Shown here piece after piece: positions 1 to 64,000 of a stretch of 64,000 nucleotides of DNA. Position 1 is the stretch's first letter. Each line of letters begins with the position of its first letter. The translations under genes and the position numbers were made by a program. The DNA lies in contig JALDZX010000001.1 of NCBI GenBank assembly GCA_022813865.1, positions 372,001-436,000 on the forward strand, given 5' to 3'. The notes beneath the pieces are model-generated. The model worked only from the letters and a program-made list of their open reading frames with translations, ran no database searches and was not told the DNA's origin. This DNA comes from Xylographa opegraphella. Lineage: Eukaryota.

Positions 1-1
1 G

Positions 2-1398
2 TCTTCCGCACCTGCTACAGGACGAGGGCAGAAACGTGGGAGAGATAACGAAATCGAAAAGGTTGGTAGCCTCAACTTTTCTTCATTGACTTCATCCCCT
101 TTGTCAGAAATATCCTCCAGTGATGGTTCAACCTTCTCTCTTGAGCCAAATGAGGCACCAACATCCACTGCACTCCCCAACACTCACCCCTCTGGCACAA
201 CGTCGCGTCCCCACTATCAAAACATAGGTAAATATCAAACCCGCAGTCGATGGATTCCAGGGATTTCCGACCTGTCCAAAACTGCAGAAGACATGTATCC
301 CGGGAAATACGAGTATGAGAAAACAAATCGCGAGATTGAAATTCACGACAACGGACGGATCACTACCATGCCCAAGGATCTCAGTTTTCGCGAAATTGAC
401 TACCCCGAACGGAAAGTCCACAAGCGTGTGGTGCACCCAGCATTGAAACGATCCGCGTACAACGCAGCCAAATCGGAGTTCTTCATGTGCCAAGATCCAA
501 AGCTCAGACTCATGATTGCTGGTGTCCCGCCGGAAGATCCTCTCCATCCTTTGCATTACTTGGATATCTCGGACCCTTCCGGCTCCTTGGACGTTACCGC
601 GGCTCATCTTTCCTTACCGTCACCTCCTAACGAAACAGAAGAGAACACGGATGAAACTTCAGTTGGCCATGATACTCAAGATGCTCAAGATTCTAACGAT
701 ACTACCTTCCAGGAAGAGTCATTTTATTCCCGCCCACATATTCGGATCCCATGTCCAGACAATCTGAAATCGCTCCTCGTCGACGACTGGGAGAACGTCA
801 CGAAGAACCTTCTCCTCGTCCCTTTGCCCTCGAAGACCCCGGTCACTCTCATCCTCGACACCTACTTCGATGAAGAGAAAGGTAAGAGACGTCTTGGCTC
901 CGCAGAGGCCGATTTGCTTGAAGAGGTGGTTGCAGGCGTGAAGGAGTATTTCGACAAGTGCTTGGGGCGGATACTACTCTACAGGTTTGAGCGAGAGCAG
1001 TTCTTCGAGGTCAGGAGTCTCTGGGAGAGCGCCGTGGGCGGAGAATGGGAAGGCAAAGGGCCCGGCGATGTCTACGGCGCAGAGCATCTGGCTAGATTGT
1101 TTGGTAAGTCGCCTCACCTTTGCTTGCACCTGCACCACCGTCCTATCCTCTCCGCACGCCCTTCACCCTCGACAAGTCCTGCCCAACACTACAACACGTA
1201 TCAGCTAATCTCCACCGGCCTCCAGTCTCCATGCCCGAGCTCATCGCCCAAACCAACATGGACCACCAAGCCGTCAACCGCCTGCGCGAAGAACTGGCCA
1301 AGCTGACGCAGTGGCTGGGCAAGAACGCGAGCAAGTACTTCACCGCCGAGTACGAGTCCGCCACGCAGGAGTACATCGAGAAGGCGAGGGGCGTCTAG
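2..1398 (+). CDS. EAF3: MRG-domain chromatin modification protein (NuA4/Rpd3S subunit), 5'-truncated by window edge; introns ~62-712 and 1104-1225
   Basis: MRG motifs PDNLKSLLVDDWENVTK, YFDKCLGRILLYRFER, YGAEHLARLF and (after splicing) VSMPELIAQTNMD; upstream exon reads GRGQKRGRDNEIEK; intron GTAAGT(1104)..CTAAT..CAG(1225); stop TAG 1396-1398. Confidence 0.93.
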
Positions 1399-1799
1399 GC
1401 CCCGTTCTGCTCCGCAACCTTCCTATTCCTGCTTGACAGACGTGGCTCGAAATCAGGAACAGGCATCCCGAAAGACTTTGGATCGTGGGTTGCGAGTGGA
1501 GCTGTTATGAAGGAGGGGGAGGCATAACGTGGAAATAATATTGTTATACATTCCTCCACTCAGATCGTGGATCCGTGATTCACTTGACAGACGCATCGAG
1601 ATGTCGCATAGCAACAGTTAGACTAGTATATCTAGGTGTACCCTCGCTCGAAGCGACTTGGTTACAGGATCATAATACGCACGGTTCTACACATGGCCCT
1701 ACCCAGAAACCTACCACCGTGAAACAATTGTATACTCAGTCTAGACCCGCACGTACAACCCACCCGCCGAAACCCCCTCCTCTCCACAACCCCGCGCCT

Positions 1800-4108
1800 T
1801 CACAACCCCCTCACCCAAGCCCTCACATCTTCGACCGCCACCCGCCCCGCCCTCTTAACCCACCCCCTCTCGTCCCCCTCCCGAAACGCCACCCAGCTCT
1901 CCAAGCCCATGCCCTCCCCACCAGGCAACACCAACCCCTCATACCCCCCTCGAATGACCCTACTCACCTCCCTCGGGCTCAAATCCTTACCCACGCGACC
2001 CTTCCCCCTCTCCGTCTGCAACAGCCCATGATAATGCGCCGCGACGTGCCGCAGCACCTGGACGGGCGAGTCCTCCGCTAGCGCGTACGCGGCCTGCAGC
2101 TTATCCAGCGTGGCGCTGTTCTCGACGAGCTTGTACACCAGGTCATCGTACGCGGCCGCGTCCGGCAGGAAGGCGCTGCCGCTGAGGAGCGCGAGGGCCA
2201 GCACACGCAGCAGCGGCGTGAGGAGGGCGTGCGGGTCACCCGACTGGGCGACCAGGTCGGCAGCGTAGGTGGCGAGGAAGCGCAGCAGGGAGAGCAGGGC
2301 TTGCCACAGCACGGGCCAGTGGTACGCCAGCGGGATGCGGTTCTGCGCCAGGCAACAGAAGAGGCGGTGCACGAGCGCAAGGCTGGCGGCGTAGAAGTCC
2401 GTGTCGAGGCGGCGGCGCAGGTTGTGCGTGATCGCGTCGGCGGCGAGGTCGAGGATGTGGGCGGCTGGAGGGCGGGGGTGCGGGGTCGGAGGGAGCAATG
2501 GAGGGCGTTGGTGGCAGAGGCGAACGGAGAGAAGCGGCGTGGGCTGGCAGAGCCGTTTGCAGAGGAGGACGTCTTCGAGGAGGATGCGGAGCGTGGTGAG
2601 TGCTAGGAGGGCGTAGAGCGAAGCGCGAGTGGAGCGGGAAGCGTGATGTAAGATGTAGGAGGTTAGGGAGAGGAAGACGCTGAAGGGGGTCTCGGGCGAG
2701 GAGGTGGTGGTGTGCGTGATGAGGCTGTAGCAGAAGAGCTTGTTCGCGAGGGCGAAGTCATAGGTGGAAAGCAAGATGGCTGCTTCGGGACCTGGGCTGG
2801 ACGGGTGTTAGCTTGGGTATCGTGGGAAGGCTGGGGGTGGAGTGCGAACAGGGCAGCAAATTTCTCTTTGTCGTCGTCGGCTGTAGCAGCCGGAGCGATG
2901 GCTTTAATGGGAGCCAGTACTCCGAGACCTATGTAGGTCAACGTGCTGCTAAGATTCCAGCCTTCCGGGACGTCTTCGACAACAGAGGCGTATCTGTTCC
3001 TGGACTGGGAAAGTGTGAGCCCGAGGCCGCTGACTATTGTTTGAATGGTAGCTTCGTTAACGAAATCTTCAAGTCTTAGCCGGTATGGATTGCGGTATTC
3101 GAACTTGTTGTAGTTCACCAGGAGCCCAAGTAGGAGGAAGGGCTCGAATGGTTGGCTATTGTTGTCTGAGTCTTGCACGTACTGGGATCTTGTTATTATA
3201 TAGTGGAAGGACCTAATGAAAAGAACATTGACGAAGTCCCGAGGCAGACATGCTATATGAAGCGATTTTCAGAGAGATATGGTCCCTGCATGAAATCCCT
3301 GCTTTGATGACTGGTGATTTGAAGGAAAATAAAGAGTCTTACCTTCATCAAGGACGGGAACAGATCGCGATGCGTAAAATAGGAGACAAGACTCGTCTGA
3401 TATGCACCTGAAGTAAGAGAAAGCGCGGCCTCTATAGATTTCTTACGGACGTCCTCTAAAAGTACGTCAGCTTATATACACATCCAGGGCAACCACACAC
3501 ATACTCGTCCGTCCTGTACGAATGGTCGTTTCGACCGCATTGGCGAAATCAGAGAACACAGCATCGACTTCGTCCAAGCCCGCGAGAACGGTAATTATAT
3601 CCGAGCTTGGATTCGTATAACGTTTCGAAAGTACACCAGCAAGAAAGACTGTCAGAGTCTGATAAGTAAGTTTCAAATATGAAGGCATTAGCAAACCCGC
3701 GGTTGCTTACTTCAAGAGCCACTTCATCTGCAGGTGCCCTCCCAGATTTGATATGACGGACAGCATGGAGGAAAAGTTGTTGTGTTTCATACTGTATATC
3801 ATTAAAAGCTGTGAAGCACAGAGGATTCCAATCACATATCGAAAAGTAAGACGTACTTGAAAGTGAAGGAGATCATCTGCGCTGACAGCTTCCAGCCGGC
3901 GTTGAAGACTTGGTTTGTCTGGACGCAGGAGAAAGAATTCGTTCCAGAATCCTTCCGAATGCGAATGATCATCCTCGTCCTGGACATCTTAGTCACATCA
4001 AGAGAGTCGAATACAAGCTATACATACTACGAATAGCTCTTCATATAGTTGAGATATTTTTGGTTGAAAAGAAGGACGTGCCTGCTGGACAAGGGGTGAA
4101 ATCTCCAT
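1800..4108 (-). CDS. ARMH3/C10orf76-like (DUF1741) armadillo-like helical protein, ~7 exons
   Basis: Exon 1 MEISPLVQQARPSFQPKISQLYEELF; internal motifs TLTVFLAGVLSKRYTNPSSDIITVLAGLDEVD, LLGLLVNYNKFEYRNPY, LAYHWPVLWQALLSLL, YDDLVYKLVE; canonical GT-AG introns join ORF pieces 3467-3694, 2663-3178 and 1800-2774. Confidence 0.82.
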
Positions 4109-4458
4109 TCCTCATATTTCAGATGTAATTATTAAAGCACTAATTCCACAACTGCTAGCAAAGCTCCGAGCCGTCTCCTACTTTTCAATCTGTCTTGACC
4201 GGAGTATTAACAAACTCGGCTCATTCAGCCTTAAGATAGCCGGCAGGAATAAGAATCTAGCCATATATGGTTTAGAGCGTATGATCGCAATCAAATGTCC
4301 TGTGATTGGCTTAAACCAATCCAACGTTTGTTTCCCGTCTTTCCGCTGATCTCATATTCGACATACCCTTCACTTTGATCGATGTGTGTCTCATGAGTCT
4401 TTGTCTTCATTATTATTCTATGTCTACCACTGACTAAGACCCTCTATCGTCCTCCAGA

Positions 4459-5271
4459 ATGTCCTATCAGCGTTGTATAGCGCCTGTGAGCTCATCCGGC
4501 GCCCTCGCCAGATTTGCCTCCTCACTTTCAAGACATCCGCAGTCGTGCCCACATGCGAGTCGCCATTTCACATCATCTATGAGCATTCGACTGTCATCCA
4601 AACGCAAGTTAGTGACAGCGTCGGCATATCATCCGAAAACACTCGACTCAACGGACCTACCACCACGGAATACTGGCATTCCGGACAGCTCAATAGCTGG
4701 TGGGATTCCTCAAGTCAACGACATCAGACCTCCACAGGTACCAGTCGAGTACAGGCAATACAAGGATATACCGAACGACGAAAAGCCTCGCGTCAGTGTC
4801 ACAGAGGGCGAAGCTCAGAAGCCGAAGCCAATTGCAGAAACCTCAACCTCATCAGCTATGCCGAAGTCAAAGCGTCCAAAGCTTCGCGCCAGGAAAGCAG
4901 CGATGAATCTTACTCCAACGGCCATAAGCCATCTTCGTGAGTTATTGGAGCAACCAGAACCAAAACTCATCCGGGTCGGTGTGAAGAATAGGGGGTGTTC
5001 GGGATTGGCATATCACCTGGAATACGTCGAAAAGCCTGGAACATTTGACGAGACAGTAGAGCAAGATGGAGTGAAGGTCCTCATCGATAGCAAGGCCCTG
5101 TTCAGCATTATAGGTAGCGAAATGGATTGGGTAGAGGACAAATTGAACCAACGGTTTGTGTTCAGAAATCCAAACATAAGTGAGTACTATACTATTTGCC
5201 ACGGATACTGGAACGTCACTAACATCGGAACAGAGGAACAGTGTGGCTGTGGAGAGTCTTTCATGGTTTGA
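4459..5271 (+). CDS. ISA1: Mitochondrial A-type Fe-S cluster assembly protein; 54-nt intron 5180-5233
   Basis: IRVGVKNRGCSGLAYHLEY, IDSKALFSIIGSEMDW and, after splicing, NPNIKEQCGCGESF (the three conserved Cys of HesB/IscA family); Arg/Ser-rich presequence-like N-terminus. Confidence 0.95.
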   Translation: MSYQRCIAPVSSSGALARFASSLSRHPQSCPHASRHFTSSMSIRLSSKRKLVTASAYHPKTLDSTDLPPRNTGIPDSSIAGGIPQVNDIRPPQVPVEYRQYKDIPNDEKPRVSVTEGEAQKPKPIAETSTSSAMPKSKRPKLRARKAAMNLTPTAISHLRELLEQPEPKLIRVGVKNRGCSGLAYHLEYVEKPGTFDETVEQDGVKVLIDSKALFSIIGSEMDWVEDKLNQRFVFRNPNISEYYTICHGYWNVTNIGTEEQCGCGESFMV

Positions 5272-5404
5272 TGCAATTGTTTCAAAGGCATTGGGTCGGT
5301 TCTATTAGCGGCATTGCATGGGCGTTCACGATCAGTGATGGCACCAGGAAACCTTTGGTAAATAGGTCAACAATGAGATTCATGTCTAATGCGCATAGAT
5401 ATTT

Positions 5405-5903
5405 TCAGAAGACGTCCGGTTCATAGTCTACTATTCTCGCCTTTTGTATAATTCCATCGAGACTCTTGACAAAAGCTAAATGTGCTGGATCCTTCTCAAG
5501 GTAGTACTCTCTGTCCTGCTCGTTTTCGAAATACACCACGAACCCGTGAGAGAATCCACCCTAAAGGATGGTAGTCAGAGCGTACTCTTTCCTTCAATAC
5601 TGCTGAATTGGGACAACCACCTGCTGGCCTTCTGGGCTATTATCGCGACCTCCGGATGATGATCGGACATATGGTTTTTTGGTCTCAGGGTGGATGCATT
5701 CTTTTTTTAGGTTGAGCATCCTTTTGCAGACCTGTCATGTCCGTTAGATGATCTGCCAGACACTGGAAAAAATACGCCACACATCATTGATTGTTGCCAA
5801 AGGCACATTTGGCCTGAACTGGAAATCTGTTAGCCCATTTTTCAAAATTCGTGGCAAATTATCAAATTGATACCTCAAAAAGGACAATATGTACAATAGT
5901 CAT
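5405..5903 (-). CDS. Stress-responsive A/B barrel (Dabb) domain protein, 4 short exons; not in ORF track
   Basis: Manual splice gives MTIVHIVLFE|FRPNVPLATIND|VCKRMLNLKKECIHPETKKPYVRSSSGGRDNSPEGQQ|GGFSHGFVVYFENEQDREYYLEKDPAHLAFVKSLDGIIQKARIVDYEPDVF*; each intron has GT, CTAAC/CTGAC and YAG. Confidence 0.88.
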
Positions 5904-6152
5904 TGTTACTTTCGTACCTTACAACACTACCTTGAGAAAATTAGTGTCGTGTGCGCGATTCAAGGACTTCGTTCGCCCAGATCTTAAACGGTTTGTACAT
6001 GCTTAATATGATCGTTTTTGCTGACCTCGCATGTGCAATCACGAAATGACGTCGGTTGTGTAAACACTCTAATACTCTGTCAGATGAGTGGCGTGTATAG
6101 CCAGTTGTACCCTATTGTTCATTGATTATCTATCGCACCTCCAATAGGCACA

Positions 6153-7016
6153 ATGAACTCTACGACCGCGGAATCTCCGCTCAAGCTAATTGTTCGCTTT
6201 CCATCCTCTCTTCCTGATCTCCCCTTGACCGTCGCATCGCCTTCGACCAAAACTGCCCTCAATCTCAATCTCCTTATACGTCCCCATCTTCCACCGACGC
6301 TCTCTGCTTCGCGCCTTCGTCTCATCCACTCCGGCGCTGTTCTTCCACCTACCACTCCTCTTGCGACATCGCTCCGCCTTCCTACCATTCCCCCACCTCC
6401 ACCACGAACCGTCAAAGGCAAAGCACCAGTCTATTTACCACCGTCGCAAACACTATACATCCATTGCTCGCTTTCAGACGCCCTATCACCTGCAGAACTT
6501 GAAGCGGAGGCCGTCAAAGCAAACTCTCTGCGCAAATCGCCTTCGCCCGTACCGTTCACTCAAGATGTCGGTTCCTCCATACCTTCTCCATCACAACAGT
6601 CGACAAGCACAAGTCCCGCCCCCCTCGGTTTCGATCGTCTCCTATCGGCAGGACTCACCCCCGCAGAAATTGGGGCACTCCGCTCCCAGTTCCTCGCTAT
6701 CCAAGCACACACCCATACACCAGATACGATGCCCTCGGCTGCAGAAATGCGTATTCTCGAGGACAGGTGGATTGATAACACCTCTACAGCAGCTACGGGT
6801 CCATTAGATGGGGCTGGAGGCTTCGTAGACGAGGAAGGAGGGGCAGGAGGTCTGGATGATATCCTTTGGGGAAATGTGATGGGGTTCTTTTGGCCTGTGG
6901 GGGCAGTGGTGTGGGGATTCAGGGAGGAAGGAGTATGGAGCAAACGGAGGCAGATTGCAGTATTGACGGGGCTGCTGGTCAATGTAGCATTCAGCGTGCT
7001 GAAGTTCGTGGGCTGA
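6153..7016 (+). CDS. DSC3: DSC E3 ligase complex subunit 3-like (N-terminal ubiquitin-like domain, C-terminal TM segments)
   Basis: LIVRFPSSLPDLPL...RLRLIHSG...YIHCSL ubiquitin-like part, PLGFDRLLSAG, LRSQF, LEDRWID, GFFWPVGAVVW, WSKRRQIAV. Confidence 0.85.
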   Translation: MNSTTAESPLKLIVRFPSSLPDLPLTVASPSTKTALNLNLLIRPHLPPTLSASRLRLIHSGAVLPPTTPLATSLRLPTIPPPPPRTVKGKAPVYLPPSQTLYIHCSLSDALSPAELEAEAVKANSLRKSPSPVPFTQDVGSSIPSPSQQSTSTSPAPLGFDRLLSAGLTPAEIGALRSQFLAIQAHTHTPDTMPSAAEMRILEDRWIDNTSTAATGPLDGAGGFVDEEGGAGGLDDILWGNVMGFFWPVGAVVWGFREEGVWSKRRQIAVLTGLLVNVAFSVLKFVG

Positions 7017-7688
7017 ACGCTACAATGAGCAGGAGGAACGTTGGGAAAGCAGCATGCCGTGGCACTTCTTATTAAATCAGCGGGATGACAGCACAGCGAT
7101 GGCGTTTGGCCGGATGAAGATACCCTATTCATGAGACTCGAGCTACAGGAGTTCTTAGGCAATTTTCTCCTTTCGAACAAAATGCTTGCGTCTTCTACGG
7201 ACACGCCAGACGCATCTTACCTGCTTGTTCGCACGCCTACCTGAGGAACCAGTGTTTTCTAGGTTATTACCGAGCCAGCCACCGTAGAGAATTAGGTACC
7301 TAGACAGGCTCGACAGGCACAATTCAGAACGAACAGGGATGAAAGATAGCGTAAAATCTTGGTCGTATCGATTGGTTATCGTGAACCCAGCCTCCTCAGG
7401 TCAGGAACCTCGCTGTCACTTCACCACCTTATATCCTTTACCATTGACTTCTTTCTGTAACAGTAGAACACTCTGGAAAGTTTGTGTCTTGTTGGAGTCA
7501 TACGCGTTGCAGGTGACAGATCTGTGCAAGACAACTCCGGATCACCGTGGCAGAACTTACTATCAATAAACAACTCTGCGTCCTTGACACGCCCTTTACC
7601 CCTCAGTCGAGGTTGCGCGCAAGTGCACGTTATCGTTGTTGCTTAGAATTGAAGTGCTGTTCGACACACATTGATATGCGCAAACACG

Positions 7689-9488
7689 ATGGCCGCAAAC
7701 CGCGCTGAATCCTCCGATGACCTCTATGAATCGCATCCTTCACTGTCGGCCTCTTTGGAGGACTTCGAGAACAACGAAGTGCCTTCCCCCACCTTCCAGC
7801 TTCCCTCACATCGTTCCGGTTTCAAATCGGACGAGTCAGAAGTCGACCCAGCCTCGAATTCAGAAGGACCATGGTCTCCTCCAGCTTGGAAGAGAGCAGA
7901 CGCTAGCAGTGGGTGGTATCGACATCAACCATATCTGAAAGGCAGTGGTAATCCAAGATTTTCGGCCAGCGCATCCAGGTCCCGCGAAACAAGTCCGCAA
8001 TACGAAAGCGTCGCAGAGGACAAAGAAGACTTAACAATGCCTGCAAATATTCCATTACCCAGAGGTTCTCTTTCTCCTGTGAAAGAGAGATCTCCCAGTC
8101 CACCACCAATAACTGAGAACAAGGAAAAGGACTTCGGGCAAACATTCGAGGAACTCAAGGTGGAGCCTGCTAGTCCAGAGAATCAGAGCAATTGTACGGA
8201 AATACCCGATTTCGTATTTTTGTCTATATACTGACACGGTCAAGATATCCGTTTCGCGTTACGTGCGGAAGTACAACAGCGGACTGACTCTTTCGAATTG
8301 GCCATATCGTCATTACGCAAGCTCCTCGACAATATGGCACATGCTAGGGTTTCTTTCTCGGTCCTCATCACGACTATTCTATCAGGCATCTTTCTTATGT
8401 CCATGGGGCGCTTCTTACTTCAACCACCACCAGGTCGGCCAGTGCCTGATTTAGTCAAGGTGGCAGGCCTTGCGAGTTCGTTTGAGCCTCTTCTCATATA
8501 CTCCGAAAACGGCATGCAGCAAATCAACAATATACAACAAACCAGTGTCGCGCTCTGGGACCTAGGTGAAACTGTACGCATAGCGAACTTAACTTCAGCA
8601 CCATCGATGTCCAGAGAACTTGATGGACTTAGTGATTCTCTCAATAAGCTCGTCACAGAGCTCACAAGGTTTTTTGCAAACGTCGACGGTGATATTGACG
8701 CTATCCTTATTGTTATGGACTGGGCCCACCGCGAACTAGCAGCAATACCCCCGGAGTCCACCAATTCTCTCTCGACTGTCTTTGTAATTGCGCATAATCT
8801 CTTCTCCCGGATCGGTCTCCTGGAGGATCGTACCGGTAAACCTACCGCAATTGGCACCATTGTTACCGAGCTGTTTGGTAGGACACATACTCAACAGACA
8901 CGATACACCCTTCAGCGCACTTTTGTCGAATTCATAGGTGTTTTGGAGCTGAGTGTGGACTCGGAACTATCATACTCCAATAATCTCTTCTCCCTCTTCA
9001 ACACTATCGACACCCACTTCGACAATATCCAACGCAGTACAGCCCGCGCTTCAGATGATGAGGCACGATCGGAAAGTGATTTCTTCTCCTCACTCTGGTC
9101 ACGCGTTCTAGGACCCAATGCTGCACGACTGCGCAAATATGAGAAGAACAGGGTCATCCTTCACAATGTCCGCGCCAAGACGGTATTGAATAAGAACATG
9201 CTTGTGGAACACAATCACCGGTTGATGGCACTGAAGCAGAATCTAGAGGCGCTGAGGAGGATCCTCTTCAGTCCCCTGGTTCAAGGGGCCCAGGGCAGTA
9301 CGGCAAGCGTTGAGGAGCAGATTATGAGGCTGGATGGGACATATCAGCACATGAAGCAAGTAAGGGAAGATCAGAAGAAGCGAGTATTTGAAGGGCTTTT
9401 CGGCCCACGGCCGTGGAATCGTTACGGACCACTGCTGGGCGAGGAGATCGACGAAGGGGCGGAGAGGCAGCCGGCCATTGACGGTTGA
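7689..9488 (+). CDS. Hypothetical protein: disordered Ser/Pro-rich N-terminus, one TM helix, long helical/coiled-coil C-terminus; intron 8194-8244
   Basis: Same-frame ORFs 7671-8234 and 8298-9488 joined by a 51-nt GTACGG..CTGAC..AAG intron giving NYIRFALRAEVQQRT; hydrophobic SVLITTILSGIFLMSMG. Confidence 0.75.
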
Positions 9489-11445
9489 AAGATGAATGTT
9501 TGGATCGATCTACATGATTGTATGGCCGTTTTGTATTCTTAGCACTGGAAGGCGCTTGTGGAAAATTTCTTGGAAGTAGGAGACATGCAGGCGGTGTTTT
9601 TCAGGTTCGGATTTGGATACGTTCTGATTAGTTGTGCTGCCTGTATCATATGGAAACATTGACTTATTGGATCTTGCACGCAAGTCTTCTGGAAGCCCAT
9701 TTTCTCACCCATTATTTCCTCTTCGTTGTAGCAGAGAGATCTCGAGTACCATACTCGGTTGGGTCGAAAAAGTAGATCATTCGATCATGGCTTGTCACAT
9801 GCATCCATCTTTACATAGATCTTGCAGGAGTGTATAATAAAGAGACGCCTCAAGTTGTCAGGCATGTAAGCTTCGTCAATTATTCTCATTCTCAAGTGAA
9901 TTGACCTTCTTTCCTTCATCCTCGAATCATTTCCCGCACTTGCCCGTGTCAAGGAACATTCGTCTCTCACGGCCGACAAGAAGTCTGCTTCTAACTTTCA
10001 ATGATGTTTTCCAGTCATTCCGTTTGGTTTAAAAATACCAACACTTCAGCCGCTGCGCCCAGCAGCCACTGCTTGAAAGAGCTCAGTACAAGGCTAGTTA
10101 CTCACGTCTTGATGCTGGGTGAGGAAACTGCGGACAATGTCAAGGTCGTAGTACCAACTAACACCTCTGAATCCAAGGCAGCAGATTGGATCCGCGCCTT
10201 ATCCTTTGGCTCTGCCGTCATGAATGCCCCAGCGAAGCCGCTCGGGTAGCACGTCATCCTCGACCATGCCATGAGATCTTGGAATTTCTCTTCTAATAGA
10301 CGCTCCAGGCTTTCCGCTTTTGTCCATACCACCTTTTATAGGTTTTTACAGCAAGAATTACCTTGGCATGTCTTTACCTAAGGTCAACTCTTCCACCAGT
10401 GGCAAGGCATTCGATATGGGAAGTAGCTCGGGTATTGGTGGCTACGACATCACTATTGCCAAAATTGCCCGTTTCAGACTCACGACTTCCTTTCCCCAGG
10501 GCGTCCCTTAGGTCCAGAGACTCGATGTTGATAAGGTCTTCAATCACAACAATACTAGCGTGGTCGACAATATCTCCGTAGAGCTCGACGCGAGTAAGTA
10601 TATCGACATCTCTTGGATACCGGTTCAAGTGGCCTCGGTTCGTCTGGGTACTCGTCGTTCGGAGTGAAAGCTGTTCGCTGCAAATACTGTCCCGCCATCA
10701 ACTCTGCAACCGTGGTGGAACTTTCTACCGGATTTGATGTTAGAGTCCGTTGGAAAGCCGCGTTGAACCAGAGGTCGTGACGACAGTGGATCAGAAGGAT
10801 ATTCAGGAAAGCTTGGGTTAATCTTTGGAAATGCATTGCTTCGAAGATGATCGTCATAGAAGTAAGAACGAGGCTCCATTTTTCAATTGGGTATACTTTC
10901 CTTCAGTCATGGAGGAGACGTGTATGGTCAAGGATTACAGACTATTCTAGACATTACGAATATGTAGATAACGGAGGGAGTACTCTTGTGTCAAGAGATT
11001 TAAATCAGCTGATGAAAAATGATAACTTGAGTTTGAAACATGAGCGTATGCAATAATATAAGCTCTAAACTAGCGTTTTATCTCTTATAACCTATTTTCA
11101 TACCATAAGCCAGCTTGATGCTAAGTGGCCGGCTGTTCTTCTTTTCGTGTAAACTACAGCACGTAGTAGAGTCCTGGTGAGTATTTCATTGCAGTTGAGA
11201 TCGAGGTAGATCATCAAGGAAAGCCTCTGAAGTGTGTTGATAGTGGCAGCATCCGAAAATGCCCTGAGTGATAGGAGCAACGACCAATCAAAGGTGTGCC
11301 GGACAATGTACATCATTCGTCACAGCAATCTACCTAGCCGAGCGTAGACGGGCTAACTATCTTCCGTACTTCAAGTAACCCAGTCATCAAAGCACCTATA
11401 CAGATCTCTAGATTTATCGGTGCTGTTCCCGGGCAGTTGAGCACA

Positions 11446-12348
11446 ATGCCTGCCAGGATATCTCAGTTTTTGCTTCCTCGTGGCGAAGTATATGCAAGAT
11501 CGAGCAATTTAGCTTCTGCTCAAATACGATCTCGACCTCCACCGCAACAAAGACTGTGCAAGTATGCCTCAACTGCGTCTTCTCCACCTAAGCCGAGAGT
11601 TCTGGAGAAGCCCGCAAAGTTCAACCCACCCTCTCATCCTGCGCGACGAAATCGTCCTCCGCCGCGACAATTCCCAGGCCCGCCGCTTTCGGAGTCTGAG
11701 GTGGATGCACAAAGGACTAAGCAATATCCGAATATGTTGCCACCAGAAGGCAGCTTTATGAGATGGTTCCTTACGAGTCGATCAATTCATATATGGATTA
11801 CACTGGTTAGTCTTTTACAACCTGCCCTGCTATAAGTTTTGCGAGGCTTTTATACTGAGCTCAAATGTGTATCTAATAAATAATGATTCTAGTCTACCCT
11901 AAGCTCTCTTGCACTCTTCACGTTCACCACCAATTTCCGGCAGACTTCGCCGTATGCAAATCTGCTCCCGCCTTCCAACGCCTTTTTCTCTCATCCTCTC
12001 GATTTCTTAGCGCAATACATAGAAGTTTATAAGATGCATACTGCACATATCAGCGCCGTTACAGCAGAGCGGCGCAAGAAGAAGGTCGAGGATGTGCAGA
12101 AGCGAGCACAATACCGCAAGGCACATGGTCTGGATCAAGGTGAAGGCTTGGGCCAGTGGACGGCCAAGGCTGATGAAGAGATGTTGGGGCCATCACTGAA
12201 AACGGATCGGGCCGTTGAAGTGGACCCGAGCGCCGGAAGCGGAACAGGGCTAGGTAAAGCCGAAGATACGAAATTAGCGCAAGACAATGTATTTGTTGAC
12301 TGGGAAGGAAGGAAACTGCCAATTAAGAAGTGGTTTGGTATATGGTAG
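11446..12348 (+). CDS. Hypothetical, probably mitochondrial membrane protein; intron 11806-11892
   Basis: Presequence-like N-terminus, LEKPAKFNPPSHPAR, YPNMLPPEGSFMRWFLT; splice GTTAGT..CTAAT..TAG continues in frame to ERRKKKVEDVQKRAQYRKAHGL...KKWFGIW*. Confidence 0.75.
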
Positions 12349-13113
12349 GTTTGATCTGGGACATCAACCATTGATTTCATTGCCGATGGCGCTTTGGTGC
12401 ACAAGAAGTGGGAATATCCTTCGACGTGTAACTTACCGGCCCGATATGTCTCATCAATCCTGAATCGTTCTTGGGGTTGTACTCCCTACTGAACCAGACA
12501 TCATGCTATATACCTCTCTCAATGCCCGTGCCAAAATTAACGATATGGTACGAAGGATTTCGTAGAGAGTACATTGCCCGAAAGTAGCTGCAGAACCACT
12601 GTAGCTGCTTGTGGACAATTTCTAGTTGGTGCCAATTGAGAAGCATGAATATTTCTGTCATATCATGTACATGATGTAAGCCTGTCCAATTCTGGAAGGG
12701 TCTGCACTATTGAGCAAGAGCTGATTGCCGGGTTTCTGTTTGATTTCGTCCTCTCTACGAATCTCTCTCGCGTCTTCCATGTTGTTTAAACGACCATATT
12801 TTTCAATTAACGCACTCGCTCAAGAACTATCGGATCCGTGGACTTCAGCCTCTCTTTTAATCTCAATTATGGATTGTTATTTGCAATCATGTGTTTGGTC
12901 CTCTACTCTGACGGAAGTATAAGTTATAGGCTTGGCCTAGGTCCTAAGTAATAGGACCCACGCTTGAAGTCTGAAAGCAGCATGATTCGGATCCGGCGAG
13001 TATTACCGTGCTTTGTGCTAATCGTCCAGTATGGATGTAGCAAGGGAATCAAGAACTAAGGCTACCACAGCTTGTACACAGCGACTACTCCGAGAAGAAG
13101 TATCAGCGTAAGG

Positions 13114-14667
13114 ATGGATAGACTACCGGTTGAGCTTGTGCTTAACGTTCTCGAATTTCTCGATACGCGATCGCTTCAAAACTTGAGCAAGGTCAGCCAT
13201 TATTTTAAGCAGCTCACTGCCCCATGTTTCGCAAGAGAAGTACATCTTATATATAATAAGTACGATTTCAGAAGGTTTCGGCAAGTTGCAAATGACCCAG
13301 ATAAAGCCGGTGCAGTTCGCTCGATCTACTTCGAGTGTGACAAGCTCCCCTATGTGTTGGACAAGTCTCATTGGTTGGCTTTTGTGTATGGTGAGTACAC
13401 CATGATGCCGGAGCCTACAATGCCTGAACCGGACATATACGGCCACATCAGTATCCTTGACCAAACCAAGTGGTATCGCGACTACCATAACTTTCGTACT
13501 CAGCAGAAGCATGATTATGATTCGACGGCACTCGAGCTTGGGTGGCAGATGTTTTGTATTCTCTTTGACGACCTTAATACATTTGGGCAAGACCTGACAA
13601 CCGAGGGCCCTTACCAAATTGCTGACAATATACTGGTCAAGCTGCCTAATTTACGTGAGCTGATATTCGACTCCTGTAACACTTTCCGTCCCCAATCAGA
13701 GAAATGGATCAAGCACTTCCACGTTGGGTTGACTCAGCGTTCCAGCGTTGGAGTGCAGGTTTTCCAGCAAGCATTAAAATGGCTCGCGCAGATTGGGGCG
13801 CGTTGCAGCGCGCGACCTTCGACGCTGCGGATTGGCCTCGAAATATGGGAGGCCCTGAAAACATGGAAGACAGGCATGAAGAAGAGAGTCGCCCAGTCTT
13901 ACTGGAATGCGGTCTACAGCGCCGTGGAGCACCTCAGGCACCTTGAGTTGCATTGGTGTACCGCGCCGGAGGGAACCTATGACGGGCCTTACGAAGCCAC
14001 CCACACCTGCTACGAATCCCTCCAGGAGAACCCGCGACTTCACGAAATGATCGCCGCGGCCCCGAATCTCGAGCAGCTGACGCTCTCCTTCCGGCCGTAC
14101 TGGCATGCCTACACTTTGGACCGTTCCGTCATCTACGACGACTGCGAGAAACAGATCTACCCGCCGGACCGCACCCGGCAGCGGTACATGGCCCGCCTGG
14201 AAGACTGCTTCCGAAGGGTCAAGTGGAGCCACCTGCGCTCACTCAAGCTGTGGGGCGTGGAGGCCCGCGACAACGCGCAGCTCACCGCCTTCTTCCGCCG
14301 GCACGCCCTCATCCAGCACCTCGACCTCCAAAACATGGGCCTCCGCACGGGCTCCTGGATCACCGTCTTCGAGGCCATCCGCGAACCGGACCGCGTCGCC
14401 ACCTGCATCCTCGCCGGCGAGTTCTACTCCTGCGGCCCGCCGGTGGAGATCTGGGACCTGGAAATGCCGTCCGAGGGCGTCGGCGGCGTCTTCGACGAGA
14501 AGCGCGAGAAGCGGCGCGCGGACTTGCAGGAGTGGGTGTGCAACCGCCCGAGGCGGCCGCGGCCGGCGACGGGGACGACGGTGGAGTGGAGGAGGATCTG
14601 GGGCCTGGATTTGGACGGGGTGGGGTTCCCGTACACGTCGCCGCTGAGGTGGCATCTGAAGCCTTAA
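13114..14667 (+). CDS. F-box domain protein with LRR/RNI-like C-terminal repeats
   Basis: Uninterrupted ~517-aa frame; N-terminal MDRLPVELVLNVLEFLDTRSLQNLSKVSHYF fits the F-box pattern; LxxLxL repeats (LPNLRELIF, LRHLEL, PNLEQLTL, HLRSLKLWGV). Confidence 0.8.
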   Translation: MDRLPVELVLNVLEFLDTRSLQNLSKVSHYFKQLTAPCFAREVHLIYNKYDFRRFRQVANDPDKAGAVRSIYFECDKLPYVLDKSHWLAFVYGEYTMMPEPTMPEPDIYGHISILDQTKWYRDYHNFRTQQKHDYDSTALELGWQMFCILFDDLNTFGQDLTTEGPYQIADNILVKLPNLRELIFDSCNTFRPQSEKWIKHFHVGLTQRSSVGVQVFQQALKWLAQIGARCSARPSTLRIGLEIWEALKTWKTGMKKRVAQSYWNAVYSAVEHLRHLELHWCTAPEGTYDGPYEATHTCYESLQENPRLHEMIAAAPNLEQLTLSFRPYWHAYTLDRSVIYDDCEKQIYPPDRTRQRYMARLEDCFRRVKWSHLRSLKLWGVEARDNAQLTAFFRRHALIQHLDLQNMGLRTGSWITVFEAIREPDRVATCILAGEFYSCGPPVEIWDLEMPSEGVGGVFDEKREKRRADLQEWVCNRPRRPRPATGTTVEWRRIWGLDLDGVGFPYTSPLRWHLKP

Positions 14668-15667
14668 AAGGGGGTGGGAAATATGCCTGCTCGGATTGGG
14701 TGTAGCAAAGCCAGCTGTGGCTGAGCGGTTACGGTGGTATGCCGTCGTGATGGAGGCCTGTATTGTAGGCGCGGTGGCTTCTCAGGATCAAGGCATTGGA
14801 AATCTGTTGGTCTCTGGACAATTCATACATGCCCTGCGCCGCGGCTATACTTGCTCGTGACGAGAAAAGCGACAAATCATAAAAGGCCAGAGGGGGCATG
14901 TCTGAGCACGGTTCCATGCATGAGGCATCATCCCAGGATCCGCGAGGCCGGGAAGAGAAACATGGGCGATTCGAACGCCCGAGGCATCCATTCACCAGTC
15001 CTGTATCAAAAACGCGCATAGGGTGGTGGGGATTCTTCGCATGTAGGGCGCGAGTGAGGCGAACCGGGGTGCAGGGGATACGGCGAAGTGACTTATCACC
15101 AGCACTCTGTACGCCTGTGTGTCATAAGTCTTGGATTTAAAGAAACCAGACCGCTATCGCGCACCAGTCGCTCCTATGCTATCGTTATGTGGAGTGGAAA
15201 ATTACAAGGAAGTCATGGGTATCTAAGAAATCCGCAGCCCAACCAGCCAAATCCTCAGCCCTAGTTTCCCAAAAATGACCAACACCATACTTTCATAACT
15301 CGTAAAAAAAGCACATATCGCGCGGACAAATCAGAATGAAAAACCCGCATTGCGAGTGTGATCCCGCTATTAGGCGTCGTTCGGGAGCGGGTCAGGCACC
15401 CATACAAACGCACAGATGGTTGTCGCCACCAGTGGAGACACAGCCCCGCGCACTGCCCTGTCTCCAGCCCCTTTTCATATGTCCACTCCCGGCTTGTGAA
15501 TATGACTCATTTTCTGAGGTGAAAACTCCTCGGAAGTTCTCCTTTCTTCGGATCGTACTACTGTCCTGTCGTGTGTCTTGATTTCTCTGTTCGTCTGGTA
15601 CTCTGCCTTTCAATGCTTCATGTCGTAGCCTATTCAACTCATTGCTTGCAAGGTGCGAATATCATTT

Positions 15668-16513
15668 CTATCCTCTCCGCTCTCGTCGTTCGCGTGGTCC
15701 GCGCGAAGAATTGGTCACGGTGACAGCTGTGGTGTTTGAAGCGGAGACCCTGTCGGGCGACGAAGGAGGCGATGGATACGAGGATGCGCCGGAGCGGCCA
15801 TGGCTTCCTCCCATCAGGTCCTTGTACTCTGCAGCTTCTATGATATGCTTGTTCCACAGGAAGGTGTAAAAAGCGAAGTCTGGCCGTGCATGTGCGAGTT
15901 TGTGTCCCAGTTTATGATGTAAAGCGGTGTGTTCCATTTTGTCCCGCCAGCTGCGCATGCCATCACTTCTCGCGAATTCTACATCGCAGAAACAACACTT
16001 GTTCTTCTCTGGAGGAGCGTTTTTCTTGAAGTGCGTCAAGCTGTGGTTGAACGAGTCGGAGAGGCACGTGAAGGTCATCAGGCAGTAAAGGAAGTTGAAG
16101 GGGCACTCGAACACGACTTGGTGGCGCAGAGGGGCTGGGTGGAGCGCACCCTCGTGATCGTGCTCGAGGACTCGAGCCTTCCCAAGATACCGCTCGCCGA
16201 GCGACGATGATACGGATGGAGTGGTCGAGGCGCTTGATGCCGTCGTGAGAGCCGCCAAGCTGCTGTTGCCGGACAGCAACATCGAGGTGCCGGCAGCAGG
16301 CCGATGGATGCTAACATTGGCCCCTGCCCGGCCTGAAGGAGTGTGTGAGAACGTCGACTGGCTGGCTAGCTGCCGGGGTAAGTGTGAGTCCTCGGTGTTC
16401 TCCAAGTACGTGATAATCGGAGAACCCTGCGGTCCGCCACGTGGGAAGCGGGACACTACGACTATTAACATCGGACAGATGGAGAGTGAATCCTCAAGAG
16501 ACGACGACTCACT
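15668..16513 (-). CDS. Hypothetical protein with C2H2-like zinc-binding motifs; probable intron 16456-16512 splitting the ATG
   Basis: ECPFNFLYC-x12-HSLTHF and CCFCD-x16-HTALHH motifs, ARPDFAFYTFLW; ORF 15668-16471. Confidence 0.72.
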   Translation of the reverse strand, partial: SESSSLEDSLSICPMLIVVVSRFPRGGPQGSPIITYLENTEDSHLPRQLASQSTFSHTPSGRAGANVSIHRPAAGTSMLLSGNSSLAALTTASSASTTPSVSSSLGERYLGKARVLEHDHEGALHPAPLRHQVVFECPFNFLYCLMTFTCLSDSFNHSLTHFKKNAPPEKNKCCFCDVEFARSDGMRSWRDKMEHTALHHKLGHKLAHARPDFAFYTFLWNKHIIEAAEYKDLMGGSHGRSGASSYPSPPSSPDRVSASNTTAVTVTNSSRGPRERRERRG

Positions 16514-17521
16514 GCTTATTGCTGTCCTAAATTGGATTGCTTAGGAGCTCTTGGGACTTCCTGGCCGAGTATCGATTCCCCTCCAATGAGGTCTAGAAGC
16601 TCTTACTGTGCTATTGGCTCAGACGTCCAGGACTGCGAGGTATCGGTCATGAAAATCGAAACGAGAGGATTGGCCCAGTCAATGAGCCTTGTTATGGATT
16701 ACATGTATTGTGTTTGTTGTGGGATATGGGAATCATGTTCTGCTTGTATCTTCACTATTGAGCCGCTTGAAACTTGCACGCGCCATGGATGAGGGGCATT
16801 CACTCCAATAGCCCATCTCAGCGGCAACGAACACTGGTCGTTCACCACAGCAATTGAATCCATTCTGAGCTACTTTTCAATCTCCAAGTACATCAGAAAT
16901 GCTTGGACAGCCCTGTGTATTAGAAATATAGAGTTTCGAGCAATTGTAGTGCCGTGAACAGTGCTGCCTGCGGCTGAAGGCTACCGCTGCTAGGAGTACG
17001 GCTAATGCGCTAGATGTATCTAAGCCCAGCAAGTAGACGAGTTGCCCATAAGTGTCCGGCACAAAATGATATAGAGGACCATTGAATGAATTAACGTGGT
17101 CTCTTATCTAAGTTCTGGTGACCAATATCGTCTACAAAACAAGTCGTGGCGCTAGTTCAGTCACTCCCAAATACAGCTTTCACACAGAATTCTCCACATG
17201 CGGGAAGGATGAAAACTGGTACAGTGAGAGACAACTTGTTGATGCTCGGTCGTATATAGCCAGGATTGGTCCTACTGAGATCTCGGCTGCGATTGTCCTA
17301 CGAAGTAGATTCAGCGATACTACACCATTGATTTTTGCATTATAACCCAGCGCATTGTAACATATACGATGTGGAGGATGGCCGTACATGTTTCAGATCC
17401 ACAATAGACATGAAAACCCTCACAGAGCTTGTCAATCAATCTTTGGAATCGAGGGGCCAAGGTCGTGACGATAGCCAGAAATCCTGACACATAGCGGACC
17501 TCTCCCTGTCTACTATAGTCA

Positions 17522-18904
17522 CTAAATAATGAAGCATTCAGTCAGGAGTTTTCCCAATGCTTTTCTCCGTTCGAGCTTCGGTATTCGCTCGCGGCGGCAC
17601 TTCTGGGGCCCATACACCAAGAGCCAACGCCCGACCAACTCGCCCAAATGTGATCCATCAGGTGCTGGGCGTTCCATGTATATCAAGCTGTTCGACCTAG
17701 CATTGAAAAATTGACAGCGAAGATCAGCACGTTCCAAGTCGAGGATTTCAGGGATCTGTTCGAAAACGGAGGGCCAGGAGCCAGGGGAGTCGGTGAGACA
17801 AAGATTCTGCATCGAAGGGTGCTTCAATGTCGCAGCATGGCGCTGGAAAAGGTCCAACAAATCCCGCTCGTTGATTTCGATACCTCCCAAACCCAGCCGT
17901 TGGAGATGACCCCATGTATGGTTACCGAAAATATTATCCAAGTTGAAGCTATGATGGACATCAAACGCGTTTTCGTGCTGGAACAAGAGCTCTATAAACT
18001 CCAGGTTCGGCGAAGCGGTAATAAAATCTCGGACCAACGTCTGGTCACGGTCCTGGAACCGCATCATGGATGTAGCTTCCGGTCTTTTGTAGTCAAAAAA
18101 GCCAATTTCCATTCGAAATTCACGCAAGTGGCGACGAGAACGTACGGTTTGGGAGGGGCAGTTCCTACCAATATCGAAAAATGTCCAACTTATCGGCCCA
18201 GCCCAGAGAGAGCGCAGCTCTATGCTGGAAGCAAAAGCACAGAGTATTAACTTCTCGAAAGATTCTTCAGCAGGTGACGCAGCGTACATAACTCCCGCTT
18301 CTCGGCGGACAAAACATTTTTCGTATGGAGCGCGGATGGTGAACAAATTTGAGTCATCGTAATAATGCCGGCTATGCACGCGGATCATCGACAATCGCGG
18401 AAATCTAGCGATGGCAGATTCGAGGACTTCGGATTCAGTATTAATGTTCTGGAGCGCTGCTTGTTGCGCAGCTTCACGTAGTTGTTCCAGCCTTTTTTAA
18501 CAATCTTGGATGTTGTGAGACATGGCATCCCCATACCTCGTTCCCATTCTCTTCTGTAAGCTCTGGAAGCACGTTCATCGATTGCAGGCGGCCGCGGCCG
18601 GGGTAAGCCGAGATTTGCGTCGGTCGGTATACGTGCTCTGCTTTTGTAATTTTTGAAATCCGCTATTTTAGGTAGACGACCGCGTTGGTACGAGCGTCTC
18701 GACGTGCTGACTGATTACGGGATGTTCGGAAATGGCTTTTAACCGAGCAAGGCTCTCTGGCAAGAACGTGACTGGTACCGTTGGAGGCATGTAGTGCGTA
18801 CCAATCGCTGCGCAACATGTAGCCAGAAGTCGAAAACTCAGCACAGCTTCCACGCCGAGATGGGCGCAGATAATATGCAGTACCTCCAATAGTAGGCGAT
18901 CCAT
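17522..18904 (-). pseudogene. Frameshifted F-box/LRR-like gene, paralogous to 13114-14667
   Basis: F-box-like start MDRLLLEVLHIICAHL...LSFRL stops at 18668; the protein-like frame shifts about three times between ~18690 and ~18440 with no clear splice signals; C-terminal ORF 17522-18394 shares WGHLQRLGLGGIE..LFQRHA..GSWPSVFEQI with WSHLRSLKLWGVE..FFRRHA..GSWITVFEAI. Confidence 0.7.
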
Positions 18905-20945
18905 TGTGGCCTGTCACAATGCTGTCGGACATTGGCATGTTAGTCATGCGAGAATTAGAGGACAGCGGAGATGCACCGTACCTTCGAAGGAACAAGTGGT
19001 AATGTATAGCCGTGATTGACATTGGGACCAAGCTCTAATTCGAGGTTGGGAAGCTCGAATGTGGACCAAGCGCGAAAGCACGTGAATGCGCGATATAGAT
19101 AGCGCTAGTGTACTTTACAGACTATGAGGGTTCAACACGATCTACAGATATGCGCTCAGACAAATCAGACAAAGAATTTTGTCGTTGTCTGTTACGCGGA
19201 CACGAGATGCACTCACACCTGATGATATGAGTGGGTGGAGATGGTTTACTGCTGGACGCAACTCGTATACGAGTCTGATCATCTGAACAATTCAAAATAA
19301 TTCCTCTCCACGTTCTATACTCAGGCTAGCTTTACCCGACGCACCACCCAGTGAGAGCGCTGAATCGTCGAGTGGTGCGTCCGGTAAAACAACCCTGAGT
19401 ACATGTCTGTTTGGTCTCGCATCCCTCTGCGTCTCTCTTCCTCGATCTGATTGCTTTACAAAAGACTCTCCAGTCCCTATGGACACACTCCATCCGCTCT
19501 ACGCACCAACAAAACTAGCTCAGCTCCTCTCCTAACCTTCCCCTTCCCCTTCCCCTCACACTCAATGATGCCACAAGCCGAAAACAAGTCGCCCGCTCCC
19601 CCAACTCGGCTGCAGCAGCGGGGGCGTCGAGATAAAGTACCACCCACACATATGGTCCACGTGGATACTGTCGCGGTCGATCTGGCCGGTGTCCAACTGC
19701 TCGCCCGGCAGCAGAGTGCGGTTCCCGCGGAAGCTTTACAAAGGGTCCGCTGGGACGCTGGGCGAGTAGACGGTGTTCCGCGCGAACTCACTCGCCCGTG
19801 CAATCCGCGTTCCTGTAGGTGGTCAGCGTGAGGCGGAGGGTGTGTTCTGGTGGATTCTCGCGGGGTGTAAGGATTGTGGTGTTTAGGGGGGCGGAGAGGG
19901 CGGTTGGTGGCGAGGAGGGGGAGGAGGAGCGGGGTGAAGGTATTTCTTAGACGGTCGTCCATTACACACTTCCCCATCCGACTATATGCTACATCCACAC
20001 TCTCAAAGCGCTCCACCAACGCCAACTCGACAACGTACACAGTACCACAACCCATACCCACCAAGCAAACCAAACAACCGCTCTCTGTCCATTCCCATTC
20101 CCATTCCCACAAAGCCACCACCTTCTATTTCAGTTGCTCCCCTCCCCCCCAACCTACCCCAACATCCCAGCCACACCCCCAATTCTCTTCCCATCCAAGG
20201 GCCAGCACGACCCCTACCCGAAACCACACCGTCCAAACATCCTTCGAAAAGCGCCCTCGCACGAATCCACTTCCCGGATACAAACCACACGAAGCGCCGC
20301 CCTATTCCCCTCCCTAAAACCCCCCCCCCCGATCAAAACACCCTCCCCACACAGCCCCATCATGAAAACGCGCTCGAAAACGCAAACCCTAGCTTACCTA
20401 CCTAGGTACCCAGGCTAGGTATCGAAATCCGTCTGGAACCAAGCGCGGAAACCTATTTCGAGGCTTGCGCTACGTACCTTACCGTATCCAGACTAAGGTA
20501 CCGTACCATGAGGTAAGTACGGAGGTAGCGCGGGCGGCCGGAGCGAGGAGATGCCCCGAGGGAGACTAGCGGCGTGAGGCGGATGGGGCTGGATGAGGGT
20601 GAGGATCAGGTTTTGGATCAGGATGAGGATGAGGGAGCTTGGGGGAGATGCGAGATGGGAGATATGAAAAGGGAGTGAGAAGACACGATACTAGGCAGGT
20701 AGGCTAGTGGCTGGAAAACGCCACGAAGGATGAAACGAAAAAAGCAACGAACGAAAGCGTCCCTCGATTATAAAGCTCCTCACATCCATTGTAAATAACG
20801 AATGAGAAGAGTAAAAGTGAAGCAATAAGGTAGACCAGTCAAATTAATACTCATAATTCAACTAATCTACACTCGTCAAAAAGCTTCGCTACCTCATACC
20901 ACCCACCCCCAAAAACAATACCGCTCGTGAAAAGATGCTGCGGCC

Positions 20946-22647
20946 CTAAGCGACGGCGCCCTTGCGCTCCACGTCCTCGACGTTCTCCGACGCCAGGTGG
21001 TTCTTGCCAGCGAGACCCATCTCGGACGCAAAGGTGGTGTGCGGGACCCACTTGCTGGAGCTGCGGGCGTTGGTCTCCTCGAGCATGCGGTCGACCTGCT
21101 CGAGCGAGAGGCCCTTGGTCTCCGGCACGAGGATGTAGGCGTAGACGAAGCAGACGGCGCAGAGGGAGCCCCAGACGAAGAAGACCTTCGGGCCGAGGTT
21201 GCCCTGGTCGACGCCGACCATGTAGGGTGTGATGACGGTGATGATCTAGATTGGCTAGTCAGCGAGGCAATTGGGAGACACAGACTTGAAAAGTATGACT
21301 TACGCAGTTCCACAGCCAATTCGAGGCGGTGGAGAGAGCCACGCCGCGGGAACGGATGGGAAGGGGGAAGATCTCGCCGATCAGCACCCATGCGCCGGGG
21401 CCCCATGTGGAGGCGAAGAAGAAGATGTAGATGCAGATGAAGGCGATCATCACATCGACGGCGGCACCGGCGGTGGCGCCCGTGGCGGTACCGACGATGG
21501 CGACGATAAACTGGCAGACAACCATACCCGCGGCGCCGCCGATGAGCAGAGGACGACGGCCGAAGCGCTCGATCGTCCAGAAAGAAATGGGCGTGGAGCA
21601 CACGTTGACGAGGGTGGTGATGAGGGAGATGAGGAAGGGGTTCTGGATGGTGCCGAGCTCCTGGAAGAAGGTGGTGCCGAAGTAGAAGACGAAGTTGACA
21701 CCGGTCCACTGCTGCATCATCTGCAGTGATGTGCCGAGGATGGTACGGCGCAAGTTGCTGCTGGGCCTGGTCAAGCCTCCCTTGAAGCAGTTGGCCCATG
21801 AGCTGAAGTAGCTATCCTGGGGGATAACCTGCATTTCGTATTCGTGGTTGGCAACAATCTCTGCGACTTCGTCTTGGACAAACTCCGAGTCCCGCGGCTG
21901 TCCACGAAGCCTCGCCAATACATCGACAGCTTTGTCGACTTTGCCCTTCTTGACGAAGTAGCGCGGAGATTCGGGGAGAACGAACAAACCGATTCCGAGA
22001 ATCAAGGCCCAGAGCAGCTGGATGGCGATGGGAATCCGGTACGATCCGGTGTCGGTACGGTCCTGAGTGCCGTAATCGACGCACGACGCGAGGAGGAGAC
22101 CGATGGTGATGCAAAATTGGTATCCAGACACGATCGCGCCACGGACCTTCTTCGGGGCAATCTCAGACATGTAAAGAACGATTATCGCCGACACGAATCC
22201 CACCCCGAAACCAGCGATCAGACGACCAGCGACCAAGAGACCAAGCCCATGCGAGGCAGTCTGGAGGATGACCCCGATCATGAAGACAATACATCCGAGG
22301 ATGATGGTTGTTCGGCGACCAAAGAAATCCGCCAGGTCGCCGGCGATGAGGGCCCCGAAGAAGGTGCCCGCCGAAAGGACGGATGTGATGAGGGATTTGT
22401 CGGAAGAGCTCAGCGTGAAGTTGGTCACTTCGGCCGCGCTGGCGTTCGGTCCTGGGATAGGGATGCCGGTGATGAGGTTGACGAAGTAGGGCATGCCCAG
22501 CACACCGCTGATGTAGCCAGAGTCGAAACCGAAGAAGATACCGCCAAAGGCCGCGAAAGCACACATCATGTATGCCTTGAAGGTCACTGGGGCTTCGATC
22601 CGATTGACATCGGTCGCGCCCACGAGGGCGACGGGGCCCCCAGGCAT
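20946..22647 (-). CDS. MFS sugar porter (high-affinity hexose transporter type); intron 21246-21303
   Basis: AFGGIFFGFDSG, DFFGRR, GRLIAGFGVG, SEIAPKKVRG, PESPR, QQWTGVNFVFYFG, ERFGRR, PETKGLSLEQVD sugar-porter signatures; ATG at 22647 (MPGGP). Confidence 0.95.
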
Positions 22648-25600
22648 GTTGATAGAATGGAGCAAAGAAGTCGAGAGTTGGAGGATGAGCTGTTGTTGGA
22701 ATGGATTGGTAGAAACAACTGTGCTGTGATGGAGGAGAGGGAGGAAGATAGCAAGAGGAGATGTCAACAAAGGTCTTTGAGAAGGGGGGGGGGGGGGTTG
22801 CTTCCGATCTTATACACGCATCGGAATACCGCTGTTGCTCGAGCACACCAAGAACGGTCAGCTCGTGGTGCAACACAAATCGTCGGCTGGGAAAGCGTGA
22901 CTGTGGGCCATTTAAAAGCTCCGGCCAATCAGACGCATGCAGCTGCAAACGCACAACCTCGGATCGGATTAGCTTGGCAGGGCTTTTCATGAATGATCGC
23001 TGGCAGCGCGCTCTAGCCGGCGCACTACTTGCTCCGGTGATCCCTGGAACGCGCTAGATCCAGCTAGCCCGCCGAGGTGCGGGGTAGGTGCAGGCCCGAA
23101 AACCCTGTGAATCATGCGACATGACGCCGGCGACGCCAAGGTTTTCCACCCCGGCTAACCCGGCCATCCCCCGCCACCCTCGCCCGGCCCTTCTCTCCGC
23201 TCGTCAGCAGTTACGGATTGCCTGGACGAGAGCAGGATGTACCGATCTCTAAAGGGTGGAGTCCCGCCTGCAGGCACGGCACGTGTAAGTAGGTAGGATA
23301 TGCTCCCAATGGGAACAATGACAGCACGCAGGGACGAACGGAGGGCCGATGACGGAGAATCGGCACGTTGCAGCACCCGCAAGTGGGATGGCAGTACGGA
23401 GTACAAGCTGTCGTTTGCTGATGCTGACTGTGGATGGGAGCAAACCTGGTCTGACCAAGCACGAGACGCACCTGACTCCTGTCTTTGTGGTGTGATGATG
23501 CTGATTCGATTCGACCAACGGGATGCCGGGATCTGACTTGTCAGCTTGTGGCGTTCTGTTACGAAGTACTATGGTACGTTGAATTGCGCCTTGGCCTCCG
23601 TTGCTTGTCGTGTGCTCCCTCCAGCTTTTCCGACTTCCCCGGCGACGCCCATCTCGTCGTCTCATCCTCACCCCATCCATGGCACTTCCCCGCCTCAACC
23701 CAAAGCCTCTAAACATTCATTGTCCGCCTCTTTCCAGGCCACCATTCGTGATGACACTCACCTCAGCTCGTCCGTGACCATTGTCTGGGACGTCCTGCAC
23801 TTTATCTTGCTGGAAGCGTATCAATAGCGACGGTTTCGGAACGGGCTTCCAGTACGACTGTGCAGGGTATTTCGCACTCCAACGTTACTCTACAAAGGAC
23901 TGAGTCTCCCTCGACCTCCATCGACTACCAGTCGGTCAAAGCATCCCCAAAGTCGGGAATCTCCTCAGACGTTCCGAGCTAACGTCCGGGCGGGCCGGTT
24001 TAGCGGCCACTCTTTAATTACGCCACTGTGGTCATCGATGTCCATGCCGCGTATGCTCCACACGCCGGAAACGCCGTCGAGATCAATAACGACGAGGGTG
24101 TCAAAGATGCCACAAAAGACTGGCAAGCTCTAGGCAATGCAAGATATCAAAAGAGCAGAATATGGAAGTCTACATGGTGTATGCTGAGAGTTCAGTCAGG
24201 ACGTGAGAACCGTCGGGCGGAGATCTCCACATGGCAACTCCTGGAGTACAGTACTGTGCAGGTGGACCGGCTGTTGAACAAGGATCCACCTCAACGAATC
24301 AGCTTGACGGCCATGCCGTGGCGATCAAACAAAGGTACGGCTGTCCTTCACATGGCATTGCTCAGTCCGATGTCCAAGGAAGTCGGGAAGTCATCAAACC
24401 TGATCAACTGCGATCATGCCTGTTGGTGCTACCACCCTTCCGGAGTCCAGCCTCACCGCCCGTAGCGCGTCACGACGTTGTCATCGATTCTGGAAGAAGC
24501 GGGGCAAGGAAAGTACGTTGAAGGAGCACAACGCCAAGAAAGTGGATATCGTTCCCGATTATGACTCCAGAGGGTTGACACGACTTGAGCTCATCGTCTG
24601 CCATTTCCTCTCGAGCACCAACCGATACTATAGCTCGCTCATCCAGAGTAGCAGTATGCGTGCACGGATTTCCTATCCACGGCACTCTCAGCACGCTTTA
24701 GAGATTTAGAAGATTAGAACTGGTGTGCGGAGCACCTACTAATACTACTACTTACCGACCGCCAGATCGCCATCCTGATGACGCGGACCCGTTTTCCGGG
24801 TCTGTAGCACAATGCAACGCGCATCTACGGGTTCTGACTGGGCCCCGATCTGCAAGCGCTGGGTTGAAAGTAGATTTTCTCAGATGGGTGCTCTATGCAA
24901 GGCAGATCTAGACGATTCTAGCCGAAGTGAGCACCACACAGCCATCCCTTAAGGACGAGGGATGCATCCAAGGTACTGGGTGGAGAAAATGGGGTGGAGC
25001 TTCTGGTGGGGTTGGGGGGACGCATTCTAGAGACACTTCGTAGTTGATATCAACTGCGGCAACGAACGAAGAAGAAAAAATCTCTGCGGATGGCAATGCA
25101 TGAACTACCGTTATGACTAATGATGGGGGCTCTGGCCAGTCAGTGGTCGTCGTCATCACCGGTGGACGTTGTTGAGGCAGTGCTTTGGAAGTCCCTCAGT
25201 AGATTGTTGGGTCGAATTGGGCTCTGCGTATTGTCGATATTTCCGGTCCTCTGCGAATGACAACGATGAGAAACTGGTTCTCGTGCATAGTGAAGAGGGA
25301 GATCAGCACAATTTTTTGTGCCTGCGCCACACGCATGAGTGGCTGAGGACGCGGAAGAAATTCTCGTTGGTGGTAGTCTACTCCGTACAGGCCAATAGTA
25401 GGTCTCCATGGCTTCATGGCGACAGCAATCATTCGACCTCTATCAGCGGTACCGATAATACTGGTTGTAATATCCTCCTCGTTCGTTTCAACTTTATACC
25501 ATTCCCTATCGCATTGCTTGATAGACGCGTGGCGACCACTGGTTATAAAGTCTGCTTTTTATGCTACAGTGTTTATCTTTGGTGGCCAGTAGTTGGAACG

Positions 25601-26193
25601 ACGATGAGGTCGACTGAGTCCCAGGTGAGGGGCACAGTAGATCCATCGCTTTCAGTCGCTGTCAGGCGCTTGTGATGAAGTGCACGTTGCATTTGAGCAT
25701 TTGCTTCAATCGATCGCTCATTTTGGGTACTGTCATCCGGCGTAAGCCGTCAACTGGCGATATACGCTTTGCTACCGTATCTTACCTTCTGTGGATTCTG
25801 GGCATCTCCATGAATGATGCATATGTTGCTCCCGCCCGTGTCGAGTGCTAGAATTGTGGACGGCGGCGCCTCCATCTGATGTGATTTCTGAATATTGTCC
25901 AAAGTCCTTGCTCAGAGACCTCAGACCGTTGCTAGTTTCTATCCTTACTTTGCAATGAGACGTTTCTGAAATTCCTGCTTCTCTTGCATCATTAAGTTCT
26001 AATTTTCCCGGTCTGTAACTAGGTTTGGGCTGAGGTGTTGGTTTCATTCATGACTCGGTTATGCGCAAGAAGGACTCCACAATAATAGCCGCTCAGGACA
26101 GCGAATGTCAAACCCACTGCGACTCACTCATTGCTTAAAATATGCTCGGGTCCGAGTCGTTGCTCGTGATTCAGAGGTTTTTCCTTGGCTCTC

Positions 26194-26565
26194 ATGTCTT
26201 ACCCAGTTAATTCCACCACGACGGGGAAAACCAATGATGCTGCTGTCTGTCCAGAGGAACATGTCTACTGTAAGTATCCCGATCCAACATCTTTCAATGT
26301 TCAAAATGACCTTCAGGCAGTCCGTAATGAGGCTGCAGCCGACCCAAAACCCGTGTCAGAGCAGGAAAGAACGACTGGACAGCCATCTGGTTTCGAGCCG
26401 CTGGGAGAATCGCCAAGATGGATGTGGTGGGAAAGACACGGCCTGTCTATCGTTCTTCTGCTGCTCCTCCTAGCAGTCATCGCTGTTCTAATAGCCGAAC
26501 TCATCGTGAGAAGGTCAAAGAACGCACGAAGAAGTGAACCGCGCTGGGGAATGCTGTGGATGTAG
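26194..26565 (+). CDS. Possible small single-pass membrane protein (orphan)
   Basis: 123-aa ORF with one strong hydrophobic segment (LSIVLLLLLLAVIAVLIAELIV) followed by basic RRSKNARR; no family recognised. Confidence 0.4.
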   Translation: MSYPVNSTTTGKTNDAAVCPEEHVYCKYPDPTSFNVQNDLQAVRNEAAADPKPVSEQERTTGQPSGFEPLGESPRWMWWERHGLSIVLLLLLLAVIAVLIAELIVRRSKNARRSEPRWGMLWM

Positions 26566-27672
26566 CTTGTTCTTCAATGGCTCTCACTATTGACAGAGTA
26601 GCTTGGGCACACTACCCCGATCCTGCAATCACCGGTTGGAGGCAGAAGATGTGATTGCTGCAGATAAGCTCGCGCTGCGTAGATGGGATTTCCAAGTAAG
26701 CTCTTGATGTTATAAGCTTACTATACACGATATGTCGAGTTGACGTATAGTCCCCAGATATGTTATGTTTTGGGAAGTCATCGTTAAATCAACGTGTGTG
26801 GCGGTTTCAGCTTGATAAGTGTCCTACCCAGGTGTAATGTTATTAAGACGCTAGCAACATTGTTGGTTCACGGTTTTCAGTATTGTTGCACCAGGCCTTA
26901 CTCTGCTATCGTACATAATGTGTTGATGGCAATGTTTGTTGTATACCTATGCGATCAACACGAGAAGCGTGCGTGTTTCTTGAATGCAAAACAATCACTA
27001 CCTGATTCACATTCGGAAACACTTCTCCGCGATTACATGCTCTGCATTCACAACCACGCTCGTCTCTGCAACCCATACTTTCTCTGTTACTGCTTCACCC
27101 CAGCACAGCCACATCTTTCTCATGCCTCCATCCTGTCTTACATCTTCCTGTCATCTGCCCGAACCACTCCAGCGTTCATCTCTCACATCCTTTCCTCACA
27201 ACTATGGCTCTGCCGAGGAAAATTATCACAACTTGCACCACCCGCCAAGCTAAGCGGGTGTAGGCCGAAATCGACAGCTCCAAGTCGACGGGGCTAATTC
27301 CGCTTTGATATGAGCTTGGCGTGCCGCTGCATGAGATCTGCGACCGGGAGGTGGGAATAAAAGTTTATAACATTAGGAGAGATAGGAGATAGGGAATGGA
27401 GAGAGCGGAGACGCTGGCTCGGCTGTGGCAGGGGTTGCCTGTCTCGAAGTAGCCGATCGTCTACGAAGGCTTAGAAGTTCCGATGGTGGACAAAGCGCAA
27501 AGGGAGATACAAAAGATTGTCTGATTTCTGATGGCCCGATCGGCATGGGAAATCATGCCGAGATCGCAATCCTAAAGCTGGCTTGATATCTCCAAGGAGA
27601 CTGTGGACTTCTCGGAAAGATGCTCGCTGAAGCACTTTGAGCTAGAAAACGAAGACTTTGGCTGTGAATGGT

Positions 27673-29229
27673 ATGCCCTCCAAATCGGGCGATAGTGCAG
27701 ATCGTGAGATGCTTGACAGACCACATGACAACCTGCCAAACGATGGTAACATGGAGCCAGACGATGCCTCTGGCTGCGGCAATTCTTCGATCCTCGACAA
27801 CAACGGAAATTCACCGGTTGGGAAAGAGGGCGGTGACAGTTCCGGTGGCAGGTCTATTATTCTGGGCGACGAGGAGGATACTATCGCAAACACAGAGATC
27901 CAAGCTAAGCGTGAAGAATCTCCACTGGGTGCTAGCTGTTCTCAACCGCAAGTACAGAATGAAGGCCATGAGTTCGACCGCTATTTCGAGGGCGTTTCCT
28001 TTTCTCGGGACTTCGCTGCGGAAACCCTCACAAGCTCCATAACCGAAGCTGGACCCCAAGTGGAGGGGACATCGAACGACGGTGGCAGCGAGTTCGAGTT
28101 CGCAATGACTGACGAGGAGTTTCTCCGTTTCGCGGAACAGGTCTCGTTCCGCATAAGGGTTGCCGGCGACATGGAGAGCGCGCCTTTGGATCGGAGAGAG
28201 TCTCAAACAGGGATTAGCAATCCAGTACGAAGGGCACTGAGATCTGTTGCAAGGGCTCTGCCCGACAGGGTTTCCGGAGCTGAGGGTACCACGCACGGTG
28301 CGTCCGTAGTTGTGCAACAAGAGAGCAGCAGCTCATTCGGGGACTTCGGCCTGACCAACGACGAGCTTTTGGAGGTCGCCACGCGGGGCATAGTCATCCA
28401 GGAAACTGGCCGGGAGACGAGAGATTCCCCATTCGAAAGACAGCTCGCGCACATAGCCGCGCCCTGCCCCAGGCAGACCGTTCATCAGGCCCAGGTTACG
28501 GCTCGGCCCCAAGGGCGGCAGACCGCACGTGCGGACACGGCTGTATCACTCGCCCCAGCGACTGTAGTCGTTGCCGCTACGCCAGAGCAGCGGTCGGCGG
28601 AGCCGAGACCAAATCTACCCCTCCCGCCTGCTTCCGATGCATCCGCGCTAACCAGCTTCGGGATTTTCCTGCATCAGCAAGGCATCTCACCGCGCGAACT
28701 ATTTCTCACCGCAGACGAGGTGGCCGCCATCCGAGACCTCCCTTCCGTACCGGTCGAAGCCACTACTCGAACACCTACCTCAGCTAAACCGCAGCAAGCA
28801 GTCCGGAACCCACCGCATCGCCCCGAAGCAAGACCCGCTCCTCCCCCTGACCACGCGTCCGCGGAGGCCATCGCTCCACCTTCACCGTCCCCCGCGAGCA
28901 CCCTCGCACTCACCTCTTCCGAAGTCGCGAATCTCCATCGGCTCATCGCACAAGGAGCACAGAGGGGTCTCACCGACTCGCCGCCCGTTGTACCACTGCA
29001 CAGCTCCCACCCCCATCCCCCGGCCGCCAACGCCGCGTTCGTAGCACCGGCGTATCGTACGACAAACACCTCAGCCCAACCTGATGCTGTGGGAATGGCA
29101 CTGCGAGGCGCTCATAGAGCCGCGGTCGAGGCGGCGCGTGTTGCGCCTAGCGTTGTGGCGCGGTTGAGGCGTAATGGGGATTGTGGGGAGGGGTGGGTGC
29201 CGCCGAATGATAGGGAGAGGGGAGGATGA
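27673..29229 (+). CDS. Hypothetical, largely disordered protein (acidic N-half, Pro/Ala-rich C-half)
   Basis: 518-codon open frame from first ATG; no recognised domain; start uncertain. Confidence 0.55.
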   Translation: MPSKSGDSADREMLDRPHDNLPNDGNMEPDDASGCGNSSILDNNGNSPVGKEGGDSSGGRSIILGDEEDTIANTEIQAKREESPLGASCSQPQVQNEGHEFDRYFEGVSFSRDFAAETLTSSITEAGPQVEGTSNDGGSEFEFAMTDEEFLRFAEQVSFRIRVAGDMESAPLDRRESQTGISNPVRRALRSVARALPDRVSGAEGTTHGASVVVQQESSSSFGDFGLTNDELLEVATRGIVIQETGRETRDSPFERQLAHIAAPCPRQTVHQAQVTARPQGRQTARADTAVSLAPATVVVAATPEQRSAEPRPNLPLPPASDASALTSFGIFLHQQGISPRELFLTADEVAAIRDLPSVPVEATTRTPTSAKPQQAVRNPPHRPEARPAPPPDHASAEAIAPPSPSPASTLALTSSEVANLHRLIAQGAQRGLTDSPPVVPLHSSHPHPPAANAAFVAPAYRTTNTSAQPDAVGMALRGAHRAAVEAARVAPSVVARLRRNGDCGEGWVPPNDRERGG

Positions 29230-30349
29230 TGGCGGGCAAGGGATAGGGGTGCGGTGGGAGGAGACAGTGATTAGGGTTCAGGTCTTGGGGGCAAAGGCGG
29301 TAGAGGGATATTCTTTTGAACCTTCTAGCGAGGCGTTGCGGAGTGTTGCGCTTTCGGGTTTGGAAAGCCTGGCTGGTTGAGGATTGGGATTGTTTTGTGC
29401 TTGGGTGTGGAGGTGTTGTGCATCATGACTGGGGGTAAATGCGTACCTCGTCCCATGGTGCTCTTTTCTTAGATCAGACTGGATTATTTCCGTTCGGGAG
29501 TTTCGAAGAGGTTTCGAGTGCTTTCTGTTGCCATCAGAGTCCACAAGCATGTATTCGTGGCCGGGGGAAGCATTGTCTTGGTAGTATGCAGTCGGCTTCG
29601 AACGAATCTTAAAACAGGTCATTGTTCGCTATCTCAGACGGGATAAAAGAGAAGGCACTTTTTCAAGGTATGTGACACAGACCACACACAGGCAAGCAAG
29701 CAGAGTAGAGTCGTTGCAACGTGATTGTTGGACCACCCCGTTAGCAAATAATTGCGTGGGGTACCGTAGGTATGTGAACACAGAGGTGTCACTATCTTCA
29801 TAAGCGAGGAAAGCATATACTCTTGCCAAGAGAAGCCACATGTATTTAGCTAGACGCATAGAAACAAGTACAAGGCCGACACTGTACCCTAACTCCGGAG
29901 GCTGCACGCTGAACCGACAATTACCTGACCAATGAGTAAGACTCCCAGCCTGCCAAAAGTAGCGCAGCTATGTAGTACGTGTAGTATGCGTGAAGATTTG
30001 AAAGGGAAAAAAATGCCACGAGGCTGATGGTCGAAAGGAATGAAGCCACTGAGGAGCTGAGGCTGAAGGAGCGCGGTGGCTGGCGTCCCTGGCAACGGTC
30101 GGTGTGCTTGTTGTTGTAGTTCAAGCATGATTGTCAATTATGTACATGGAATTTTGGTAGACCAGCAAACAAACTGCCCACGTTGAAATAGCCGGATGAA
30201 TCTTTTGGGCTTGCAGAATAAAACCATCTCCAAAGTCCATTTAAGCCATGTGAAGTGACCAGACGCCGGATTGCCGCCATGTAAAGTGTCATCGTGCAAG
30301 TTTGCATCAGACGTCTTGAAATGCCAATTATTAGAATACCCATGCCGGT

Positions 30350-31159
30350 TTATGAATCGCTCATCAACTCAACCGGCGGTCTCGCCGTGTGCGCCATGAT
30401 TACCGTTTCGTTACTGTCCTGCGTTCCTTCTCCATCAGTGGTGTCTTCCACCATCACGGCCGGGAGGTTTGGACTGTCTCCATGATCTCCAGGATGATAG
30501 ACGACCGACTTGCTCCCGCTTCTCGTCCTACCTTCAGCGGAGTCTCCGTATCTCTCTCCACCGTTTGTGTCCATACTTGTATCCTCTGAATTCGACGTGT
30601 TTTGCAGGTCTCCTCTAGGCCCAGGTCTCGCATGTAATTTTGCCAATGCAGCGGCTAGATCATCTGCATGCACTTCCTTGTTCGGCGGCCCCTCGTTCCT
30701 CATCTCCCATCCGAACGGTGGACTCGGCGGAGGGCTGATGAAGAACATCTTTTGACTCTGTGGTGCGTGAAGATGCTGATCCACTGGCTCTACAGGCGTG
30801 GCTTCGCCAAAGTACACCCGGACACGATCTTGCATAATAGCCTCGCCATCAAGCAGCTGACGTATCCGTATGGCATCATCCACAGAATAGAAAGAGACGA
30901 TTATGCGTCGGAAGGATTTGAGAGGGGAGAAGGAGTGTAGAGGCGCCGAGGCGTTGATAAGGTCGCGGATCTGGACAAGAGAAGGGGCTGAGAAGATTGT
31001 CGGATCCTGGAGATTGGTGATGAGGAGAGTATTCGACGGAGGAGAGGGTACAATTAGTGGAGGCAGCGAAGAGAGGTCGAGTGTGAGAGGGGTGGAAGCA
31101 GGATGAGAGGAAGGACTATTGCTTTCGGTAGCCGGCGGAGAGACTGTGGTGTTCGCCAT
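30350..31159 (-). CDS. RCN1: Calcipressin / regulator of calcineurin (RCAN family)
   Basis: PSNTLLIT, FSPLKSFRRIIVSF RRM-like part, FFISPPPSPP signature, C-terminal HTARPPVE. Confidence 0.95.
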   Translation of the reverse strand: MANTTVSPPATESNSPSSHPASTPLTLDLSSLPPLIVPSPPSNTLLITNLQDPTIFSAPSLVQIRDLINASAPLHSFSPLKSFRRIIVSFYSVDDAIRIRQLLDGEAIMQDRVRVYFGEATPVEPVDQHLHAPQSQKMFFISPPPSPPFGWEMRNEGPPNKEVHADDLAAALAKLHARPGPRGDLQNTSNSEDTSMDTNGGERYGDSAEGRTRSGSKSVVYHPGDHGDSPNLPAVMVEDTTDGEGTQDSNETVIMAHTARPPVELMSDS

Positions 31160-31824
31160 GTTAGGTCCACAAAGGCAAAGCCGTCAAAGCTAGGAAAGTG
31201 GAAATCAGAATGGATGTTATGTGTTGGGATTACAAGGCGCACGGGTGTAGGAAATGATTCAGAGGTCACAAGGATTTATTCACTGACAGGCGCATCTCGG
31301 TGGCGGTGCCACTATGGTTTGCCTCGCGGCGGTAGGGTTCTGCGGCATGAAGATCACCCATGAAAAGCCACTTCTAGCCGTATTCTGACGGGCTGCCAAA
31401 AGCTCAGCCTGCTGTTTGTCGTAATCTATGCATGCGAACCTCCGCAGTTGGGTGGCTACCTACATACTATGTAGTAATATGGGTTTACAGGTGGGTCATT
31501 GGCTCTAGGCACGAATGAGAGTCTTTGGACTACGGAGTATGCCGAAACAGTAACAATAACTTAGTTGTCTTTGAATCTACGGAGATAAGGTACCGCCGTA
31601 CTCCGTCACGACGACTGGGATAAGAGACGCTAGCGATTTACCTTGCATTAGCGTCATATTAAGAATCTCGAACTTCACGTTCTTTTGACACAGCTGTGCT
31701 TCAGAGATGACCATGCAAAACATCCAATCCGATACACAATCCACCATACGGGACGTCGATGTGCAGATAGTTTAGTTAGTCAATAGAGCGCCGTGCGCCC
31801 GCGCTTTCCTCGACTCTCCTCATC

Positions 31825-32961
31825 ATGGATTACGACGCTATGGATGGATTGGAGGACATTGGTCCCCGAGTGACCGTCCGTGAGGTAGAACTTACGAGCA
31901 ACATATATGCAGCATACAAAGCTGATACGAGATCAGGCAGGCAATTCCTCTGTCGGATTCGTCCTCAGCAACGTTGATCTCGCGTTCGCCAACTCCCTCC
32001 GACGCATCATCCTCGCCGAAGTGCCCACCATGGCCATCGACCTCGTCGAAGTCGAAGCCAACACATCTGTTCTGCCCGACGAATTTATCGCGCATCGGCT
32101 CGGTCTGATCCCCCTCAACTCCAAGGACGTCGACTCGATTCTCTACACGCGCGACTGCGACTGCGAGCAGTATTGCGACAACTGCAGCATCACACTCACT
32201 CTCCACGCGCGGTGTACGGGCACCGACATCATGAGGATATACGCTCGCGACTTGGTCATAGGTAGCGTGACGCCTAATGATCAAATAGGACGGCCAGTAC
32301 TCTCTGATGTGGAAGGCTTTGGCTCGGTGATCGGGAAGTTGCGGCAGGGACAAGAGCTGCGGATGAAGTGCATAGCTAAGAAAGGGATTGCGAAAGAACA
32401 TGCAAAGTGGGCGCCGACGAGCGCTGTGGGCTTCGAGTACGATCCGCATAACAAGTTGAGGCATTTAGATCTGTGGTACGAGGAAGATGCGACCAAGGAA
32501 TGGTATGTAGTTTCCCTTCTGATTGCTAAGCTGTAATCAACCTCAAGCGAACTAACAAAAAGCCCCCAAGGCCCAAGTCCAAGAACGCAGAGTGGGAGGA
32601 GCCTCCTCTCGAAGGTGCGCCCTTCAACTACGATGCGCAACCAACAGAGTTCTACTTCGATGTCGACTCGATCGGCAACCTCGAGCCCGACGCCGTCATC
32701 CAGCAAGGCATCAAGGTCATGCAGCAGAAAATAGCCGCCGTCATTCAAGATCTGACAGGCGACGAAGGCAGAGGCGGGGACGTCGAATACGAGCCCCGCA
32801 GTCCGGGAGCTATGAACGCCGCGGGCGACTACGGCGGAGGCCTGGAAGGCGGCTACACGACACCGTACGGCAATGGCGGCAACGCAAGTGCGTGGGGCGG
32901 AGGCGCGCAGACTCCCTATGGAGCTACGCCGTACGGTCAGAATAATGGCTGGGCTGCCTGA
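31825..32961 (+). CDS. RPB3: RNA polymerase II subunit 3; introns 31885-31936 and 32503-32570
   Basis: ANSLRRIILAEVPTMAIDLVEVEANTSVLPDEFIAHRLGLIPL, CDCEQYCDNC zinc site, AKKGIAKEHAKW, FEYDPHNKLRH. Confidence 0.97.
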
Positions 32962-33374
32962 AATTATCAAAATGGGGGATATGGGTTATCATGGATTGGG
33001 CGTCGTAGGTGGGTTGGATGGCCCATGCCTGAATCAGGGCTTTGTGTAACAGGAGACATGGTCCACATTAGCTGGAGTCTAGGTACGATGAAAACTTGGA
33101 GTGTCCTAGAATGTGTCCGCTACCTGATGTATGATAGCATCGTAACGAATACGAACACACAGATGCGTCAAAGTGTGGAATGTTATGTGATATGTCTTCC
33201 CGTATATATACAGACATGAACCGCGCATCCAAAATAATCTTAGTCCATCTACGCGCTTTAGACACTTACCTCCAGCGCCTTGCTGAATGCCAGATCTACT
33301 TCTTGTGCAAGAGTCCTGACATCCAGATCCAAAAACCTGGCTGCGTAGCGAACCAAAATTCCTCACTCTGCCCG

Positions 33375-34448
33375 CTAATCCTCTTCGATACCCTTAATCT
33401 TCCGATAGTACTTCTTATGCTGCTCCAGAAACAAGAACGTTGCCACGGTATGCGGACCCAAACGCACAAAGCTCGGCACCCAGCCCCGGAACATCCACGC
33501 GGCGCCCTCGGCCCTGTATATCTTGCCCAGCAGTTTAACGATGCCCTCGCTCTCCTTTGCGCTCATGATGCGCGTCTTGACCACGTCCACCGGACTGCAG
33601 ATTGTCGTCGCCACGAACCCTGCGAGTATGCTCGCGGAGAAATGCGTGGTCAGGTTGTCCGTGAGACGCGTGTGCGTCAGCAGGAGCTCCTTGAACCCAT
33701 CATAGGATGCAAGCTGCGATGCCGTCATCAACACTGCGCGCATGCTGTTCGGCCAGACGCCTCGGAAGAGTGCGCGCCATCCTTCCTCGCGGGTCATGCG
33801 AACCAGGCCGTCTACAGCGTTCTTATAGTTTCGCCGCTGAGCTTCCGGTAGTGCGGCGTCATGCTGCATGCGGACGTTGAGGACGTCAGCAGGGTTACCG
33901 GCTATACCGCCCAGGAAGCCAGAGGTCGAGGCCATGGCAATGAGAGTAGGGAACGAGGGTGTCCCGGGATTGGCGGTCTTGAGATACTCGTAGACACCGA
34001 AACGCGTAGTCGAGTAGGTCAGCTGGCGGAGGAGTGACGCAGAGAGCTTGTAAATAGTCAGCCAGAGACTCAGAGGGAGATGCTTGGGTACGAATGCTCA
34101 CACCACTGTAGAGACCTCGGAAGCCATTGGTCTTGAATATGTGCGTGAAGGTACCGAGCATGCCCTTTGGGCCATCGGAGGCACGTGTCTGGAGGCGGAC
34201 CTATGCATGGTAAGCCGATCGTGCAGATTGTGAGATTTCCCAAACGAGGAGTACCTTGACTGGAAGAATTCTGTTAGCTGATTGCAGAAACGTGACTTTT
34301 ACTATGAGGCTGTATTACCAAGGTCTAGCGGGTGTGTCACCGATGCTGCGAAGCAGGACGCCGAGCCTCCAAACCAGAATGGATAATGGATATTCTGGGG
34401 GTATTTGTGGCTGTACTCATGCTCCTTTGTTGCAACAGAAGATGGCAT
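33375..34448 (-). CDS. DIC1: Mitochondrial dicarboxylate carrier; introns 34260-34318, 34201-34254, 34047-34101 (5-nt micro-exon 34255-34259)
   Basis: YPFWFGGSASCFAASVTHPLDL|VK|VRLQT, GNPADVLNVRMQ, SPVDVVKTRIM (three PxDxxKxR carrier motifs), PSFVRLGPHT. Confidence 0.92.
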
Positions 34449-34736
34449 GACTCTGCTCCCATTCCGTCTGCGGTGCGCGGAGGTCCCGGATGGGCAGGGT
34501 CGGCGGATAATTTAGGGGCAGTCCTTCCACGGATACCAGAGAATCTCCAATGGCTCGGGGTGGCCAAAAGCGTAAGATAAGTTGGTGAGCTGAAGGATTT
34601 GCCAAATTTGAAGATGCGGGTTGACGTAGTTTCGTGACACCAGAAATCTTCCCGGAAACCTTGACAAGGGGTCCAAGCTTCTTGCTTGCTTGTCGCCGAA
34701 CCTCCGGTTCACAACCTCTCACTGTAAAGCACCGTT

Positions 34737-36257
34737 ATGCAATCATCTGGCAGAAGGAGAGCATTTAAGCTTGCACAGGATCGATGGTCGGCCACAGGAG
34801 TGAGGTGGACAACCGGGGCGTCAAAACCCCCATTCATTTGTTCCAATTGCCGGCGCCAATCCACAGCTACAGCTTCGCAAAGTCCGTCGCTGACCTGGTC
34901 TAGCCATCAGAAGCCATCTGCAGGCGTATCCCTTCTCTCTATCGACGGCCACAACTACCAGACAGACTCCTGGACAAACGTCCCTCCCAACATTATCTCC
35001 GCCATCCCCCGCCGCTTACATCTCCAACCTTCCCACCCAATCGCCCAAACCCGCGAGCTGATCGAGTCCCGATTTCCCGCTCCAATATTCAAACACTATA
35101 ACAACTTCTCCCCTGTCGTCACCGTCGCTCAGAATTTCGACTCCCTGGGATTCCCCGCGGACCACCCGGGTCGGAGTCGCACCGATACTTATTATGTCAA
35201 CAAAGATACCTGTCTGCGTACCCACACATCCGCGCACGAGGCGGACATCTTCCGTGCAGACGAGAGCGTGGGCTACACCATCAGCGCAGATGTCTACAGA
35301 CGAGATGCCATTGACCGGAGCCACTACCCGGTATTTCATCAAATGGAGGGGGCTCGACTGTGGGACCGGCAGGAGGTCTCCGGAGGCGACATAGCAAAGG
35401 CCGTTTGGGCAGATGTGGAACGACTGCCGAAGCACGACTTGAAAGTCGAAGACCCGAACCCGACCATTCACGAAGAGCGCAATCCGCTACAAAGGGACTT
35501 CCACCGCGCCGAAGAAGTTGAAGCCATAGCGGCACATCTGAAGCGGTCCTTGGAAGACGTCGTCGTCGAGATCTTCTCGCATGCGAAAGCGGCCGCTCTC
35601 GCTTCCGGAAACGGCAAGGCCGAAGCAGCGGACGAGCCGCTCCGAGTCCGCTGGATCGAAGCCTATTTCCCATGGACCAGTCCGTCGTGGGAGCTGGAAG
35701 TCTTCTGGCAAGGCGACTGGCTCGAGCTGCTCGGGTGTGGCATCGTCAAGCAAGACCTACTCCACAACTCCGGCGTGCCCACGAAACTGGGTTGGGCGTG
35801 GGGCATCGGCCTGGACCGTGTCGCCATGCTCCTGCACGCCATCCCGGACATCCGCCTCTTCTGGTCCCAGGACGAGCGCTTCCTCTCCCAGTTCTCCACC
35901 GCCAAGCCCATCGCCCGCTTCGTGCCCTTCTCCAAGTACCCCGCCTGCTACAAGGACGTTGCCTTTTGGCTCCGCAGTTTCAGCAGCAGCAGCGCCGCCG
36001 GCGGTGGCCTTCGCAGCAACGCGCAGGACTTCCACGAAAACGACGTCATGGAGATCGTGAGAGGGGTGGCGGGCGATCTGGTGGAGGATGTGAAGCTGTT
36101 CGATCAGTTCACGCATCCGCGCAGCGGGCGGCGGAGTCTGTGCTACAGGATCAATTACAGGAGTCTGGAGCGGACGCTGACGAACGCGGAGGTGAACGGG
36201 CTGCACGACGACGTGAGGGCGGAGCTGGTACGGAAGATGGGCGTCGAGTTGCGGTGA
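34737..36257 (+). CDS. MSF1: Mitochondrial phenylalanine-tRNA ligase (monomeric, C-terminal anticodon-binding domain)
   Basis: QNFDSLGFPADHPGRSRTDTYY, LRTHTSAH, YRRDAIDRSHYPVFHQMEG, GIGLDRVAM, IPDIRLFWS, SLCYRINYRSLERTLTN. Confidence 0.96.
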   Translation: MQSSGRRRAFKLAQDRWSATGVRWTTGASKPPFICSNCRRQSTATASQSPSLTWSSHQKPSAGVSLLSIDGHNYQTDSWTNVPPNIISAIPRRLHLQPSHPIAQTRELIESRFPAPIFKHYNNFSPVVTVAQNFDSLGFPADHPGRSRTDTYYVNKDTCLRTHTSAHEADIFRADESVGYTISADVYRRDAIDRSHYPVFHQMEGARLWDRQEVSGGDIAKAVWADVERLPKHDLKVEDPNPTIHEERNPLQRDFHRAEEVEAIAAHLKRSLEDVVVEIFSHAKAAALASGNGKAEAADEPLRVRWIEAYFPWTSPSWELEVFWQGDWLELLGCGIVKQDLLHNSGVPTKLGWAWGIGLDRVAMLLHAIPDIRLFWSQDERFLSQFSTAKPIARFVPFSKYPACYKDVAFWLRSFSSSSAAGGGLRSNAQDFHENDVMEIVRGVAGDLVEDVKLFDQFTHPRSGRRSLCYRINYRSLERTLTNAEVNGLHDDVRAELVRKMGVELR

Positions 36258-36514
36258 AGGGGATGTGGAGTCTACTTTGGTGGCTCGTGGATGTAGTTTA
36301 TATACTGTAAACCCGGCTCAGAAATGCTCAATCGCATGAAATCGAGTCGCACCGGTGAGCAGACATTTGACTGCTGACGCACTGCCTCAACCATTAATTC
36401 CGTGCTCTCCCGTGCCCTCTATGGTAGAAGAGTGGCGATATTTTATACAGTCCAAGCCCGCTGACCCCCCAATATCGGTATTGATACAAAACGACGAAAC
36501 CAATCCCCCCCCCC

Positions 36515-37458
36515 TCACGCGTTCTTCACAACCCCAACCTTAGCAGCCTAAGCACCGCAACAACAAAAGTCAGCCACCAAACTCTCACACACTCTCCCTT
36601 CAACAGTCTCAACGATATGGCCCACTCACCCTAATAACGCGCCCATTCAAACTGAAGCCCTTCTGCTGCGTCAAAAAGACCGTCCCATCCTCCTTCCCCT
36701 CCACCCTCGTCATGAACGTCGCCTCATGCACATTCGGATCGAAGCGCTCCCCCCGCGCGCCGGGATCGAAGCGCTCCAAGCCATGTTTGGCGAGCGTCTG
36801 CATCAGGATGCGCTCCGTCATCTTCAAGCCGTCGTACAGGTTTTTCAGATCCGCGTTCTCCGCCGCCGTCAGCTTCTCCGCCGGCACCGTCTCGAGCGCG
36901 CGGTCCAGGTTGTCCACGCTGTCGACGAGGTCTTTCGCGAAGCGCGCGATGGCGAAGTCCCGCGCCGCCGCCACGTCACGCTTCGTGCGGTCCTGCAGGT
37001 TGCGGAACTCGGCGACTGAGCGTAGGTATTTGTCCTGTTGGGGGGGGAGGGGGTGGCCTCGTCAGCGGGGGACAGCAGGAGGTCCAAAACGGGGGGGGGA
37101 GGGGGTTCGGTGGGAAAGAGAGAAGGGGGTGAGGGGGGGAGGGAGGCGGTGGCATTACTTTGAGGTCGATGATCTCCCTGTTTTTGGCATCGAGTTCCTT
37201 CGTCAGCGGATCTGCTGTCTCCGTGTCCGTCTCTGCTTCCGGCGCCGCTGGCTCGGACGGTGCGGCCTGAGCGCCCGTCGTGGGCTCTGCGGTCGTCTCG
37301 GAGGAGGAGGAGTACCATCGTGAAGGGGAGGCGCGGCTGCTGGGGACGGGGGTTATTCGGGCGAGCGGCGTGTAGAATCTGGAGGGGTTCAGGTTGGAGG
37401 TCCGGTAGAGCTTGGAGCCGATCGCTCTCGAGGGGCGGAATAACGATCGCTGAATCAT
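36515..37458 (-). CDS. MGE1: Mitochondrial GrpE nucleotide exchange factor; introns 37035-37158 and 36548-36629
   Basis: Presequence, then LK|DKYLRSVAEFRNLQDRT, FAKDLVDSVDNLDRAL, FDPNVHEA, QKGFSLNGRVIR|AAKVGVVKNA*. Confidence 0.94.
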
Positions 37459-37717
37459 TGCTGCGGTGCTGTGTGGAGCAGATGCTGTAGACCTTCGGTT
37501 TACAGTACTTCGTAGACTAGTCTACTGGACAAAAAAAAAATTGGCGAGGCTCGGTTCGGTGACGTCCTGCTCGGCTCAACATCCTTCCTCGGCTCGAATA
37601 CACTTGGACGGCAAGGGACATCGATGGATTCGACAGCCAGTATGCAGCACGCAAGAGTTACAAGAACGCGTCAAACCTCTCCACCTCCTCCATCAACCTA
37701 CGCACACAACATCTACA

Positions 37718-38269
37718 ATGACCGAAACCGGTACCCCTCATGATATCCCCAGCGCCCAAACCCCCTCCCCCACCTCCCCCAAACCCAAACGCCCCGCCTC
37801 GCCATCCACGCACAACAAGCCATGCACCATATGCCAAACGCCACGCGACGTCCTCGTGCGGTGCCGCATCGACGAAACCCAGACCTGGCACCTCGTCTGT
37901 CCGGGGCAGTGCTGGCGCACCGTATCGGGCGGCCAGATCGACGGTCCGGACAGGCCGCATTACCGGTACGGCGGCATGTGGAAGAACAAGCACGCGGGCG
38001 TGAGCGCGAAGAAGCCGAAGGCGCGGAGCAAAAAGGGCGTAGGGGAGCCGGTTGTGAGGATGTGGAGTCCTCTACGGGTGAGGTATACGACGAACGACAG
38101 GGTGTGTTATCAAGACTTAGTGTGGTCGTGTAGGCAGAGCCACGAGAGCGGGGAGAAGAGTGCGCCCGATGTTGCGTATCGATATTGGAAAGAACATCCT
38201 GGCTCCGCATCCACGGTTGGCGTAGATGTGGAGGAAGCAGGGCATGATGAGGGAACGATTCCGCCCTGA
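37718..38269 (+). CDS. Small protein: Cys-motif domain (CxxC...CPGxCW...YxYGGMWK) plus C-terminal CBM5/12-like module
   Basis: 183 aa from ATG 37718 (ACAATG context); KPCTICQ..LVCPGQCW..YRYGGMWKNK; WSPLRVRYTTNDRVCYQDLVWSCRQSHES..PDVAYRYWK. Confidence 0.7.
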   Translation: MTETGTPHDIPSAQTPSPTSPKPKRPASPSTHNKPCTICQTPRDVLVRCRIDETQTWHLVCPGQCWRTVSGGQIDGPDRPHYRYGGMWKNKHAGVSAKKPKARSKKGVGEPVVRMWSPLRVRYTTNDRVCYQDLVWSCRQSHESGEKSAPDVAYRYWKEHPGSASTVGVDVEEAGHDEGTIPP

Positions 38270-38413
38270 GGCGATCGGATATACGGAGTACAGTGTGCAC
38301 GAATTGTATTCGAGCAAAAGCTTATTAAATCAGGCTATCGTGCCCTCAAGCTAGTCATAATGCATCGTCGTGGGACGTGATATCATCTGCAGAAATGGTC
38401 TATGCATCATCGT

Positions 38414-40490
38414 TCAATCGAATCGCTTCTGCTCCCCCATAATCCCGAGTTCCTTCTCGATACTCGCGAGTAGAGACGCAACACCAGAATCAGCGTACAC
38501 CCGGATAGACTCGACATCGCGACGCTCGGAACTGAACGATCGGTCCACCTTCTCAGGACTGCGTGGTGGTGTTTGCGCTTCCGCAGACCCGTTGCTTCTG
38601 GAGTCGTCAGGGATCCTGAGCATTGCAATCGCCGCTATGTGCTCGAGTAACTTTTGCCGAATCTGGTACCGACGGTCCTTCGCATGTTCCAGCTTGATGG
38701 CCCATTCGTCGATGGATACATCGAGCTCTATCAAGGCATCCTCCTGTTTGACGATATTTTCCATGGCGAATGTAGCTGGCCGGAGGGCGCTGAGGTAGGC
38801 GAAGATCCTATCATGTAGGCCGCGACGTCCTTCCCGCAAAGAGTCATATGTTTTCCGCAAATATTCGCACCGCTCATTCAAAATGTGCAGTTCCTGTGAC
38901 AAATCGGACACCTCCATTTCCCGCAGTACTCGGAAAGCTGCAGCTGACGCTTCCGCGTGCTTCTTCAAGTTTCGCAACTCGTCAATCGGGATAATGCTTA
39001 TAGCCTTTGCGTTACTGATGCCTTCCGGCAGATCACCAAATGCGGCCTTCGCCGCTCTATCGTCCTCGGTACATTTTTGCAAAATCCGTTGTAATGATGC
39101 ATCGGGTTTCCTTGTTGGACGACCACGATTGATGACAGAATTCTCCGACACGCCTCTTTGATGTCCCGTTTGTACAGGCTCTGGCGTGGATTTTCCGGAC
39201 TTCAGGGCGTTCATTGTCTTGATAGTGGCCGTCTCGTCGATCGACATGCCGAACCGCATCTGCCGAGATGGTGTTGAGCGGTGTTCTCGTGCAGACCATG
39301 GTGGCGATGATATTTGGTCGTTAGCCGTGCTGAAATCTCTTTGAAGTTTCTGCGGACTGGAGCTAGGGAATCCTGCGCTACGTATAGGTGCACTCCACGG
39401 CTTGTTCAACTTCGCATCATCTGGACTACCGTTCGCTGTTGTTAATGTGCCTCGAGTCTGTATAATGTGCACTGTTGAAGTTGAGTTGTTGGCGGACGCT
39501 AGAGATGATTTGATTGATTGCGGAAATGCCAAGGTCGCTTTGGCAGACTGCGGATATGCTCTGTTGATGGTTCTGGGAGACTTGGGAGGCACCTTCGGCG
39601 GTCGTCCTTCCTCCCGATACTCCTCTGAAGGCCGATATGCTTCAGCGGGGAGTATGCATAGATCGTTGGCCGGAATCACCAGAGGAGCAAGACCACAAGG
39701 TAAAAGTAGAGACGACGCTCTTCGAATTGATTTTCCGGTATCAAATTCCAAGCCGAGTTGATTGTCGTCCCCGTCGTGCTTGAGATTCGGTGCGCTTGTC
39801 ATTGCCCTTGGAGTCAAGCTACCTCTGTCCGCAGTGGCTGGACTGTTTTGTTCGCTTGGCTCCGGGGAGTTACGAGAGTTCGGTTGCGTGGGTGGCCGCC
39901 CGGGGATTGTGGCTGTGGATATCAGCTGTGTCGATCATGCGGTACGCACGGCACCAACTTACGTGAGTCCATTGAGCATTCTTGAACCGTGGTCATCTTG
40001 TCCAGCAATAGATCAGAAACACTACCTTTCCTCCGCCGTGGCAAGCATGAATCATGGTCAAGATGCTTCTGGTTCAGGCTGAAGCTGGAAGCGCTTTGAG
40101 CTTTCATTGGACTTCTCAGGTTTGGCGAAGGGTATGGCGAATCTTGGGGAGAACGATTTCGGTCCGACGATTCTTGGCTTCCCTTCCCTCTTCCAAAGCT
40201 GTCCCACTTGCGGTGAGTTTTTGGAACGGGCTTTTGTGCCGTTTGCTCTGCAGGGCGATTTCCTGCTGCTGCGTCTTCGCCAACCGGCTTCCTCTTGAGG
40301 GCATTTGAGTTGGTCCGCTGCTGATCAATTAGACGAGGGCACGCAAAACGACTGCTTCGCTGCGAGGACTTACAGAAAGTGGAGAAAGAGCCAACGGCTC
40401 TCGAGACATGAAGCTATTGAAGCCCTGACTCAGGTTGTTCAGACCTTGCAAGACGTTCGTCCGCCGGGATGACTCTACATTGACCGCCAT
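38414..40490 (-). CDS. Uds1 (up-regulated during septation) domain protein, 3 exons
   Basis: C-terminal EVSDLSQELHILNERCEYLRKTY...SIDEWAIKLE...RYQIRQKLLEHIAAI, ESIRVYADS; upstream exons join through GTAAGT introns to give MTTVQECSMDS|PTIPGRPP; start at 40490 or 40409. Confidence 0.78.
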
Positions 40491-40928
40491 TTGATACTTG
40501 AGGAGAAGTCCGTCTCGTATGAGATCCGAAACACCCTTTGGCCAAGAGGTGGGGGTTCGATTGAAGATTTATGGGAGCGTACGGTAGGCTGCGTCCAAGA
40601 TCAGATAGAGGTATGTAGGGCCACAGGCACGCTTATGTAGGGTGCAGCATGATGAGTGTAGTGCCTGCAGGGCTTTCATGCCCGCAGAGGGGCGATGAAC
40701 GCACTTCCTGCTGGACCGGAGCATGAAGCTAGATTGGGGCAAGCAGAGTCGGCTTTCCGTTGGAGGGCCCGTGTGGGCTCGAGAGTGTCTGGAGGTTGCT
40801 TGGGGGGGGCAGGAGGAGGAGGGGGCAGGGGATGGGCTTGACAGGTGGACGGGATGAAACGCCATGTGCGGTTCTCAGGGAGGAGCATGCATGAGCCAGA
40901 ATCGCTCCACCCCAGTGCCTCCGTACCT

Positions 40929-40952
40929 TAGTCCGTAGTCCGTAGTCCGTAG
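40929..40952. repeat. (TAGTCCG)3 short tandem repeat upstream of the Uds1-domain gene
   Basis: tagtccg tagtccg tagtccg tag read directly. Confidence 0.8.
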
Positions 40953-42704
40953 CAAGGGCCGACGGTGGCACTCAATGCAGCTGCTCTCTCGACATGCTTT
41001 CGTGTTACGCGACTTCGCGCCCCTCTGGGCCTTTTGGCACGGATGGAATTAAAGTTGGGCGTAAGAGTCAAGCGTTGTTCGGCGGAAGCTACACAGCGAT
41101 GCGCCGTGAAGTTTATCGCCGTCGCCGCGTCCCGTTGCGGATTCCCGTTGCTTAAGGCCGATCAGCTTGATCTCTCGATCGTCTTCCGGAGCCTAGAGAT
41201 TACTTGAATGATACGGGATTCATGGCGGAGTTTTCCACCTCTCCCCCATGGAGTGTGAAGTTACAGGCGGGGTTCGACGTCTGGCATGGCAGAGTACCTT
41301 AGGCTGTTCATCTGAGGACGGTCCCAGTCGAGGCCTCAGCCAAGGGGGCCTCGTATCTATCCCGGGCTACCTAGTCCATGATGATATAGCATTCTGTGTT
41401 TTCTATTGTTTCGTGCTCCTTATTTGCTCCTCGTTTCGCGGACCTAGAGGACCTTAGGTTCATTGCCAGATCGTGAGACTGGTGAGGTCGAGCTAGTCCA
41501 GACTCACAATCACAAAAAAATCAAATGAAGTGATGAGATAGGGTCACCGTCCGCCACTTTCGCCGACTCTGCCATGTGGTTCGGAAATATCGCTCAGCAT
41601 GAACGACAACGGTAGATGGGATGGCCTACGACGCAAAGGGCAAGAGTCGCTGTGACGGCGCACGCATGCTTTAGCTACCCCTCTTAGCCAGGCACAGGCT
41701 GGAGCTTCGTGTGGACGCCGTGGCGCACCGCTACACCCACACGAGGGATGAGGTAGGAGTAAGCGTCAACGGCTCCGATCTCAGTCGTTCCATGCTCTGG
41801 CCCTTGGTGTTGCAGCCGGTAAGCGGTTTAATCACTTCCGTGATTGGGTCAGAACCTACGGTAACTTTGCCCAGAGAGCCCCCCTCTTCGCTACGGCATA
41901 TCTTTTTGCTCTGGCTACGACAAGACAAATTGAAACCGGCCCCGAAAGAATCAAGCTTCATCACGGTACTTGGCCATAGATTTGGCTGTTTCAGCAAATC
42001 GGCTGGGTCGAGACAACCGCCACAACGTGGATGTCATAATAACAATGCACAGGGGGCGTTCGGGATATGAAGCTGGTTGTTATTGGAGGCACGGGGCCTG
42101 GACCGCGGCAACGTGGTCCACCAGTGGGCAGCACTGTGGCGAGCTTTCTCCAAACTTCTCGCCCACTGAATCTTGCCTGATCTCTACGCCGTTGACCAAG
42201 CGGGCGATCGCGAACGATTGCGACACTCAACAACCAAACCACACAGCCTGAGATGGGGGGACCGAGCAGTGAAGCAGCCCGTGATCGCTTGCTCTTTCGT
42301 CCGATGTTTTCTCACCTCTCGATCCTGGGAAAGTCAAAAATGCTGACCAGACGAGCGCCATGGTACGACGTGCAGCAGTCGCAGCATGATGGCATCTGTA
42401 AGGTAAGGTACCTAAGTAGGTACCGGAGAAAGTCAACATCCAAGACTACTGCAACAGCTGGCCCCGTTCCGGCACACTTTTGCAGCATTCCAGGAGGCGT
42501 CGCAGGGGTGGAGGGGGGATTGAAGCATCTCAAGTCGAACTTGTCCACAACCGGGGCAAAGGTCGAAGCTTGAAACGACGATTGGCTTCGCGTGCTTCGG
42601 CTGGACGAACAACTTCCCGGGGCCCCTGCCCGCGCTCTCCCCGCCGGGACATGCCCCCCTAAAGCCCCCTAAAGTACCGTAGTCGAAGCTTGACGCAGCC
42701 AGCG

Positions 42705-42762
42705 AGCACCAGCACCAGCATCAGCGCCAGCACCAGCACCAGCACCAGTACCAGCACCAGTA
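42705..42762. repeat. Imperfect (AGCACC)n hexamer microsatellite, ~9 units
   Basis: agcacc agcacc agcatc agcgcc agcacc agcacc agcacc agtacc agcacc agta. Confidence 0.9.
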
Positions 42763-45128
42763 AGGTACTACTCCTACACAGTAAGGTACAGTACTACTAG
42801 ATACCGGATCCACTTCTCCCCCCATCCACAAACTGCTGGAACGACTTCCGGATGATTCCTTCTCTCCATCGACCTAAGCCTCTACCAACAGCTCTCCACC
42901 ACCCCTCGCACAATGTGATGGTACCCTGCCGAACAATAATAATGGTAATGCCCTCCTTCTCATTGACCAATTTGCTGACAGACTTTGCTCCTAGTCATTC
43001 AAAGTTCAAGTCGTGGATAGCTTGTCCTCATACCTTGAAACATGTCTACTCCATCATCGTCACAATCCAATTTCGTCCGTGACCAAGAAAAGTCTCTCGA
43101 GGTTCTAGTCGGATCGAGTATCTCTCCCTTCTGTGCCACGGTTACCGTCGATGACAGCCAGCCCCCGTGGAGATCTATTCTCCGATCATTCATTCTCCAC
43201 CGCAATCCAACGATGGATACGTGATTCCGACCCCCCTCCCTTCCCTCATGGCGCAGGCACGGCAGGTTATGTGACTTTACGACACCACAATCTCTATGCA
43301 TGTCGTCTGTGCAGATTGCGTTACCAATCATCTGTGCCCCGTACCCGCCATCACTCATGCATGCATCATGTATGTAAGGGCGGGAGTCATCCGGTGATTA
43401 AATAAGGTGTGGTGGGACCGATCATGTATGCTTGCGGCACCAGCTTCCAAGCCTTCAAATCCCATCCTTTGGCTTGCGGATTGACTGCGCATCCTTTTTC
43501 GTCTCTCATGCTGTATCTATAAGCTGTGCGTGCTGCATTCCCAGGCAAACCGTGGGCGACAAGCCCTTCCAGTTTCGCACTTTTTCCAATGCACCTGTTG
43601 ATGGATCACCCGAGTGCTACCTGATCTTACGCACATGATTCGCCCAGCGGAATGCTTGTTTGAGTGCGATGTCTACAGCACGATTGATGTGACATCGGGT
43701 GCCGGTGATTGGTGTGACATCTTTCTTGCTATTCCCAAGACCGGGCCTGGACCAACCACAAGGGATTTCAAAGAGCCAAAACATCCTCATTCATGATCGC
43801 TATGTTAGCTCTTGGCTCGTGGGCGTTGCCTACTTTGAATGAAGTGCATCGTCGTCGCGTCTGCTGAGCCTCAACCCGAGAAAACAGGCATGCAAGTCGC
43901 AATGCTTCGAGACTTGACTCATTCCCTGCTCCACGGCGTATAGGATGTCGTCTTGATTGCTTGCATGCACAGCCTCGCAACTTTGACGGTGCAGTCCTGA
44001 TATTTCGGGATCAAATGACCATCCAAACAAGGCCGTTCAGCGGCGCATGTTCGTCCTCATACACCTGCGCCCCTTGCAATTCATTGATCAACGGAGTATT
44101 CCGTCATCTAGAGACCTTCTTATCGCTACGTTCTTATCGGATCTCTCAGTACTCATTGTCGGTGAGAGGCGGTGCCCGTGGTTGGCAACCCTGAAACGAT
44201 CTCCCTTGCGGCACAGACCGAGCCATGTAACCAGGAAGAGCTTATCTCGGTCGCGGCCGAGAATCATCAAGGATCCTCACGTGTGAATCCCAAGGATGAC
44301 GCACTCGAAATATGGCTACTGCAACCGTGAAGTCGTCAGCACGGCGGGGTCCTTCAGGTGATCAGATCAATGGCCTCGGCCAGTCTGGCTAGCGCAAACT
44401 TGCCGTACTATACATGAGTTGTATGGAATATTCCATGAGTCTAGGAGCCGCTTTCTCATGCTTTATCCGACGGCAGAAGACGCCATCAGCGGCGTACGCG
44501 CCAAGATGCAGGTCATTGAATCGATGCAAATTGAGAAAACCAACATCGTTCCGTGTGTGCTCGAGTAACTATCTGCCGTGTTCGTTGGCAATGGCGAAGT
44601 GCACGGCACACACGGTGATGGTCGACGCTTGACGCACTCTCCCATGCTACAGAGCAGACACCGACCAGACGTCTCCAAGCGTGTCATGCGTGCATATCCA
44701 GTGCATACGTAGCATGTCGCGCAACTACCAACTCGAAGCGAATGTCCAGGTGCCGGGTCGGAATATGCCTCAAACGGGAGCATCTGTGAAGAACAAGCGA
44801 GCTATTCGTGTACGCGAGCCTCGGCATAATACAAATATTCCTTTTCTCGTCACCATGCCATACCTCCGACGTCCGAGCGGAGCCAGGATTAGAGTCACAG
44901 GTCAGCCGCAACTGATAGGCACTTATGTCTGAAAATCTATGTGAAGAAGATGAATGTCCATTGGTCCGGCAATATTGCATACATGAAACAAAATAGTACA
45001 CAACTATCGACCAATCCATCATCACCGCATGTTCGCATGCTTCCGGAAAGCGTTTCTTCTCCAAGCACCGACCCTCCGGAACTCCACTCGTTCGCTACCG
45101 CCATCGAGTCCATAGGTGGATGTCGCAC

Positions 45129-45971
45129 CTATAGCTCACTGAGTACCGATTCTTCCGAGACCCCACGGCCGTTGCCGCCTCCCTGGGGGCGCCGCCGTCT
45201 TCGCCCCTGACCACCTCCGCGTCTGTTCATGCGGCCTCCCTGGCCTCGGCTCATCCCGCCAGATCTCCTGGCTCCTGCACGTTCGCCTCCCATCGAAGCC
45301 TCCAACTCGGAAGCTTCCGTCGTAGACTCTCCGATATCAGACTCCTCGATCTCAGTTACCATGCCTGGGCGCGCTCCTCGCGAGCGTCCGCCCCTGCCAC
45401 CGCCTCGTCCTCTTCCAGCACGCCCATGTCCGGACGTTTCTGCGGCCAAGGATTCTGTATCGTTGTGACGTCGCCCACTGCGAAGGCCTGCGCCGTGGCC
45501 GGTCCCCCGGCGGCCACCTGCAGCTCCTCCGGTCCTCGTTCCCCTTTGGTGTGCGCCGGTGTCAGCCATGGACGTGAGTCGATCTTGTGCGGCGTCAAGG
45601 ATGGGGTACAAGTCCTCGCCCCAGAATAGTTCGAAGCCGGTGTCAAAGTCGATCATCTCATCGCCATGGGCGCCACGGCCACGACGGCGACCATCGGGAT
45701 CATAGGCACTACGTCCGTACATACCGCCGCCATCATATTCGTCGTCGTCGTCTTCGTCGCCGTACATGCCGCCGCCGTATCCTCCATAGTCATATTCGTC
45801 GTCATATGCTCCGCCGTATCCACCGCCTCCGTACATACCACCTCCGTATCTGCCTCCATACCCACCACCTCCGTATCCGCCTCCATACCCACCACCTCCG
45901 TATCCGCCTCCATACCCACCACCTCCGTATCCGCCTCCGTATCCGTCACCATGGCCGTAGCCTCTGTACAT
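45129..45971 (-). CDS. Gly/Tyr-rich, RGG-containing low-complexity protein
   Basis: 280-aa ORF from ATG; N-terminal YGGG repeats, acidic segment, short ordered-looking IDFDTGFELFWGEDLYPILDAAQDRL, RGRGGGRGGRSRG tail. Confidence 0.65.
   Translation of the reverse strand: MYRGYGHGDGYGGGYGGGGYGGGYGGGGYGGGYGGGGYGGRYGGGMYGGGGYGGAYDDEYDYGGYGGGMYGDEDDDDEYDGGGMYGRSAYDPDGRRRGRGAHGDEMIDFDTGFELFWGEDLYPILDAAQDRLTSMADTGAHQRGTRTGGAAGGRRGTGHGAGLRSGRRHNDTESLAAETSGHGRAGRGRGGGRGGRSRGARPGMVTEIEESDIGESTTEASELEASMGGERAGARRSGGMSRGQGGRMNRRGGGQGRRRRRPQGGGNGRGVSEESVLSEL
45841..45940. repeat. 27-bp coding tandem repeat (~3.7 copies) encoding YGGGYGGGG on the - strand
   Basis: unit cctccgtatccgcctccatacccacca at 45841 (one mismatch), 45868, 45895 and partial at 45922. 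Confidence 0.9.
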
Positions 45972-47548
45972 GATGTAGGTGTCAGGTCTTCTTCAACAAT
46001 TTAGTGTTTGATGCTTTGTCTTTTCAGGTTCCAAACAAAATGTAATGATTCTGTATCGTTCGTGATGAGTGAGATGATATCGAGTATTGGTTTTGATACA
46101 GAAGATGCGAGGTAAGAGTTGTAAGAAGAGGAAGAAAGAGAACTGGTACAGGAAGACCGACGCGCACTATATAGGGTGCGATGGGTCCCCATGGGGAGTC
46201 ATGGGGCTTGACCAGCGTTTGCTATGTGTGTCTCCGTGAGTCTTTCGAGCGAGGGAGAGAGACTTTGACTCAACAGGATGCTGGCGAATTTCTGGTAGGT
46301 GACCCATTTTCATACTCTGAGTTGATCCCCTTTCAAACACGCGAGGACGCAGAGGCGATGGGACTGTGGATCATGCGAATGCGCATAGTGGTGATTGTAA
46401 AGGCTGTTTGCTTGTTCGTGCCTTCTTTCGTTTGATATGCTTGGAAGGAGAGCGTGACACGTGATTTGAGTCATTGTGAGGTTACCTATGTTTCTGGGCG
46501 GAGCATCAAAGTGCCTGGGACGGGAGTTCCTGAAGCTCGTTACGAAAAGACGCATATGCATACCGTGCATAGATGGTTCTGGACAGCCATATCCCAGGCA
46601 TTAAGGTGACGGAAGGTTCCATTCTCCACAAGCCAAAGCTAGGGGCCCAAACATACACCCCTTGTGCCTTTCCCCTCCACCGAAAAGCCTTCCCGCGAAC
46701 AAGGAAACCAAAAAGCCCGACAACCGTGAGGATCGAACGGCGTACCTACCTCCCGGAGGCAAAAGCTCAAGGACCCGGACGTCCTCTGCGAAACTCACCC
46801 CACCGGAAGGGGGAGGGCGGGTCTTTGTTTACTGGTCATGCGGAATAATCGTCGAAGTGGGTTCATGTTAGCCCGAGCGAACGAGACCCCCGTCCAGACC
46901 ACGCGGTGTGGTCGTCCAGGCTTGTTGGGGATGGGGTGTCTTGTTGTTTCTTATATCTATTCCTCCCCCTTCCGGGTTTGAGATGTCGGTTCGACGTGCC
47001 ACCGAGTGCATGCTTCGCTTGAATTCCTTTGCACGACGTACTCTTAAATTTTATGTAGGCGGGACTTGCTTAATGGATTACTTGAGTGGGTTTTTTTATC
47101 TCGTGCCGTTTCGTTGCTTTTCAGTCGAGCGCATTATTTTCCTGTCTGCAATGAAGTACGTGGTTTTCTAGTATGTGCAGCAAGCATGTATCGATCAAGG
47201 CCGTTCTCGGTATATACCTCCGTGACGGGAAAAACCCAGTTCGCAGATTGTCTGTGTCGATCGTATTGGCAGTCAGGATCGTTACTATGTCTGATGAAGA
47301 ACAAAAAATAATTGGTAGAGCCGCCTCCCGAATGACACTTCTTCGCAACGAGGTCTTCAAGCAATGCAGCGATTGCTTTTTCGCACCTACGGGGCCCCAG
47401 ATGACAGGAAGGATCAAAGCCCACAACGTAGCCCCCCTGTCACACCTCCATGCCTCCCCTTCCACGCACGCTCGTGATCTCAACAAAGCCATTGCCAATA
47501 CGCCAGGTCGATCGGAGCCACGAGCACCAGCCCAAGAAACTAGCTCAT

Positions 47549-47579
47549 ATACATACATACATACATACATACATACATA
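47549..47579. repeat. (ACAT)7 tetranucleotide microsatellite
   Basis: acatacatacatacatacatacatacat read directly. Confidence 0.95.
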
Positions 47580-47750
47580 AACTTAATACAAAATAAAAAG
47601 TACCCCTACCCCTACCCACACCACCAAACCCCCCATCCACCCAGCACGCCCAAATACGCCCCACCTTCCACCCATCAAGATCAAGCCCCCTCCCTCCCCT
47701 CCTCCCCTTCCTGTCTCCTCCACCGGACCAGGCTCAGGCCGCACCCCGAT

Positions 47751-48354
47751 CTACCGACCCCCCTTCCAAAACATAGCATTCGGATCATCCTTCGTACCCA
47801 CGCCCGTATACCTCGGGTTCACAGCCGCTCCATGCCCGCCCGCCGAGCCATGCCCGCCCGCCGACCCCGCCGCACTATGTCTCGCCGAGCCCCCGCCTCC
47901 AGATCCATGACTCGCCGACCCCCTGCCACCCGCGCTATGCCCCCCCACCATGGGCCCCCCTCCCCCTCACCGGCATCGGCCTCCGATACACCGTCGGCCG
48001 CGGCGCGGCGCCCGCTCCGCGGAAGAGATGGCTCCCCCCGCCACCGCGGTGGGTGCCGTGTTTGGTGTGTTCCCCGCCGTGCCGGGTGGCGTGGGAGCCG
48101 CCTTCTGAGCCGCCGCTCTTGCCGTCGAGGTGGAGGTCCGGGGCTTCGTCTGCGCCTTCGGCTTCAGCGGCGTCGTGTGCTGCGGCGTTGTATGCGGCTT
48201 TGTTGCGGCCGCGGAGGGGGGCGTGTTTGGGCCATGCGGAGGAGGGGTGGCGGGAACGGTGAGGGGGAGCGTTGGAGGCGTGGGCTTGGCGGAGCGCTTT
48301 TTCGTGGCGCTCTTGGGCTTGCATTTTGCGGGCTTGGTGGAGGAGGTTGAGCAT
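47751..48354 (-). CDS. Possible Gly/His/Ala-rich orphan protein split by a 1-nt frameshift
   Basis: Overlapping ORFs 47935-48354 and 47751-47951 have the same composition and would fuse with a one-base change in the G7 run at 47940-47946. Confidence 0.4.
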
Positions 48355-49631
48355 GTGGGTAGTTGGTGTTGGAGGCCTTGATGAGGATGATGGAAAGTGT
48401 GCCGGGGGGGTGGTTGGTTGGTTGGGTGTGAAAGGGAGAGAAGATGGATGGAGAGAGGAGAGAGAAGAAGATTTTATGTAGGTTGGAGTGGAGGGATGAG
48501 GAGTCAGGCGGCTGTAGGAGAGTGTGTCATGACAGTCGCTATGATGAGGGTACTATATGAGTGAGTCGCGGTGTGGGTCATATCACGCGCTCTGGTCGTG
48601 CATGCAAGTAAAAGCACTTGAGACGACAAATTGTCGAGCAAACATGTTCGTCTCCTCTGCTCTAAGATAGCATGCGTTCGGAACCGGAGTAGGTGTGATG
48701 GCTGAGAGACGCGGGCGCGGTTGGTCTGCGCAAATCGGTGCCGCATGGCTATTAATGTACGTACCCTACGTCTTTCACAATTCCGAAGCGTCGTAGGATG
48801 TAGTATTCAGGTACATTGCGGGTCATGGTGTGCGGCAGATATCGATGATATATATATGTGATGATATTGACAAGGCCCGGTACAAAGAATTATAGATATT
48901 TTGTTGCAAGTGTAGGAATCAAGACAAAAGCCGCAGATGAAGGAAAACACGGGGGAAATGAGGACGAGAGACGTGCGTAGAGACCTCAGAAATCGAGATG
49001 AGGACTCCTAAGGAGTGGATTCACGGCCCGTGACCGGTGTGGTCGGTGAGTCGTATACGTAATCATTGACAGTTTTGAACTCTCGCAAGGAAGAAAAGGC
49101 TGAAGAGCATGTAAGAAGTAAAAATCGCCGCGAGCATCCGATGGATCTGGGGTGGTTGGATCTGTTCTTTAGTAGGGACCGAACGCACCTGCCTCCAAAG
49201 CAATCTGAAATGGACGCTGTTTTTGCCAAAGGCCAAAGGGATCAAACCAATAATCTACCGAGAGCGAGCAAAAATGCAAAAAAACGTATCTAACCCGAGG
49301 GGTGTCAATCAGAAGCGGCCAGGTAAGAGGCTTGGTCTTTTTGCTGATCCGAACGGGAATTTAATCCGAGAGGTAGGATTTTTCGGTCTGATAGTCATCA
49401 CTCTGCAGTCGATCTGCGGCATCTGGTACCTTTTACCGGCCTCCTACTCTTTTCGTAAGCACTCAGCCCACATCCAGTAAGAACACATTCATAACAATTA
49501 TTTCCATCCTTTCACCTGAGATATCAACCAAACGTTGCAAAATTGCAAAAGGACACAAAAACATACTGTACCAGTATCCAGTATTTCATCCGAAATCAGA
49601 AGTCGTTAACAAGGCCTGTACTGTTGGCCGA

Positions 49632-52600
49632 TCATAGCGATATGCATCCATCCATCCGTACATCGTGGCCTGTCTCTTCGCCAATTCCTTCGTCGATATG
49701 TCCAGCACATGTCCCATCATCTTCCACTTCCATCCCGTCAGCTATGTCTACCGCATCAAAAAAATTCTCTTCTCCTTCGTCATCTTCATCTGACACATGA
49801 TCCTCACATCGGATTTTCTCCTGTTCCAGGTCTTGGTTCTCTGCACGAGTAGCAAGCTCTCCCATATGTTGTTTCAGAAACTTTACAGCCTCTTCAGCCG
49901 CTCTTGTCTCAGCTTCGATTCGTGTCCTAGCTCCAAATACCACTGCAGCCTCCTGCTCGCCAACTGAGACCTTACACTTATAACCCGGTCTGCCATCCTG
50001 TTCTTCCTCACCATCCTCGAGTATCACAACCTCATACTTCACCTTCTCATTCCCAGCTACGATTCCAAGTTCCTCTTTTGGATGCATCATGGCTATCGCA
50101 CTATGCAATGCTCTATCCACATACGGAATGATTCCTAATACAGTGAGGAACGTTTCGCACGCAGCAAGAGAACCTGCAGAGTCTATGTAAATAGCCGCAA
50201 TGATACTCTCGATAATGTCTGAGAAGAACTTTACAGGCGCCAAGGTAGTGAGAAGTCTCCATGGATGAGAATCACCATTGGTCAAAGCTTCTGATATTGC
50301 ATGCTCAAGCTCTACGAAGCGCGCCTGACAACTGGCTTGGGCTTTGACCAGATCAGCAGAATGACCATGACGCATGAAGTGCCAGATCGAAAGTTCCATA
50401 TTACATTCTAGAGCCGAAGAACTTGCTCTTGGATTTTGAGGAGGCAGACTGGTCCTTGCAACAGATATGAAGTGGCGCATTCCAACAAAGGCGAGGAAAT
50501 TTGCATTGACCATGGCTGTCCGAAGCAGATGCATACGGAACGGTTTGAGGGATGATCGATGTTGGAACACTCGCGTGGTGATTATTATATCGAGCAATGC
50601 ATCACCCAAAAACTCCAAGCGCTCATAAGACGGCGTATCGTCAGGCCCAAGATGGGAGGGATGAGTCAGCGCCTCAAGCAATAGGGACTTTGTATTAAAC
50701 TGATAGTTAAGGAGGACCTCGAGGTGAGAGAAATGGTGCGGAAAAAGGGAAGCCTCGTTGGGAATAGCGACCTTCAGTAGCACTTCTCTACAGTTGTTCA
50801 GAGATTGCCAGGAAACCTCCGGAAGGAAAATGGACAGGCACGTCTGCACTTTCGGATAACCACCATCCACAAATGCGGCGCCGAGAAGCGCCTCGACAAC
50901 ATCTGCCAAGATCTTCGTCGACAATTCCCGCATTTTGATCGGCTGGGCCTGAAGAAGATCCTCATTGTATAATGGCTTCCACTTGGATCCTGTGAATGCG
51001 TTCGTAATGATATATTGCTCCAGTCCCGTCTGCTGCGCCGCCAAAGCAAGTCGTCCATTGGATACCATATAGCCTTTCTTGAGCGTCAGAAAGCCTTCGT
51101 GCCAATTGAGATGCATAGCCATGAAGTTTATCGTTGCATAGAGTTTCAGACAACTGTCACCCATAAACTCTAGTGACTGATAATTATATGCTTCACGAGC
51201 GGAAGATGCTGTAATGGCCGTGGTCACGAGATGGTGATTGTTGAAGTGAACAGGTGACAGGAGGTTATCGCACAAATGTTCCGTTGTCAAGGCAGACTCA
51301 AGATGATGCATAATGCATGGAATATACATAGCATACTGAGAATTAGTGTACGGTAAATTGTCTACCGTGCAAGTATCTGGCGCGAGGTACTGAGGCATCC
51401 TGGTTTTCTTTAGACCTTCGCTCTCCCCCATACGGTGTAGAAAGTCGCTTCTTTTAGACAACTTGCTGACGGCTAGAACAGGTGCCAAACCCATGTCTGG
51501 CTCAGCGTTTCCGTCAGCTTTTACTCCATCGATTTCTACAGGTTGATACTCGACACCAGAGAAAATATATGAAACTCCATCCATTGACAAATCACGGACA
51601 AGGCCATTTTGCATGCATGCTGGTGACTTGGCAACCAACGTAGTGGCCGGCCGCGTGCCAGTTACTTCGGCTAACCACTTCTCTAGCTCAGTAACGTCGA
51701 TGAAAGGCTCAAACAATATGGGATACCCGCGTCTGTCACTAACCATCCTTGAACGATAGATGGAAAACAGCAGCAGACTGGTGATGGCGTCTGATACTTT
51801 AATATCACCAGAGTATTCAACGCCGGCGATGGGATCGAAGTCGACTTGGACTATCGAGTCAATATCAGGATACAGTGTGAGCCTGCTTAAGCTCGGGAGA
51901 GCAAATGGGGATATCATTCTCATCAGGACCACCGATTGACCAATGGAAAACTTAATCGTGCTTTGGAAGGGAGTTGCTCCGGCTTGCCAAGCAGCAGCGA
52001 CTTCAGGCCATGGAGAAAGCATTTCTCTCACTTTGACAAGGCCTGGACGCTTCTCAACATCGGCATATTCTTGGAGGACAGCCTCATCGCTTATCAACAA
52101 TGGCAGCAGGTGGTCGTTGACTAGGCCTGCGTGGTACAGCGCAATGTATGCCTCGAAAGCAGCATCACGCTTTGCGAATTTCTCTGACTTCCACCAGGAG
52201 CCACCAACAGTTTCACGGACACTCTTATCCACTGATTTGGGAAGTAGAACTCTCGCTCGGACATGCTTCTTATCCGCATGGGACTCCAAAGAGTACACCG
52301 GCCTAAGATCAGCGTACTGTGTCTTTGGCAATACATTACACCAATGTTCTAGATGGCGAACAGCGTCTTTGAGATTCATTTGCGCCCTATTGTAATGTTA
52401 TCAGTAGTGGAAAATATCCTTGAAATACCTATATTTACCCTGTGCTTTCTACCTTGAAAACCTTATCACCCTCTTCATCTTCTTGTTGTCTTATTTCTTC
52501 AAGCCGGCGCATGTCATCCATATACAGTTGCTTCATGTCATCTTCAAGTTGTCTCCAAGTATGCAGGATGTTCTTTTGACAATCTTCGTCTAACATAATG

Positions 52601-54371
52601 ATGTATTTAGACTTGGCACTCCTGGCTCTTCCTCTTCTCTGGATGAAGGACTTCAGATTCGCGGGCTTTTCAAAGCAAATCACGGTATTTGTTGCAGATA
52701 CATCAATACCTTCCTCCAAAACCGAGGTGGCAATGATCAGATTTTTCCTTCCATACCGTAAGTCATCCAAGGTTTCGCCTTGGTCAAGAACATTGTGGAC
52801 TTCTCCGATGCTCGACTTTTTTTTCGCATGGTTTGAAGTGCCAACAAACGTGCCAACAACAAGTCGGTCCTTCGTGAGAGTATGAGTCGAGATCAATTGA
52901 GCTACCAGTCGTACCGAAGCCCGGGTCTGTACAAAGACAAGGCCAGCAAAGCCTGGACCAACCTCTGCATGGAGGTAGTCTAGTAAAAGGTGAACTTTTG
53001 GAGACAGTTCAGAGTCTTCCGGTGACCTTTGATCATCAACTTTGCACTCGAAGAGAGGAGCCAATACTCTGAGAAGATACGCTCGTTCGTCTTCGTCCAG
53101 ACCTTCAAAGTTTATAATCGATGGCACTCGACGGCTCTGGAAGTTGTTCAAACATATATAAATGTAGAGCTCCACAGCCCAGACACCAAGCTCTTCGTAT
53201 ACATTGATTGCCATATTGCAAAGGCCTTTCATCTGATCCTGACAGTACGTCTTTCTGCTCATGAAGGCCTTTCGCAGCTGCTCAGAATCATCACCATGAC
53301 CAGCTGCACAGAGCTTCACCACATATGGATCAGATCGGATGTCCATATCGGAATAGATACGCAATAAACCCCTTAGCAAGGGCGGCTTCTCCAAAGCATG
53401 TACAAATTCAGGGTATTTTAGAATTTTTATTTCTGGCAAATGCACATACCGCAGCAATTCTTCGCGATGTAGCTTGGGCGTTCTGCTTAAAGCATGCATA
53501 TTCTGCTCGATTTTCCTAATCGATCAGCCAACACGGCGATCCGCGAAAGGTGATTACTTGACGTACTCCAATCCGCCTAGCTTGGTGTTCATTATGGGAC
53601 TCGCGGAAAGTCCCAGTATGTGAGGAACCGCACCCACAAGTCTATGGTTAGGGTGATAAAACTCCTGCATAATGCGATTTGCGGAGGACTCCTTAGTACA
53701 GTTGTGACATTCATCATGGATCAAAAGTGCAAGCCGTCTCATGCCAACAAAGCCGTGTACCAAGGCATCCAGAAGAACCTGTTATGAGACAAATGAACAT
53801 GCGGGACAATATACGACATGAGAACCAATATTACTTGATAAGTGCTGACAACTAGTTTGATGTCCTTCAAGACATTATCCCAGATTTGCTTTTCACCCCA
53901 CCGGTCGACACCGTCGTTTCCAGTCAAGATTCTGATCTGAACACAACGAAGATTTTGTCCGAAGTATTCATACTGCTGTTGTGCAAGGACTACAGTCGGA
54001 CATAGGAACCAGACGAGCTGCATCAATTTCAGTACGAATGCTAAAAATGTACATATGAAAAGCAACCTTCTCTGGACCACAGCGATCGAGCTCTGCTTTT
54101 ATCCGCAACAATGCTCTACCAAGGTCTGTTTAGTCGTAGTGAAGGTACTGCCGAGCTGTCAAAGGCCATACATACATATGTGTCTTGCCGCTTCCGGTAT
54201 CCATCTGCCGTGTGTAAGATTTTGCTTGACAACAAGGTACAGAGGGCCTACAGCAACAATGATGTTCTTGACCATACTCTCCGCTACCATCTCAAGCTGG
54301 TAGCCTCTGGGGTCCATAGGTTCGTGAAGCCCGTCGCTGGCAGTCATGTTGTCTTCACGGGCTGGACTCAT
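49632..54371 (-). CDS. DCL2: Dicer-like protein, DCL2 type (DExH helicase, helicase-C, DUF283, two RNase III domains, dsRBD); 7 exons
   Basis: PRGYQLEM, MDTGSGKT Walker A, LLIHDECH, ILGLSASP, ATSVLEEGID, FIQRRGRAR, HWCNVLP..AKRDAAFEAY, RNase IIIa YQSLEFMGD/ADVVEALLGA, RNase IIIb YERLEFLGD/SDIIESIIAA, HPKEELG dsRBD; six GT-AG introns in the 5' half. Confidence 0.93.
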
Positions 54372-56014
54372 ACTGTGAAGCCGGCCACCAAGGCTTGGGA
54401 CTTCTAGAAGTTACAAATGCCCGAAACCGCTGAATTTGCTCAGCTGAGGAGACAAGATTGTAACCTCGTGGAACGTCGAAATACACTAATGCAGAAGACC
54501 ATGCTGGACCCCACCAGCGGAGTGCCAGCGAAACAGTCACCTATCTGCAGGTTTTTCGACCCATAAACGACACTACTTGCGTACATCAGTATCATGAAAC
54601 TCGAATTTCATGACAACACAAAGGTTGTGTTCACTGACCTACTTGGGTCGCATACACAATGTGCTGACCTTACCACCTAGTCTCCAAGCTAACCACCTTA
54701 CGTACCTAGATACCTAGATTAGGACCTAGCGTACGGAGTACTCAATTCCACTACCTTATCCTATTCGTAGCTGGACTGGAGAACTACACTATCGGAGAAT
54801 GAAGTGCAGAACAATACCTAGGTAATATTCCGGTCCCTTAGGGTTTCTCACATACAGTGCTCTACCTATGCTCCAAATTAGTTCCAAGCATGGCGCATAT
54901 GCCAGAAACTAGTTAGCCATTCATCTATGGCCAATACTCACATACAAAGGTGTAAGTGAATTATTTTACCAGTCATTTAGTCGATCTGTATCTTCTTGGT
55001 TGCTAGCCTACACGGAAATCCGCCGACATTGTCTTGCTCGCAGAAAGTGTTTACCTGCAGCTCCATAGAATCTTTAAAATTGTGTTCATGAATCAGAGGT
55101 TGGCGAGGACGGTCGGTATCTTCAATCCCAGACACTATTTACCAAAGAGTGACATTCGGGCCCAATCCTACCGAAATCTTGGAATGTTGCCTGAGAAGTA
55201 CTTCCCCAGCCCCTTGTGCGGATTTTTACCCGATGTGAACAACATCAGCAAATATTCAACTCTCTGACAAATTTCGCGGCTCAAAGAACTCAGAGTACCG
55301 GCTGCCATTGCAGTGTCGTAGGACAGACAGGACCTTTTCCTCGTGGTGAAGTTGGCTCTTGCTGAAATAAGTTAGTGGTGGTTTTAGCATGTCAACCGCT
55401 GGTGGCAGGGAATCATGCCTCAACATGCAACACATTGAAATGCATGAGGATCGAAACAATAATGAATTTGGGGTATGGACTGCTGTAGTGACCTCCTGAG
55501 CTACCGTAACCTACACCTGCTTCAGGAACCATGGGAACACTCATCAAAATTCCAAAACATCACATCCTTCTGAAAGAGGTCGACATTATACAATGTGCAC
55601 TGTTGTTGGCCTTGGATTAGAAACTTCCAGAATAAGAATCATCCATGCAAACATGCGGCATTCATTTCAAGGAAGAAAGCAAGTAGAGACTGGAAAGATG
55701 TAGTGAACATATGTGGAGCGTAATCGACGACGATTAATCCGCTCAATAGTTCCCGCCTTCGCGCCTTCACATTGACAAGAGAGTTGGCTTTTATGGTCAT
55801 GCCACGAGAGGGTGCAACTCTTTGTTGCTAAGGTCTCTGTGCCTAGATCTTCACCTCCCGGCCGGAGCAGAAACAGGGCAGATGGATCTGGCTGGTCGGC
55901 ATGAGCACCGCTTTGCGCCGTTGAAACAGGCTCATACATTAACTAAACAGCATCTCTATGCTGCTCGGCCCATCACACATTGCCTTCTAGTCATTGCGCC
56001 TGACCAGATCTTTA

Positions 56015-57077
56015 TCATAGATTGGTCAAATAATCCTCGATCTCCTCCTTACTCAGCTTCCGAAATCTTGGCCCTTGCGCTCCCTCCACTCCCTCATATC
56101 CTAGGAGATGGTTTGCTGGAGGGCCTACGATGCCTGATGGAATGTTAGAGAGACCCATCAAAGTCAAATGGACTAATACACACCTATCTCAACGGTCTCC
56201 CCATTCATTTCTCCCTCGATCGTCTCCTTCAGGGTCAATAACGCGATATGAACTGCATCCTCGAGCTCGAGATCATCCTTGTACCTTTTCTCAAGAAAGG
56301 TCTTGGCGCTCGCCGCACTTTTGCCTATGGCCGTTGCTTTCCATGGAAAATAGCTTCCACTTGGATCTACCTGCCATAAACTCGGACCACCTTTGAGTAT
56401 GCCGCCTGTCTTTCCCGAAGCCTTTATTTTTTCTGCGTCAGTTTCCAGACCTTCACTCGCCAGCTCTTTCGTTTCAGGTTCGATACCATTGTCCCATCCT
56501 GCAATGAGCAAGCTGACTCCATATGGTCGAACCCCACCAGACTGTGTGGCTTCTTGCATGACCCTAGCAACGTCCTGAACCAATATCCTTGTTGGTGGAT
56601 ATTCGTTGTATATTCGTTTGTAACCTGTATGAGAGACTTTGCGCGCTTTGTCGACAAGAATTCGATAGTCAGGTCCCATTCCAGAGTATACCATACCAAT
56701 GTCGGGAGTGATCAAGGACACTTTCGACAATGATGGAGGATCGATAAGTGGTGATGATGATTTTTTTTCTGTCGCTAAGACGATACCATTTGTCGCTAGA
56801 GAAAACATCAGTGTCACGCATTGGAGGAATTGGGCTTGACACAGAAGGACCTTTAATGCCTAGAGATGTTACACCTTGGTTGACAGCGTTTAAGGCATAT
56901 TCTGAACAAAGTTAGCAATCAAAGTACCAGGTATCTATGAAATCAGGTAGTCATACCTATCTGGACAAGCTTTCCACTTCAGAACATGTCAGTTATAAGC
57001 TCTAGGCATTTTCTCCAATCATTTTGTTCATACCTAGGAGAGAAAGTTGTCAAGGAGAATGAGTAACGGTCGGCCAT
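56015..57077 (-). CDS. PRE8: 20S proteasome subunit alpha-2; 5 exons
   Basis: [76 protein letters not shown], last exon [19 protein letters not shown]. Confidence 0.97.
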
Positions 57078-57483
57078 GATCGGTGTTCGGTGGGGAATTT
57101 GAGGTCTAATAAGAGAGGTTAGTAGACAACAAGGGCGATGGCATGACAATACGTGAACCTCTCCAAGCTCTAAGGCAGCTTCACACGCGCAATAGAGCTG
57201 TAGACGAGACCACGCTAGTCCCTATTCACGTATGGTCATTAAAGTTTACCCGGGGCCGAGGCTGAACTACATAGTATCTATGGGTTTCCATAGAGAGGAC
57301 AGCTTTCCACTGACAAAGCCAAGCATCTATCAGTACAGAACGCTGCTACCAGGCTGCTTCTAGACTTTGGATAATCTGCAGATAATCGCTTTAAATCAAA
57401 TTGTATCGAGCTAACATATTTCACATATCTCTTTTGTCGTTCTTACGCGGTACATATAAGCACATCGTGTTCTAGTTGCTGCT

Positions 57484-58555
57484 ATGTCTTCCGCTTTCGG
57501 AGCAGGATGGAATTGGCCCGACGATATTCCCGGTCCACCGGACCCGGTCAAAGCAGAGGCAAACTCTCATATACCAGGTGCGTTCCATGAAGAACCAATA
57601 TTCGAGCAATCATCTGGACCACGGCAAAGGAAACCGCCAACACAGACCGAATCTCAAACTCCAAAGCCTGGGAGGTCTTGGCCACCACGGACGTGTCGTA
57701 TTTGCCTGGAGACCGTCTTGCCTACTTTCCGGCCGTCGTCCACGAGTCTTCCGAACGTATTACAATCTGCTCCGTCAGTAGCTTACGAATCCGATGACCC
57801 AACTGCTGGCAGGTTGATTCGACCCTGCAAGTGCAAGGGCTCATCGAGATATGTCCATGAAGGATGCCTTCAGGCATGGCGGCACGCAGACCCTGACTAC
57901 GGAAAGCGAAATTATTGGCAGTGTCCAACTTGTGGCTTTCGTTACAGATTGGAGAGAATGAGGTGGGGAAGAGCCATCAGTAGCACGGCTACTCAATTTA
58001 CTTTGACTATCTCTATACTCTTACTTGCTATGTTTATCTTGGGTTTCGTGGCCGATCCAATAATAAATTTCTATATCGATCCATATTCGACCTTGTCGGC
58101 TGGCTCTTTGTCAAATATCAACACGAAAATTGATCTACTGTTGACAGATGACGACGTTCCGACGTGGACGGAACATTTCATCAAGGGTTTAGCGTCTCTT
58201 GGACTACTGAGCTTTGTGAAGGTCCTGTTCGCGCTTTCTCCATGGCAATGGTGGAATTTGAGAAACTCGGGTATTATGGGTGGCGGGTCACGGACTGGTG
58301 GCAATGGACGTGACCGTCTGGCAAGCATCAGCTGGCTCGTGGTCCTCATCGGAGTAGGGACATTCTTATGGGTAGGTCTACGGTAATGACCTTAAGGCGT
58401 CATATCCAACAGCTAATTCTCGATAGGGTGTTTATAAAGGGGTTCGTGCGTGGAGCCGGCGAACGCTAGAAAAAGCTTCCGAGCGCGTAATGGATGTACC
58501 TTTGGCTGACGGCGAGGACGAGTTCGAAGAAGCCGAATCCAGCGGTGTCAATTGA
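57484..58555 (+). CDS. RING-CH (RINGv) membrane E3 ubiquitin ligase; intron 58372-58426
   Basis: CRIC...PCKCKGSSRYVHEGCLQAW...CPTC C4HC3 pattern followed by three hydrophobic segments. Confidence 0.9.
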
Positions 58556-60194
58556 CGCTGATGACAGCCCGCGCCCTCATTTAGCATGTAATTATCATCT
58601 CTCTTCTCTCTCTCAGACTTCCAGTGCCGAATCCACAAATCCATGATATGGGTTGCTCCGTGTCAGTCATACCCGACGCACAACTTAAGTTGCCACGATC
58701 TTTACCCATGGCGTGCCAATTAGTCGACGTGCGAAGATCAAGTTCTTACTTACACTATCGAGGCCATGACTTTCTGCCATCTCGATCAGTCGTAGCAAGC
58801 ACTGCCAGCATTGATCGCTGTTCACTTCGGTGCTTCGGCTACTGAAAGCTGTGTGGCTCTCTTCTGGGATTTTTATCGCTTCCGCAGTTTGTCATCTTGC
58901 TGGCACATTATTGCCAACCTTCGAAAAGCGGTCTGGAGCGTTTCATTTCGTTTCCCACTGATGTCTTAGCTGACCATAAAGAATATATGGCTTTGGTGCT
59001 CGGCCAAGAAGTTGCAATAGCGTACTTCAGATCAAAGCATTGTCACCATGTCTTCTCCGCCCACATCCTCTCGTATGAGAGCGAGAACATCCGCCTCTCA
59101 CTCAAATCATCCTGTACGATTACCTACACCTTTATTTCCCCCCTTGAAGCCATCCCGCCTCATCTCCGATGCAAAGTAATCACACTCCACTGTGAACGGC
59201 TCTACTCACCTCGACTTCCCTGCACCTAAACCCCCTGCCCAACGACACTGTCCTTTACGAAGCCACCTATTCTTTCCCCTCTCCCCGTCTCCCCGCCATG
59301 TCTCCGCGGCCCTCGGGTTATCAAACCCGCCGAACATGCCCCCCCGCTGGCAATGTCGAACGTCCCCATCTTTCCACACCATCAACCCCCCCCAACCGCC
59401 CCGGGATGACCCAATCCCTTCAAACTCACGCCATGCCCGATCCCTCCGCGTGCCCTTCGCACAAGCGCCCCGCTCCGAGCAGACTACTAACCGCACTGCC
59501 TCGAGCACGATAGCACGACCAGCTTCATTGGTACAGTCTTCCAATTGCCTCCAGAAGCCGGCACGGGTGTGCTGCTGTGGTTCAGCACTGGGGCTGTCGT
59601 GTGTGCTGCGGGAGGGGGACCTACTTGCTATCAGGGGGTGATAGAGGGACGAGCATGGGGCTTGAGAGGTGCGAAGGGTAGGGTAAAGCTCTCTTCCATG
59701 AAGGCGCTTGGTTTTCCATTGGAGGTTGAGGAGGCGGATAAGTCAAGTATGGTAATATAGAGCGTACCTCCATCCACTCGAATGGCACAAGCACAGATAG
59801 TGCAAGGCCGGCCTAGTACTGAGTTGTGGAATCCGGTATATGGTGGGGAGTAGTGTGAGGAACGTACAAGGCGGAACTTATTCTCAAGCGCGGATATTGA
59901 AGTAGCAGACGCAGGTATTAGAATTTATAAAATTTTAGTAGATGTCTATGATAGACAGCAATCATGATATTAAGAGCAGGCATTGTAGGTGGAGCGTGGT
60001 GTAACATGAAAAGAACCTCCCGCATTCAATCCGAGTGTGTCTAGTTCGCAATGCTGAAATCCTGGTCCCTAGATATTAAACTCTCCTATATGCTCGCATT
60101 GCCGCGTACTGCAGACGCCCGATCTTCCTCAAAACCTGGCCTGTGGCGAGATTTGGGTGTTCCGAATCCCTTCTGCGGCCTCCGACTACTTCCA

Positions 60195-60808
60195 CTACTT
60201 GACGATTTCACTCCGCTCCAACGCCTGTAACAGCTCCGGCCGACCCTTCAGTTTCTCTTTCGCATCCGGGTAGCTCATCCACTGTCGGCCCCTCTTGTGC
60301 TTCTCTGGCCACTCCGTCGCTTCCTTTTCCACTCTCACTTGGTAAAATTGATAGAGCGCCTTCGGGGCGCTACTGCTCACCTCCTTAGGCGTGCGCGTGT
60401 CCAGTATCTTCCCCAGGTCGCGGGTGACCACACAGTGTATGCCAGCCTCTTCCCAAGCTTCGCGCTTGGCGGCGTCCGCCGCGGTGGCTTCGTCCGTCTC
60501 CCAGCCGCCTTTGGGCAACACCCAGGCGGTACGGCGGGAGGATTGGATTAAGAGGACGCGGGTTTTGTCAACAGAGAGCGGGACAACGCCTGCCACAAGA
60601 CGTTCTCCAGACTCAGAGTAGCCTGGATGAAGATTATTAGTTATTTGGTAGAGAAAGAAGCGGGGGAAAGCGGTCAAGCTGGGAGATTGGTATTGATGCT
60701 GGATGAATGGGTCGAACATAAAGGGGATTTGTTCTAATGAAGATCACGGTGGAACTCACGCTGCTTGTCCCTTCCAGTCCGCGCCGTCATGCACTGCTGT
60801 TGGGACAT
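60195..60808 (-). CDS. DDP1: Nudix hydrolase, diphosphoinositol-polyphosphate phosphohydrolase (Ddp1/Aps1 type); intron 60623-60759
   Basis: MTARTGRDKQ|RYSESGERLVAGVVP, Nudix box WVLPKGGWETDE..AAKREAWEEAG, WPEKHKRGRQW. Confidence 0.9.
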
Positions 60809-62304
60809 TGGGAGTGGTCGCGTGAGCAGTGATAATGAGCAGACGATCGGGACGTACGAAAGCCCCCGGGGATCAAGCGTGCACTGCAGGCAGAAAACCT
60901 TGGTAGAAAGATAGAGGCCGCCAGAACTCCGAATTCCGTGGAAGGGAGAAGCAAGGATGCTGACAGTTGGGGCACTGAGGAAAGTATGTGCAAGAGTCAC
61001 GAGAAGCACAGCGGAAGTCTGTCTGTGCAGGCGGGAAGTATGGGAGAGCGGAAGTTTGGGTCTCAGTCCCGTGGTGGACGGGGCTGAGGATGGAGGATGC
61101 TCATCGGAGCAGATGGGAAGGACGGAGAGGTAGACATTTTATGATGGATGACGGAAATACCCAACGAAACGGGCGTGAGGATGGCCGGGTGTGCAAAGGT
61201 TTCGCTGGGGCCTTGACCATCACTAAGGTGGCTCTGTGGAAACAAAGGGAGCTTAGGAACGGCTTTACGTTGTGGGCCTACTGCCAATGAAGGGGCTCGC
61301 CTAAGCCGCCAGCGTGACTCTGGTGAAAAGCGTGCTCCGTACACGCACGAGTTCGGCGTATGCTTTCGGTACGTGGGGGATTGACAAAGTGGCCATTGCT
61401 CCCCGCCGCTGTTATGAAGGGTGAGGAAGAAGACAAGGGACGCATTCAGTTCGATGTCCTCTAGACCCTACTGGATCTGACGATTGAAATGGCCATCGCT
61501 GCCGCCGCTGCCCCCTTTTCCACAATGCCTAGAAGTCAGGTTAGCAGACCACCGCTGGTCCACCGTCCACAAGCTACTTGTATTGCATAAGATACTACTC
61601 TGTATGTGAAGTGACGTATCTGTAATATGCCCGTGTGAAGTCTAGAGTGGTAACACGAAGCAAAGCGTGAAATTGGCTTCTGCCCGCAGACAAGGTGCCT
61701 AATCAGCTGTGGGTGGGCATGATGGATGACCGCAGGCTACCGGTCATCCTCCTGTCCATACCTCCCCACGCTACTTCAGAAGCCGTTCAAATAGCCACGG
61801 GAAGGATACCTCGTCCATTCAGGAAGTTTCCGACTTATGCAGAGGCGATCGAGCCCGTGGGGAAAATGAATCCCTATCCTGCTTGTCGTGCAGGACGTGC
61901 ATCCATCCTCCAGCGCCATGCAACATTAAATCCAACCAGCAGGTCAAAGCGTTGCTATCGTGTGCATGTACGAGACGACCTCCGTCTTGCCTGGCTTCGA
62001 GTCCATCTGAACTTCGCATTGCTGATTTCCTTGAGCTGCTTGCGGCGATCTTCCATGGAGAGAACAGCTGCTGGTCCAAGATAGCCTGCCACTAAAGCAT
62101 GCGTGACGAACCATCTTCAAACGTCCTACAACGGCAATCTAGTCACTTCCTGGAGCTTGCTCTCTCATCAATATTCCCTTTATTTCCTTCTCGAACCCCA
62201 CTTCGAAGGACTCCTGATCTAGCAATCCCCAGCGGCTGGCCCCTCACCATTCCAAGCATAGTTCCGAAAGACAACGCACTGGCTCCCGCTCACCGGAGCT
62301 CGCT

Positions 62305-64000
62305 ATGCAGCAACTCCCTGCAAATGGTGGGCTTCTCTCGTACATGTCGCCTCTAGGTCAGTTTTGCACACAATCAGCCAGTCATCGTTCTTGCTCCGAT
62401 CCCGTGCCAAATTGGTTGGTTCATCTGTTCCTGCATTTCCTGCGCTGCAATTCGAGCCTCACTCCGCACATTGTGGATCTCGATATCAGACTTAGGGCTG
62501 CTGACTAAGGTGCTGTAGGCTATGAGAACAACTCTTGTGGGTGAGTGAACCTCGCTCCTTGGAGGGACCGTTCGTTGAGGCAATACAGATACTGCAAATC
62601 ATCCAAGAGTAAGACTGTGAAGCGTACTCGTAGGTCATATGAGTGTGCTCTCGAGTAGCACCCGCCTCTGGCTAATCTGTGCTCTACCCATCCTAAGGTT
62701 TTTCGTACTATGCATATTCCAACAGAGAAGTGCAGCCAGCTCACTACCAGGGCCTTGTCGACCGTGGATGGAGGAGGTACGGCGCTCTTCCTCTGCCTTG
62801 TCTACCGTGTTGCCCTGATCCTTCGACAGATCAGGGACTACCTATTACAAACCCGATCTACGGCATTCTTGTTGTCCACACTATACAATTAGGTACGTTT
62901 CAGAGTGATGAAGTACCGGGTTTAGTACTGACAGGCATAAGGCTTGATGGCCTGGGCTTCAAGCCACAGAAAGACCAGAGAAAGGCCGTCAATCGCTTCA
63001 CCGAATATGTTCTCGGTCCTGACTACTCACGGCTAGCTGCTAGGCTGTGTCCTAAGAGCCGGGAGTAAGTGAATCTTATATTTACCAGGTCTCGTCAATC
63101 CGTCCACTCCCTCAACGGCGAAAATAGCTGCGGAAGATGACTTTCAGCTGACCATGTTTGGGATCGTCCCAGAGAGAAGCAGCGCTATCGAACCAAATTC
63201 GATCTCAGTTTGAGGATCCACGAAGCGGAATATCAATGCGTGAAACGCCCGATTAACTCCAGCTCCAAGAAATCAATTGAGCCAGCCCACAAGTTTGAAG
63301 TCACTCTAGAAGCGGATACCTTTACAGAAGAGAAGTATAAAGTCAGCCACAAACTACTTATTATCCTAGATGCTGAGAAATTGTAAAGATTTGCACTTTT
63401 CGCCAATTACCAAAAAGTAGTACACAAAGAGCCGCCCTCACGAATCTCCAAGGCCGGCTTCAGGTCTTTTCTATGCTCTGGTCTCACCCGGACTACTTAC
63501 AAACAAGATGGTAAAGAGCGAAGGATCGGTTCATATCATCAATGCTACAGACTCGATGGTCGCCTTGTTGCTATGGGTGTGCTTGATCTGACGCCTCAGT
63601 GTGTCAGCTCTGTGTATCTAATGTGAGATCTGACAATAGACATGACCCTGCGACCTGCAACCCTCCTGCTGACAATATCAAGGTACCATGAGTGTGTTAA
63701 TGACTGGGAATTCGGTAAGCTCAGTGCTTTGCAGGAGATTGCACTGGCTGTTGAGGCCGGGTATCGATACTACTACATGGGTATGTAGTAACGGCACAGT
63801 GCATTGGTCTCAGGATGATTGTTCGCTAACGGCCACTCCCAGGTTACTATATACACTCGTGTATCAAGATGCGCTATAAAAGCACTTTCCATCCCACTTA
63901 CGTGCTCGGTCTGTCATTAGCCACGCAATCGCGACGTTTCTCAAGCTTATTCTTGCTCAGACCCCGAGACGTACAGTTGGGACCCTCTAGATCAGGACAT
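62305..64000 (+). CDS. ATE1: Arginyl-tRNA--protein transferase, 3'-truncated by window edge; ~10 introns
   Basis: Spliced SPL|GYENNSCG|YCKS, YQGLVDRGWRR|SGTTYYKPDLRHSCCPHYTIR|LD, GSYHQCYRLDGRLVAMGVLDL, GKLSALQEI, YYYM|GYYIHSCIKMRYK. Confidence 0.93.

Follow-up and report, generated by a model that had tools for sequence, protein, structure and literature searches.

Introduction

Eaf3 is an H3K36-methyl reader common to the NuA4 acetyltransferase and Rpd3S deacetylase complexes. In animals, splice isoforms of MRG15 and the chromodomain-less paralogue MRGX provide alternative reader-to-scaffold architectures in which the MRG domain is kept, and the long MRG15 isoform carries a short insertion inside the chromodomain. 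Intron retention is the commonest type of alternative splicing in fungi, and a retained intron that is stop-free and a multiple of three nucleotides long (3n) gives rise to a second protein; frame-preserving retention in fungi is usually short and species-specific. Exonic introns are known as exitrons (Marquez et al. 2015, as summarised in PMC5602073), and that summary attributes the origin of classical exitrons to intronisation of ancestral exon sequence, with the retained form predominating.

Here, we analyzed a 64,000-nt stretch of DNA from Xylographa opegraphella (the window), whose start falls inside the EAF3 gene on the + strand, the chromo-barrel exons lying upstream of the window. A sequence-only reading of the window had proposed that EAF3 contains a long, stop-free, in-frame intron and exists as two isoforms, one of them with an extra domain between chromo barrel and MRG domain that could affect NuA4 versus Rpd3S behaviour. 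At the level of search results, the literature contained no description of this EAF3 feature or of a fungal exitron of such kind. The comparisons below make it likely, if well short of certain, that positions 62-712 are an exitron-like, alternatively retained coding intron that would give both canonical Eaf3 and a long isoform.

Results

An open, in-frame segment with splice signals interrupts EAF3

The window's own gene model (P0001, 543 aa) contains PF11717/PF22732 (chromo barrel) and PF05712 (MRG), and its best named relatives are the 'Esa1p-associated factor' proteins of Xylographa vitiligo, X. trunciseda and X. bjoerkii (81-83% identity). These domain families and relatives identify the window gene as EAF3, and its product is, by sequence, a member of the Eaf3/MRG15 family with an N-terminal chromo barrel and a C-terminal MRG domain. 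The part of the gene that lies in the window is laid out as follows.

2..61, + strand: 3' end of the upstream EAF3 exon (...SSAPATGRGQKRGRDNEIEK; codons for RDNEIEK), from the reading frame and gene model P0001
62..712, + strand: stop-free in-frame segment of 651 nt = 217 codons at a phase-0 intron position, from the frame, splice signals and comparison
713..1103, + strand: EAF3 exon with the first part of the MRG domain (EESFYSRP...AEHLARLF), from Pfam PF05712
1104..1225, + strand: second EAF3 intron, 122 nt, phase 1, GTAAGT...CTAAT...CAG, from the P0001 junction ...ARLF/VSMPEL
1226..1398, + strand: last EAF3 exon, ending ...EKARGV and stop TAG at 1396-1398, from the sequence and P0001 alignment

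In the ORF listing of the window, frame 2 is open across 2 to 1306. The Pfam match to MRG (PF05712, E 2.7e-41) starts at residue 234 of the translated stretch 2-1105 (~nt 701 onward), and no Pfam family was matched by segment 62-712 when the insert was searched. Three splice signals delimit or lie within this segment, each of which also reads as codons.

62..67, + strand: donor hexamer GTTGGT, preceded by AAG, also encoding Val-Gly
693..697, + strand: branch-point-like CTAAC, branch A located 16 nt upstream of the acceptor, read as Ser-Asn
698..712, + strand: pyrimidine-rich run and acceptor ...TACTACCTTCCAG, with CAG (710-712) read as Gln

The acceptor TTCCAG occupies 707-712 and is followed by GAAGAGTCA..., which codes for EESFYSRP from 713, so that both the signals and their coordinates are as the sequence-only reading had given them, as is the length of exactly 217 codons (651 nt) without a stop in the EAF3 frame. 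Stops number 4, 12, 7, 10 and 11 in the remaining frames of 62-712, and base composition gives an analytic estimate of 7e-5 for the probability that 217 codons stay open. As in U2-type GT-AG introns, GT directly follows the exon and CTRAY lies 10-40 nt before a YAG acceptor. As in exitrons, the segment is 3n, stop-free and inside a coding exon, both in P0001 and in all Xylographa models. Position 62 is the sole GTNNGT site within 62-712, and 62/712 is the only in-frame pairing of donor 62 with a CTRAY...YAG acceptor. Shorter introns from donor 62 to acceptors 107, 120, 440 and 662, each with a branch-like motif, were also considered and all of them break the frame. The donor is non-consensus at +3 (T) and weaker than the GTAAGT of EAF3 intron 2. 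This second intron, at 122 nt 5.3 times shorter than the segment, is the sole other intron that was delimited, and it is against this intron that the claim of a segment several times longer than any other in the window holds.

The EAF3 junction is an ancestral intron position

Scanning metagenomes with an EAF3 alignment gave 80 loci, in 49 of which both flanking anchors could be placed (upstream, the end of ...EIEK; downstream, EE.F...P...DDWE). A GT...YAG segment of 53-1038 nt is found exactly at the EAF3 junction in 48 of these 49 loci, L019 being the single anchored locus without one. Stops or a length that is not a multiple of three occur in 39 of the 48 junction segments, which must therefore be spliced out. 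Twelve segments have the size of ordinary fungal introns (53-197 nt). Others are unusually long, lichen-type segments with broken frames (413, 589, 602, 623, 625, 810, 879, 971 and 1038 nt), and besides the window there are long, open, in-frame types of 483 nt (L006), 777 nt (L009/L020) and 789 nt (L048-L050). The long lichen loci have a pyrimidine at donor +3 (GTTGGT, GTCGGT, GTTCGT) and CTAAC or CTGAC before YAG. By this comparison, segment 62-712 occupies a conserved, ancestral phase-0 intron position of EAF3.

At one of the short segments, a transcript-like protein (P0212) aligns with the two exons that border a 182-nt gap in L062. P0212 with L018/L062 is the sole same-species transcript match at or above 95% identity and concerns this 182-nt intron, which has no motif (described below); of the 80 metagenome loci, none that bears the motif had a same-species transcript (at least 95% identity).

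Transcript-like sequences of other lichens lack the homologous open inserts

Compact EAF3 proteins were found full-length in Logan assemblies, on contigs of 1.1-1.7 kb and as one uninterrupted ORF over all intron positions. Because of these uninterrupted ORFs, and because other Logan EAF3 proteins are unspliced ORFs running from exon borders into introns, the compact proteins are presumably mRNA-derived. Three of them could be paired with genomic ORFs that carry an insert.

P0164 with genomic ORF P0118: flanks 53/53 upstream and 129/129 downstream; insert of 231 aa, stop-free
P0266 with genomic ORF P0098: flanks 53/53 and 129/129; insert of 230 aa
P0063 with P0035/P0121: flanks 78/78 and 127-128/129; insert of 277 aa with a VG start and the motif present, as in the window

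P0164 (323 aa) has the junction DNDIEK/EETFNL, and its 90% cluster includes the Usnea florida eaf3; its Logan contig of 1399 nt is too small for a gene that has an insert of 693 nt and the remaining introns as well. P0063 was found on 21 contigs. The identical flanks argue against the compact proteins being paralogues, and compact counterparts with identical flanks indicate that open, in-frame inserts are precisely spliced at EIEK/EE. Judged from these pairs, homologous open inserts are spliced out in three other lichen lineages, and the window species would presumably splice 62-712 as well.

Insert boundaries keep the imprint of splice sites

Among the matches listed, 158 EAF3 proteins contain both anchors, 97 of them with an insert of at least 30 aa and 60 without anything between ...EIEK and EE.F, which bears out the compact RDNEIEK/EE-type junction that the sequence-only reading had attributed to ascomycete Eaf3. 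The inserts of at least 30 aa end in Q (CAG) in 97/97 cases among the matches listed, and all 48 metagenome junction segments end in YAG. At the other boundary, the 97 inserts listed begin with VG (61), AS (25), VR (4), VC (3), VS (1), VN (1), MS (1) or FG (1). In 70 of the 97, a count that like the others here includes many close relatives and non-independent rows, an initial V precedes G, R, C or S, which corresponds to GTN NGN. That such unlike residues share one codon form after V suggests, as far as codons can be read from protein residues, that the start of the insert is under nucleotide-level constraint. The AS start, seen in the Usnea/Alectoria type, means that a GT donor is not universal; AS-type inserts are likewise absent from transcript-like sequences. 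Close to the other end, S-N is retained amid a variable acidic repeat in the Xylographa group (TCT AAC in the window, containing CTAAC), its nearest relatives have I-N at the same place, and the Usnea/Alectoria type alternates between FTD and FTN, matching TTTACTGAC in the related loci L042 and L051.

These boundaries bear on the possibility that the intron was fully exonised in the Xylographa lineage, the 217 codons being always translated and the splice signals persisting as unused relics. Such a constitutive exon would fit the retention of the segment in all gene models of the group, the clear protein-level constraint on the insert (see below) and the weak donor with T at +3. It fits less well with three signals that are all intact, correctly spaced and located at the exact ancestral boundaries, or with the removal of homologous open inserts, including the motif-bearing VG type, in transcript-like sequences of relatives. 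The terminal CAG in 97/97 inserts among the matches listed and the YTAAC-compatible S-N or I-N are also hard to explain by protein function in a variable tail. We consider full exonisation unlikely, albeit deserving of attention, and favor an intron that is still live.

The insert is constrained as protein in the Xylographa group

The best eight non-self matches of P0001, at 81-87% identity, align over the whole query (100%) and thereby over the insert, and a search with the insert alone returned eight relatives at 69-80% identity. In ten of ten Xylographa-group proteins the insert is open and its frame continuous from the upstream exon throughout. Identity of these ten proteins to the window is 91-96% in the upstream exon and 97-98% in the MRG exon, and 70-81% (mean 75%) in the insert, within which the motif stretch (residues 260-306) reaches 81-89%. 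The alignment of the group has six gap blocks, all of which are whole codons. The insert start VGSLNFSS.TSSPLS is conserved, and ATG codons in the reading frame of the insert show no conservation within the group. The second EAF3 intron (1104-1225) was used as a neutral comparator for 62-712: where plain ORF calls in the same proteins read through intron 2, similarity is lost and stops appear after 2, 29 and 43 residues. As it comes from the same genes and species, this read-through is an internal neutral control for the insert.

Codon usage, scored as log-odds with 19 long ORFs from other parts of the window as training set, gave +0.15 bits/codon for the segment in the EAF3 frame, against -0.13 and -0.42 in the other two frames and +0.28 bits/codon for the MRG exon. 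Positions 62-300, the first third of the insert, give a weak signal and positions 242-660 a clear one. A structured RNA hosted in the segment (a snoRNA or the like) was considered as a cause of conservation and set aside, as an Rfam search of window positions 1-1600 with E values up to 1 yielded no matches.

Taken as a whole, comparison of the proteins indicates that segment 62-712 is under protein-level constraint in the Xylographa group. A different type of open insert, rich in Lys, Ala and Pro and not of the Xylographa type, could be compared between L009 and L048. Here omega is 0.41 (flanking exons, 0.03 and 0), with ~41 synonymous and 57 non-synonymous changes where neutrality predicts ~24 and 74, pointing to a constraint on the L009/L048-type insert that is weak but real.

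The same observations weigh on the simplest account of the segment, a neutral intron that is open by chance and retained in gene models as an annotation artefact. In its favor are the true intron position with its full signals and the tendency of ab initio predictors to retain any open, in-frame intron. This account is nevertheless very improbable given the low chance of such an open frame (P = 7e-5), ten of ten relatives open at 70-81% identity where intron 2 diverges and meets stops, the frame-specific codon-usage signal and the lack of any Rfam family to account for the conservation. The conservation of a peptide motif over distant lichens with conservative substitutions, to which we turn below, also speaks against it.

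A conserved motif lies in a mostly disordered linker

The long forms of distant lichens share a block of ~45 residues, HPxL..(N)xAK..FF..QDP...LMIAG.P.....LHPL, which is found in the window at the following position.

431..556, + strand: motif VHPALKRSAYNAAKSEFFMCQDPKLRLMIAGVPPEDPLHPL, P0001 residues 263-304, matched by the motif HMM with 84 bits

The motif HMM (E <= 1e-3) matched 114 of the 259 collected EAF3 proteins among the matches listed. Named models that bear the motif come from Lambiella, Loxospora, Pycnora, Pleopsidium, Candelina, Candelaria and Sticta, and cluster look-ups added motif proteins named as Peltigera and Umbilicaria. At the DNA level, the HMM matched L006, L007/L008, L028 and the window. 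Across lichen lineages, the motif varies by conservative substitutions and whole-codon indels, and Usnea/Alectoria-type inserts contain a diverged version of it (...KITVAGIPLDETPADL...). A search of the motif profile against 1.84 billion representative proteins produced 33 clusters, and the proteins concerned are all either MRG proteins or short fragments. Among the 15 newly found clusters, 10 contain MRG and 5 are short fragments; four of the newly found clusters have a Zn2Cys6 DNA-binding domain between motif and MRG in one ORF, apart from which this profile search of 1.84 billion representatives revealed no other protein-family context for the motif.

AlphaFold2 was used to model the 543-aa form from a 62-row alignment, and the resulting model is of low confidence (mean pLDDT 52.8). 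Most of the insert scores below 50, with islands at residues 229-243 (~75) and 261-290 (65-69), the latter coinciding with the motif. The prediction is one of disorder over most of the insert, which has a single conserved motif of ~45 residues. The ordered-looking stretch singled out by the sequence-only reading corresponds to the most conserved part of the insert and to one of two islands of intermediate pLDDT (65-69), and the extra domain that had been proposed was an overstatement for what is mostly predicted disorder plus a short motif. A PDB sequence search with the insert and motif profile A4 (E up to 10) gave no matches, and the ESM Atlas search no usable match. A predicted complex between insert residues 222-312 and MRG residues 357-543 scored 0.00, a value that counts neither for nor against docking.

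At some loci the frame breaks on the upstream side of the motif

At some loci, the frame of the insert is not continuous from one exon to the other. The motif of L007/L008 is in frame with the MRG exon and +1 relative to the upstream exon, and in L002, L042 and L051 3' parts of the segment are in frame with the MRG exon and not with the upstream exon. In L003-L005 the homologous ORF is in the +1 frame. In addition, about 12 of 115 motif proteins among the matches listed start inside the insert. Motif and MRG may thus stay in one frame more widely than chromo barrel and motif do, which keeps alive the possibility of an internal start or alternative acceptor.

Under that possibility, the segment is a constitutive intron whose frame is kept for some other reason, and the long form is never made; initiation within the segment or use of a different 3' splice site there could, for example, yield a product of motif plus MRG with no chromo barrel. 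The loci with frame breaks upstream of the motif (L007/L008, L002, L042 and L051), the proteins that begin inside the insert (about 12/115, among the matches listed) and the uniformly compact nature of the transcript-like proteins among the matches listed are what would be expected. Against it stand the continuous frame and whole-codon indels in the window and in 10/10 Xylographa-group relatives, together with the conservation of the insert start VGSLNFSS.TSSPLS. Moreover, segment 62-712 offers no in-frame internal acceptor with a branch-like motif, and its in-frame ATGs lack conservation among the Xylographa-group relatives. On balance, we judge this explanation improbable for the window and retain an alternatively retained coding intron as the preferred reading.

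Discussion

The claim of two EAF3 isoforms is strengthened by the ancestral intron position, by the coding constraint on the insert and by splicing in relatives. As to its other half, the long isoform, no transcript-like long form (chromo barrel, insert and MRG in Logan) occurred in any species among the matches listed, where the full-length long forms (20/20) are genome-annotation gene models.

As an explanation, we propose that an ancestral phase-0 intron of EAF3 expanded in lichen-forming lineages and gained in-frame coding sequence, and that the intron would have stayed live while its retained form came under selection for the peptide. As the segment is both 3n and stop-free, retention and splicing alike keep the frame. 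Splicing at 61/713 would produce a compact, canonical Eaf3 of ~326 aa (...RDNEIEK/EESFYSRP...). Retention would produce the 543-aa isoform, in which the linker between chromo barrel and MRG is longer by 217 residues and would comprise a Ser/Thr/Pro-rich start, the ~45-residue motif (HPxL..AK..FF.QDP..LMIAG.P..LHPL) and an acidic tail. Retained transcripts are presumably translated, as suggested by the conservation of the ORF and motif, and the motif could be a candidate docking element in the reader-to-scaffold linker that alters how Eaf3 is used in its complexes.

A broader and more tentative possibility, one we hold with some doubt, is that lichen ascomycetes have turned an intron into a regulated coding module, where splicing gives housekeeping Eaf3 and retention gives a long isoform whose HPQL...LMIAGxP...LHPL motif recruits a different partner. 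If true, the choice between splicing and retention would redirect NuA4/Rpd3S-type complexes, a switch that would have persisted while these lichen lineages diverged.

A second isoform with a conserved docking motif in its linker would add a new level of regulation to a core chromatin pathway. The case is of evolutionary interest too, as coding sequence seems to have arisen within an ancestral intron and selection seems to have retained it in many lichen lineages.

Public EAF3 gene models differ from one another. They are long in Xylographa, Peltigera and Umbilicaria and compact in Lasallia, and those of Usnea florida and Alectoria sarmentosa have odd junctions. Such conflicting models indicate that annotation pipelines handle this locus inconsistently.

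Compared with exitrons as summarised in PMC5602073, segment 62-712 is alike in lying inside an annotated coding exon, in being 3n and stop-free, in encoding a mostly disordered product with a short conserved motif and in having a weak or non-consensus splice site. It differs from the classical exitrons of that summary in that its boundaries are those of an ancestral intron (48 of 49 loci), including short introns that contain stops. Intronisation of an ancestral exon therefore does not look like the origin of 62-712; the shared boundaries suggest instead that coding sequence developed within an intron. Also unlike the predominantly retained exitrons of the same source, the spliced form is the only one seen in transcript-like sequences of relatives among the matches listed.

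Closer to home, the canonical compact Eaf3/MRG15 of Pezizomycotina (~320-335 aa) is the product of the same gene with the same PF11717/PF22732 and PF05712 domains, and the spliced product of the window would share its ...EIEK/EE.F..RP junction. The genes for compact Eaf3 have a short junction intron (53-325 nt), mostly with stops or frameshifts, and neither a 217-residue insert nor the motif. Unlike the long isoform of animal MRG15, with its short insertion in the chromodomain, the long form of lichen Eaf3 would have a linker module of 160-340 residues between the two domains, and judged from the PDB searches the animal forms share no sequence similarity with the motif. Finally, where frame-preserving retention in fungi is usually short and confined to single species, the lichen EAF3 inserts measure 483-1000 nt, far above the usual size of fungal introns, and contain a motif that is conserved across distant lineages.

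Open and shifted frames at the EAF3 junction

Some of the metagenome EAF3 loci (L numbers) have, between the upstream exon (...EIEK) and the MRG exon (EE.F), an open insert of a second type, which is in frame, basic and Lys/Ala/Pro-rich and is devoid of the ~45-residue motif of lichen EAF3 proteins:

L009/L020, junction segment of 777 nt, open and in frame
L048-L050, junction segment of 789 nt, open and in frame

The 3' end of these segments is strongly intron-like, with GCTAAAC followed by a C/T run and then CAG, and comparison of L009 with L048 gave a dN/dS of 0.41 for the insert and of 0.03 and 0 for the flanking exons.

At other loci the open frame in the junction segment is shifted from that of the upstream exon:

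L007, 3680-4269, junction segment of 589 nt (3n+1)
L008, 3642-4231, junction segment of 589 nt (3n+1)
L003-L005, 3963-4773, junction segment of 810 nt

In L007 and L008, which are completely identical across 2000 nt, the motif and everything downstream of it share the MRG exon frame, which is offset by +1 from the upstream exon frame. The MRG-frame ORF, which starts slightly upstream of the donor, includes an ATG (MDFINSF...), and the homologous Met is the first residue of the EAF3-family proteins P0053 and P0278. The L003-L005 segment has 14-16 stops in the exon frame and none in the +1 frame, which encodes …VTAEIPLEEYTPEDLVQKVAKKR…, similar to the Usnea/Alectoria-type insert; this segment may represent a version that has decayed or is spliced differently.

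The motif may also range more widely than the named lichen groups, because a weak match (24.8 bits; …DPKARIPIAGIPSE…, then SLPSPP) was obtained at 627-802 of L028, a soil-metagenome contig, ~350 nt 5' of its MRG exon. One locus, L019, was the sole case among the 49 anchored loci with nothing between ...EIEK and EE.F, which suggests loss of the intron at this position in its lineage.

Gene models and neighboring sequence

The junctions of the Usnea florida (P0260, …GQK/HSKIKFTDKPQQQEETF…) and Alectoria sarmentosa (P0169, …ATGR/DQRRSS…) gene models differ from the EIEK/EE of the transcript-like P0164 and P0165, and both models are probably mis-annotations of the EAF3 locus. In the window, at 1104-1306, the EAF3 frame continues open by chance across true intron 2 and as far as 1306. 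Gene callers of the ORF type are thereby led to chimeras of 434 aa whose tail has no meaning (e.g., P0004, P0006 and P0277). Further downstream, long minus-strand ORFs point to a putative neighboring gene at 1800-3268 (minus strand), convergent with the EAF3 3' end:

window 1800-2807, minus strand, ORF of 335 aa
window 2663-3268, minus strand, ORF of 201 aa

A possible DNA-binding domain in the EAF3 linker

In some fungi, a single ORF encodes the motif, a Zn(2)-Cys(6) DNA-binding domain of the fungal type (PF00172, E from 1e-7 to 1e-10) and the MRG domain, in that order (P0287, P0289, P0290 and P0291), and P0289 also has the upstream anchor ...KDNDIEK. These proteins would be a form of EAF3 whose linker bears a sequence-specific DNA-binding domain.
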